Part shown: one piece after another, positions 1-32,000 of the stretch
How positions within the stretch are numbered: the stretch's first letter is position 1
Layout of the letters: each line of letters starts with the position of its first letter
Source of the DNA: an uncultured archaeon
GTDB lineage: Archaea > Asgardarchaeota > Lokiarchaeia > Sigyniarchaeales > Promethearchaeaceae
Direction of reading: 5' to 3'
Length of the DNA: 32,000 nt
NCBI GenBank assembly: GCA_964426185.1
Contig: CAYRPF010000005.1
Location: 45,867-77,866, forward strand
Position numbers and translations under genes: made by a program
The notes under the pieces: generated by a model
What the model was told of the DNA's origin: nothing
The model's input: only the letters and a program-made list of their open reading frames with translations
Database searches by the model: none

Positions 1-498
1 TTTTTCCACGACCGCTGTGGAAGTATGAGACTTTGTCTCTACGATCTTGTCACTCATTAAAAATATTTTTCGTCTTTTATCGTAATCTTCATCAGGATCA
101 AACGGAATTCCAAGAGAAGATGCAAGCATGGTAGCTGCTAAATCTTCAGCAAAATCACTGGCTGTTTGTTCATCTTGACCAAAAGAGTGATGTTCACTTA
201 AATAACCATAATGTTTTTCATCTTTTGGTTTCGCTACGCCAATTGAGGCAGAAATCAAGCGATTTATTTCACTAGAGCAATGCCTGGCTAAAACCGAGTA
301 AACAATTTGCCCAGGTTTCAGCATTTTCAAACCTTCTTCTCTACTTATTTCAATACAATTAGGAGGGAATATTGAAGATACTTGAACTATATTCAGTGTT
401 GAAATACCTGCATCGCGTAAAGCCTCTTCAAAGGATTGCAGTTCTTTCTTGGCACGTCCTACGCCTTTCGTGAAAAACACATATTTTGGAATCATCAT
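1..498 (-). CDS. pdaD: Pyruvoyl-dependent arginine decarboxylase (3' end runs off the window)
   Basis: Not in the ORF track. Manual translation from ATG 498 gives MMIPKYVFFTKGVGRAKKELQSFEEALRDAGISTLNIVQVSSIFPP...GYLSEHHSFG...AEDLAATMLASSLG. It has the SFExALRDAGI motif and the Ser-Ser autocleavage site (VSSIFP) of PvlArgDC. The frame is open to position 1. Confidence 0.93.
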   Translation of the reverse strand, partial: MMIPKYVFFTKGVGRAKKELQSFEEALRDAGISTLNIVQVSSIFPPNCIEISREEGLKMLKPGQIVYSVLARHCSSEINRLISASIGVAKPKDEKHYGYLSEHHSFGQDEQTASDFAEDLAATMLASSLGIPFDPDEDYDKRRKIFLMSDKIVETKSHTSTAVVEK

Positions 499-573
499 TT
501 AAAAAAAGAAGTGCCTAATTTTATCTTTTTCCATTAGTAAGAATGTTAAAAAATACCCCAAATTAGAAGGCGA

Positions 574-1791
574 TTAAATTTTTAAAACGAATTTTGGTTT
601 TAATTTCAATTCTATTTTACCCAGATTCAGATCTTCAACCTTATTAACGATTTTTTTGCCGCGATACGAAAACTGTGTTTCTCTCACATCGCTAAAAATC
701 ATTATTGCTTCTTCATTCTCTTGCTCGCAAACAAAATATCGTGTACCGTCAAATTCCAAAACATCAGTAACTCTATTTACATGAGGTAAATAATACCCGC
801 CGCCGTGAGGAATGACATTAAAATGAGTTAACTGCTCATAGACCCCGTTTTTCTTGGCCCGATGCTCGAATCCTAAATTTTCAATTTGTTTTGTTGTTAG
901 GTTGGGTAAAGCTGTAATTAAATACATGGGTAAATCTGAACGGAGTGCCACAGGAAAAAGCTTCTTTGGGTCATCTGAAATGTGTTGAGCTCCAAGTAAG
1001 ATCTCACCAAAATTTATCAATCCTTGATGCATGGGATTTGAAACTACTTGAATTTTCCCAAATAACATTTCCGCCGCTTTCTTGCGTTTTTCGGCAGCAT
1101 ACCACTTAACATAGTTAAAATATTTCATGAAATCTTTGGCATCGGTTCCGTCCAAATAAAGTATAGGCCCAAACGGAGTATCGATTTTTTTACATATCTG
1201 ACGCAGTTCAGGAGATTGATCATAATATATCCCTATCCCTTTTTCATTCTTTTGTCTTAATTCTGGGGCAGATCCGTGAATCACAAACATAAAATTAGGA
1301 AATCTCATGCTATCATTGAATTTTTCCTCAATTTCGAAAACATCAATGAAATGGTTTCCTTTTTTAAAATCCCATTGAATTTTAATATCATCAATATAAA
1401 CCTCTTTTTGGATGATTTTATTGATATTTTGGATAATTTCGCTTGGTTCTGGTAATTCATCTAAGCCCCCAACTAGCATTCCGCAAGCATTCGGTTTAGT
1501 ATCAATAAAAATTAAAGGATCATGTGCATCTCCCCAAGTTAATTTTCCCCCATAGCCGTATCCATTCTGCCACCGAATTTTATTTCGAGAAATTGTTTCA
1601 TCTGGTGTTGAAATGAAAGTTGCTAATGGATCCTTTCCCAATTGTTCTTGGGCATAATGAATTTTCGCAAGACCATATTGAAAATTCCATCGACACAGTG
1701 AGGATGCTCCATCTTCCACACCTAATGAAAAATAAAAGCTTTTAGCACGCTTTAATAATTCTTTTTTCGATAAAAAGGATATAGCTTGCAT
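574..1791 (-). CDS. Divergent RtcB-family (3'-phosphate/5'-OH RNA ligase-like) protein
   Basis: RtcB motifs occur in the canonical order: TPD, NACG (metal Cys), GNHFI, IHGS, MHQ, PHGGG (guanylylated His) and C-terminal LKPKFVLK. ATG 1791 is preferred over TTG 1815. Confidence 0.72.
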   Translation of the reverse strand: MQAISFLSKKELLKRAKSFYFSLGVEDGASSLCRWNFQYGLAKIHYAQEQLGKDPLATFISTPDETISRNKIRWQNGYGYGGKLTWGDAHDPLIFIDTKPNACGMLVGGLDELPEPSEIIQNINKIIQKEVYIDDIKIQWDFKKGNHFIDVFEIEEKFNDSMRFPNFMFVIHGSAPELRQKNEKGIGIYYDQSPELRQICKKIDTPFGPILYLDGTDAKDFMKYFNYVKWYAAEKRKKAAEMLFGKIQVVSNPMHQGLINFGEILLGAQHISDDPKKLFPVALRSDLPMYLITALPNLTTKQIENLGFEHRAKKNGVYEQLTHFNVIPHGGGYYLPHVNRVTDVLEFDGTRYFVCEQENEEAIMIFSDVRETQFSYRGKKIVNKVEDLNLGKIELKLKPKFVLKI

Positions 1792-1929
1792 TTGCCTTTC
1801 TAGAGGGGGTCTCAAGTTTAAAAAGCTTACGGGTATTTAGGAAAACTCTCAATCGCATAGAACTTCGATAGCAAAGAACCTTAAGGTGGGAACAGCTATA
1901 TATCATTAAATGAATTAAAGGTTTGTACC

Positions 1930-2607
1930 ATGGTATTTACTCGTCAATTAACCAAGGAAGAATCACAAATTTTGCTGAAATTGCAAAAATTTGTTCGATC
2001 TGCTCATGCGGAATCTAATTCTCACGATTATGCTCATGTATTAAGTGTATGTAAATATGCTATTCAAATTGGAAAGGCAATTCCCGACCCAGTAGACCCG
2101 TTTATTTTGAGTGCTGGCGCACTTCTTCATGATATTGGTAAAACTAACAGCGTATTTTCACATATTCATGGGCTTTTCGGTGGTTCTTTAGCTGAAGAGT
2201 TTTTAGATGGAATGAAAATTGATCCTGAGATACGTGATGCTATCTGCAGAGTAGTGATCCGTCATACTCCTACCTCTATGATACCTCCCGAAACTCCAGA
2301 AGAAATGGCGGTGTATGATGCTGATACTTTAGATAGATTAGGATTAATGGGTTTACTTAGAGGATTCATAGGAAAAAATGGCGCGATGGACGAAATCATA
2401 TCCACTTATATGGAAAAGCGCAAACAAGATTTTAAGAAGCTCCATTTTCAAGTAAGCAGAGATATTGGTCTCGAAAGTGAACAAATGATGCTGGCGTTTA
2501 TTGAGATAATAGAGGATCGTTTGAAAACAAGGATGGAGTCTATTCACGATATTTTCAGAAAGGAAGGTTTGTTAAACTCACATTTTCAGGATGGCTCGAA
2601 TCGGTGA
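1930..2607 (+). CDS. HD-domain metal-dependent phosphohydrolase
   Basis: H...HD...H...D signature: HDYAH, LLHDIGK, IRH, YDADTLDRLG. Confidence 0.9.
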   Translation: MVFTRQLTKEESQILLKLQKFVRSAHAESNSHDYAHVLSVCKYAIQIGKAIPDPVDPFILSAGALLHDIGKTNSVFSHIHGLFGGSLAEEFLDGMKIDPEIRDAICRVVIRHTPTSMIPPETPEEMAVYDADTLDRLGLMGLLRGFIGKNGAMDEIISTYMEKRKQDFKKLHFQVSRDIGLESEQMMLAFIEIIEDRLKTRMESIHDIFRKEGLLNSHFQDGSNR

Positions 2608-3321
2608 AACTGTTTTTGGATTGTCGAAAAGCAAACCATCAATATGATGAAATACTAATTCACTCATACGTTCCACTGGATCTTCATAATCCATAAAATG
2701 CCAGCTTAATGCAAGAATCTTGAGTTCATGACACTTTTCAATAAATTGTGTTATATTCGGATGGGTCGATTTCAAGGAGATCATACTGAATGGTAGAGGC
2801 AAATCCTTTTTTGATGAAGCTTGTAGAAATTTTTCCAGCGGGTATTGGGTACATTTAGTAATATTTAAGCACAAAGTGGAGTTGGGGCAAATTTCATGGG
2901 CATCAGCAATTTCAATGATATTTCTACCACTGAAAACCACTTGATCACCTAATTTATTTTTGAGAATTGTTTCCGCTGCCGGGATTCCCGTACCTTTTCC
3001 TTTTAGTTCTACCATAAATTTTGGGGTAGGTGAAGTCCATCTAACTCGCTGTTCGATTAATTCATTAAAGCTTGGAATTTTCCAAAGACCATCTTTGCTT
3101 CTAACTTCATCCAATTCACGGCTTGTATACTCCGATATTTTCCCGATTGCATTCATGGTTCTGTCAAGAGTGGAGTCATGCAGTATGTAAAGCATATTGT
3201 CACTAGAAAGTTGAAGATCGAATTCAATATAATCCATATTTAAGGTTGCTGATTTGTTAAACGCTTGAAAAGTGTTTTCTACCACTCCTACGCGGAATCC
3301 TCGATGAGCTATAAAAATCAT
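2578..3321 (-). CDS. Glycerophosphodiester phosphodiesterase (GDPD/GlpQ-UgpQ family)
   Basis: Motifs IAHRG, ENT, IEFDLQLSSD, LHDSTLDRT and VELK. The true start is most likely ATG 3321 (MIFIAHRG); the 47-aa upstream extension in the ORF track is low-complexity. Confidence 0.92.
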   Translation of the reverse strand: MIFIAHRGFRVGVVENTFQAFNKSATLNMDYIEFDLQLSSDNMLYILHDSTLDRTMNAIGKISEYTSRELDEVRSKDGLWKIPSFNELIEQRVRWTSPTPKFMVELKGKGTGIPAAETILKNKLGDQVVFSGRNIIEIADAHEICPNSTLCLNITKCTQYPLEKFLQASSKKDLPLPFSMISLKSTHPNITQFIEKCHELKILALSWHFMDYEDPVERMSELVFHHIDGLLFDNPKTVSPIRAILKM

Positions 3322-3507
3322 TGTTGAAATATGAAAGGATAAGCTATAAAAATCTTCGGATTCAAGAAGAAGATTGCCAATTAGATTAATAATCAGAATA
3401 GCGATTAAATAACAGTTAAATGAAAATAAAATGGAACAGAAAATGAATGAAATTTGTTCCATAGGAGAAAAAAATAGTAAAACACAGGCAGAAGTAGAAA
3501 AACGGTT

Positions 3508-3780
3508 TCATTCTGCTGCTAGAATATCTGCTGCTGTTATACGCTTTCGTTTTTCTGCTTTTACTATTTTCAAAGCATCTTTTGTAACCTTTGTTCCCAA
3601 TTTTTCTAGTTGCTCAATTAACATGCTCACAGCATCTTCGGCAACTAATTTCGCTCCTTCGGCCTTCATTAGACGTCGCATGGGGGCTTTGGCAATATGT
3701 CCTCCGCTTTTTACTGCGGGTTTTTTCTTTGCAGCCGCTTTCTTTTTCGGCTTAACTTTTGTTGCTCTTTTTTTAGCCAT
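3508..3780 (-). CDS. Archaeal histone with Lys-rich N-terminal tail (90 aa)
   Basis: The histone fold IAKAPMRRLMKAEGAKLVAEDA...KRKRITAADI aligns to HMf-type histones. It is preceded by MAKKRATKVKPKKKAAAKKKPAVK. ATG 3780 has an upstream GTGA RBS-like motif. Confidence 0.92.
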   Translation of the reverse strand: MAKKRATKVKPKKKAAAKKKPAVKSGGHIAKAPMRRLMKAEGAKLVAEDAVSMLIEQLEKLGTKVTKDALKIVKAEKRKRITAADILAAE

Positions 3781-3831
3781 AATAATCACTTTTATTTGAG
3801 TAAAAAAGGTAGATCTCCGCGAATAAGGAGT

Positions 3832-3841
3832 AATATAAATA
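3832..3841 (-). promoter_or_regulatory. Putative TATA box of the histone gene
   Basis: The minus strand reads TATTTATATT, with a purine-rich BRE-like stretch (AAGGGGAA) immediately upstream, ~55 nt before the ATG. Confidence 0.4.
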
Positions 3842-4035
3842 TTCCCCTTATTTTGATTAACTAACTTTGCCCTTTTAAATGTTGTCGCCGAAGAGTGAAA
3901 TTTCTTACGCAATAACTCTGATCATCCGAATTAATTCCGACATATTACGACTTTGCACGCAATATTTGAAATTTTTTTTATTCGATGAATGGAATCTGAA
4001 TTCATAAAAGGGGTGTCGAAGATATCATAATATAT

Positions 4036-5037
4036 ATGAAGGATTATGCAGTAATCTATAACCCAATTTCAGCGGCCGGAAAAACGAAAAAACAATTTGA
4101 ATTAGTCAAGAAAACCTTAGAAAATTTAAATATATCATTCGATCTTTTTCAAACGGAGTATTTTACTCATGCAATTACCCTCGCTAACGATTTAGCAAAT
4201 GATGGATATCGAATTATTGCCGCAGGCGGAGATGGAACTTGTAATGAAGTGTTAAACGGAGTAATCAACTCGAATACCCATGAATTGTTAGGCTTCATTC
4301 CAATGGGAACTGGTAATGACATTCCAGGTGCTGTTGGATATGCACCTAAAGATGTAAAGCGCGCTTGTGAAATAATTGCATCTGGTAATACTGGTCCTGT
4401 TGATGTTGGGGTATCCATTAATTCGTCTGGGGAAAAACGGTACTTTTTAGGCATAGGGAGCCAAGGTTTTGATGCAGAGGTAACCCAACGAACGAACGAA
4501 GGTTCAAAATTGTTACCTGGAACTTGGAATTATATTGCATCCGTGATTAGATCGGTATTCGGTTTTAAAAAACGGCACATTAAACTGACCACGGATTCAG
4601 AAACTTTCGAAGGTCTATGTAATTTAGTGGCTGTGGGCAACGGACCGACTTATGGTGGATTTATGTATATGTGTCCTCGCGCTAAAGTGAATGATGGATT
4701 ATTTCATATTTCAATGGTGAATATGGGCAGGTTTGAGTTACTCTACAAATTTAACACTATGTACTCCCGCACTCTTCATCCCGATCCGCATATTAGAGAA
4801 TTTATTGGTCGAAAGGTTAAAATTGAGATGGTAAATGATAATGATAATCCGTATATTGCTCAAGTTGATGGAGAAATTATTGGAAAACTTCCCGTGGAAT
4901 ACGAATGCATTAGAGATGGCTATATTTTCATCAAACCAAAAGAAAATGAAGCAGAAAAATGGTTCATGAAGCGGTATGGCAAGAAATTTTCCAAGCATTT
5001 GGAAGAATTACAAAACAAAGGGATTGAATATTATTAA
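4036..5037 (+). CDS. Diacylglycerol/lipid kinase (YegS/DAGK family)
   Basis: Motifs IYNPISA, AAGGDGTCNEV, IPMGTGND, GFDAEV, YGG and QVDGE. Confidence 0.93.
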   Translation: MKDYAVIYNPISAAGKTKKQFELVKKTLENLNISFDLFQTEYFTHAITLANDLANDGYRIIAAGGDGTCNEVLNGVINSNTHELLGFIPMGTGNDIPGAVGYAPKDVKRACEIIASGNTGPVDVGVSINSSGEKRYFLGIGSQGFDAEVTQRTNEGSKLLPGTWNYIASVIRSVFGFKKRHIKLTTDSETFEGLCNLVAVGNGPTYGGFMYMCPRAKVNDGLFHISMVNMGRFELLYKFNTMYSRTLHPDPHIREFIGRKVKIEMVNDNDNPYIAQVDGEIIGKLPVEYECIRDGYIFIKPKENEAEKWFMKRYGKKFSKHLEELQNKGIEYY

Positions 5038-5116
5038 TATTAGTAATATCCTTTAAAAAAAAGGTCGGTATCATATTTTTTTAATTTCATAATGCTTTTC
5101 CTTCATTTGATTAAAA

Positions 5117-5911
5117 ATGAATTTTTGGCAAGATATTATTTTGGCTTTCATCCAAGGTATCTTGGAATGGCTCCCAGTAAGTAGCGAAGGCTTTTTGGTT
5201 CTGTTCTCCGTGAACATTTTTCATGAACCTGAAGCAAGCGCATTTCAATTGGCATTATATTTTCACTTGGGAACTGCCTTGGCGGTATTGGTAAAATATT
5301 GGCGGGATTATTGGGATGCTTTTACAAAAAACCGGGATGTGCTCCGTTTTCTCATTTTTGCTACACTTGCCACTGGAATTTTTGGGATTCCTTTATATTT
5401 ATTATTAAAAAATTTCTTGAATAGCAGTGCAGTTACTGGGTTGATTTTAACAGGATTAATTGGAATAACGCTGATGATAACAGGATTGCTACTGAAAGCG
5501 GGAAAAATGAAAACAACTAATCAAATTGCCTTCTCTGAGCGAAAAATTGGAGATGAAATCCTTTTAGGATTATGTCAAGGCATAGCAATAATTCCTGGTA
5601 TAAGTCGTTCAGGGACCACGGTAACATATTTGCTATTACGTGGTTATAAAAAAGAAGATGCCTTTTACATGAGTTTTTTAATTAGTCTACCAGCCGTAAT
5701 CGGGGCGGTGTTATTTGATCTCTTTGTTTCGCAAGATTTTACCTTTGTATTTAACTGGGAATTTTTGATATTAATTTTAATTACCGCTTTAGTGGGTTAT
5801 TTTAGTATGGGTTTACTCTTAAGGATGGCTCGAAAACTTTCGTTTGATGTGATTTGTTTTATCTTGGGTGGGATAACTCTTGTGTTAGTTATCATTTTAT
5901 ATATTTTTTGA
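5117..5911 (+). CDS. uppP: Undecaprenyl/polyprenyl-diphosphate phosphatase (BacA/UppP)
   Basis: Motifs QGILEWLPVSSEG, HLGT and QGIAIIPGISRSGTT; multiple TM helices. Confidence 0.92.
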   Translation: MNFWQDIILAFIQGILEWLPVSSEGFLVLFSVNIFHEPEASAFQLALYFHLGTALAVLVKYWRDYWDAFTKNRDVLRFLIFATLATGIFGIPLYLLLKNFLNSSAVTGLILTGLIGITLMITGLLLKAGKMKTTNQIAFSERKIGDEILLGLCQGIAIIPGISRSGTTVTYLLLRGYKKEDAFYMSFLISLPAVIGAVLFDLFVSQDFTFVFNWEFLILILITALVGYFSMGLLLRMARKLSFDVICFILGGITLVLVIILYIF

Positions 5912-5982
5912 AGTTGACCCTTTTTTAACTGAATTTTTCCAAATAATTTTAAGTTCAGCCACCAAAATCTATTCAGATTGTA

Positions 5983-8900
5983 ATGTTCTTGAATGTATTC
6001 CAATTAACAGATTTTCTTCTCAATAATTTAAATTCCTTTCTTATCGGTTTAAATACTCTAATCGGTATCATTATTTTTATTCGGATGATGGCTCATTCAA
6101 GGCAAGAATTAAAAACAGCCCCTCGTTATAACATTTTTCAGAAAGCCAGTAATTTTTTCGGAGCATTTTCTTACTCATTAATGGTTTCATTAACCGTGGT
6201 TTTTATCATTGCGTTGATATCTTCAATGATTGCTGTCAATGCACTTTATTATATCAATAATTTCAGAAGGGAATTCGCCAACTATAATCAGCTAATTGCC
6301 ACTTTTCAATATCCCGTATTTCTTCCTACTATTCTTGTGTTAATGGCAGCATTTGCTGTATTTTATTCTCTTTTAGAATATCTTTTAATGGCCCAGCCCT
6401 CTCAGGATGCTCCAATGGAGATTCAACGATGGATTGAAAAAACATTTATCGATCGATTTCGTCCTCCTTGGAGTTATCTTGTAGCCTTTATTATATTTGT
6501 GGTAATTGTTTTGCTTGCTCCATTTATTACAGCTCGATTATCTCTTCAGCTTTGGACCAATTTTCCTCCTAATGCAAAAATATGGTTAATTATCTTGATT
6601 TTTATGAGTTGGATTATGTTGGGACCAATTTTTTATCTTTCTTACTATTCCCAAATTGGAATTGTTCAAGCATATTTCCGTGGGCGTAAAATCAACAAGA
6701 AGAAAGATAAAAAAGGTGCCTTTTTCTACTACATTGCACTTTTAGGGATTTTCATGACAGTTTATTCTTTCATTAAAATCCTAATATTAATTTTTGATGC
6801 TCGACCTGACACTGCATTAAATCCATTAGATGCACAAGGTGATTTTTGGCCCATTATTTTTAAATTTATTAAGGAAAGAAGTGGATTGTTAACTCAAGAG
6901 CAAATACAAGCAATTCTTGCATTTTTTGCTATTTTTCCGCTTGGTTTTTCCAGTTTCATCTTAACAACTATTATTTTTGGTTTGGTTGGATTTTACGCCA
7001 AGTTTCTCAGTAAAGAACCGTTAAATACCCCAAAAATGATACTTTTCGCCGCTTACATCATTACGGGTATTGCATTTTCAATTTTCATTAATACAATTGT
7101 CAATTTTCCCTATACATTTCCTACACAGTTTCTAAATTCAATTGGATTTCCTCTAACTACCAGAAACATAAATGATCAAATATTGCTGTTAAGGATTTTT
7201 GCAATTCCCTTATTGATGGAAAAAACTATTAATCTAATATTTTTGATCAATTTCTTGTTTTTAAACAAATCTCTCAAACAACAGATGGAAAAACTTGTCT
7301 TAAATCAAGCTATAACTAACGAGGATTTTGAAATTTTTCAAAAATATCTTAATCATAGGGATCCTTCCATACGTTTGAAGTTATTCATTCATTTGGTTGA
7401 TTACATTAATCTTGATCCCACAATGACCGATCAAGCTAGAGATCAATTATCAAATATTTTTGAACGCTTTATTTTTGATGAAGATCCGAATATAAATCAG
7501 ATGTTTATAGAGAATTCGGCAAAAATTACCGACCTTTTTACTTTATCAAGCCAGTTAAACTTGTGTTATCGGTTGATTGCTAAGGAATCTCCACAATCAA
7601 TCAATATGGGCTTTAATTTACTAAAAATAGCATTACCATATTCACAAAATCTGTCAGACGATGAAAACACACAAATTTTCAAAGTTATGAAGAAAATTGT
7701 CTTAAAAAGTTACAACCCTCAAATAAACAATTCATTTACTGAATTTTTGAGTAACTTTCGCCGTAGTTTTCCAATACTTACTCGGAAATTAATCATCTCA
7801 TTTATTCAAGCAACTCCCCGCTTTGAAATATTGCTTGGGTTAAATTTTATTTCACAATTTCCAAAATTTGTTCAATCAGACAAAGATATCATCATTTTAT
7901 CCATTCAAAATCAATTAAAGAAAATGGATTTAGAAATTATTAAAAATGCTTTACATGCATATATTCGATTTGCGTTAGTTGAAACTTCTTTAATCCCTCA
8001 AATAATGACAGAATTTAATCAAATTACCTTAAATGAAGAGCCCATTATACAAGAAAAAATAGGTGGTATTGTACAGTTTAATTTAATTCATCCAGAATGG
8101 TTTGAGCAGTTTTTTGAGTATCTTCGTATTTACCTTGAAGATTCAAATATTTCAATCAAATCTGATGCATTAATCGCTTGTGGAACTTTAGCTTCACCAG
8201 TAAATGAGTTTCAATTCTTTAATTCTATCTATCCTTATTTTCTTCAAAATATTCAATCAGAAACAATAGAAATTCGAAAAGCCGTGATATCTTCACTTAT
8301 TGTCATTGCTCAAACTCGTCCTGATATATACAATGACCCAAGGTTTCACAAATTGTTCACTTTTCTCATCGTTGATCCTCGTTCAGAAATTCGACATCAA
8401 GTATATCGATTTTTCATCGATGGAGATCCAGAATATATTGTTCGTGATATAGCAAATTTGTTAGAAACTCCCATAAGTATAGGTGTGCGTGTTGATCTCC
8501 TTAATATTTTATCTCAAATTGTACCATCTGTTATACCTTATGTAGATGATATCGATCTTTACCGTATATTGATGGAACAGCCTTTCTCAAATCAAGAAAA
8601 TGAAGTAAATATGTCTGTAATTCAAGAATTGCAGGAAGATAAAACATCTTTGTTTGGATTTCGGAATTTTCAATCTTCGTTTAATCTCTATGACTCAATT
8701 GTTGCGTTAATGTATGATTTAACATACTACATTCCAGAAAAATATCATATCCTCGTTGATTTTTATCAAAAACATCAAAAATTGGAAAATGATTTCAGTC
8801 TTGCCAAGAAAATAGAATTTTACTCTAAGATTATATATGAAGAATTAAGCCTAACCAGAACGGTAGGAATTACTTTTACTTTGGTAAATTTAATTGAGCT

Positions 8901-10416
8901 TATCCATCAATCTTTCTCGAAAATCCAATATCATTCTACACATATTATTATTCAATATATCTCAAAACTTCTTAAAGTTGCCCCAGGTTTTCATAAAGAA
9001 TTGTTTGATATTGGTTATAACTTAATTTCGTTCAAATCTTACATGTCTGATTCGGACAAAGGGACCTTACTCGTCTTTTTTACGGAAATTATTACTCATT
9101 CAAGGGGAAATTATATTCAGCCAATTACCATTCCAATTTTCTTAAAATCCAAACAAATAACATTAAATCCGTTCGAAAAGGTTCTAAAACCCTTTCTACT
9201 CTTCTGCATGAAAAATTCTCACAAACAGATGGAAAATTTCATTATGGAATCATTACAGAAAATGATGACTGATTTTTCTGATATATCAAAAATTCAAGAT
9301 TTTCTGGTTCATATCATTCACCATTCTCATGATTCCGAAGTAAAAATATCCGCAATGAAATTTTTCACTTCACTCCCAATTGAAATTAAAAATAGGAAAA
9401 ATATTTTATTAATTTTGAACCAATTACGTTCTAAAGATGACAATGTAAAAGCCCAAGCTATAGAATCCATAGGAATCATTCTGCGCGCCTTTCCGACTGT
9501 AAACCCTGATGAAAAAGGGCCATATAGTTCATATGCTAAAGTTATTCGAGATCTTTTATATAATGCTTTTTATAGTTCTTACAGTATAACTGCTCCGATT
9601 CAAATTCGCGCAACAATTATAGCCCATTTAAAAACCATATTATTGATCCAACCTCATTTTCCAGTTTCTTTGAAAATTCTCGATCAACTCTCTCAAGAAC
9701 CAGATGAGGTGCTGGCTATTCAAGCAGTTTCACTACTATTTGATTTTGTTGATTTCCATAAGGAAAAACTTAGTGAAGAATTGGTAATTCTGCATCATTA
9801 TTCTAATTCCCCATTTGCTTCAGTGCAAAAGATCATGAGTGAACGTATCGCAGGATTATTTAATGAGAAAGTACATTTGAATGTATTATTTCCCATTATT
9901 TTCAATTTAACTACAAGCGATTTCCCTGAAATTCGTCAAATGGTATTTAACACCATATTTTTACTGTTTAATCAAGAACCTACTTTACTACCGCAATTTT
10001 TCTATAACCTACAAAAATTAACGAAACAAGTTAACTATGAAATTCGATATGATTCTTTTGAGCTATTGACTAAAATTGTTAATATACTTTCTTTATCAGA
10101 AGATTTGATTGGAAAATTTAATGAAACACTTCTTAGATTATCCATGGATCCCGAAATGGGAATAAAGATCTTCATTTCTCAGAATTTAGTTCATTTAATT
10201 CATCGATATCCTCAACATAGTTCCGAGTATTTACATATTATTTCGGATTTTATCAGGTTAAATAATTCGGAGATTGTAAAAAATATTATACCCGCTTGTA
10301 AAGCGGTTATTCAAGTAAACCAAGAATTCAAGCCTATATTAGAAAAACGGATTAAAAAGGTGTTTAAGAAAACCCAAAATCCGTTTATCGATACGTTGCT
10401 AAAGGAAATTTCTTAG
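5983..10416 (+). CDS. Large protein with polytopic membrane N-terminus and HEAT/ARM-like alpha-solenoid C-terminus (1477 aa)
   Basis: About 10 hydrophobic segments lie in aa 1-430. HEAT-like units follow (LEDSNISIKSDALIACG, SETIEIRKAVISSL, DPRSEIRHQV, SKDDNVKAQAIESIG, SDFPEIRQMV, DPEMGIKIFI). Confidence 0.75.
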   Translation: MFLNVFQLTDFLLNNLNSFLIGLNTLIGIIIFIRMMAHSRQELKTAPRYNIFQKASNFFGAFSYSLMVSLTVVFIIALISSMIAVNALYYINNFRREFANYNQLIATFQYPVFLPTILVLMAAFAVFYSLLEYLLMAQPSQDAPMEIQRWIEKTFIDRFRPPWSYLVAFIIFVVIVLLAPFITARLSLQLWTNFPPNAKIWLIILIFMSWIMLGPIFYLSYYSQIGIVQAYFRGRKINKKKDKKGAFFYYIALLGIFMTVYSFIKILILIFDARPDTALNPLDAQGDFWPIIFKFIKERSGLLTQEQIQAILAFFAIFPLGFSSFILTTIIFGLVGFYAKFLSKEPLNTPKMILFAAYIITGIAFSIFINTIVNFPYTFPTQFLNSIGFPLTTRNINDQILLLRIFAIPLLMEKTINLIFLINFLFLNKSLKQQMEKLVLNQAITNEDFEIFQKYLNHRDPSIRLKLFIHLVDYINLDPTMTDQARDQLSNIFERFIFDEDPNINQMFIENSAKITDLFTLSSQLNLCYRLIAKESPQSINMGFNLLKIALPYSQNLSDDENTQIFKVMKKIVLKSYNPQINNSFTEFLSNFRRSFPILTRKLIISFIQATPRFEILLGLNFISQFPKFVQSDKDIIILSIQNQLKKMDLEIIKNALHAYIRFALVETSLIPQIMTEFNQITLNEEPIIQEKIGGIVQFNLIHPEWFEQFFEYLRIYLEDSNISIKSDALIACGTLASPVNEFQFFNSIYPYFLQNIQSETIEIRKAVISSLIVIAQTRPDIYNDPRFHKLFTFLIVDPRSEIRHQVYRFFIDGDPEYIVRDIANLLETPISIGVRVDLLNILSQIVPSVIPYVDDIDLYRILMEQPFSNQENEVNMSVIQELQEDKTSLFGFRNFQSSFNLYDSIVALMYDLTYYIPEKYHILVDFYQKHQKLENDFSLAKKIEFYSKIIYEELSLTRTVGITFTLVNLIELIHQSFSKIQYHSTHIIIQYISKLLKVAPGFHKELFDIGYNLISFKSYMSDSDKGTLLVFFTEIITHSRGNYIQPITIPIFLKSKQITLNPFEKVLKPFLLFCMKNSHKQMENFIMESLQKMMTDFSDISKIQDFLVHIIHHSHDSEVKISAMKFFTSLPIEIKNRKNILLILNQLRSKDDNVKAQAIESIGIILRAFPTVNPDEKGPYSSYAKVIRDLLYNAFYSSYSITAPIQIRATIIAHLKTILLIQPHFPVSLKILDQLSQEPDEVLAIQAVSLLFDFVDFHKEKLSEELVILHHYSNSPFASVQKIMSERIAGLFNEKVHLNVLFPIIFNLTTSDFPEIRQMVFNTIFLLFNQEPTLLPQFFYNLQKLTKQVNYEIRYDSFELLTKIVNILSLSEDLIGKFNETLLRLSMDPEMGIKIFISQNLVHLIHRYPQHSSEYLHIISDFIRLNNSEIVKNIIPACKAVIQVNQEFKPILEKRIKKVFKKTQNPFIDTLLKEIS

Positions 10417-10430
10417 AAATTACATAATAC

Positions 10431-12527
10431 TTAGGAAAAATCTGCGAAAAATAATTTTTTAATTGAATCTAAGATATTTTCTAGAAATTCTTTTGTAATA
10501 TCTTTTGCTTCAGAAATTTTTTCGATTTCATTTGAGAAAATAACACTTAGTTTATCACGATCATAGAAGAAAACATTCAAATTTTCAGGAAATACCAAAG
10601 TAAACAAGAAATAAGCTTGACCTTTTGTCCTTTTTTCTTTTTGAGTATAATCTTTAATTGTTTGAGTATAAATTAAAGCAAATGTCTTAGGATCAGTAAA
10701 TAATAAAGGACCAAATAAACCTTGATGGTAGAGTTGACCTTGGCCGAGTGCAATAGAATACAAACTGCCAACTCTTAAAACATTCGCTTGAATGATTGGA
10801 TCCGATAAATCTAAACGAGTACTCTCTTGTATCATAGGACCTAGGCGTTCATCAATTTTAAAGACAATCATGGCGATTTCATTTAAATAATTTATTGAGA
10901 TTACGGATTCTCTAAAGGAATATAAAGGATCTCTTAATATATTGATCATTCGCTTAAATAGATAGCCTTCTATACTGGAGGAGATGGATTTTGCTGATGG
11001 TTTTGTTTCTATTAGGTTATGAATTTCCTCGCATAAGTGGATATGATATTCAAATGAAAGTTTTTTGGATATTTCAAAAGCGTTTTGTAATTTTTCTAAT
11101 GCCTTTTTGGGTGTTTCTAAGGCTATAAAAGATAAAGCCAAAATTTCATAAAGTAGCATTTGGAAGATGTGTTGATTTTTCTTTTTGGCAAGATCTAAAG
11201 ACTTAAGTGCTAAATTTTGTATATTTTGAATTATTTTTTGTTTGGTTTCTGGTTGATTTCGACTAAAATTTGAGTATTGCAGGAGATAATTACGAATTGA
11301 AAGAAAATTGAAAATGTTTTGGAAAAGTGTTTTATTCTTTCTTTGTGCGAGATTAGAACCCTCGCTCAGAAGAAATTCTGCTTCAAAGAAATTCTGATGT
11401 TCTATCGCTTTATTTGCTCTAAATTGCAAAATTTGCATTTGAATTTGCTTTAAATCGTATTTTTTAGCGAATTTGTCTGCTAATTTAAGATGAGAATAAG
11501 CTTGTCTTGTCTCACCAAGTTGATCTTCAATATTCGCTAAGAGAATTAGAATTTCTGCATGTTGAATAAAACCTTCAGTATCTTCAATAATAGAAATTGC
11601 TTTAATTAATAAATCCTTTGATTTTAAAAATTGAGATTTTAATTCCCAAAATTTAGCAAAAAATAACAATGCTTGTGCATACCTGACTGGATCTTCTAAT
11701 TCTTGATATAACGATATTGCTTGATCTAATATTTTGTTAGCTTCAATAATTCTACCTAATTGTAATAAAATATTCGCTTGCCCAACGTATAAATATGCTC
11801 GAGATCTACGATCTTCAATTTTTTGTGCCAATTCAATTCCTTTTTGAAAAACTTGCAATGCAGTATCATATTCTCCCATTATTTCTTTGGATTCTGCAAT
11901 ATTATGTAAAATCAAGCATTGCCATTTATGTAAATCGTTTTCTTCTGCTATTTGAAGAGCTTTTTCAAAATTCTGAAGGGCTAATTCATTATCACCATTT
12001 TCCCTTAGAATTAATGCCATATTTGAGATCAATTGTATTTTTAATTGATAATTTCCTGTAAGATCCAGAGATTCTACTAAAGATAGGTATTTTAATGCTT
12101 CAGAATTTTTATTTTGGTGATAGTAAATTGCCCCCAAAATCATCCCAGTTCTGGCGGCTTTTACGTGTAATCCCAGTTTTTGAAAAATTTCTAAGGCTTT
12201 TCTTGCTCTAATTTCGGATTTTTTGAATTCTCCCATTTCCATTTCGATTAAAGAGATTCCACGTAAAGACTCTCCTTTGAATTCCAAATGATATTTTTTT
12301 ATGGAGTAATCATATAACTCAAAATAATATTTTCTTGCTTCAGAGAACTTCGATTGGTAAAAACAAGCAGATCCAAGCATATTTAAAATTTGAAACCTTT
12401 CTGCTTCTTCTTTTGCTATATTTAATAATTCATTTAACTCTTGCTCAGCTTCACGAGGGTGTTTCATAATTTCTTGCTCTAACTCGTCTAATCGAGATAG
12501 TATCTCTGATTTTGAATCCAGTCTCAT
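10431..12527 (-). CDS. TPR-repeat protein with C-terminal longin/uDENN-like domain
   Basis: Many TPR-like units (LNMLGSACFYQSKFSEARKYY, ISNMALILRENGDNELALQNFEKALQIA). The C-terminal ~150 aa begin IAMIVFKIDERLGPMI. Confidence 0.8.
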   Translation of the reverse strand: MRLDSKSEILSRLDELEQEIMKHPREAEQELNELLNIAKEEAERFQILNMLGSACFYQSKFSEARKYYFELYDYSIKKYHLEFKGESLRGISLIEMEMGEFKKSEIRARKALEIFQKLGLHVKAARTGMILGAIYYHQNKNSEALKYLSLVESLDLTGNYQLKIQLISNMALILRENGDNELALQNFEKALQIAEENDLHKWQCLILHNIAESKEIMGEYDTALQVFQKGIELAQKIEDRRSRAYLYVGQANILLQLGRIIEANKILDQAISLYQELEDPVRYAQALLFFAKFWELKSQFLKSKDLLIKAISIIEDTEGFIQHAEILILLANIEDQLGETRQAYSHLKLADKFAKKYDLKQIQMQILQFRANKAIEHQNFFEAEFLLSEGSNLAQRKNKTLFQNIFNFLSIRNYLLQYSNFSRNQPETKQKIIQNIQNLALKSLDLAKKKNQHIFQMLLYEILALSFIALETPKKALEKLQNAFEISKKLSFEYHIHLCEEIHNLIETKPSAKSISSSIEGYLFKRMINILRDPLYSFRESVISINYLNEIAMIVFKIDERLGPMIQESTRLDLSDPIIQANVLRVGSLYSIALGQGQLYHQGLFGPLLFTDPKTFALIYTQTIKDYTQKEKRTKGQAYFLFTLVFPENLNVFFYDRDKLSVIFSNEIEKISEAKDITKEFLENILDSIKKLFFADFS

Positions 12528-12632
12528 AATGCTCCCGCGTAAAATTGAATTGTATGCCTACTATTAAGCTCGGTACCATTAATATTTTAGGAATAGTGCG
12601 AATTTGATCATATTTTACTTATCTTTTTAAGT

Positions 12633-12860
12633 ATGAAGCCGACAATAATTATGAGGGTAAATATGAACTACAAAAATGGTATTATCATTGCAATTATAGG
12701 ATTAATTGTCTCAATTATCTCTTATCCGATTGCACCAGTAATCACCTACTTTTTCGGCTCTTACATGTTATTTTTCTTGGTATTTCTATATTTCACTGAT
12801 ATAAGAAAGAGATATAAGCCAATTGAAGTAATTCAATCAAGAACTCTTGAAACTGTCTAA
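12633..12860 (+). CDS. Small two-TM membrane protein
   Basis: Two hydrophobic helices and a basic tail. The start may be a downstream ATG (12663, after a GAGG RBS-like motif). Confidence 0.6.
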   Translation: MKPTIIMRVNMNYKNGIIIAIIGLIVSIISYPIAPVITYFFGSYMLFFLVFLYFTDIRKRYKPIEVIQSRTLETV

Positions 12861-12918
12861 CCTTTATTTCCACTTTCATCTAAATTTATCATCTATTGAC
12901 CTTAAAAAGTGAATCACT

Positions 12919-13083
12919 ATGAGTAACAAAGTGCGTTTTACTGCGAAAATTGAAAAATTCACCCCAAATTTGGAAATTCCTTCAGATTCATCTTTTCTTA
13001 ATTATAAAATTCAAGAGTTTAATCGAATTGAGATGATCGAACGCATTTATGATGCATTACTTGAAGCAAGGCTTCGAAAATAA
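12919..13083 (+). CDS. Small hypothetical protein (54 aa), not in ORF track
   Basis: MSNKVRFTAKIEKFTPNLEIPSDSSFLNYKIQEFNRIEMIERIYDALLEARLRK*. It has an upstream GTGA RBS-like motif and a downstream T-tract. Confidence 0.6.
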   Translation: MSNKVRFTAKIEKFTPNLEIPSDSSFLNYKIQEFNRIEMIERIYDALLEARLRK

Positions 13084-13095
13084 TCACTGTATCAA

Positions 13096-13106
13096 TTTTT
13101 TTTTTT
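13096..13106 (+). terminator. Oligo-T archaeal-type terminator
   Basis: A T11 run begins 13 nt after the stop of the 54-aa ORF. Confidence 0.45.
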
Positions 13107-13183
13107 CTTTTCACAAAATAATGAACACTCAATCAGCGGTAATCTGATAATTTTAAAGGTAATGTAAATTATTAAACTTAATC

Positions 13184-13486
13184 ATGTCTCAAATCAAATT
13201 TAAACAAGAAGAAAAAACAATATTCCTTGGTGGATTAATTATTGTAGTTCTATTGATTGTAATTTTTGCAATCAACAATTTTCCAGGATATCTCTATTTA
13301 ATTGTTGGATTATTGGGTATTACCTTGGGGATTTTTTATCTGAAATCCCAAGAAAAAGAACAACGATTTGAATGGATCAAAGAATACGTTTATGCCCGTC
13401 AACGTGAAGAAAAGAAAAGATCCATGAAAAATAAGGATGATACAGATAATTTCATTGAAGAAAAACTTGATTCAAACGAAAAATAG
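13184..13486 (+). CDS. Small two-TM membrane protein with charged C-terminal tail
   Basis: Two TM helices (aa ~12-53), then a K/E-rich helix; a T9 run follows the stop. Confidence 0.7.
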   Translation: MSQIKFKQEEKTIFLGGLIIVVLLIVIFAINNFPGYLYLIVGLLGITLGIFYLKSQEKEQRFEWIKEYVYARQREEKKRSMKNKDDTDNFIEEKLDSNEK

Positions 13487-13499
13487 TTTTTTTTTAAAA

Positions 13500-13588
13500 T
13501 TCGCCTATCACGGTTCTCGTTTTAACAATATATGATTAATAGGTTAGTTCGAATTTTTATATAAAATTAATGAGCCGCCATAGGCGAA
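13500..13588. repeat. Imperfect inverted repeat between convergent genes
   Basis: TTCGCCTAT-CA-CGGTTC (13500-13516) pairs with GAGCCG-CC-ATAGGCGAA (13572-13588) across a 55-nt AT-rich spacer. Confidence 0.65.
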
Positions 13589-13600
13589 ATTTCTAATTTA

Positions 13601-14419
13601 TTAATTTTTTTCATGAGAAAATAGAAATTCTATTAACTGAGGCATAAATTTTAATTCATTTTGAAGCCAATCTGGCAAAGATAGATTTTTTTCAATTTTT
13701 TTGAAATCTATATGATTTTTCATATATACCATGCGAAAAGATTCAATAAAAAGGCTAGTTGCATAAGGTATATAATCTTCTACCTTTTTTCTGCATATAT
13801 TTAGAAGATTATTTAAAAGTTGATTCAACTGATGAAAATTTAACTTTGAATTCTCTGTTCGAGATAACTGATTAGAGATTTCATCAAAATAAAGATTATA
13901 TTGATGCTCTTTTGCGAATTCTCCAATAGTCATAGTAATCTCTTTTTGAACTTGCTTCATTAATGTCTGGTCTAAGTATTGCCAGATATTTTCAATAGTT
14001 TGATTATAAATAGAAATTAGTAATTCTAAATCAGTTGGATTCGGCTTGATACTTAAAATTCGTCTAATTTTAAATGTAAAAATCGTCGAATTTAATGGTT
14101 TAAATGTAAATTCCTTTGCTCCGTAATACAATGCCTTTAAAATTAATCCGCGATGTTCTAATCCTGCTAGAAGGAAAATTTTTATCTGGGGATCAATAGA
14201 AATTATTTTTCTTATACCATTACATTTTTTATTTCTTTCTAATGAAAGATCATAGATAATAAAACTAAAATGTGTTTTAGAACATTGAGCATAGGTATCC
14301 TTCATAGAAGATTTACGATTGATGTTCTTAAGTCCTGATTTCATTAGAATTTTGGAAATATTTTCTGCTAGTTCGTTTGAACGAGTTATTAGAAGCACAT
14401 TTTGATCTATCATAATCAT
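13601..14419 (-). CDS. Receiver (REC)-domain protein, atypical, with helical C-terminal domain
   Basis: REC pattern NVLLI...FIIYDLSL...NGIRKIISIDPQIKIFLL...ALYYGAKEFTFKP. The N-terminal acidic pair is missing. Confidence 0.75.
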   Translation of the reverse strand: MIMIDQNVLLITRSNELAENISKILMKSGLKNINRKSSMKDTYAQCSKTHFSFIIYDLSLERNKKCNGIRKIISIDPQIKIFLLAGLEHRGLILKALYYGAKEFTFKPLNSTIFTFKIRRILSIKPNPTDLELLISIYNQTIENIWQYLDQTLMKQVQKEITMTIGEFAKEHQYNLYFDEISNQLSRTENSKLNFHQLNQLLNNLLNICRKKVEDYIPYATSLFIESFRMVYMKNHIDFKKIEKNLSLPDWLQNELKFMPQLIEFLFSHEKN

Positions 14420-14452
14420 CCTTTTTTTTTTGGTTTCAATCCTATACTTTCC

Positions 14453-15475
14453 CTATTTTATTATAATAATTATAACACCTATAACTATAATTATAACTCC
14501 CAAAAAAGATAAACTAGAAATTTTTTCTCGATTGATTAAATATGCAATTGGAATAGAAAATAGAGGATTTGCACTCGCTAATAATGACATTATAGTCGCT
14601 CCTGTTACTCTAGCCGCTTCAGTGTATAAGAAAGCACCTAATGAAGTGCCTATTATGGATGCAATGATAAGCAAAAAGTATGATTGCTTCGAAATTGTGC
14701 TTAATTTTGGTTTTTCTTTTGGAATTAAGATACCGCTAAGGATTAGAAATGCCGCAGGAAACCGAATGACATTTCCCAAAATACTGCTTGATGCTCCAAT
14801 ATTTAATTGATTATTTATTTGATTGGTTGCATAATCTATAATTACTAAACCTGCTGCCCACCCTAAGCTGGCAAAAATTGCGAATCCAATTGCCAAAATT
14901 GTTTTTTTCGGTGTAATTAACTCTCTTTTTTTTCCACTATGTAATTTTTTTGATTTTCTTGCTATGATAGTGGTTTTGTTTGAATTTATTGAATCTGGAA
15001 TAATGGACATTTCTTGAGATTCTTTAATTTGAGCTTTTGCAATAACAAGGACTCCTGAGGTAATAAATATGAAAGATACAAATATCCACCATTCAAATTT
15101 TTGATGCAACACAAGAACTGATAACAGAAATGAGAATAAGGGATATGTCATTGAAATTGCTAATGCTTTTGTGGGACCAAGTTCTTTTTGGGCCATAAAA
15201 TAGCTAGTGTCTCCCAAAACTTGACCAAAAACAAAACTTAAGATTAACCATATCCATAATTCTAATGAAAGTGAGAAAATTAGGTGGAAAATTCCAGAAT
15301 AGGCTGCAATGGCAAAAAAAGTAATCACTCCAATAAGTGTTCTGAACGTATTAATAAAAAGTGGTGAAGCTTCATGTTCACATTTTCGAAATATTACATT
15401 AGATAATACAAAAGAAAGAGTTGCAGCTAATGCTATGACTTCACCTGCCATAGGAAGGTTAACAACAGATTGCAT
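14453..15475 (-). CDS. EamA/DMT-family transporter
   Basis: Two EamA repeats (10 TM) with YPLFSFLLSVLVLHQK and NPLFSIPIAYLINREKI motifs. Confidence 0.9.
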   Translation of the reverse strand: MQSVVNLPMAGEVIALAATLSFVLSNVIFRKCEHEASPLFINTFRTLIGVITFFAIAAYSGIFHLIFSLSLELWIWLILSFVFGQVLGDTSYFMAQKELGPTKALAISMTYPLFSFLLSVLVLHQKFEWWIFVSFIFITSGVLVIAKAQIKESQEMSIIPDSINSNKTTIIARKSKKLHSGKKRELITPKKTILAIGFAIFASLGWAAGLVIIDYATNQINNQLNIGASSSILGNVIRFPAAFLILSGILIPKEKPKLSTISKQSYFLLIIASIIGTSLGAFLYTEAARVTGATIMSLLASANPLFSIPIAYLINREKISSLSFLGVIIIVIGVIIIIIK

Positions 15476-15546
15476 AATTTCTTTTGCTTTCGTGTATATG
15501 ATTATTTAATAGAATATCTCAACTAATTAATAAATAGGGTGATCAA

Positions 15547-15954
15547 ATGATTCGCTGGCTCTTTACAGTTTCATTTATAAATTACATGAAATCCAAATCA
15601 TGGGAGATTTCAGGAGAAAAGGATGAAAATCGAACTATTGCTTCGCCAGTAGCGATAGCAATATTCACAGCCTGTACTTTGGGTTGATCCATGAGTAATT
15701 TCTTTCCATTTGAGGTAGCCGGGATGCCACTAGAAGAAGCACAAAATGACCCAGGATTAATTCAGGTTGAAACGAGTAACAAACCAGAATGGTTGCAAAT
15801 ATTTGTAGAAAAATCGATAATACCTGATTTAATCGATCCTATGATCTTGGATTATTCATTGCTAAACGAGGTTGAATTTCCTTTTGTGGTAATAAATCCT
15901 CAATTAATAGATGATCTTCAATTCTATGGCAATGTATCATTAGAGCAGGAATGA
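15547..15954 (+). CDS. HesB/IscA-fold protein with in-frame UGA (candidate selenoprotein, 135 aa, Sec47)
   Basis: ATG 15547 has a GGTGA RBS (15538-15542) and is in frame with ORF 15691-15954; the only interruption is TGA 15685-15687. Read-through gives ...AIAIFTACTLG-U-SM...LQIFVEKSIIPDL...MILDY...FVVINP, colinear with IscA/HesB (SGCSG...VVVD...LDF...FxFxNP). Confidence 0.7.
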
Positions 15955-16020
15955 TCCTTTGATAGAAATTCTTCAATAAATAAGGAAAATCAAAGGGAAC
16001 GCCAAGCAAATGGATGCTCT
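15942..16020 (+). promoter_or_regulatory. SECIS-like hairpin candidate
   Basis: ATGA (15951-54); stem CCTTTGAT/ATCAAAGG; A-rich internal loop AGAAA/AA; ministem TTCTT/AAGGA; 3' GA (15997-98); basal pairing AGAGCA/TGCTCT; followed by a T-tract. Confidence 0.5.
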
Positions 16021-16105
16021 TTTTTTTCGATTTCGAAATTACAAAATAGAAAAATGCTGATATATTATCCTAATAAGGAATAAAAAAAAGAATCAGGTTA
16101 GCAAG

Positions 16106-16954
16106 TTGAAACGAACACGAAAAGAAGAATATCATGAAATTATATCTCAAATACCAGAATTGGAATATCACCCAACTTCACCATTCATCCAAGTGAATAA
16201 TTTAGTAAAGAATTTTAAATTAGGTGATACCCAAATCCAAGCAGTAGATAATATTACCTTGAACATTCATCAGCATGAATATGTAGTTATTGTGGGTGAA
16301 AGTGGTGCTGGAAAAACCACATTACTACATTTATTGGGTGGGTTAGATAAACCCAGTGCAGGAAAAGTGATCTTGAGCCATATAGATCTTTCTCATTTTG
16401 ATCAAGAAACTTTGGCCACTTTTCGCATATTCACAGTTGGAATCGTGTTTCAAAATTATAATTTAATTTCTTCCTTAACATCTCTTGAAAACATCTTATT
16501 CCCAATGCAATTATGTGACTTTACAGTTGAGGAAAGCCTTAAACGAGCAACTGAATTATTAGAATCTGTTGGTTTAAGTGCCCGTGCAGATCATCTTCCT
16601 TTTCAATTAAGTGCAGGAGAGCAGCAAAGAGTAGCAATTGCTCGGGCATTGGCACTTAATCCGCCTATTATTCTTGCAGATGAACCTACTGCCAATCTGG
16701 ATAAAACTAATGCAGAATATATTGGACGACTTTTTGAAGAACTCCGACAGCAAGGTAAAACCGTAGTATTGATATCTCATGATGAGAAATTAATCAAACA
16801 TGCTCATCGAAAGCTGGAAATGGCCGAAGGAAAAATTGTTAAAGATGAAATTCTTCAAGAAATTATTTTCAATGATTCTATCGAAAATTTTGCTACTAAT
16901 TTAGATGAAAATTCTACCGTAAATTCAGAGAAAAATTCCGAAGAGGGGATGTGA
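16106..16954 (+). CDS. ABC transporter ATP-binding protein (LolD/MacB-like)
   Basis: Walker A GESGAGKTT, signature LSAGEQQRV, Walker B ILADEPTANLD, H-loop SHD. Confidence 0.93.
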   Translation: MKRTRKEEYHEIISQIPELEYHPTSPFIQVNNLVKNFKLGDTQIQAVDNITLNIHQHEYVVIVGESGAGKTTLLHLLGGLDKPSAGKVILSHIDLSHFDQETLATFRIFTVGIVFQNYNLISSLTSLENILFPMQLCDFTVEESLKRATELLESVGLSARADHLPFQLSAGEQQRVAIARALALNPPIILADEPTANLDKTNAEYIGRLFEELRQQGKTVVLISHDEKLIKHAHRKLEMAEGKIVKDEILQEIIFNDSIENFATNLDENSTVNSEKNSEEGM

Positions 16955-18894
16955 TGAGTTATAACTTTGCTTTGAAAGATTTAATGCGACATCCCAAGCA
17001 AACTCGCGCCTATATGCGAAATACTATCTCTATCTTGACATTTTTTTTAACATTTTGGAACTTAATGCGCGGGTTTGGATATCTTCTCATGCCATCATCT
17101 ATTCAACAATATAATTTCACTATTTATGAAATCATCACTCAATTTTATTTCTTTTTATTCATCCTTACCTCAATTCTTGCTGGTCTTCTTTTAATTCTCA
17201 ATAATCATGCCATTATCCAAGATCGAAAGCGGGACATTGGAATCATGAAATCAATTGGAACCTATCCTTCTCACTTGTATAGTTTTTATTTAAGCGAATT
17301 GTTTATTTTATTTGTAATTTGCTTCTTAGTGGCATGGTTTTTTGCTTTCATGCTGTATCTCGTTCTTTACTTACTTGTCCATCCCTTTTATCCTATATTT
17401 TCTTGGGTATCTGATCCGTCTGTTGCCTTCATAAGCTTTTTTGGGTTGATTGTAGCAATCTTCATCTTTAATGGCTGGGAAATTCGAAAAATTGGACGTT
17501 CCACTTATGCCGAAACGAAATCTGGAGTTATTAAAGCAGGAATTCTGGGTAAATTATCTGCAAAACTCCGTAGTTGGTTGTCAAAACGTTCTGCTGCGGT
17601 TAACTTAGCCTTTCGCAACATCCTTCGCAAGAAACATAAGGTACAACAAACTTTGGCGATAGTAGTTATTGCTAATATCGTAATATTTTCTAGTTTCTTT
17701 GGATTACTCATAATTAATTCAACTGGAAGAAGCTATATTTCCCAAGCCCAAAGCGATTATGTAATTGCAATAGGGAATAATGCCCTTTTAGAAACATATA
17801 CTCAAGGATATGCCAGTTTCACGAATTCAAATATTGAACTTAATTCTGAGATAGATTATCTGCAATCGATGAATAATTTGACTCGTTTTTATGCCAATCT
17901 GTCTGAATATCTAAAAAATTATGGAATTAATGCTGTAGACAAGCGCTTGTTTACCATTAAAAATATCACCGAAGATCCAGGAGTGGTGTTGCAAAATTTT
18001 GTAGATCCCACTACTGGCCTAGAATCGCAAGAATATGTGTTAATCGGAGGAAATAAATCTCGAACCATTCCCATTCAAGGTGTAAATTTCGGAGAAACGG
18101 TTCAAAATTGGTACTATGAAGGTGCTATGCTCAATTTTGAATATGGAGTAGCCATTGGAGATACTTTAGCAGGTGAAGTTTATACAAATCCTCTTGTACA
18201 ATGGTTTCTATACTCAAATTCTGCTACAAATCGGACCTACCGGCACAAAGTAAATGCAATTGTATTTGACACCTTCAATAGGGGAAATTCTGCCTATCTA
18301 TACTTAAACACTTTACAAGAAACTCTCGGTAAGCCGAATTATACCAATCTTTTCTTAGTAGATTACACTTCACTGGTTATAAATTCGGGGGAAGACGCTG
18401 TCAATTCATTTATTTTCGAATTAGAAGATCTAATTCATACTCAATTGGGAGAACAATTTGGATTAGTTGATTTAAGCCCAATTCTTAAACATAATCTGAA
18501 TTCCCTTCAACCAGTTATAATTACACTTTTACTTTTGATTTTAATGATGAGCATGGTAGTGATTTACAATATATTTAACTTTGAAAAAGGGCGGGTTCAT
18601 GAAGATAAAAAAGACTATGCCATTCTTCTTGCCATTGGGGCAAAACAAAAGACTTTGCAGAATTCAATTTTCTTAGAACTTGGATATTTGGCAATTTTAG
18701 GTGTAGTATTAGGTTTTATTGGAGCTATGTTCTTTAATATTGTGTTTTTATTAGAAGAATCTACTCGTCCAAGTATATGGATCCCCATATCTGCTGTGGG
18801 TGCTCAAATTATCATTCTTTTAGGATTAATGGCTGGAATTTCGCGGTTTTTCCAATTCAAAGAACAAAATGATTATCTTGCCATTACCGTATAA
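16951..18894 (+). CDS. ABC transporter permease (FtsX-like, two permease domains)
   Basis: FtsX motifs DRKRDIGIMKSIG and KKDYAILLAIGA, with a large extracytoplasmic domain. It overlaps the ATPase stop. Confidence 0.88.
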   Translation: MMSYNFALKDLMRHPKQTRAYMRNTISILTFFLTFWNLMRGFGYLLMPSSIQQYNFTIYEIITQFYFFLFILTSILAGLLLILNNHAIIQDRKRDIGIMKSIGTYPSHLYSFYLSELFILFVICFLVAWFFAFMLYLVLYLLVHPFYPIFSWVSDPSVAFISFFGLIVAIFIFNGWEIRKIGRSTYAETKSGVIKAGILGKLSAKLRSWLSKRSAAVNLAFRNILRKKHKVQQTLAIVVIANIVIFSSFFGLLIINSTGRSYISQAQSDYVIAIGNNALLETYTQGYASFTNSNIELNSEIDYLQSMNNLTRFYANLSEYLKNYGINAVDKRLFTIKNITEDPGVVLQNFVDPTTGLESQEYVLIGGNKSRTIPIQGVNFGETVQNWYYEGAMLNFEYGVAIGDTLAGEVYTNPLVQWFLYSNSATNRTYRHKVNAIVFDTFNRGNSAYLYLNTLQETLGKPNYTNLFLVDYTSLVINSGEDAVNSFIFELEDLIHTQLGEQFGLVDLSPILKHNLNSLQPVIITLLLLILMMSMVVIYNIFNFEKGRVHEDKKDYAILLAIGAKQKTLQNSIFLELGYLAILGVVLGFIGAMFFNIVFLLEESTRPSIWIPISAVGAQIIILLGLMAGISRFFQFKEQNDYLAITV

Positions 18895-18908
18895 AATTTC
18901 TTTTTCTT

Positions 18909-21869
18909 TTATTTTTTGGGTAATTTTCTTGGGCCAATAAGTTGATTTATTAATTTTGGTATTTCTTTGAGTTGTAGCATTGTTTGGGGTGAAACAGTTA
19001 CAGATTTCCCAATTTTTTGAATAGCGAGTAAACTATATATTATCCGTTCTAAGTAGTCGATTAAATCTCCTGGAAAAATTTTTATCTCGAATTCATCTTT
19101 GAATACTTGAACTATCTCGGAAATACTCAATCCACTCAAACGGTAATCGAAAATAAATCCTTCTACATTTTTCCGACCACAGTCGCAGTAAGGTGAATCC
19201 TCGCAAGAGCAATTGAAAATATCTTCTATCCAGCGAATTATCGTTTCGTATACTCTTCGATTGAGCCGTCCTCTTTGTTTTTTGCCCATGTAATCTGCGG
19301 AAATCATGGATAAAACCGAATTAGAAAATAAATTATTAGAACGAGATTGTCTTTCACTCTTTAAACTGAGTTCTGCCAACATTCGATTAGTAACATAAAC
19401 GTTCATAAATTTATTCAAACTTTGTGCCAAGATTAGCATATCTGGGGCGGGGTTTTCTTCAGTTACTGGTCTAGTTAGTTCTTTACGAATTTGGATTGCC
19501 TGTGAAAGCGACAGATATGATTCTGCTACAGCTTTTCCAAACTTAGTGGTTCGAAATTCTGTGTTATTGTAAACAGGACGAATCATATGCACACGATAAA
19601 GATATTTTATGGCTGATTTAAGATCGAAATCTCCATTAAATAATAGAGAATGAAAATACCGTAGATTTCCTTTGCTTATACCACGTTCAAGGGTTCTATC
19701 ATAACTATACATACTTATAATGGCTAAAATCTCGGCATATTGGAGTTCATCATTTGGAGGTAATTGTAATGCTTCAATTTCTCCTTTAAGCAGACGCATG
19801 GCTAATTGTTCTTCTGTTTCCATATATGCTGCTGTAAATGTTTTTCCAGGCGTAATCAGCAGATATACCTTGCCAAGGTCATGTTTTTTTAGTCTTCCAG
19901 CGCGCCCACTCATCTGTTCAAAATCTGCAACAGTTAATGGTTGAATACCCATGACTAAAGAATAAAATACAACTAAACTGGCTGGAAAATCTACCCCAGC
20001 TGCAAGTGCTGCTGTTGTGACGACACATGCCACCTTTTGCATCTCAAATGACTTTTCTATGAATTTTCTTTTACCATAATCTAAGCCTCCATGATAAGCA
20101 TAGGCGGTAATATTGTTTTTTCTCAGCTGTTCAGCCAATTTCTCAGTATTTTTTCGAGAATTGGTAAAAACTATGGTTTGCCCTTTAAATCCAAAGCTTG
20201 ATTTAACCCGATATTCTTCTCGAACCAACCTTCGAAGATGTTTGAATTTTGTAGGCTCATCCATGCAAATAACTAAGTGTCTTTCAATTGGAACAGGTCT
20301 ATCTTTATAATGAATAAGTGATGCACGAATATGTGTTGCTAGTTTCTCTGGATCTGAAATAGTTGCACTCAAGTATAACATTTGAGCTTTGGGAAGATAA
20401 AGTCGTAAGCGGGCGATTAATCCATCCAGAATAAAACCCCTTTCAGGGTCTGCTAACATTTGGATTTCATCCACAACTATGGTCCGAAAGTCACGTAGCA
20501 AATATGGATGACCGCTTCTTAATAAGATATCGATTGCCTCATATGTGGCAATCACGACATCTGCTTTTGTTAAGGTGCCTAAATCTTCTTTAACACCTGC
20601 TTTTCGAGAAATGTGAGAAATCCCTATTTTCAAAGCGGAATTTACTCCAATTTTCTGCAATTCTTTATATTCTTGAAAACGCATATTTGCCAAAGCCACA
20701 ATTGGAACTAAATATAGCATTTTTGCTTTGGATTTGATCTTTTTCATCGTTTGCAGAAATTTTACTTGCACCTCGCTAAACGTATATGATTCATCCTTGG
20801 AGTAGTGACTTTTTGATCTTGAATTATGGAATGGATTTTTCTGATTATTGTTTTTGGTCAAGATTTGAATTTTATTCTCTATAATTTTACCAATCCCCGC
20901 CATTTCCCCTATCATTGTTTTTCCCGAGGAAGTTGAAGATACAATTAATTCATCTTGGTTGTGAAGTAATCCATGTTCCAAAGCCATAATTTGTGCAGGG
21001 AGTAATTCAACCCGATGTTTTTTAGCATAGAAAATTTGTAAAGGATAAGGAATTGGAAAATCCCAGATGGTTCCTTTTTTTTCATTGGCTTTTTGAATCT
21101 TCTTCTTGCGCACATTAACCAAAGTTGCTTCGCGATGAGCGATGATATCGAAATTTGGGTTAAAAATATTCAGAACCTTCACTACATCATTATATCGCTT
21201 TAACATTTTACTTAAATATTTTTTAAACTCGGAAGTTATTTCTATTCGCGTTTTCAACATGGCTACTATCTCATTTCCAGCGCATTTTCGACAAACATAA
21301 AAAGCTTGGTTCTTATAACGGTTGTATTCATCAATTAGTGTATATCGCTTGTTTTGTCTGCATGAATGACAAAAAAGATAATTTCGTATTTTATCATAAT
21401 GAAGTGCATTTAAATAATTATAAACTGGGGTTAAGGAATTCAAATACTCGTTCATTTGTTGAATTTGGATCTCGTGAGCGTCAGTTTCTACAACTTGAAA
21501 GTTATCCATTTGATGCCCTTGTGGGCGATTTAAATGATTTCCAACAATACAAAATTGTGCGTGAAGGATAAAGTAACGAAAATCACTTGGATCTAAAACT
21601 TTCAAGGCATTCTCTGGGTTTGTCGCCTTTAGATTTCTTTTCCAAAATTTGAAAGGAACATATGAACCATTTTCTGTTTCCACATCAAATAGCACTAATC
21701 CTGTAAAAAATGGCAACTCACGATAACGCAGTTCATGATAAAACTGATCATCCTTGATAATATCAAAACACACTACATCAAAGTACTTTTTACGGGGATG
21801 TTCTAAGTCCTTATCTAGTATAGTGAAATATTTTTTTTTTTGCAAAATACCAGAAATACTGGGCGACAT
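18909..21869 (-). CDS. Ski2-like SF2 helicase, archaeal ASH-Ski2/DUF5814 type
   Basis: Motifs STSSGKT, DEIQ, SAT and QMSGRAGR; N-terminal CxxC...CxxC; C-terminal CSCEDSPYCDCG. Confidence 0.88.
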   Translation of the reverse strand: MSPSISGILQKKKYFTILDKDLEHPRKKYFDVVCFDIIKDDQFYHELRYRELPFFTGLVLFDVETENGSYVPFKFWKRNLKATNPENALKVLDPSDFRYFILHAQFCIVGNHLNRPQGHQMDNFQVVETDAHEIQIQQMNEYLNSLTPVYNYLNALHYDKIRNYLFCHSCRQNKRYTLIDEYNRYKNQAFYVCRKCAGNEIVAMLKTRIEITSEFKKYLSKMLKRYNDVVKVLNIFNPNFDIIAHREATLVNVRKKKIQKANEKKGTIWDFPIPYPLQIFYAKKHRVELLPAQIMALEHGLLHNQDELIVSSTSSGKTMIGEMAGIGKIIENKIQILTKNNNQKNPFHNSRSKSHYSKDESYTFSEVQVKFLQTMKKIKSKAKMLYLVPIVALANMRFQEYKELQKIGVNSALKIGISHISRKAGVKEDLGTLTKADVVIATYEAIDILLRSGHPYLLRDFRTIVVDEIQMLADPERGFILDGLIARLRLYLPKAQMLYLSATISDPEKLATHIRASLIHYKDRPVPIERHLVICMDEPTKFKHLRRLVREEYRVKSSFGFKGQTIVFTNSRKNTEKLAEQLRKNNITAYAYHGGLDYGKRKFIEKSFEMQKVACVVTTAALAAGVDFPASLVVFYSLVMGIQPLTVADFEQMSGRAGRLKKHDLGKVYLLITPGKTFTAAYMETEEQLAMRLLKGEIEALQLPPNDELQYAEILAIISMYSYDRTLERGISKGNLRYFHSLLFNGDFDLKSAIKYLYRVHMIRPVYNNTEFRTTKFGKAVAESYLSLSQAIQIRKELTRPVTEENPAPDMLILAQSLNKFMNVYVTNRMLAELSLKSERQSRSNNLFSNSVLSMISADYMGKKQRGRLNRRVYETIIRWIEDIFNCSCEDSPYCDCGRKNVEGFIFDYRLSGLSISEIVQVFKDEFEIKIFPGDLIDYLERIIYSLLAIQKIGKSVTVSPQTMLQLKEIPKLINQLIGPRKLPKK

Positions 21870-21965
21870 TACTCACTTATTACTAATATTTTGCACTTTT
21901 TTTGTTTTTCGCTTTTCAGAGCGAAGAACGAGAGGGAAATAGAATTAATTAGAATTAAAAAATAA

Positions 21966-22124
21966 TTAGAATCCAAAAGCTGATTTAATATCTCCATAGA
22001 TACGAGAAATTTCTTGTAATTTTTGAGTATCATCCATAACAGATTTAATCCAACCCGCTAACCCTTGATCACCTTGTTTCACCCATTCTAAAAAGATTTC
22101 AACTGTAGCTCGATCATCAGACAT
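21966..22124 (-). CDS. Small hypothetical protein (52 aa), not in ORF track
   Basis: MSDDRATVEIFLEWVKQGDQGLAGWIKSVMDDTQKLQEISRIYGDIKSAFGF*. GTGA lies 6 nt upstream of the ATG; amphipathic helical pattern. Confidence 0.7.
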   Translation of the reverse strand: MSDDRATVEIFLEWVKQGDQGLAGWIKSVMDDTQKLQEISRIYGDIKSAFGF

Positions 22125-22211
22125 AACACATCACTTTGATGAGCTTTATTGTTTTTATGGAGTTAAAAATGTTAGCAATAACATTTTATGGATTCAAATT
22201 AAAGTACTACT

Positions 22212-23279
22212 ATGAATATTCAAATTAAATCCCCGAATCCAGATGATATTTGGGACCTTTGGAAGCGACAAAATGCAAAATCGCAGAATCTTGAAAAACA
22301 TTATAAAATTAAAGGCTCCACATTCAACTTGGATAATATAACCTCCTCAGAATATGTAAAAGATGTCGAAAAAGGTGCGATTTTACTTTATTTACGAACA
22401 GAAAAATCGTTGCCCGAAGATGCAAAACCGAAAGTGAGGCAAATTTCTCCCAAAAAAGTTACTAAAGAAAGTTTTTATGATTTTAGGACTTCTCCCACCA
22501 AAAAGAATTGGAAAGGAGACAATGTCGTGCCATTCCTTAACACACTTAAACCTGTTAAGTGTCCTTCATGTGAAGGTTCTGGAAAAGTACAATGTTCTAA
22601 ATGCAAAGGACAGCGTTTTGTAGTTTGCACAAATTGTGGTGGTAAAGAGAAAAAGTGCAAAAAGTGTAATGGAACAGGGAAATTGAGTGAAACGATAACT
22701 GTAATTAACGAAAAAGGTGAAAAAATAAAGAAAGAAATCGTTTTTCAATGTAATGAATGTTTTGGCTCTGGCAGCGTGACATGTAAAAAGTGCGGGGGCA
22801 CTGGTAAAATTTTATGTACGTATTGTGATGGAACAGGCGTTTATCGTTGTGATAAATGTGACGGCTATGGAATCACGTACCAATATGAGATTAAACCAGT
22901 TCCTTTTAAATATGATTCGCAAACGGAGCCGATGCTATTTAGTTCTATTAAATTATCTGGATTAGAATCTCAAATTGGCAGAGATATTCAACAAGCATTG
23001 GATCAAGTTGAAGGGATTTTAATTCGCCACCCAGAAAAAGAGCTTAATAAAAAATTTATTGAACCTTCATTGGGATATATTTCCAAAGAAATTCAGAAAA
23101 TTGCGAAAAACGTGAAAAAAGAGTGGGAATCCGCCCAAAGAAGTTCAAATTTGTCTATTTCACTTCCAATTTATTTATTTCCTGTTCTTATTTTGAAATG
23201 TGAAACCAAGAAAGGCAGAAGTTTTCAAGTTTTTGCCATTGGTTCGGAAAAGAAATATCGTGTGTACGGTAAAATCTAA
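22212..23279 (+). CDS. DnaJ-type CxxCxGxG zinc-finger protein without J domain (SSUH2-like)
   Basis: Eight CxxC motifs (CPSCEGSG, CSKCKG, CTNCGG, CKKCNGTG, CNECFGSG, CKKCGGTG, CTYCDGTG, CDKCDGYG); no HPD/J domain. Confidence 0.8.
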   Translation: MNIQIKSPNPDDIWDLWKRQNAKSQNLEKHYKIKGSTFNLDNITSSEYVKDVEKGAILLYLRTEKSLPEDAKPKVRQISPKKVTKESFYDFRTSPTKKNWKGDNVVPFLNTLKPVKCPSCEGSGKVQCSKCKGQRFVVCTNCGGKEKKCKKCNGTGKLSETITVINEKGEKIKKEIVFQCNECFGSGSVTCKKCGGTGKILCTYCDGTGVYRCDKCDGYGITYQYEIKPVPFKYDSQTEPMLFSSIKLSGLESQIGRDIQQALDQVEGILIRHPEKELNKKFIEPSLGYISKEIQKIAKNVKKEWESAQRSSNLSISLPIYLFPVLILKCETKKGRSFQVFAIGSEKKYRVYGKI

Positions 23280-23301
23280 TATCGTGTGTACGGTAAAATC
23301 T
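23254..23301 (+). repeat. Perfect 24-bp tandem direct repeat at gene 3' end
   Basis: AATATCGTGTGTACGGTAAAATCT at 23254-23277 and 23278-23301. Confidence 0.95.
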
Positions 23302-23338
23302 CTTTTTCTTCTTTATTTGCAGATATAGAGGAATTTTT

Positions 23339-25084
23339 ATGGAGAATATGCCTCATTCAAAATCAGCTATAAAAGAAAGTTCAAATAATCGATTACTTAT
23401 TTTATCACTTTCATGCTTGATGGGAGTCATTGGTGGGTTATTTGCTGCAGTACTTCGATTTTTAATTGAGATTATTTCTTACTTTTTTACCGAAATTCTA
23501 TTGCCACATATCTCATTGGTGATTCAGGATTATAATCTTGGTTATCTTTTACTTCCTACAATTGGTGGTTTGATTGTTGGTATAATAATCTCTAAATTTT
23601 CTAAAGAGGTCCAAGGTTCTGGAATTCCTTATCTATTGGAATCAATGACCTTTAAAAGCGCCAAAATTTCTCCCCGCGTCGGGTTGTTTAAAACCATTGC
23701 AACCTCAATTTCAATCGGAACAGGTGGAAGTGCTGGGAAAGAGGGCCCAATTGCATTAATTGCGGCTTCGTTCGGCTCATTTTTTGGAGGAAAACTCTCT
23801 CTTCGGCCTGAAAATAAGCGTTTGTTGATGACATGTGGATTAGCCGCAGGAATTGCGGGGACATTTGGTGCTCCAGCGGGAGGCGCGCTTTTCGGTTTAG
23901 AAATTCTTTATCAAGGTATTACGCTATCTGCTGGTATTCCAGTTTTTTTGGCAGCTGTGATTGGATCGGTGGTTACTGGGCTATTTTATGGATATGACAA
24001 CATATTTGCCGTGGATTTTGATCCTTCTTCCATAAAAATAGCAGAATACCCTATTTTTATTCTTTTAGGTGTTTTCTGTGCAATAGTGGCATATCTTCAT
24101 ATATTTTCTTATAAAAAGATATCACGTTTATTCCACAAAATGAAAATTCCTCTATTCATTAAACCCGCTATTGGAGGTCTTCTTGTCGGCCTATTAATTA
24201 TGTTTTATCCTGACTCGGGTTTGTATGGAACTGGTTTTAATGGAATTCAGCAAGCTTTTGATGAAAATTTGGCTTTAGGGATGTTGGTAATTCTTCTAAT
24301 CCTAAAAATTCTCGCTTCTTCAGCCACTATTGGATCAGGAGGTAGCGGTGGCGTATTTGCCCCGTTAGTGTATATTGGTTGTATGGCAGGAGGTGCGTTC
24401 GGAACTGCTGGGAATTCGCTTTTCCCTTCCTTAATTTCGACTCCTGCACTTTATTGTATTTTAGGTTCTGCAGCAGTGTTTTCTGCCTCGGCACAAGCAC
24501 CTCTCAACATAAGTTTAATAATAGCAGAAATGACAGGTCATTTTGATGTTTTCCCTCCACTTATTGTAACTTCTATTTCCAGTTATTATGTTGGACGAAT
24601 CTTCTTTAAAGGATCCTCAATTTACACTTTAATTCTTGGACGAAAAGGACATCATCTCAAAGCAGACACTATTTATTTGTTGGGAACCACTCAAGTCCAC
24701 GAAATAATGTCCACTAACCTGGTTACTGTTTCATCATCCATTAAAATTTCTGATTTTGCTCAGCTAAGTAATCAATACCACCCTTTAAACAAATTTCCAG
24801 TGGTAGATTTTGGAAATCTAAAGGGTATTGCATTTATTGATGATATAAATAAAATCCCTTACAATTCTTGGGAGTCAACTACCATAAAAAGTATTATGCG
24901 AACTGAACATACAATTATTTCTGCAAAAGCAACCCTGCAAGAAGCTATGGATCGCATGAATCAATATAACCTTCGCGCTCTGGTAGTTGCAGAAAAGATA
25001 GAGGGGACAGATAAATACAATCTTCAAGGTTTGGTTACTTTTAATGATATTATCTCGGTGTGGCAAAAAGAGAGAAAAAAATAA
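23339..25084 (+). CDS. ClC-family chloride channel/transporter with two CBS domains
   Basis: Motifs GSGIP, GKEGP, GGVFAP and SIY; C-terminal CBS pair. Confidence 0.93.
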   Translation: MENMPHSKSAIKESSNNRLLILSLSCLMGVIGGLFAAVLRFLIEIISYFFTEILLPHISLVIQDYNLGYLLLPTIGGLIVGIIISKFSKEVQGSGIPYLLESMTFKSAKISPRVGLFKTIATSISIGTGGSAGKEGPIALIAASFGSFFGGKLSLRPENKRLLMTCGLAAGIAGTFGAPAGGALFGLEILYQGITLSAGIPVFLAAVIGSVVTGLFYGYDNIFAVDFDPSSIKIAEYPIFILLGVFCAIVAYLHIFSYKKISRLFHKMKIPLFIKPAIGGLLVGLLIMFYPDSGLYGTGFNGIQQAFDENLALGMLVILLILKILASSATIGSGGSGGVFAPLVYIGCMAGGAFGTAGNSLFPSLISTPALYCILGSAAVFSASAQAPLNISLIIAEMTGHFDVFPPLIVTSISSYYVGRIFFKGSSIYTLILGRKGHHLKADTIYLLGTTQVHEIMSTNLVTVSSSIKISDFAQLSNQYHPLNKFPVVDFGNLKGIAFIDDINKIPYNSWESTTIKSIMRTEHTIISAKATLQEAMDRMNQYNLRALVVAEKIEGTDKYNLQGLVTFNDIISVWQKERKK

Positions 25085-25090
25085 GAATTA

Positions 25091-25972
25091 TTATTCAGAT
25101 TTTTTTTTCATGTGCAATTGATAACTCAAATATGTGTTTTCCATTAGCATCGCAATGGTCATTGGACCCACGCCACCTGGAACAGGTGTGATTGCAAGAC
25201 ATTTTTCCTTTACATTCTCGAAATCAACATCACCGACCAATTTTCCTGCGGGGGTGCGGTTGATTCCCGCATCTAATATAATTACCCCTTCTTTTACACG
25301 CTCTGGGGTGATAAAATTTATCCTTCCCACACCCACGGCGATTATATCCGCACGTTTTAGGTGAAAATCCAAATCACGAGTATGACTATGACAGATGGTG
25401 ACGGTGGCATGTCGATTAATAAACATCATTGACAGTGGCTTTCCGATAACATTTGTTCGATTAACGATCACCACTTCTTGACCATCAATGGGGAGTTGAT
25501 ATTCTTCCAATAATCGAACCATTCCCTTGGGCGTACATGAGCCATATGTTTCGTTTCCAAAGGTATTTTCTCCGATGCTTCTTGGGCTAAATCCATCCAC
25601 ATCTTTAGTTGGTTCAATCATTCGCATTATTTCAGGTTCATATCTTCGTAAATGTGAAGGTAAAGGCATTTGGACTAATATTCCATCCACCCTTTCATCT
25701 ATGTTAAGTTTTTGGATTAAAGAGCGTAATTCTTCAATTGGTGTATCAGCTGGAAGGGGATAATGTAAAGATTTCATCCCAATGGATTCGCAAGTCCGGC
25801 GTTTCATTCCCACATAAACTTTTGAGGCTTCATCTTCTCCTACCAAAACTGTAGCTAAACAAGGCGGGCGGTGACTTAAAAAAGGATCTTGGGAAATTTG
25901 AGATTTCAATCTTTCTGTAGTTCTTGTGGAAATTAGTTTTCCATCCAAGATAATTGGTGATTGTTGGTTCAT
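25091..25972 (-). CDS. folD: Bifunctional methylenetetrahydrofolate dehydrogenase/cyclohydrolase
   Basis: Motifs YVGMK, DGILVQMPLP, KDVDGF, CTPKG and ITPVPGGVGPMTIAML. Confidence 0.96.
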   Translation of the reverse strand: MNQQSPIILDGKLISTRTTERLKSQISQDPFLSHRPPCLATVLVGEDEASKVYVGMKRRTCESIGMKSLHYPLPADTPIEELRSLIQKLNIDERVDGILVQMPLPSHLRRYEPEIMRMIEPTKDVDGFSPRSIGENTFGNETYGSCTPKGMVRLLEEYQLPIDGQEVVIVNRTNVIGKPLSMMFINRHATVTICHSHTRDLDFHLKRADIIAVGVGRINFITPERVKEGVIILDAGINRTPAGKLVGDVDFENVKEKCLAITPVPGGVGPMTIAMLMENTYLSYQLHMKKKSE

Positions 25973-26038
25973 GAATTAAAGAATTAACTAAAAAATAAGA
26001 AATTAGTGAAAAAAAAGCGCGAATGGGATGAAAATATT

Positions 26039-27190
26039 TTAAATCCGATTGCGGTATTTATAAATTCCGAAAATGATTAAAGCCACTGTGGCGATACTAC
26101 CAATTACAATCCCTGTAATAGCCCATGGATTTGTTTCTAACTGCCAAATTTCTTCATTCATCAGAGCATTACGGCTGGTGCTGAACGCTTCTGAATCATA
26201 GAGTAAAATGGTACTAACTGCATAGTAGGAAAGCTTCGCAGAAGAGATTAATTCGGCATTTCCACTTGAAACATCAGCAAAACCATAATCGGTTGGATTT
26301 TGTCGGGATAACACCCATGTTAAAGTTTCTTCATGTAAGGGAATGTCCAATAGTGATAAGATGTGAGTGGCAAAATATGTCAACAATAAAGAACTCTGCG
26401 TAATTCCAGTTTGAATACCATATCCACCATAATGTAGGCTTTGTGTAGGGTCTCCAAAATAATAACTCTCTACAAAATCTGAAATACCTTGAATTTGAGT
26501 GGAATTTAATTGATTTAAACTGTTAAGTTCTGATAAAGTAGCCAAAGCATAGTATGTATCAATAATGGTGGCTTCTCCACCAGGTATTGAAGCAAACGCC
26601 GAATTTTCTGCATCCCAAGTACTGAAGACAAAGTTTGCAAGATTGGTTGGTGAAGTTTCATTAATTTTTCCAAAAGTAGTTAAGAGTTTCACAGCAAAAT
26701 AAGTGTCGGGAATGTTTGCTTCGGTGGCTTCTGCACTTGCGAATCCATTGGTGGTATCATTCTGCAGTTCAAATAATTTCGTGGTTGCATCTTCGATCAT
26801 AGTGGAAGTGAAATTTGTATCCAGCAAAATTCCTCCAAAATAAGCATAATATGCTTGTGTTATTATACCACTGCCTACATCAGAGAACTGTAAGTAACGA
26901 TCACGAAGATAACTGCGAATAATTCCTTGGTCGTTCAAATTTGTCAGTTCAGAATCGATTTGCGCTAAAATAAACAAATTTGCGTAGGTGGTAAATTCTG
27001 AAAGAAGTCCTTCATCTTCCACATTTCCAGTGGGAGTATCTAAAAACGCTCCTGAGGAATGTTGGTTGCTAAGGCAAAATTGTTCCAATAATTCCTTTCG
27101 ATTGGCTGCAGCGGCATTTTGCACCGAAAGAAAAAGGGCGAGCGTAATGGAAATTGTTATTAAGAGGGTTAATTTATTACGACGTTTCAT
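26039..27190 (-). CDS. Secreted, C-terminally membrane-anchored prenyltransferase/squalene-cyclase-like repeat (alpha/alpha barrel) protein
   Basis: Signal peptide MKRRNKLTLLITISITLALFLSVQNAAA; repeats Q..G(G/A)F...TY(F/Y)A; C-terminal TM plus KYRNRI. Alternative start at 27208. Confidence 0.78.
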   Translation of the reverse strand: MKRRNKLTLLITISITLALFLSVQNAAAANRKELLEQFCLSNQHSSGAFLDTPTGNVEDEGLLSEFTTYANLFILAQIDSELTNLNDQGIIRSYLRDRYLQFSDVGSGIITQAYYAYFGGILLDTNFTSTMIEDATTKLFELQNDTTNGFASAEATEANIPDTYFAVKLLTTFGKINETSPTNLANFVFSTWDAENSAFASIPGGEATIIDTYYALATLSELNSLNQLNSTQIQGISDFVESYYFGDPTQSLHYGGYGIQTGITQSSLLLTYFATHILSLLDIPLHEETLTWVLSRQNPTDYGFADVSSGNAELISSAKLSYYAVSTILLYDSEAFSTSRNALMNEEIWQLETNPWAITGIVIGSIATVALIIFGIYKYRNRI

Positions 27191-27314
27191 TTTTCCGAAA
27201 CCTTTCATTTTCTTATAGATTTGTTCCTTAAAATTATAGATATATTTTAAAAAGTGTGGTATTAACCGTTGAAAATGAAGAAAAATCCCTCTATTTAGAG
27301 GTTAAATACCGTAA

Positions 27315-28928
27315 TTATTGAAATACTTTACTGAAATCGATTAAACAACTATTCGGATTTTCGGTAAATTTTTCATAAGATACCATGAATTTCCGAAATG
27401 ATGGTATTGCTCCCAAGATAGATGCTCCACGATAAGAAGCATATATTCGATTTGGTGGAAGAATAACATTTACGATTAGATCATCCTTGTGTTTTTTCTC
27501 AAATTCTTCGTCGAGTTGAACCAGCTCTTCTAACTCTTCACTATCATACTCGGATTCAATTTCATCGCTAATTTTCGCTAATTCTTTTTCATCCCCAGCA
27601 ACTTGTTTAATTAAACGTTTTTCCTTTCTATCCAATTTATCTTCGATAATGATAGACTCTAATTTAGCACCGCAGTGATTGCAAAATGGAGATTCTCCAT
27701 CCAATGTCCCGCCACATTCCGGACATTTGATGGGATACTGTTGTTTGGCTGCTCCAATAATATCAATTTGTTGCACAAACACATTTCTTAAATCTGCCCC
27801 ACAGAACGGGCAAAATTCGCTCTCTTCAAAATTAATAACTTCTCCACATTTGGGACAGTTTCCTTCTTTAGTCTGTCTTCTTCCATCAAGTTGGACCATT
27901 TTATGGGAATCTTCTTGGAACGGAATTTCTTCTGGTTGAGGCTCTTCTTCTGGTTTTTCCTTTGGAATTCTCGCTTTTAATTCATCGAGGGATAAATTTA
28001 GTTCTTGAATAAGTCGTTCTTTAAACCCGGAAATTAAAGATGTTCCCCCCGTTAATACTATATTCTGCAATAATGGCTTAATATAATAGGGATTTATCAG
28101 TGTCAACGAATTAATTATCGCTTGGGCAATATTTTCCGCTTGGGGAAGAATTAGTTGAGGATTAAATAACACTTCGGCAGCATTGATGATTATATATTCG
28201 CTGATATGAAGTTTTTCTCCATCGGGTAGAAGATAATCAACTGCATTAACTGTATCTTGGCCTGCATGAACCGGATCCAAGCTAATCTTTAGACATTTTT
28301 CTTTAATATCCTTCAGAATTTCACGTTTTTGAAATATACCATATTGAGTGAGAAGTTGATTGAGGTATTCTTCGATATCTGCTCCAGCGATATTTAAACG
28401 ACGAATGCTGGGATTGTATAATTGAGCTTCCATTACGGGAGTGATTGAAGTAATTCCAGTACCTACTTCCACTGATAAAGCCGTGGTTAAGCCAATTGAA
28501 AAAACCGCGGTAGTCGCAGAATCTATTACGGCTACCTTTTGAAAACGATGGGTTTCAAATAGCACACGAGCAAAATATTCTGCGATATCAGGTGGTGTAA
28601 GCGGAGGGACGATATAAATCACATTATACTGAGATGGATCAGTTATTCGGAGAATATTATAGAATATATGGTTCAAAATGGCGTAGTAATGGTCCCAATT
28701 GGTGACAGTGCCTCGGTGGATGGGATATTCCAATTTTAAAACTCCCCGCATCCGAGTAGTATCATCTCCCACATAGATCTCCTGTGCTTGAGTTCCTGCC
28801 ATCTGCCGGTATTTGGGGATCCCTACTACTGTTGGAAAGACCGCCCTCGGTTTATCTTCCCCTACAAAACCCACTTTAGTATACCCTTCACCAATGTCAA
28901 GAATAATAGTATATTCGTTGTAGCTCAT
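27315..28928 (-). CDS. Actin-related protein with inserted double zinc ribbons
   Basis: Colinear with actin: ILDIGEGYTKVGFVGEDKPRAVFPTVVG, YVGD, LEYPIHRGTVTNWD, YLLPDG, EVLFNP, NIVLTGGTS, PPNRIYASYRGASILG. The insertion contains CPKCG/CPFCG and CPECG/CNHCG. Confidence 0.93.
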   Translation of the reverse strand: MSYNEYTIILDIGEGYTKVGFVGEDKPRAVFPTVVGIPKYRQMAGTQAQEIYVGDDTTRMRGVLKLEYPIHRGTVTNWDHYYAILNHIFYNILRITDPSQYNVIYIVPPLTPPDIAEYFARVLFETHRFQKVAVIDSATTAVFSIGLTTALSVEVGTGITSITPVMEAQLYNPSIRRLNIAGADIEEYLNQLLTQYGIFQKREILKDIKEKCLKISLDPVHAGQDTVNAVDYLLPDGEKLHISEYIIINAAEVLFNPQLILPQAENIAQAIINSLTLINPYYIKPLLQNIVLTGGTSLISGFKERLIQELNLSLDELKARIPKEKPEEEPQPEEIPFQEDSHKMVQLDGRRQTKEGNCPKCGEVINFEESEFCPFCGADLRNVFVQQIDIIGAAKQQYPIKCPECGGTLDGESPFCNHCGAKLESIIIEDKLDRKEKRLIKQVAGDEKELAKISDEIESEYDSEELEELVQLDEEFEKKHKDDLIVNVILPPNRIYASYRGASILGAIPSFRKFMVSYEKFTENPNSCLIDFSKVFQ

Positions 28929-29018
28929 GATGTCCCCTTCCGAGAATAAACAGCCTACAATATTATTGGATGAATTTTATATTAATTCTTTTGCAAATAA
29001 TATAGAGGTAATGAAATT

Positions 29019-29459
29019 TCAACCTTTATCTTTTGGTGGTAGTTCTGCTATAAAAGTAGATTTGGCGATTTTTTCATTTTCTTTTTCTAAAAAATTTTCC
29101 ACATCTTTTTTAACTAATTGATATAAATCCAGCAAATTTTGCCCCCATTGAGTTAATTCCACCTTTCCTCCGCCGCCAGAACCACCTTTAGAAGAAATAG
29201 CCACCTTTTTCCCGGTTTTTTTGGAAATCTTCCTCAATTTTTCCCAGCCGTACTTGTAGGAATAGTTTAACTTTTTAACCGCATCGGTAAGATTGTGGGT
29301 TTCGGCTAATGCTTCTAAAAGTTTGAAATCTCCTTTACCAAGTGTTAAATCCCCAGGACCTTTTATCCAAAATTTGGTTTGAAGCGAAAAAGGAACTAAA
29401 TCTGCGAGAATCACGCGATGTTTCTTTTTTGAGTGTTTGTGGGTGGGTATTTCATCCAT
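29019..29459 (-). CDS. ModE-family winged-helix transcriptional regulator (no TOBE domains)
   Basis: LGKGDFKLLEAL...NLTDAVKKLNYSYKYGW...KGGSGGGGKVELT. Start revised to ATG 29459 (or 29468) to avoid a 200-nt overlap with the upstream gene. Confidence 0.85.
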   Translation of the reverse strand: MDEIPTHKHSKKKHRVILADLVPFSLQTKFWIKGPGDLTLGKGDFKLLEALAETHNLTDAVKKLNYSYKYGWEKLRKISKKTGKKVAISSKGGSGGGGKVELTQWGQNLLDLYQLVKKDVENFLEKENEKIAKSTFIAELPPKDKG

Positions 29460-29481
29460 GATTAACATGAGACGGGAGAGA

Positions 29482-30252
29482 TTAAAAATCTTCATTTTTG
29501 GTCGGTGCTGTGGGAGCTGTAGGTAGCAATATTTCAGATAGCATTTTTTGATTTGGGCGAATAAATTTTTTTCCAAATCCCGAAATAGCGGTAATTTCAT
29601 CAGGTGAATTAATAATTGCATCAAAAACAGCCGCAGGCGAATCAAATTTTTCCAGTAACTTAATGGCTTTCTTTTTACCACAATTTAGTAAACCTTTGAT
29701 TAAGTAAATTTGGGCATCAGCTAAAAAAACCCTTTTCTCCGAAATTCGGGATAATTTGGGAGGTAAATCACTTATTTGTTCTCGATGAGCAATTCGTAAC
29801 AAAATTTCAATAGAATCTGCTGTATTCCGTCCGGGAATGAAAATAGGCATGGCGGTATGTTTGGATTTGGAATGCGCTGTGGATATATCTAAAGGGGTAA
29901 AAAATAGGTTGGTGATCAAGAGTTGCCATTTTTTACGGTTGGATTCCCCCCAACGATGAAATCCCTCGGCGATTATAATTCCATAGGGATATTTTTCTAT
30001 AAAATTACGGATATCCGTTATTAACGCTTCTATAGAATTTGATCGTAAATCTTGGCTGTGTAAGTGGTAGGCGGCCCCTTGAGATGGAATAATAAACCAA
30101 TGCTTAGGATACTGGAAGTATAAAATTTCTACTCCAAGATCGATTAGTTGTTGAACTAATTTCATCTGCGGTTTAGATTGATCTTGATTACATTGAATAT
30201 GATACTTGGAATAATCGATATTTGTTGAAGAGTGATGAGAAATATCCGGCAT
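29482..30252 (-). CDS. Catalytically inactive ERCC4-fold + (HhH)2 protein (ERCC1/Eme1-like)
   Basis: Aligns along its length with the adjacent nuclease but lacks GD and ERKxxxD. HhH motifs GLLNCGKKKA and ISGFGKK. ATG 30252 is preferred over 30315. Confidence 0.75.
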   Translation of the reverse strand: MPDISHHSSTNIDYSKYHIQCNQDQSKPQMKLVQQLIDLGVEILYFQYPKHWFIIPSQGAAYHLHSQDLRSNSIEALITDIRNFIEKYPYGIIIAEGFHRWGESNRKKWQLLITNLFFTPLDISTAHSKSKHTAMPIFIPGRNTADSIEILLRIAHREQISDLPPKLSRISEKRVFLADAQIYLIKGLLNCGKKKAIKLLEKFDSPAAVFDAIINSPDEITAISGFGKKFIRPNQKMLSEILLPTAPTAPTKNEDF

Positions 30253-30348
30253 ATTTCGCTTTGAACCCCTTATATTACTTAAGCTTTTAGGGAATAATAA
30301 ATTCCCTCCTCTCATTATATTTTTAATTTTTTGGGAAGCATATCAACC
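30253..30348. promoter_or_regulatory. Short divergent (bidirectional) promoter region
   Basis: 96-nt gap between head-to-head ATGs, with TATA-like TTATATTT (~30315-30322, +) and TAATATAA (~30270-30277, -). Confidence 0.45.
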
Positions 30349-31134
30349 ATGGCAATCCAAATAATTATGGATGAACGGGAACGAGGAGAAATTCGGCAAC
30401 AGATGAAATCTCTACCTGTGGATCTCAAGATTCATACTTTGGATGTTGGAGATTATATTCTCTCTCCCAGAACTGTGGTCGAACGTAAGCGGGGTGATGA
30501 TTTTGTAGCAAGCATTTTTGACCAACGGCTCTTTTTACAGCTGGAAAAGTTGAAAATTTCTTATCCTCACCCCATACTCATTCTAGAGAATCCCAAACGT
30601 ATGTTTGAGCGGAAATTTATAAACACTAAGGCAACATTCGGCGCATTGGTCTATGTTAGCACGCGTTTGGGAATTCCTATCATTCCTACATCTGGAATTG
30701 AACAGACGGCTTCAATTTTATTTGAAATCGCTCGCAGTGAGCAAGAACAACTTCACGAACAAAAACAACAAGCTCAAGAGCAAAAACAAACTCAGCAATA
30801 TGAACAAAATCAAAATGAAGATTGGATTCATCAGACCGCTGCCACTGTGGGAATTTCACGGGGTGATCAAACGTATTTTCTGCAAGGGTTAATCGATGTA
30901 GGCAGCCAACGCGCAGAGCAGCTGTTGGATATGTTTCAAACCCCTGCTAATATTCTATATGCTTTTGATTTAACTGATATAGTTCGCACCAAATTTGGAA
31001 ATCCAAAAGGAATAAGCGGTGTCCTAGCCGAAGTTTCAGGCATAGGGCCTAAAATTGTCGATAGAAATCAAAACTTACTGCATTTTTCATATAAACAAGC
31101 AAAAAAAGAGAAGAAAAGGGTGAAAGTGAATTAG
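30349..31134 (+). CDS. ERCC4-domain structure-specific endonuclease (XPF/Mus81/Hef nuclease type) with (HhH)2
   Basis: IIMDERE, LDVGDYIL and VVERKRGDDFVASIFDQRLF form an intact GD...ERKxxxD site. HhH motifs GLIDVG and VSGIGPK. ATG 30349 is preferred over TTG 30331. Confidence 0.92.
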   Translation: MAIQIIMDERERGEIRQQMKSLPVDLKIHTLDVGDYILSPRTVVERKRGDDFVASIFDQRLFLQLEKLKISYPHPILILENPKRMFERKFINTKATFGALVYVSTRLGIPIIPTSGIEQTASILFEIARSEQEQLHEQKQQAQEQKQTQQYEQNQNEDWIHQTAATVGISRGDQTYFLQGLIDVGSQRAEQLLDMFQTPANILYAFDLTDIVRTKFGNPKGISGVLAEVSGIGPKIVDRNQNLLHFSYKQAKKEKKRVKVN

Positions 31135-31797
31135 ATGAAATTTTCGCTGGCAAAAATCAAGCGGATTGGGACACCCATCATTGCTCTATTCATCTTTCTT
31201 TCCCTAAGTTTTGTCTTTAACGGTGAAATTCCTTGGTTTTCTGCTCCATTCTCCCCAAAACTCCTTGAAAAATTGACTGAAAATATAATTTTAATCTTGT
31301 TTATTGGTTCGGGATTTTTTGTTCTCCTTACCGCAGAATGTTTTAATTATCTCAATTTTAAGCATACTTGGGTAAATACCTCTCAAAGTTCATTTGTGAC
31401 TGCCTTAAACAAAAAAGATTGGTTTGGGCTACTAGTGCAGTTTCCATTGATCATACTCATTGAAGAAATCGTGTTTCGAGGCATTATTCTGCTGATTTTT
31501 TCGCTGTGTCTGAAGGGATTTTTGAAAGGATTTTTGAACGAATTTTTAATTATTTTAGCTTCAAGTTTAATTTTTTGTCTTTATCACCTACATGTCTATC
31601 TATCAACTGATGATTGGAAAATTACTGGGTTTTACATGGGGTTTAGTTTGATTATAGGGATAATTCTGGCTCTATTCTTTTCATACGTAGGAATTATAGG
31701 CGTTTGGATATATCATGTTATTGTCGTGGCTGGAATTTACTGGCAGTGGAAAAATTATGAAAACAAGACCCAAAAAACCTTTTCCGTTAATTTGTAG
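31135..31797 (+). CDS. CPBP (Abi/CAAX type II) intramembrane metalloprotease
   Basis: Motifs EEIVFRG, FCLYH and C-terminal H (WIYH); multiple TM helices; abuts the nuclease stop. Confidence 0.85.
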   Translation: MKFSLAKIKRIGTPIIALFIFLSLSFVFNGEIPWFSAPFSPKLLEKLTENIILILFIGSGFFVLLTAECFNYLNFKHTWVNTSQSSFVTALNKKDWFGLLVQFPLIILIEEIVFRGIILLIFSLCLKGFLKGFLNEFLIILASSLIFCLYHLHVYLSTDDWKITGFYMGFSLIIGIILALFFSYVGIIGVWIYHVIVVAGIYWQWKNYENKTQKTFSVNL

Positions 31798-32000
31798 TAA
31801 TATTGAGTGATTTGTAATACAATCAAGCACCAATAGGTTGAGAGTTGCTTGATATTACAGTAAAATGCTTGGATGGGTTGAATTATGGGATACTATCATG
31901 TCTACAATTCAATAAAATGCAATTTTGGGGACAAAAATAATAAAAAAATAAAAATAGAATTCTAATTTCCTACTTCACTTAATATCTGGGGAATTAATTG

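Follow-up and report, generated by a model that had tools for sequence, protein, structure and literature searches.

The gene at positions 3508–3780 of the window, the whole stretch of 32 000 nucleotides of Asgard archaeal DNA that was analysed, encodes a protein which the evidence supports as an archaeal (Asgard) histone of the nucleosomal type carrying a basic, disordered N-terminal tail. It is best explained overall as a chromatin histone of the tailed HLoB family with a charge-neutralizing and modifiable tail, an explanation to which we give a probability of roughly 0.82. The gene is a further member of a family that has already been described: reports from 2018 (PMC6136690) and 2024 (PMC11390915) record Asgard histones whose tails are rich in lysine, and the remark in the original prediction that most archaeal histones are tailless, with tails in a minority of lineages including the Asgards, agrees with both reports. 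Tailed Asgard histones bear on the origin of eukaryotic chromatin with modifiable tails, and the present gene adds a well supported syntenic orthologue from a second genus of the Loki class (Harpocratesius-like); it opens no new question, since direct study of the family, of its abundance and of its modifications is already under way. The gene, its parts and the elements that flank it are listed below.

3508–3780, minus strand: complete coding sequence of the tailed histone, 90 residues plus TGA (from the reading of the ORF, the PF00808 match and the orthologues)
3709–3780, minus strand: Lys/Ala/Pro-rich N-terminal tail, codons 1–24 (from composition, a low-pLDDT coil and retention in syntenic orthologues)
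3700–3708, minus strand: SGG hinge, codons 25–27, between the tail and the fold
3511–3699, minus strand: histone fold, codons 28–90, with α1 at 31–41, α2 at 48–75 and α3 at 83–89 (from PF00808, the HMfA match and the AlphaFold2 model)
3785–3789, minus strand: GTGAT, a putative Shine–Dalgarno-like element 4 nt before the ATG, invariant in 5/5 orthologous loci
3844–3889, minus strand: conserved upstream block with the TATA-like ATTTAAAA (3873–3880, 93–100 nt before the ATG), nearly invariant in five orthologous loci
3468–3502, minus strand: three oligo-T tracts (T5, T4 and T7 on the coding strand) just past the stop, a putative archaeal terminator

The coding sequence runs from an ATG at 3780–3778 to a TGA at 3510–3508, and the interval 3700–3780, in which a tailed histone had been predicted, coincides exactly with codons 1–27 of this minus-strand gene. 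A protein of 99% identity is found on three other contigs, and an orthologue of 95 residues bears the database name 'histone [Ca. Harpocratesius sp.]'. The N-terminus MAKK is common to nearly all homologues, and the start context GTGAT-TATT-ATG is invariant across five orthologous histone loci. The next methionine had been predicted to lie inside helix 1, and both M34 and M38 do fall within α1 (residues 31–41); in an alignment of 24 sequences, M34 is replaced by Ile in most orthologues and so cannot be the start of the family. The earlier judgement that a downstream start is unlikely therefore holds, given both the Ile at this position and the invariance of MAKK and of its Shine–Dalgarno-like context, and by sequence comparison the annotated MAKK start is the real N-terminus of the protein. 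Other readings of the locus were rejected: the plus-strand ORF at 3431–3799 is a Phe/Ala-rich antisense shadow of the Lys/Ala codons of the histone, and an in-frame TTG at 3912, which would extend the ORF to 134 residues, precedes the conserved TATA-like box and falls in a stretch that is not conserved.

The histone fold is matched by PF00808 over residues 31–89 with an E value of 9.1e-10 (39.1 bits against a cut-off of 21.4), and the score for PF00125 (core histone), over residues 3–89, falls exactly on the cut-off of that model. The best relatives of solved structure are HMfA (E 1.8e-6), HMfB (2e-5) and HPhA, all of them colinear and free of gaps, so that residue n of HMfB corresponds to residue n + 26 of the tailed histone; the family profile scores HPhA at 1e-12, HMfA at 1e-11 and HHoB at 1e-10. 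The AlphaFold2 model, built on the alignment of 24 sequences, has helices at residues 31–41, 48–75 and 83–89, with block-mean pLDDT values of ∼88–93 from residue 51 onward. When the monomer model was compared with the PDB using Foldseek, no match was obtained at E ≤ 0.001, as expected for an extended fold that is an obligate dimer, and the ranking, with H4 chains, HMfA, HMfB and HPhA first, is used only qualitatively. R36, G42, R78, K79 and D85 correspond to R10, G16, R52, K53 and D59 of HMfB, and R36, G42, R78 and D85 vary little or not at all in the family; the features of archaeal nucleosomal histones, namely a fold of ∼65 residues, the DNA-anchoring Arg10, the R52–D59 salt bridge and Gly16, are all found in the protein.

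The 90-residue product starts MAKKRATKVKPKKKAAAKKKPAVK, and its first 24 residues comprise 11 Lys, one Arg, six Ala and two Pro with no Asp or Glu, the lysine and arginine counts being those originally given; the SGG that was predicted to join the tail to the fold occupies residues 25–27, and the fold residues 28–90. The occurrence of at least 12 basic residues in 24 has a binomial probability of ∼2e-6 against the 10.9% Lys + Arg of the long ORFs of the window, but the decisive support for the tail is its conservation and not this probability. Residues 1–30 are modelled by AlphaFold2 as coil with a pLDDT of 50–57. The conservation of the tail, on which the original prediction depended, is borne out by its retention under purifying selection in the syntenic orthologues: in the two more distant of these, dN/dS is 0.27 and 0.13 for the tail and 0.05 and 0.02 for the fold, values that are rough owing to small counts and a dS near saturation, and many AAA/AAG, CCG/CCA and GCN changes within the tail are synonymous among orthologues. 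Judged from these comparisons, the tail is under purifying selection that is several-fold more relaxed than that on the fold. Its length shifts by indels, the orthologue from Harpocratesius sp. being longer by five residues, and its sequence is not conserved beyond MAKK and the composition; the SGG hinge, within the sequence KSGGHIAKAP, is confined to the four closest orthologues, and farther relatives have ERNAY, KKSY or similar in its place. The indels and the non-alignable tails point to selection on composition and charge and not on position, which makes an electrostatic role more likely than a site-specific code. As neither the sequence nor the length of the tail is conserved, site-specific marks are not transferable from relatives.

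Compared with the tails of eukaryotic histones, that of the present protein is built from Lys, Ala and Pro without Gly/Arg motifs and is nearer to the C-terminal domain of H1 or the N-terminal tail of H2B than to the tails of H3 and H4. In composition alone it resembles what we take to be the common character of the H1 C-terminal domain, the H2B N-terminal tail and the C-terminal tail of mycobacterial HupB/Hlp, which are rich in Lys, Ala and Pro and lack acidic residues, and like these it presumably binds DNA non-specifically and neutralizes charge. There is no homology to these proteins, however, and here it is a histone fold that bears the tail; the winged-helix globular domain of linker histone H1 is absent from the protein, in which the Pfam search and the structure model revealed only the histone fold.

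Loki histones have been sorted into a tailless group, HLoA, a tailed group, HLoB, and a divergent group, HLoC (bioRxiv 10.64898/2026.07.02.735847), and the protein is provisionally filed as an HLoB-type histone from another genus on the basis of identity, an epitope and a sequence signature. Its closest named relatives are proteins of Ca. Harpocratesius sp., of a Promethearchaeota archaeon and of L. ossiferum (NEF87_003938), and the last, which is tailed, is 61% identical to it. The HLoB histones of Ca. Lokiarchaeum ossiferum (Cho et al., 2026), an organism of the same class (Promethearchaeia), share with it the N-terminus MAKK, a disordered Lys/Ala/Pro tail and a fold with the L2/α3 motif KRKR(I/V)TAAD, and ten of 13 residues match between the C-terminal epitope of HLoB.1, RKRVTAADVIAAE, and the corresponding RKRITAADILAAE. 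The protein shares the signature RGL..RKRD with tailed relatives, whereas the HLoA-like paralogues have G(I/M).H.RKK. The genomic setting is also alike, with several paralogues alongside tailless HLoA-like histones. The differences from the L. ossiferum proteins are the genus, which is Harpocratesius-like, a tail that can be aligned by composition only and the SGG hinge, which is specific to the closest orthologues. In the other Asgard class represented by Heimdall/Hodarchaeales LC_3, the HMpB-type histone HA (PMC6136690) likewise has a Lys-rich tail of H4-like length and a weakened interface (H49N there and H49A here), although the two proteins, set side by side from the published description, differ in that HA has an RRR exit motif where K-SGG-H is found here.

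Among eukaryotic core histones, the family profile matches H4 alone (E 3e-5 to 3e-4). H4 and the tailed histone are colinear with an offset of one residue, have tails of equal length and have the motifs I-x-K-x-x-I/M-R-R-L and K-R-K-x-V/I-T-A-x-D-V/I in common, whereas the Gly/Arg-rich motifs of the H4 tail, its basic patch and its C-terminal extension are absent from the archaeal protein, which has Ala at the position of H4 H75. A particular closeness to H4 was not found, as the profile gives 1e-12 for HPhA but no E value better than 3e-5 for H4, archaeal histones scoring better by at least seven orders of magnitude. The agreement in tail length is probably a coincidence, because the tails of the family range from 8 to 76 residues.

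The range of these tails became apparent from an exhaustive search of 1.84 billion representatives, which yielded 96 relatives at E ≤ 0.001; once earlier matches and the paralogues from the same genome were added to them, 94 single-fold proteins were usable. Tails of at least 15 residues with at least six Lys or Arg are present in 40 of these 94, the longest being of 76 residues, and Lys/Ala/Pro tails of 8–76 residues occur in dozens of relatives. Among individual proteins, P0050 is a histone of 145 residues with a 76-residue H1-like tail of KKPA/KKTT repeats, P0029 is a tailed histone of 271 residues with a C-terminal extension of 178 residues, P0024 (374 residues) contains four histone folds and P0039 (649 residues) has a C-terminal histone fold behind an unrelated region of 559 residues. 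PF00808 is found at eight loci of the genome itself (3.26 Mb, 92% complete), and cultured Loki strains have 8–11 histone genes (bioRxiv 10.64898/2026.07.02.735847). Three of the eight loci encode tailed histones, namely the gene in the window and those on contigs C30 (tail of ∼21 residues) and C26 (tail of ∼47 residues), while the other five histones are short and start MAKKKR-FAWSP or similar. Tailless histone genes also occur as two tandem pairs, L002/L003 (contig C53) and L007/L008 (contig C34), with 60–120 nt between the members, an arrangement in which the two genes of a pair may be transcribed together and their products may form heterodimers. Behind the paralogue on contig C5 (L005) comes a degenerate third histone-like ORF (frame ∼1689).

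By analogy with histone structure, two chains, either of the same protein or of the protein and a paralogue, would pair through the histone fold, and the dimer would bind ∼30 bp of DNA with contacts expected from R36 (HMfB R10) and from the basic L2 cluster K77-R78-K79-R80. The flexible tail of ∼27 residues, with a net charge of about +12, would exit at the N-terminus of α1 beside the DNA and could neutralize the phosphate charge of that duplex or of a neighbouring one, leading to higher affinity and compaction. As in the Loki family, Met1 would be removed, the tail lysines may be methylated, and GNAT and Sir2 enzymes may respectively add acetyl groups to them and take these off, so that the charge would be tuned. 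The original proposal, in which the tail can be methylated or acetylated, can bind DNA or does both, finds its support by homology to HLoB (bioRxiv 10.64898/2026.07.02.735847), both modification and DNA binding being extrapolated from a relative of ∼60% identity in another genus. In that relative's group, HLoB is highly abundant and co-localized with DNA, the initiator Met of the Loki histones is removed, tail lysines are methylated in vivo with acetylation seen once, and tail peptides of HLoB are acetylated by the GNAT enzyme LoHAT2 and deacetylated by LoSIR2b in vitro, while neither reader domains nor a complete methylation pathway were found (bioRxiv 10.64898/2026.07.02.735847).

The genome that contains the window has one SIR2 locus and three HDAC-family genes, one of which was matched as two stretches, whereas a SET domain gave no match in this 92%-complete genome, which falls short of proving its absence. 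A GNAT of 139 residues (PF00583, E 1.7e-20) is encoded on contig C26 (L001:1858–2277, plus strand), 168 nt downstream of and co-oriented with the gene for the histone with the 47-residue tail, and on the strength of this position it is a candidate tail writer. The presence of these enzymes is only permissive for modification of the tail, because the SIR2, HDAC and GNAT families are ubiquitous.

The protein departs from the classical HMf histones in several positions that bear on oligomerization, a point that has received little discussion. The fold is colinear with those of HMfB, HMfA and HPhA (PDB entries 1a7w, 1b67, 1ku5 and 5t5k), with R10, G16, R52, K53 and D59 conserved, but a tail of 27 residues is added and the chain ends five residues earlier. 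The L1–L2 pair Arg19–Thr54 of HMfB is missing, with L45 and R80 in its place; H49 and L62 are replaced by A75 and A88, and the last residue aligns with HMfB V64, leaving a shorter α3 (residues 83–89), whereas I72 (HMfB L46) and D85 (D59) are kept at the tetramer interface. Position 19 is Leu in 34 of the 40 tailed relatives and position 54 is Arg in 28 of them, residue 54 being known to be diversified in Asgards (PMC7776873). With the contacts of His49 and Leu62 missing, α3 short and the Arg19–Thr54 pair replaced, the oligomerization of the tailed histone, and of most of its tailed relatives, may differ from that of the classical hypernucleosome histones, and classical hypernucleosome behaviour is not to be assumed. 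These changes in the fold (no His49 or Leu62, a short α3, Leu19 and Arg54) travel with the tail and are testable in cultured Loki strains. They could mean that the protein is a capstone or dimer-only variant which forms no hypernucleosomes, and that isolated dimers or caps limit the oligomers of the tailless paralogues, the tail offsetting the lost cooperative affinity. The substitutions at residues 49 and 62 and the early end of the chain would fit such a role, as would the five short-tailed paralogues of the same genome, which retain His49 and end 3–4 residues later. A hydrophobic or acidic residue 49 has been proposed as a marker of capstones with an unstable dimer:dimer interface (PMC7776873), weaker interfaces are known in tailed histones from Heimdall and Bathyarchaeota (PMC6136690), and a preprint on HHoB proposes a possible capstone role for other histone variants. 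The capstones Msp_0383 and Msm_1260 of the Methanobacteriales (PMC7776873), compared at residue 49 from sequence, are also non-His there, as the tailed histone is with A75, but they are tailless, lowly expressed and from an unrelated lineage. His49 is absent from 35 of the 40 tailed relatives and from 30 of the 54 untailed ones, counts that are descriptive only, since the sample was picked by similarity to a query without His49 and is phylogenetically non-independent. Against the capstone role, the protein retains D59 (as D85) and still has a hydrophobic residue, I72, at position 46, and HLoB is abundant, is predicted to form nucleosome-like particles and, in the case of HLoB.2, gave a hypernucleosome model that stayed intact in MD (bioRxiv 10.64898/2026.07.02.735847); we regard this role as rather unlikely. 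A bolder and still less probable version would make the tailed HLoB-type histones a distinct functional class, which has lost His49, Leu62 and the end of α3, carries its minor-groove Arg on L2 (position 54) instead of L1 (position 19) and, as tail-assisted dimers, caps or spaces the oligomers of tailless paralogues without hypernucleosome extension. If this were true, the way in which H3–H4 and H2A–H2B divide their tasks would have an archaeal forerunner in the capping tailed histones.

The remaining alternatives concern the tail and the type of protein. The tail might act mainly as a signalling platform, with site-specific marks read by other factors and charge of minor importance; this is favoured by the writer and eraser activities seen in vitro and by the finding that methylated tail peptides of Loki and Hod histones are enriched relative to unmodified ones, but reader domains were not found in Asgards (bioRxiv 10.64898/2026.07.02.735847). 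The positions of the lysines and the length of the tail vary, moreover, even among close orthologues (the five-residue indel of Harpocratesius and the 8–76 residues of the family), and no SET enzyme was found in the genome, so a mainly signalling function is improbable. The protein could also be a transcription factor with a histone fold, of the NF-YB/CBF or TAF type, and not a bulk chromatin protein: PF00808 also spans NF-Y/CBF, there are weak matches to TAF (E 0.0018, below the cut-off) and to NF-YB2 (2e-4), and the histones of Haloferax are low-abundance regulators. Archaeal nucleosomal histones nevertheless score seven to eight orders of magnitude above NF-YB, and the size of the protein, its DNA-contact residues and its probable kinship with the abundant, DNA-colocalized HLoB point to chromatin, which makes a transcription factor very unlikely. 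The least credible of the readings is that the tail is untranslated, owing to a downstream start, or represents neutral low-complexity drift towards AAA in an AT-rich genome. One database gene call (P0005, 57 residues) does start at M34, and the G + C content of 29–37% favours AAA and AAG codons. A start at M34 would, however, remove the first residues of α1 together with the conserved segment before it, at a position where most orthologues have Ile and against an invariant MAKK and Shine–Dalgarno-like context, and the tails of the L. ossiferum homologues have been detected by mass spectrometry (bioRxiv 10.64898/2026.07.02.735847). Drift accords poorly with the dN/dS of 0.13–0.27 and the many synonymous changes in the tail, and with its GC-rich Ala and Pro codons. 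The preferred reading remains that of a chromatin histone of the HLoB family.

With respect to the elements that flank the gene, the start context GATTATTATGGC is found not only here (L006 being the gene's own copy) but also at the other histone genes L004, L005 and L007 of the genome, and a CATTTAAATA-like box lies upstream of two other histone genes. The conserved block containing ATTTAAAA is a putative promoter, which would imply a leader of ∼65–70 nt; a nearer TATA-like sequence, ATTTATATTA (3831–3840), was rejected as the main promoter element, as it is not conserved across the five orthologous loci. In the histone genes of the genome (3814–3889 on the minus strand for the present gene, L004, L005 and L007), a CATTTAAA(T/A)A box 75–100 nt upstream, GCGGAG(A/G) and GATTATTATGGC recur with variable spacing between the elements, and these common upstream sequences suggest long leaders and perhaps joint regulation of the histone genes. 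A scan for σ70 promoters and intrinsic terminators is not meaningful for an archaeon and was set aside, its two 'terminators' being antisense and inside the tail codons, and a search of Rfam matched no family across the whole window. Among the contigs of four DNA runs, the sole natural variant of the protein is V9A (3755 A>G), accompanied by an indel adjoining the gene. Among public runs, none of RNA was listed as covering 3000–4600. In the spacer between the histone gene and the GDPD gene (3375–3415), contigs from three metagenome runs diverge at 3416 and rejoin at the sequence found at 3355–3374, so that a population indel of ∼35–40 nt is present just downstream of the terminator region of the histone gene.

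Ca. Harpocratesius sp. and two other assemblies have the same gene order as the window, BacA-DAGK/YegS-histone-GDPD-HD-405aa-PvlArgDC. In the assembly of Harpocratesius sp. (L009:1985–4087), genes for a GH3 glycosidase and an Impact_N protein lie between BacA and DAGK; these are absent in the genome of the window. The GDPD ORF of 294 residues (2578–3462, minus strand) is probably over-extended at its 5′ end, its orthologues having 240–252 residues, and may start near the Met of MIFIAHRGF at about 3324. Elsewhere in the window, an actin-family gene and other genes fit an Asgard genome. The actin-family protein (537 residues, 27315–28928, minus strand; Pfam Actin E 1.5e-71) ends in a C-terminal double zinc-ribbon/DUF7575, an unusual metal-binding tail. 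A HEAT-repeat protein of 1477 residues (5983–10416, plus strand) has a sub-threshold match to the Adaptin N-terminal domain and may be a eukaryote-like solenoid or trafficking protein; it is followed on the opposite strand by a TPR protein of 698 residues (10431–12527). A prenyltransferase α–α-toroid protein (26039–27208, minus strand) and an Rce1-like CAAX endopeptidase (31135–31797, plus strand) are encoded ∼4 kb apart and, from their domains, could be parts of a route of protein prenylation and CAAX processing. A DEAD/Helicase_C protein of 986 residues with a C-terminal DUF5814 is encoded at 18909–21869 on the minus strand.

Follow-up and report, generated by a model that had tools for sequence, protein, structure and literature searches.

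A small Lokiarchaeial gene with an in-frame UGA is predicted to encode a selenoprotein of the IscA/HesB fold

Two small open reading frames of a Lokiarchaeial contig very probably constitute a single gene of 135 residues (positions 15547–15954), in which an internal UGA would be read as selenocysteine (Sec), as judged from its homologues, a SECIS-like element at its 3' end and the Sec machinery of the genome. Positions refer to the window, that is, the whole stretch of 32,000 nucleotides analyzed here, and all features of the locus are on its forward strand. The source assembly comprises 3.26 Mb and is 92% complete; a genome of the same genus is that of Candidatus Harpocratesius repetitus FW102, a metagenome-assembled genome of the Lokiarchaeial Promethearchaeota.

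The start codon (ATG, 15547–15549) opens a frame of 46 codons that runs to a TGA at 15685–15687, in the context Cys43-Thr-Leu-Gly-TGA-Ser (C-T-L-G-U-S). The TGA corresponds to the predicted Sec47, and its partner in the C-x-x-G-U motif would be Cys43 (TGT, 15673–15675), which is nearly invariant in the group of genomes to which the window belongs. An ORF of 87 codons (15691–15954) lies in exactly the same frame as the upstream ATG and ends at a second TGA (15952–15954), the read-through product being 135 residues long; the extent of this coding sequence (135 codons plus the UGA stop) is in line with the family alignment, the AlphaFold2 model and its structural matches, and the pN/pS values given below. 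A Shine-Dalgarno-like GGTGA motif (15538–15542) is located 4 nt upstream of the ATG, with GGAAGGG at the equivalent spot in the orthologue L006, and an A/T-rich, TATA-like box (15503–15517), read from the sequence as the putative promoter and also with a counterpart in L006, is found ~30–45 nt 5' of the start codon. On the 3' side, a tract of eight U (16020–16027) directly follows the SECIS-like element, and the T8 is kept in L006. Oligo-T is an archaeal transcription termination signal, and the tract is probably a terminator. Further downstream, an ABC ATPase (16106–16954) and an FtsX-type permease (16951–18894) are recognized by Pfam in a conserved order.

This layout bears out a preliminary description of the locus, according to which an upstream ATG with a GGTGA motif is in frame with the 87-residue ORF and separated from it only by the TGA at 15685–15687. 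The same description proposed a 135-residue selenoprotein with a C-x3-U arrangement that gene callers would fragment, and this proposal is likewise supported: callers give only a part of 76 or 87 residues, and the public annotation of the locus is either such a fragment or a protein with Trp at the Sec site. Moreover, other, independent assemblies of this species (NCBI, ENA, JGI and Logan; loci L008, L010 and L012) have the identical TGA, and therefore it is not a sequencing error.

In a six-frame family search, 400 genomes of the phylum yielded 28 matches. In 26 of these a single in-frame TGA stands at the same alignment column, and they are distributed over at least 12 genera. One match of this search, L048, is spurious. 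The most informative comparison is with the orthologue L006/L007, 66–70% identical and with the same gene order, where the upstream ATG, the frame and the TGA are all retained in spite of a 15-nt in-frame indel (a deletion in L006/L007), and where the codons flanking the TGA have undergone synonymous changes (TGT>TGC, ACT>ACG, GGT>GGA). This combination of an intact upstream frame, an in-frame indel and adjacent synonymous changes argues that the TGA is not there by chance. In the family-level group of the window, the gene is found with TGA in 8 of the 13 other genomes, always as C-x-x-G-U (CTLGU, CKLGU, CSLGU, CSIGU, CTMGU, CKIGU and CATGU being the variants across genomes), and in a ninth genome (L030) the Sec column is occupied by a genuine Cys codon, in C-T-S-C. 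Also, the metagenomic sequence P0010, which has an insertion of 2 residues, is of the Cys form, and the distant homologue L021 has TGA at the Sec column. The expectation of the preliminary description that homologues would show Cys or TGA at this site rather than Trp, Arg or another residue agrees with what was found: TGA in 26 genomes, Cys in L030 and P0010, and no true Trp or Arg codon.

In protein databases, an exhaustive HMMER search of 1.84 billion representatives recovered only 20 relatives, most of them calls of ~80 residues that start just past the Sec position. The full-length relatives in the databases (P0002, P0011, P0014 and P0015) carry W at the Sec site, and where the DNA is readable (P0002, P0011 and the DNA of L021) this W is a TGA called under another code. 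These four entries are full-length only because they stem from short contigs called with TGA as Trp, and in the case of P0002 the call overruns the real stop. P0002, which is 99% identical across the TGA, was considered as independent support and rejected, being the window's own DNA called with TGA as W.

Conservation extends to both sides of the TGA, as anticipated in the preliminary description. The N-terminus M-[VP]-K-W-x-F-T is kept across genera in the family alignment, and the comparison of the window with L006 before the TGA gives a pN of 0.27 and a pS of 0.80. For other pairs, the dN/dS of the N-terminal part is between 0.11 and 0.29, and most pairs have a pN clearly lower than their pS both before and after the TGA; in the close pair L025-L026, few changes yield an N-terminal dN/dS of 0.8. 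In addition, L021, L028 and L029 have no Met closely after the TGA, and therefore their downstream part is not translatable on its own.

A sister group is present in 18 of 135 genomes of the neighbouring family, with the motif S-[SE]-T-U-T-M-x-F-C-G-N. It is homologous to the window's group with the Sec columns aligned (hhalign probability 97.5%, E 7.5e-12). Across the two groups, the Sec column is fixed and the partner Cys shifts, from C-x-x-G-U and C-x-x-C to U-x-x-x-x-C.

The stop codon of the gene is embedded in a SECIS-like element (15942–16020) of the type that has been called type II eSECIS-like, or lokiSECIS, in Asgard archaea. The lokiSECIS is described as an AUGA 5' of the stem, an A-rich loop and a GA 3' of the stem (AA in VhuU), often located at the stop codon (PMC4989117), and the type II eSECIS-like model consists of a GA_[G/A]A core, an upper stem of 7–15 bp and a ministem (PMC11227280). 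The element of the window folds as a two-tier hairpin, as does that of L006, and the layout in other relatives is alike. Its lower stem pairs AGAGCA (15942–15947) with UGCUCU (16015–16020), and the AUGA core (15951–15954), which overlaps the stop codon, lies in the internal loop above it. The upper helix (15955/15956–15963 with 15989–15996/15997) has 8 bp, or 9 if a U-G pair is included, and leads to an A-rich apical loop that begins with AGAAA at 15964 and encloses a ministem of 5 bp (UUCUU/AAGGA, 15969–15973 with 15982–15986) present in both the minimum free energy and the centroid folds. The 3' core is AA (15998–15999), that is, the AA variant and not GA. The window element has the lokiSECIS/type II features, namely the 5' AUGA, a helix within 7–15 bp, the 3' [G/A]A, the A-rich loop start and the ministem.

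With a descriptor composed of AUGA, a helix of 8–9 bp, an A-rich loop and [G/A]A within ~30 nt of the stop, a clean element is detected in 18 of the 26 TGA loci and an element with one bulge in 5 more; by the same descriptor, the TGA-bearing L021 and L029 have no clean SECIS. The background of this descriptor is 995 matches in 6.5 Mb, counting both strands of the genome, which corresponds to ~0.7% of 45-nt windows. The Cys orthologue L030 has no SECIS-like element within 240 nt 3' of its stop. In L040 (genome G243), AUAA replaces AUGA ~6 nt past the stop of the sister-group gene and the in-frame TGA is kept, which could mean that the gene is decaying, that the variant is tolerated or that the assembly contains an error. 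Helix conservation was counted formally in the sister group, where 93% of the cells are paired (39–52% in slid controls) and 6 of 9 pairs have compensatory changes, a level that none of 500 shuffles reaches. For the window's group, three covarying helix positions (T-A/A-T, T-A/C-G and C-G/T-A) were read by eye.

Other searches for the element were negative. The single-sequence fold z-score of the window element is −0.38, which is not significant, and Rfam, which holds no Asgard SECIS model, gave no SECIS family match on the whole window at gathering thresholds or on 15900–16060 at E<=10. A covariance model derived from 16 SECIS elements of the sister group missed the window element as well as the VhuD and SelD elements of the same genome, which says little because the model is bound to the primary sequence and the 11-nt loop of that group.

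The genome has the components expected for Sec decoding, with one weaker member. The tRNA-Sec scores 51 bits with Rfam, above the gathering score, and is called by ARAGORN as tRNA-SeC with anticodon tca; SepSecS is found with 345 bits; and EFSec/SelB scores 248 bits, above the curated cut-off, the next GTPase being 100 bits lower. SelD is itself encoded with an in-frame TGA, in H-G-U-S-C-K (contig C26:310-1305, locus L019, minus strand). The presence of these genes agrees with the preliminary description, which had named the machinery as a check on the proposal; the match of a PSTK-like gene is weak, with 100 bits against an equivalog cut-off of 290.5. A VhuD-like gene (contig C88:8547-8915) contains two in-frame TGA, has an AUGA-type SECIS and is followed by a run of N. 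The SECIS of SelD is of the GUGA type and is located ~60 nt 3' of the TAA stop. Both the VhuD and the SelD elements have the same geometry as the window element, with loops that begin with GUAAAC.

Further small genes of the same genome deserve a mention on their own. Contig C15 has, at ~29760–30400 (L058:1118-1749, minus strand), two small IscA-like genes in tandem. The first encodes a Cys form, R-S-C-C-S-T, matched by NF041239 with 32.7 bits and by PF01521 with 22.2 bits, both below the cut-off, and directly behind it lies a paralogue whose frame contains two adjacent TGA, T-S-Q-U-U-G-L. A scan for AUGA, a helix and [G/A]A combined with an in-frame TGA gave two more candidate selenoprotein genes on the minus strands of contigs C16 and C86, whose SECIS AUGA are at reverse-complement positions 32894 and 11613, respectively. 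Both candidates contain Y-[KR]-G-U-C-G and have an IscA/HesB-like start, M-x-I-[ST]-x-E.

The structure of the product was predicted with AlphaFold2 from an alignment of 12 sequences in which U was replaced by C, giving one compact domain with a pLDDT of 84.1 and a pTM of 0.80. The predicted elements are a strand (4–7), a helix (8–22), a second strand (35–41), the loop with Cys43 and Sec47, a strand at 55–61 and four further strands. The 46 residues before the TGA would be a part of the domain, because the predicted N-terminal strand and helix are integrated in it. The 12 top Foldseek hits are all IscA, SufA, HesB-type or DsrR structures, with weak E-values of 6e-3 to 0.7. In VIA-align, which is independent of Foldseek, the seven top chains are all of IscA/SufA/HesB type, with Z-scores of 8.4, 7.8, 7.1, 7.1, 7.0, 6.5 and 5.6 and the next chain at 3.2, although such Z-scores can also reflect a common arrangement; the best chains are those of SufA (2d2a_B, Z 8.4, rmsd 3.2 Å over 92 residues) and IscA (1r94_A, Z 7.8). 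The model of the sister group (pLDDT 76.7) gives the same seven chains on top, followed by a Z of 2.6.

However, the similarity is structural only, and no sequence model matches. When the read-through protein, its halves and 12 and 15 family members were compared with Pfam and NCBIfam, only noise resulted, PF01521 included; the 12 family members have no Pfam match at E<=10. A search of PDB sequences with the family profile gave no IscA-type match. Also, the hhalign comparison of the family with eight canonical Asgard IscA sequences is not significant (E 0.26), the alignment being co-linear with G-U placed on the G-C of P-G-G-C. The modelling supports an IscA/SufA/HesB fold for the product, and the relationship to IscA/HesB claimed in the preliminary description holds in structure and not in sequence models. 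Its further claim, that the Sec occupies the first conserved Cys of IscA/HesB, is sustained insofar as Sec47 sits in the same β2-β3 connection of the predicted model, whereas the exact position is otherwise given only by the non-significant hhalign pairing. The absence of the C-terminal Cys motif of IscA was noted correctly: the family alignment has no conserved C-terminal Cys, in contrast to the invariant C-x-C of Asgard IscA.

Regarding the gene neighbourhood, the gene precedes the ABC ATPase and the FtsX-type permease by 110–230 nt on the same strand in 9 of 9 checked loci of the window's group, the Cys orthologue included. The sister-group gene (L032, L033, L035 and L044) is arranged head-to-head with a P-type cation ATPase (Cation_ATPase_N and E1-E2_ATPase). 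The neighbours of both groups are transporters, of different kinds. No canonical PF01521 protein turned up in the 40 other genomes searched in the window's order, nor in a second sample of 75 genomes from the two Lokiarchaeial families. Such proteins were found in 15 genomes of other Asgard families, and in one other Asgard family 11 of 11 genomes have them. The distribution of PF01521 is possibly complementary to that of the IscA-fold selenoproteins.

Based on these data, 15547–15954 would be a single gene for a cytosolic selenoprotein of 135 residues, transcribed probably as a monocistronic mRNA that ends at the U8 tract. The SECIS hairpin would most likely recruit the archaeal EFSec:Sec-tRNA(Sec) complex, whereby the UGA of codon 47, 266 nt 5' of the SECIS AUGA, would be read as Sec. 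The terminal UGA within the SECIS core would still terminate translation, as has been proposed for Lokiarchaeota (PMC4989117). In the folded protein, Sec47 and Cys43 would be in the β2-β3 connection, where A-type carriers have their first cluster-ligand Cys. A canonical three-Cys Fe-S site cannot form, because the two C-terminal ligand cysteines are missing. Judging from the motif and the fold, the Cys/Sec pair may act as a redox-active selenenylsulfide or as a soft-metal- or chalcogen-binding centre, an assignment whose chances we consider about even.

We hold the interpretation of the locus as a Sec-decoding selenoprotein gene with high confidence, on the strength of sequence comparison and modelling, and two other accounts of the TGA have to be weighed against it. 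It could be a genuine stop, in which case there would be two small genes, an upstream ORF and the 87-residue gene translated by termination-reinitiation at the ATG at 15691, or else a nonsense pseudogene. This would fit the gene callers, which annotate only the 76- or 87-residue part, and the ATG that the window and many relatives have two codons past the TGA. Nonetheless, we regard a genuine stop as very improbable in view of a TGA kept at one column in 26 genomes and at least 12 genera and exchanged for a Cys codon in L030, of the lack of a nearby downstream Met in L021, L028 and L029, and of 46 N-terminal residues that are under purifying selection and whose strand and helix are integral to the predicted domain. 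Moreover, the TGA forms come with a SECIS-like element, which the Cys form lacks. The other account accepts read-through but with Trp or Cys inserted, by near-cognate decoding or under a reassigned code, and the public entries that show W at this position (P0002, P0011, P0014 and P0015) would seem to favour it. However, this W is TGA under another table wherever the DNA is readable, and UGA is not reassigned, because the same gene ends at UGA and the large genes of the genome are open under table 11. The genome also has a Sec pathway and other Sec genes, and the natural replacement at the site is Cys, the usual counterpart of Sec; consequently, insertion of another amino acid is, to us, just as far-fetched as a genuine stop.

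A different question is what the selenoprotein does. It could be a stand-in A-type carrier, a homodimer in which Cys43 and Sec47 bridge a [2Fe-2S] or [4Fe-4S] cluster or bind iron. The predicted IscA/SufA fold, the location of the Cys/Sec pair in the loop where the first cluster ligand resides, and the lack of canonical PF01521 in every searched genome of the Lokiarchaeial order, as opposed to its presence in the 15 genomes of other Asgard families, are consistent with such a role, and two ligands per subunit are enough for dimer-bridged clusters in Nfu and monothiol glutaredoxins. On the other hand, the protein lacks the C-terminal C-x-C ligands, the position of the partner Cys varies within the wider family, and the conserved neighbours are transporters and not Fe-S assembly genes, which makes the carrier an unlikely alternative, even if it is the main one. 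The reading that we prefer is then a redox-active or soft-metal Cys/Sec centre built on an IscA scaffold. A broader scenario, more doubtful still than the carrier, is that Lokiarchaeia, whose searched genomes gave no canonical PF01521, carry instead a radiation of IscA-fold Sec/Cys proteins that serve as selenium-ligated carriers of clusters, metals or chalcogen. Besides the C-x-x-G-U family, its members may include the sister family (S-T-U...C) as well as the G-U-C-G candidates and the CC/UU family found in the same genome. If that scenario were true, several unlisted families would be added to the archaeal selenoproteome, which now stands at 11 families.

The finding of this family from genome sequence means that the selenoprotein lists do not fully cover the prokaryotes most closely related to eukaryotes. 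The predicted protein would add a Cys-x3-Sec centre outside the thioredoxin fold for study, and the loci provide more natural examples of eukaryote-like SECIS, including one whose AUGA contains the gene's own stop codon; such elements would be useful for understanding how UGA-Sec and UGA-stop are distinguished without SBP2. In practical terms, the public annotation of the gene would have to be corrected, being wrong both where it stops at the fragment and where it places Trp at the Sec site.

A recent review lists 119 prokaryotic selenoprotein families, 11 of them archaeal (PMC13188914, 2026), and the survey of the Asgard selenoproteome reports seven: SelD, FrhA/VhuU, HdrA, FrhD/VhuD, Prx-like, AhpF-N-like and DsbA-like (PMC11227280). 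The Asgard surveys are homology-based and start from known selenoprotein families (PMC4989117, PMC11227280). The family described here is missing from both the 11 archaeal families and the Asgard survey, and we regard it as a new family of IscA/HesB-fold selenoprotein, a member of neither the TIGR01911 nor the NF041239 model.

The nearest known systems share part of its features. The HesB-like selenoprotein of Methanococcales and anaerobic bacteria (TIGR01911, HesB_rel_seleno) is likewise small and consists of one domain, of IscA/HesB fold, with a single Sec, and in that family Sec and Cys forms interchange (PMC1794560, PMC13188914). However, its model matches neither the window protein nor anything else in the genome at E<=10, and only 1 of 15 sister-group members is matched, weakly (E 0.0012). 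The HesB-like family is listed with the motif UxGP (PMC13188914), and not with GCSG as quoted in the preliminary description, whereas the window family has C-x-x-G-U-[SAT]-M (G-U-S-M in the window); the HesB-like family is also not among the seven families of the Asgard survey (PMC11227280). The CC/Se family (NF041239, Moor_selen_rel) resembles the window family in its small size and in a paired Cys/Sec centre that follows an N-terminal strand-helix-strand. Nonetheless, its model misses the window locus and matches contig C15 of the same genome instead, the hhalign comparison of the window family with the CC protein of C15 is not significant, and its Cys/Sec pair is adjacent (CC, CU or UU), unlike the C-x3-U of the window. 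With the A-type carriers IscA, SufA and ErpA (PF01521), the window family shares the fold, the order of secondary structure elements and a Cys/Sec in the β2-β3 connection; it differs from them in the lack of sequence-profile similarity, of the C-terminal C-x-C and of the NPNA motif, and in having a second Cys four residues before the Sec.

For the RNA element, the closest counterparts are the lokiSECIS and type II eSECIS-like elements (Mariotti 2016, PMC4989117; Huang 2024, PMC11227280), with which it has in common the AUGA placed directly before a helix of 8–9 bp, the A-rich loop start, the [G/A]A and the ministem. The double use of the AUGA as stop codon is found in the window gene as in VhuU.1 of the lokiSECIS descriptions. 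Unlike the surveyed lokiSECIS, the window element serves an unlisted gene family, and in this Harpocratesius-like genus it carries the AA 3' core, an allowed but less common form.

Follow-up and report, generated by a model that had tools for sequence, protein, structure and literature searches.

The closest described relatives of the protein analyzed here come from the two cultured model strains. For MK-D1, a 2020 supplement lists DSAG12_03244 as 'actin-related (fused to double zinc ribbon)'; the gene was found to be expressed, with transcripts at 229 RPKM against 501 RPKM for Lokiactin (PMC7015854). In L. ossiferum, UYP44711.1 is one of the three Asgard actin-related proteins (ARPs) that Rodrigues-Oliveira et al. 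included in their tree, which also holds eukaryotic ARPs, and in their RT-qPCR, which showed Lokiactin transcripts severalfold above those of UYP44711.1 (PMC9834061). The MK-D1 listing describes a fusion, gives no function and does not mention that the ribbons lie inside the actin fold. Among the literature that we searched, the ARP accession is named only in PMC9834061, where the insert is not described, and nothing was found on the internal position of the insert, the lost catalytic residues, the helical module or the function. The gene itself is therefore no discovery, since the domain content of its orthologue stands in the 2020 supplement. What is new is the subclade-specific helical module, the asymmetry between the pointed and barbed faces and the evidence that weakens a link to the neighboring gene.

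In this paper we looked at a window of 32,000 nucleotides of Lokiarchaeial DNA, which encodes a protein of this kind. DSAG12_03244 is 51% identical to the window ARP over 99% of its length and has the same two ribbons, helical module and gene neighbors, yet the net charge of its helical module is 0, against -11 in the window ARP. UYP44711.1 (499 aa) is ~50% identical, falls in the same subclade and has the helical module, but it carries ribbon 1 only. Common to this group and to the window ARP are the position of the ribbon or ribbons, at actin residues 319-327, and a shared gene neighborhood. With Lokiactin (L031 in this genome; solved relative PDB 9wc4, 'HC1 actin') and eukaryotic actin the ARP shares the fold, the pocket glycines, K18 and K213/E214, as well as M44 of the D-loop, R62 and residues 243-245. 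It is nevertheless only ~35% identical, has lost Q137 and H161 and carries the 166-aa insert, and it is confined to one order whereas Lokiactin is found across the phylum.

A zinc-ribbon ARP group within one order

A profile search of 300 Asgard genomes (75 of the same order and 225 others), in which a full-length member was defined by E <1e-160, found the full-length ARP in 73 of the 75 same-order genomes; the exceptions are G021, which is rated 100% complete, and G009. The 225 other genomes gave no ARP, only ordinary actins (E 1e-105 or weaker, profile 5-326) or nothing. The architecture is thus common in the order, besides being already listed for MK-D1, and this lowers the novelty that the first-pass annotation had given to it. 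As nearly all genomes of the order retain the ARP and the two cultured model strains express it, a capping or anchoring role would be directly testable.

The genome of the window encodes three actin-family genes, which are the zinc-ribbon ARP, a 376-aa Lokiactin and a 373-aa paralogue (L032). In a tree of the actin core, rooted at the midpoint, with long branches flagged and five unlabelled actin-like rows besides, the zinc-ribbon ARPs form a separate clade of 38 rows (100/100), apart from the Lokiactins (own clade, 99/98) and also from the 373-aa paralogue group. The window ARP lies in the same 17-row subclade (100/100) as the copies of MK-D1 (L007) and L. ossiferum (L008), and the cluster of its closest relative includes Ca. 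Harpocratesius repetitus. The order of the ARP branches agrees with the host families and so points to vertical descent of what appears to be a single-copy gene in this order of Lokiarchaeia. It had been proposed from the window alone that this is a specialised ARP distinct from Lokiactin. The separate clade, the genome's own Lokiactin and 373-aa paralogue, the internal module and the lost hydrolysis residues all agree with that proposal, and the protein belongs to the actin family and to the Lokiarchaeial zinc-ribbon ARP group, not to Lokiactin.

The insert and its parts

The translated gene (Table 1) matches the Pfam Actin model (PF00022) with 241.6 bits against a cut-off of 27 (E 1.5e-71). 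Solved actins align with it in two blocks, residues 7-311 with actin 7-318 and residues 487 onward with actin 328 onward. Between them, residues 312-486 (175 aa; 27471-27995) stand in place of nine actin residues (319-327), a net gain of 166 aa. The zinc-ribbon models PF13240 and PF13248 and the DZR model PF12773 match above cut-off, with two CxxC knuckles per ribbon, and none of 20,000 shuffled versions of the ARP sequence contained four CxxC motifs. The actin-related protein with a zinc-ribbon insert, as first annotated, is real, and the motifs that had been named are present where they were placed. In the AlphaFold model the actin core is confident, with blocks mostly at pLDDT 80-94, whilst the linker (328-352) is disordered and the two ribbons have middling confidence. 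Foldseek matches of the model are actins only, with a TM score by target of ~0.9, and the D-loop and hydrophobic plug have the length found in actin.

Table 1. Features of the zinc-ribbon ARP gene and of the genes beside it, in positions of the window.
Feature	Residues	Positions	Strand	Remarks
Zinc-ribbon ARP gene, P0001		27315..28928	(-)	537 aa, without internal stop
N-terminal actin core	1-311 (= actin 1-318)	27996..28928	(-)	
Four-residue deletion site in subdomain-4 loop	actin ~199-202	28329..28343	(-)	
Flanking actin motifs		27999-28019 and 27447-27467	(-)	
AlphaK extension, then Pro/Glu-rich low-confidence linker	312-357	27858..27995	(-)	
C4 zinc ribbon 1	358-376	27801..27857	(-)	four Cys invariant
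C4 zinc ribbon 2	402-419	27672..27725	(-)	absent from 13/103 rows, L. ossiferum included
Four CxxC motifs		27843-27857, 27798-27812, 27711-27725, 27669-27683	(-)	
Conserved basic helix, opens the helical module	431-442	27603..27638	(-)	
Two acidic amphipathic predicted helices	447-479	27492..27590	(-)	invariant Glu-Tyr pair
Acidic stretch of the first-pass annotation		27504-27566	(-)	
C-terminal actin core	487-537 (= actin 328 onward)	27318..27470	(-)	
Downstream toroid gene		26039..27208	(-)	signal peptide, alpha/alpha toroid, C-terminal TM helix, short basic tail
Upstream small helix-turn-helix gene		29019..29681	(-)	real start probably later than listed

In the family alignment of 103 full-length rows, in which some genomes appear twice, 89 rows have two ribbons and 13 have ribbon 1 alone, so that ribbon 1 is kept in every one-ribbon member. 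Ribbon 2 appears dispensable, since one-ribbon forms are found both at the base of the ARP family tree and nested within it. Both ribbons probably bind zinc. Their mean net charges (-1.0 and +0.4) are neutral to acidic, and the lack of a basic character argues against nucleic-acid binding. The same type of ribbon is found on 15 other open reading frames of the genome, nearly always at a terminus. Predicted transmembrane helices occur in 9 of these 15, against a background of 26%, and the set includes 2TM, TM2 and RDD proteins and many small membrane proteins. Among solved structures, the ribbons gave only weak matches, to C2H2, LysW and YacG. Kinship with the zinc domain of a Loki gelsolin (PMC9433394) was considered and rejected, as the knuckle spacing of this genome's gelsolin differs and the ribbon pattern missed it. 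One of the 15 reading frames encodes a 627-aa Ras-family GTPase (L075, G000:C9:6587-8467) that ends in this type of ribbon.

The ribbons are followed by a module of ~45 residues in which a basic helix leads to an amphipathic acidic helix ending in Glu-Tyr and then to a further acidic helix. AlphaFold predicts three helices here with low confidence (residues 434-479, pLDDT ~55-60). The basic helix has a conserved LKKT-like tetrapeptide, predicted at the helix end, where a WH2/beta-thymosin motif would carry it in an extended strand after an amphipathic helix. WH2/thymosin models searched against the module gave no Pfam match at E up to 5, so a reading of the basic helix as WH2/thymosin lacks support from profiles. 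The module is present in 44 of the 103 rows and absent from 59, including the whole of a large sister family. In the tree the rows that bear it group as a single nested clade (17 of 17 rows, 100/100), to which the orthologues of the cultured strains belong, and a four-residue gap in the 199-202 loop of subdomain 4 is common to all 44. The module and the deletion map to one and the same branch, which gives no evidence of co-evolution. A search of the module profile against 1.84 billion representatives returned seven matches, all of them members of the ARP family or fragments of members, and the profile matched 10 of 14 genomes of the family.

Of residues 446-477, 16 are acidic and 2 are basic, and the acidic stretch of the first-pass annotation is indeed present. 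It is not a free tract, however, but half of a basic-then-acidic module that is predicted to be helical. Net charge after the last ribbon ranges from -16 to +3 among the rows that have the module. In the aligned sequences it is the pattern, rather than acidity, that is conserved.

Active site, filament faces and a possible place at the filament end

The ARP keeps D11, G13, K18, G156, G158, K213, E214, G301 and G302, and also M44, R62 and P243-D244-G245, while the window copy carries the substitutions S14E, H73R, Q137S, D154E, D157T and H161S. None of the 103 rows has Q137, the residue at this position being S, T or A, and every row has R in place of H73. H161 is retained in just 16 of them; all 14 Lokiactins keep both Q137 and H161. 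For M44 the count of rows that retain it is 97 of 103. From the enzymology of actin, the retention of the phosphate-loop and ribose residues together with the loss of the hydrolysis residues suggests that the ARP may bind nucleotide without actin-type hydrolysis.

For the filament interfaces (pointed, barbed, cleft and inter-strand) we used site lists that we take to represent the contacts in F-actin models. At the 21 pointed-end long-pitch positions the two ARP subgroups match the Lokiactin consensus with identities of 0.60 and 0.64, against 0.35 and 0.38 overall. Both the p-values of this excess (0.003 and 0.001, or 0.03 and 0.007 without Gly/Pro), which are nominal since the sequences are akin and the alignments were seen beforehand, and the excess itself should be read with the caveat that several retained pointed-end positions also stabilise the fold. 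At the 12 barbed-face subdomain-3 positions identity falls to 0.21 and 0.17, and these are also the least conserved set within the ARP family (0.57-0.58 against 0.70-0.74 overall). Cleft and inter-strand positions are unremarkable in their identity to the Lokiactin consensus, whilst within the family the barbed-end hydrophobic cleft is well conserved (F143, G146, T148, G168 and L346). The 373-aa paralogue group has no pointed-end excess (0.44 against 0.40). This paralogue of the order (L032, G000:C35:27874-28812; L034, L036, L038-L040) has lost Q137, M44 and R62. Its barbed cleft is better preserved than its pointed face, which mirrors the zinc-ribbon ARP, though not significantly.

Attached through its pointed face, a subunit whose barbed face is altered would be expected at a filament's barbed end. 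This is the main ground, a modest one, for the explanation that we prefer, with a probability of about 0.4: the ARP would cap or anchor Lokiactin filaments at their barbed end and would not hydrolyse nucleotide as actin does. Its pointed face, which resembles that of actin (D-loop, R62 and 243-245), would join the barbed end of a Lokiactin filament, and the altered, insert-bearing barbed face of subdomain 3 would offer no normal landing site to the next subunit. The flexibly tethered ribbon or ribbons, together with the helical module in this subclade, would then recruit a partner, probably near the membrane. Lokiactin binding, capping and membrane proximity are each inferred. An accessory-subunit role fits the orthologue transcripts, which are below those of Lokiactin, and the predicted TM helices in 9 of the 15 other ribbon-bearing reading frames, like the non-basic charge of the ribbons, also speak for this reading. 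Against a cap stand the conserved barbed-end hydrophobic cleft, the end of the replaced loop, at actin K326/K328, which points outward in F-actin so that the insert need not clash with a filament, the four residues that this subclade lacks in the pointed-end 199-202 loop and the MK-D1 transcript level, half of that of Lokiactin, which is high for a pure end-cap.

ARPs at a filament end are familiar from Arp11 of dynactin and from Arp2/Arp3. They occupy the pointed end and have a barbed face like that of actin, the mirror image of the pattern in the zinc-ribbon ARP. In Arp11 and Arp3 additional residues follow the motif that precedes the insert here. If the cap reading is true, this would be an archaeal filament-end ARP whose polarity is the reverse of that of Arp2/3 and Arp11 and whose evolution was independent of the eukaryotic ARPs, and a division of labour among actin paralogues would have arisen in archaea too. 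At stake is how the start and end of Lokiactin filaments are controlled in Asgard archaea, where gelsolins and profilins have already been characterised. The wider claim, that Lokiarchaeia have a dedicated barbed-end-capping ARP whose ribbons (and module, in the subclade) tether filament ends to membrane-proximal partners, is more tentative than the cap alone.

Another hypothesis, distinctly less probable though the strongest of the alternatives, is that the ARP forms a slow or static filament of its own or co-polymerises with Lokiactin, its insert facing outward as a built-in side-binding adaptor. A core that folds as actin, a flexibly tethered insert and a pointed face and barbed cleft that are both conserved within the family would suit such a polymer, and so would transcripts at about half the Lokiactin level. 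A polymer fits poorly with barbed-face subdomain-3 positions that are the least conserved, both against Lokiactin and within the family, with inter-strand positions that do not rise above background, and with the loss of Q137.

A further reading takes up the suggestion of the first-pass annotation that the acidic tract could bind basic partners such as histone tails, and makes the ARP a monomeric scaffold outside the cytoskeleton, comparable to the nuclear Arp4/Arp8. We consider this improbable, although part of the comparison holds. Arp4/Arp8 and the ARP have in common the actin fold, large inserts and a degenerate hydrolysis site, and the loss of hydrolysis residues with H73R is found in Arp8, whose large inserts are in the D-loop and hydrophobic plug (PMC3510490). 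The inserts of Arp4/Arp8 thereby block the pointed or filament-facing side, whereas in the ARP the site is another one, and at the corresponding loop Arp4/Arp8 have an insert of at most 5 residues (Arp8) and no zinc ribbons. The number of residues after the preceding motif is 251 in the ARP, against 82 in actin and 82-91 in yeast Arp4, Arp5, Arp6 and Arp7, and from these actin-like lengths the big inserts of the yeast proteins must lie elsewhere. It is on the position of the insert that membership among the nuclear ARPs fails. A monomer would also have no need of the D-loop and R62, both of which are kept.

A basic partner does exist, since the genome encodes eight histone-fold genes, three of them with Lys-rich tails of 24-55 residues. 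According to a 2026 preprint, tailed histones are abundant in Loki strains, tail acetylases are present and the tails were acetylated in vitro (bioRxiv 10.64898/2026.07.02.735847). The acidity of residues 446-477 would suit such a partner, but the module is missing from most rows, its conserved part includes a basic helix and its net charge varies, being 0 in MK-D1, so that acidity is not supported as the functional principle. The window itself contains a histone-fold gene (3508-3780, minus strand) with a 30-residue Lys-rich N-terminal tail.

Neighboring genes and further alternatives

The gene downstream of the ARP encodes a surface-anchored toroid that has its best fold matches in prenyltransferase beta subunits (Z 23-26, 13-18% identity) and ends in a short, basic, conserved tail. 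A reading of it as Ribophorin II, a minority Pfam label, was rejected, as there was no Pfam hit and the best folds are prenyltransferase beta. Of 26 testable loci, which come from four families, 25 have the toroid gene next to the ARP in the same direction, and both genes are missing together from G021 and G009. These observations are what recommends the idea that the ARP is the cytoplasmic half of a trans-membrane link whose insert binds the tail of the toroid protein. We regard such a link as rather doubtful, for several reasons. Distant toroid homologues (L065-L070) occur in several other Asgard families, in lineages without the ARP, and in the loci examined they are mostly beside a thioredoxin-reductase-like gene. 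The helix-turn-helix gene and folD are part of the same old syntenic block as the ARP and toroid genes, and in one of the 26 loci a different gene lies downstream of the ARP. In G021 the helix-turn-helix gene was not found either, so that the joint absence resembles a block deletion or an assembly gap; three congeners of G021 have both ARP and toroid. The conserved neighbor thus appears to reflect old synteny and is not a proven partner. In the promoter and terminator scan the counts were at chance, and a terminator-like hairpin in the gap between the ARP and toroid genes (27288-27301) was not significant.

Arp2 and Arp3 have short inserts in the loop where the ARP carries its own, with ~20 extra residues after the same motif in Arp3, and the genome holds two non-Lokiactin paralogues. 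One could therefore picture a nucleator similar to Arp2/Arp3 whose barbed face templates Lokiactin, possibly together with the 373-aa paralogue. Such a nucleator would need an actin-like barbed face and could dispense with the pointed one, and since the asymmetry of the ARP is the reverse we hold this to be quite unlikely.

That the insert is an artefact of assembly or annotation is an extremely improbable explanation, ruled out by contigs from public DNA runs, one of which may be the source sample, that span, free of joints and indels, both the C-terminal junction (X2, 27343-27906; X1, 27404-27794) and the N-terminal one (X3, 27884-28496; X2, 27910-28466), by ~80 full-length homologues with the same insert and by its presence in the closed genomes of the cultured strains.

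Some other genes of the window can also be described. In a divergent pair (29482-31134), an ERCC4 nuclease gene is joined by one whose only Pfam match is helix-hairpin-helix; most genomes of the family keep this pair next to the ARP block. A protein of 1477 aa (5983-10416, plus strand), matched by HEAT and weakly by Adaptin_N, faces a 698-aa TPR protein (10431-12527, minus strand), and a 355-aa protein (22212-23279, plus strand) has DnaJ-type CxxCxGxG zinc motifs with no J domain hit.
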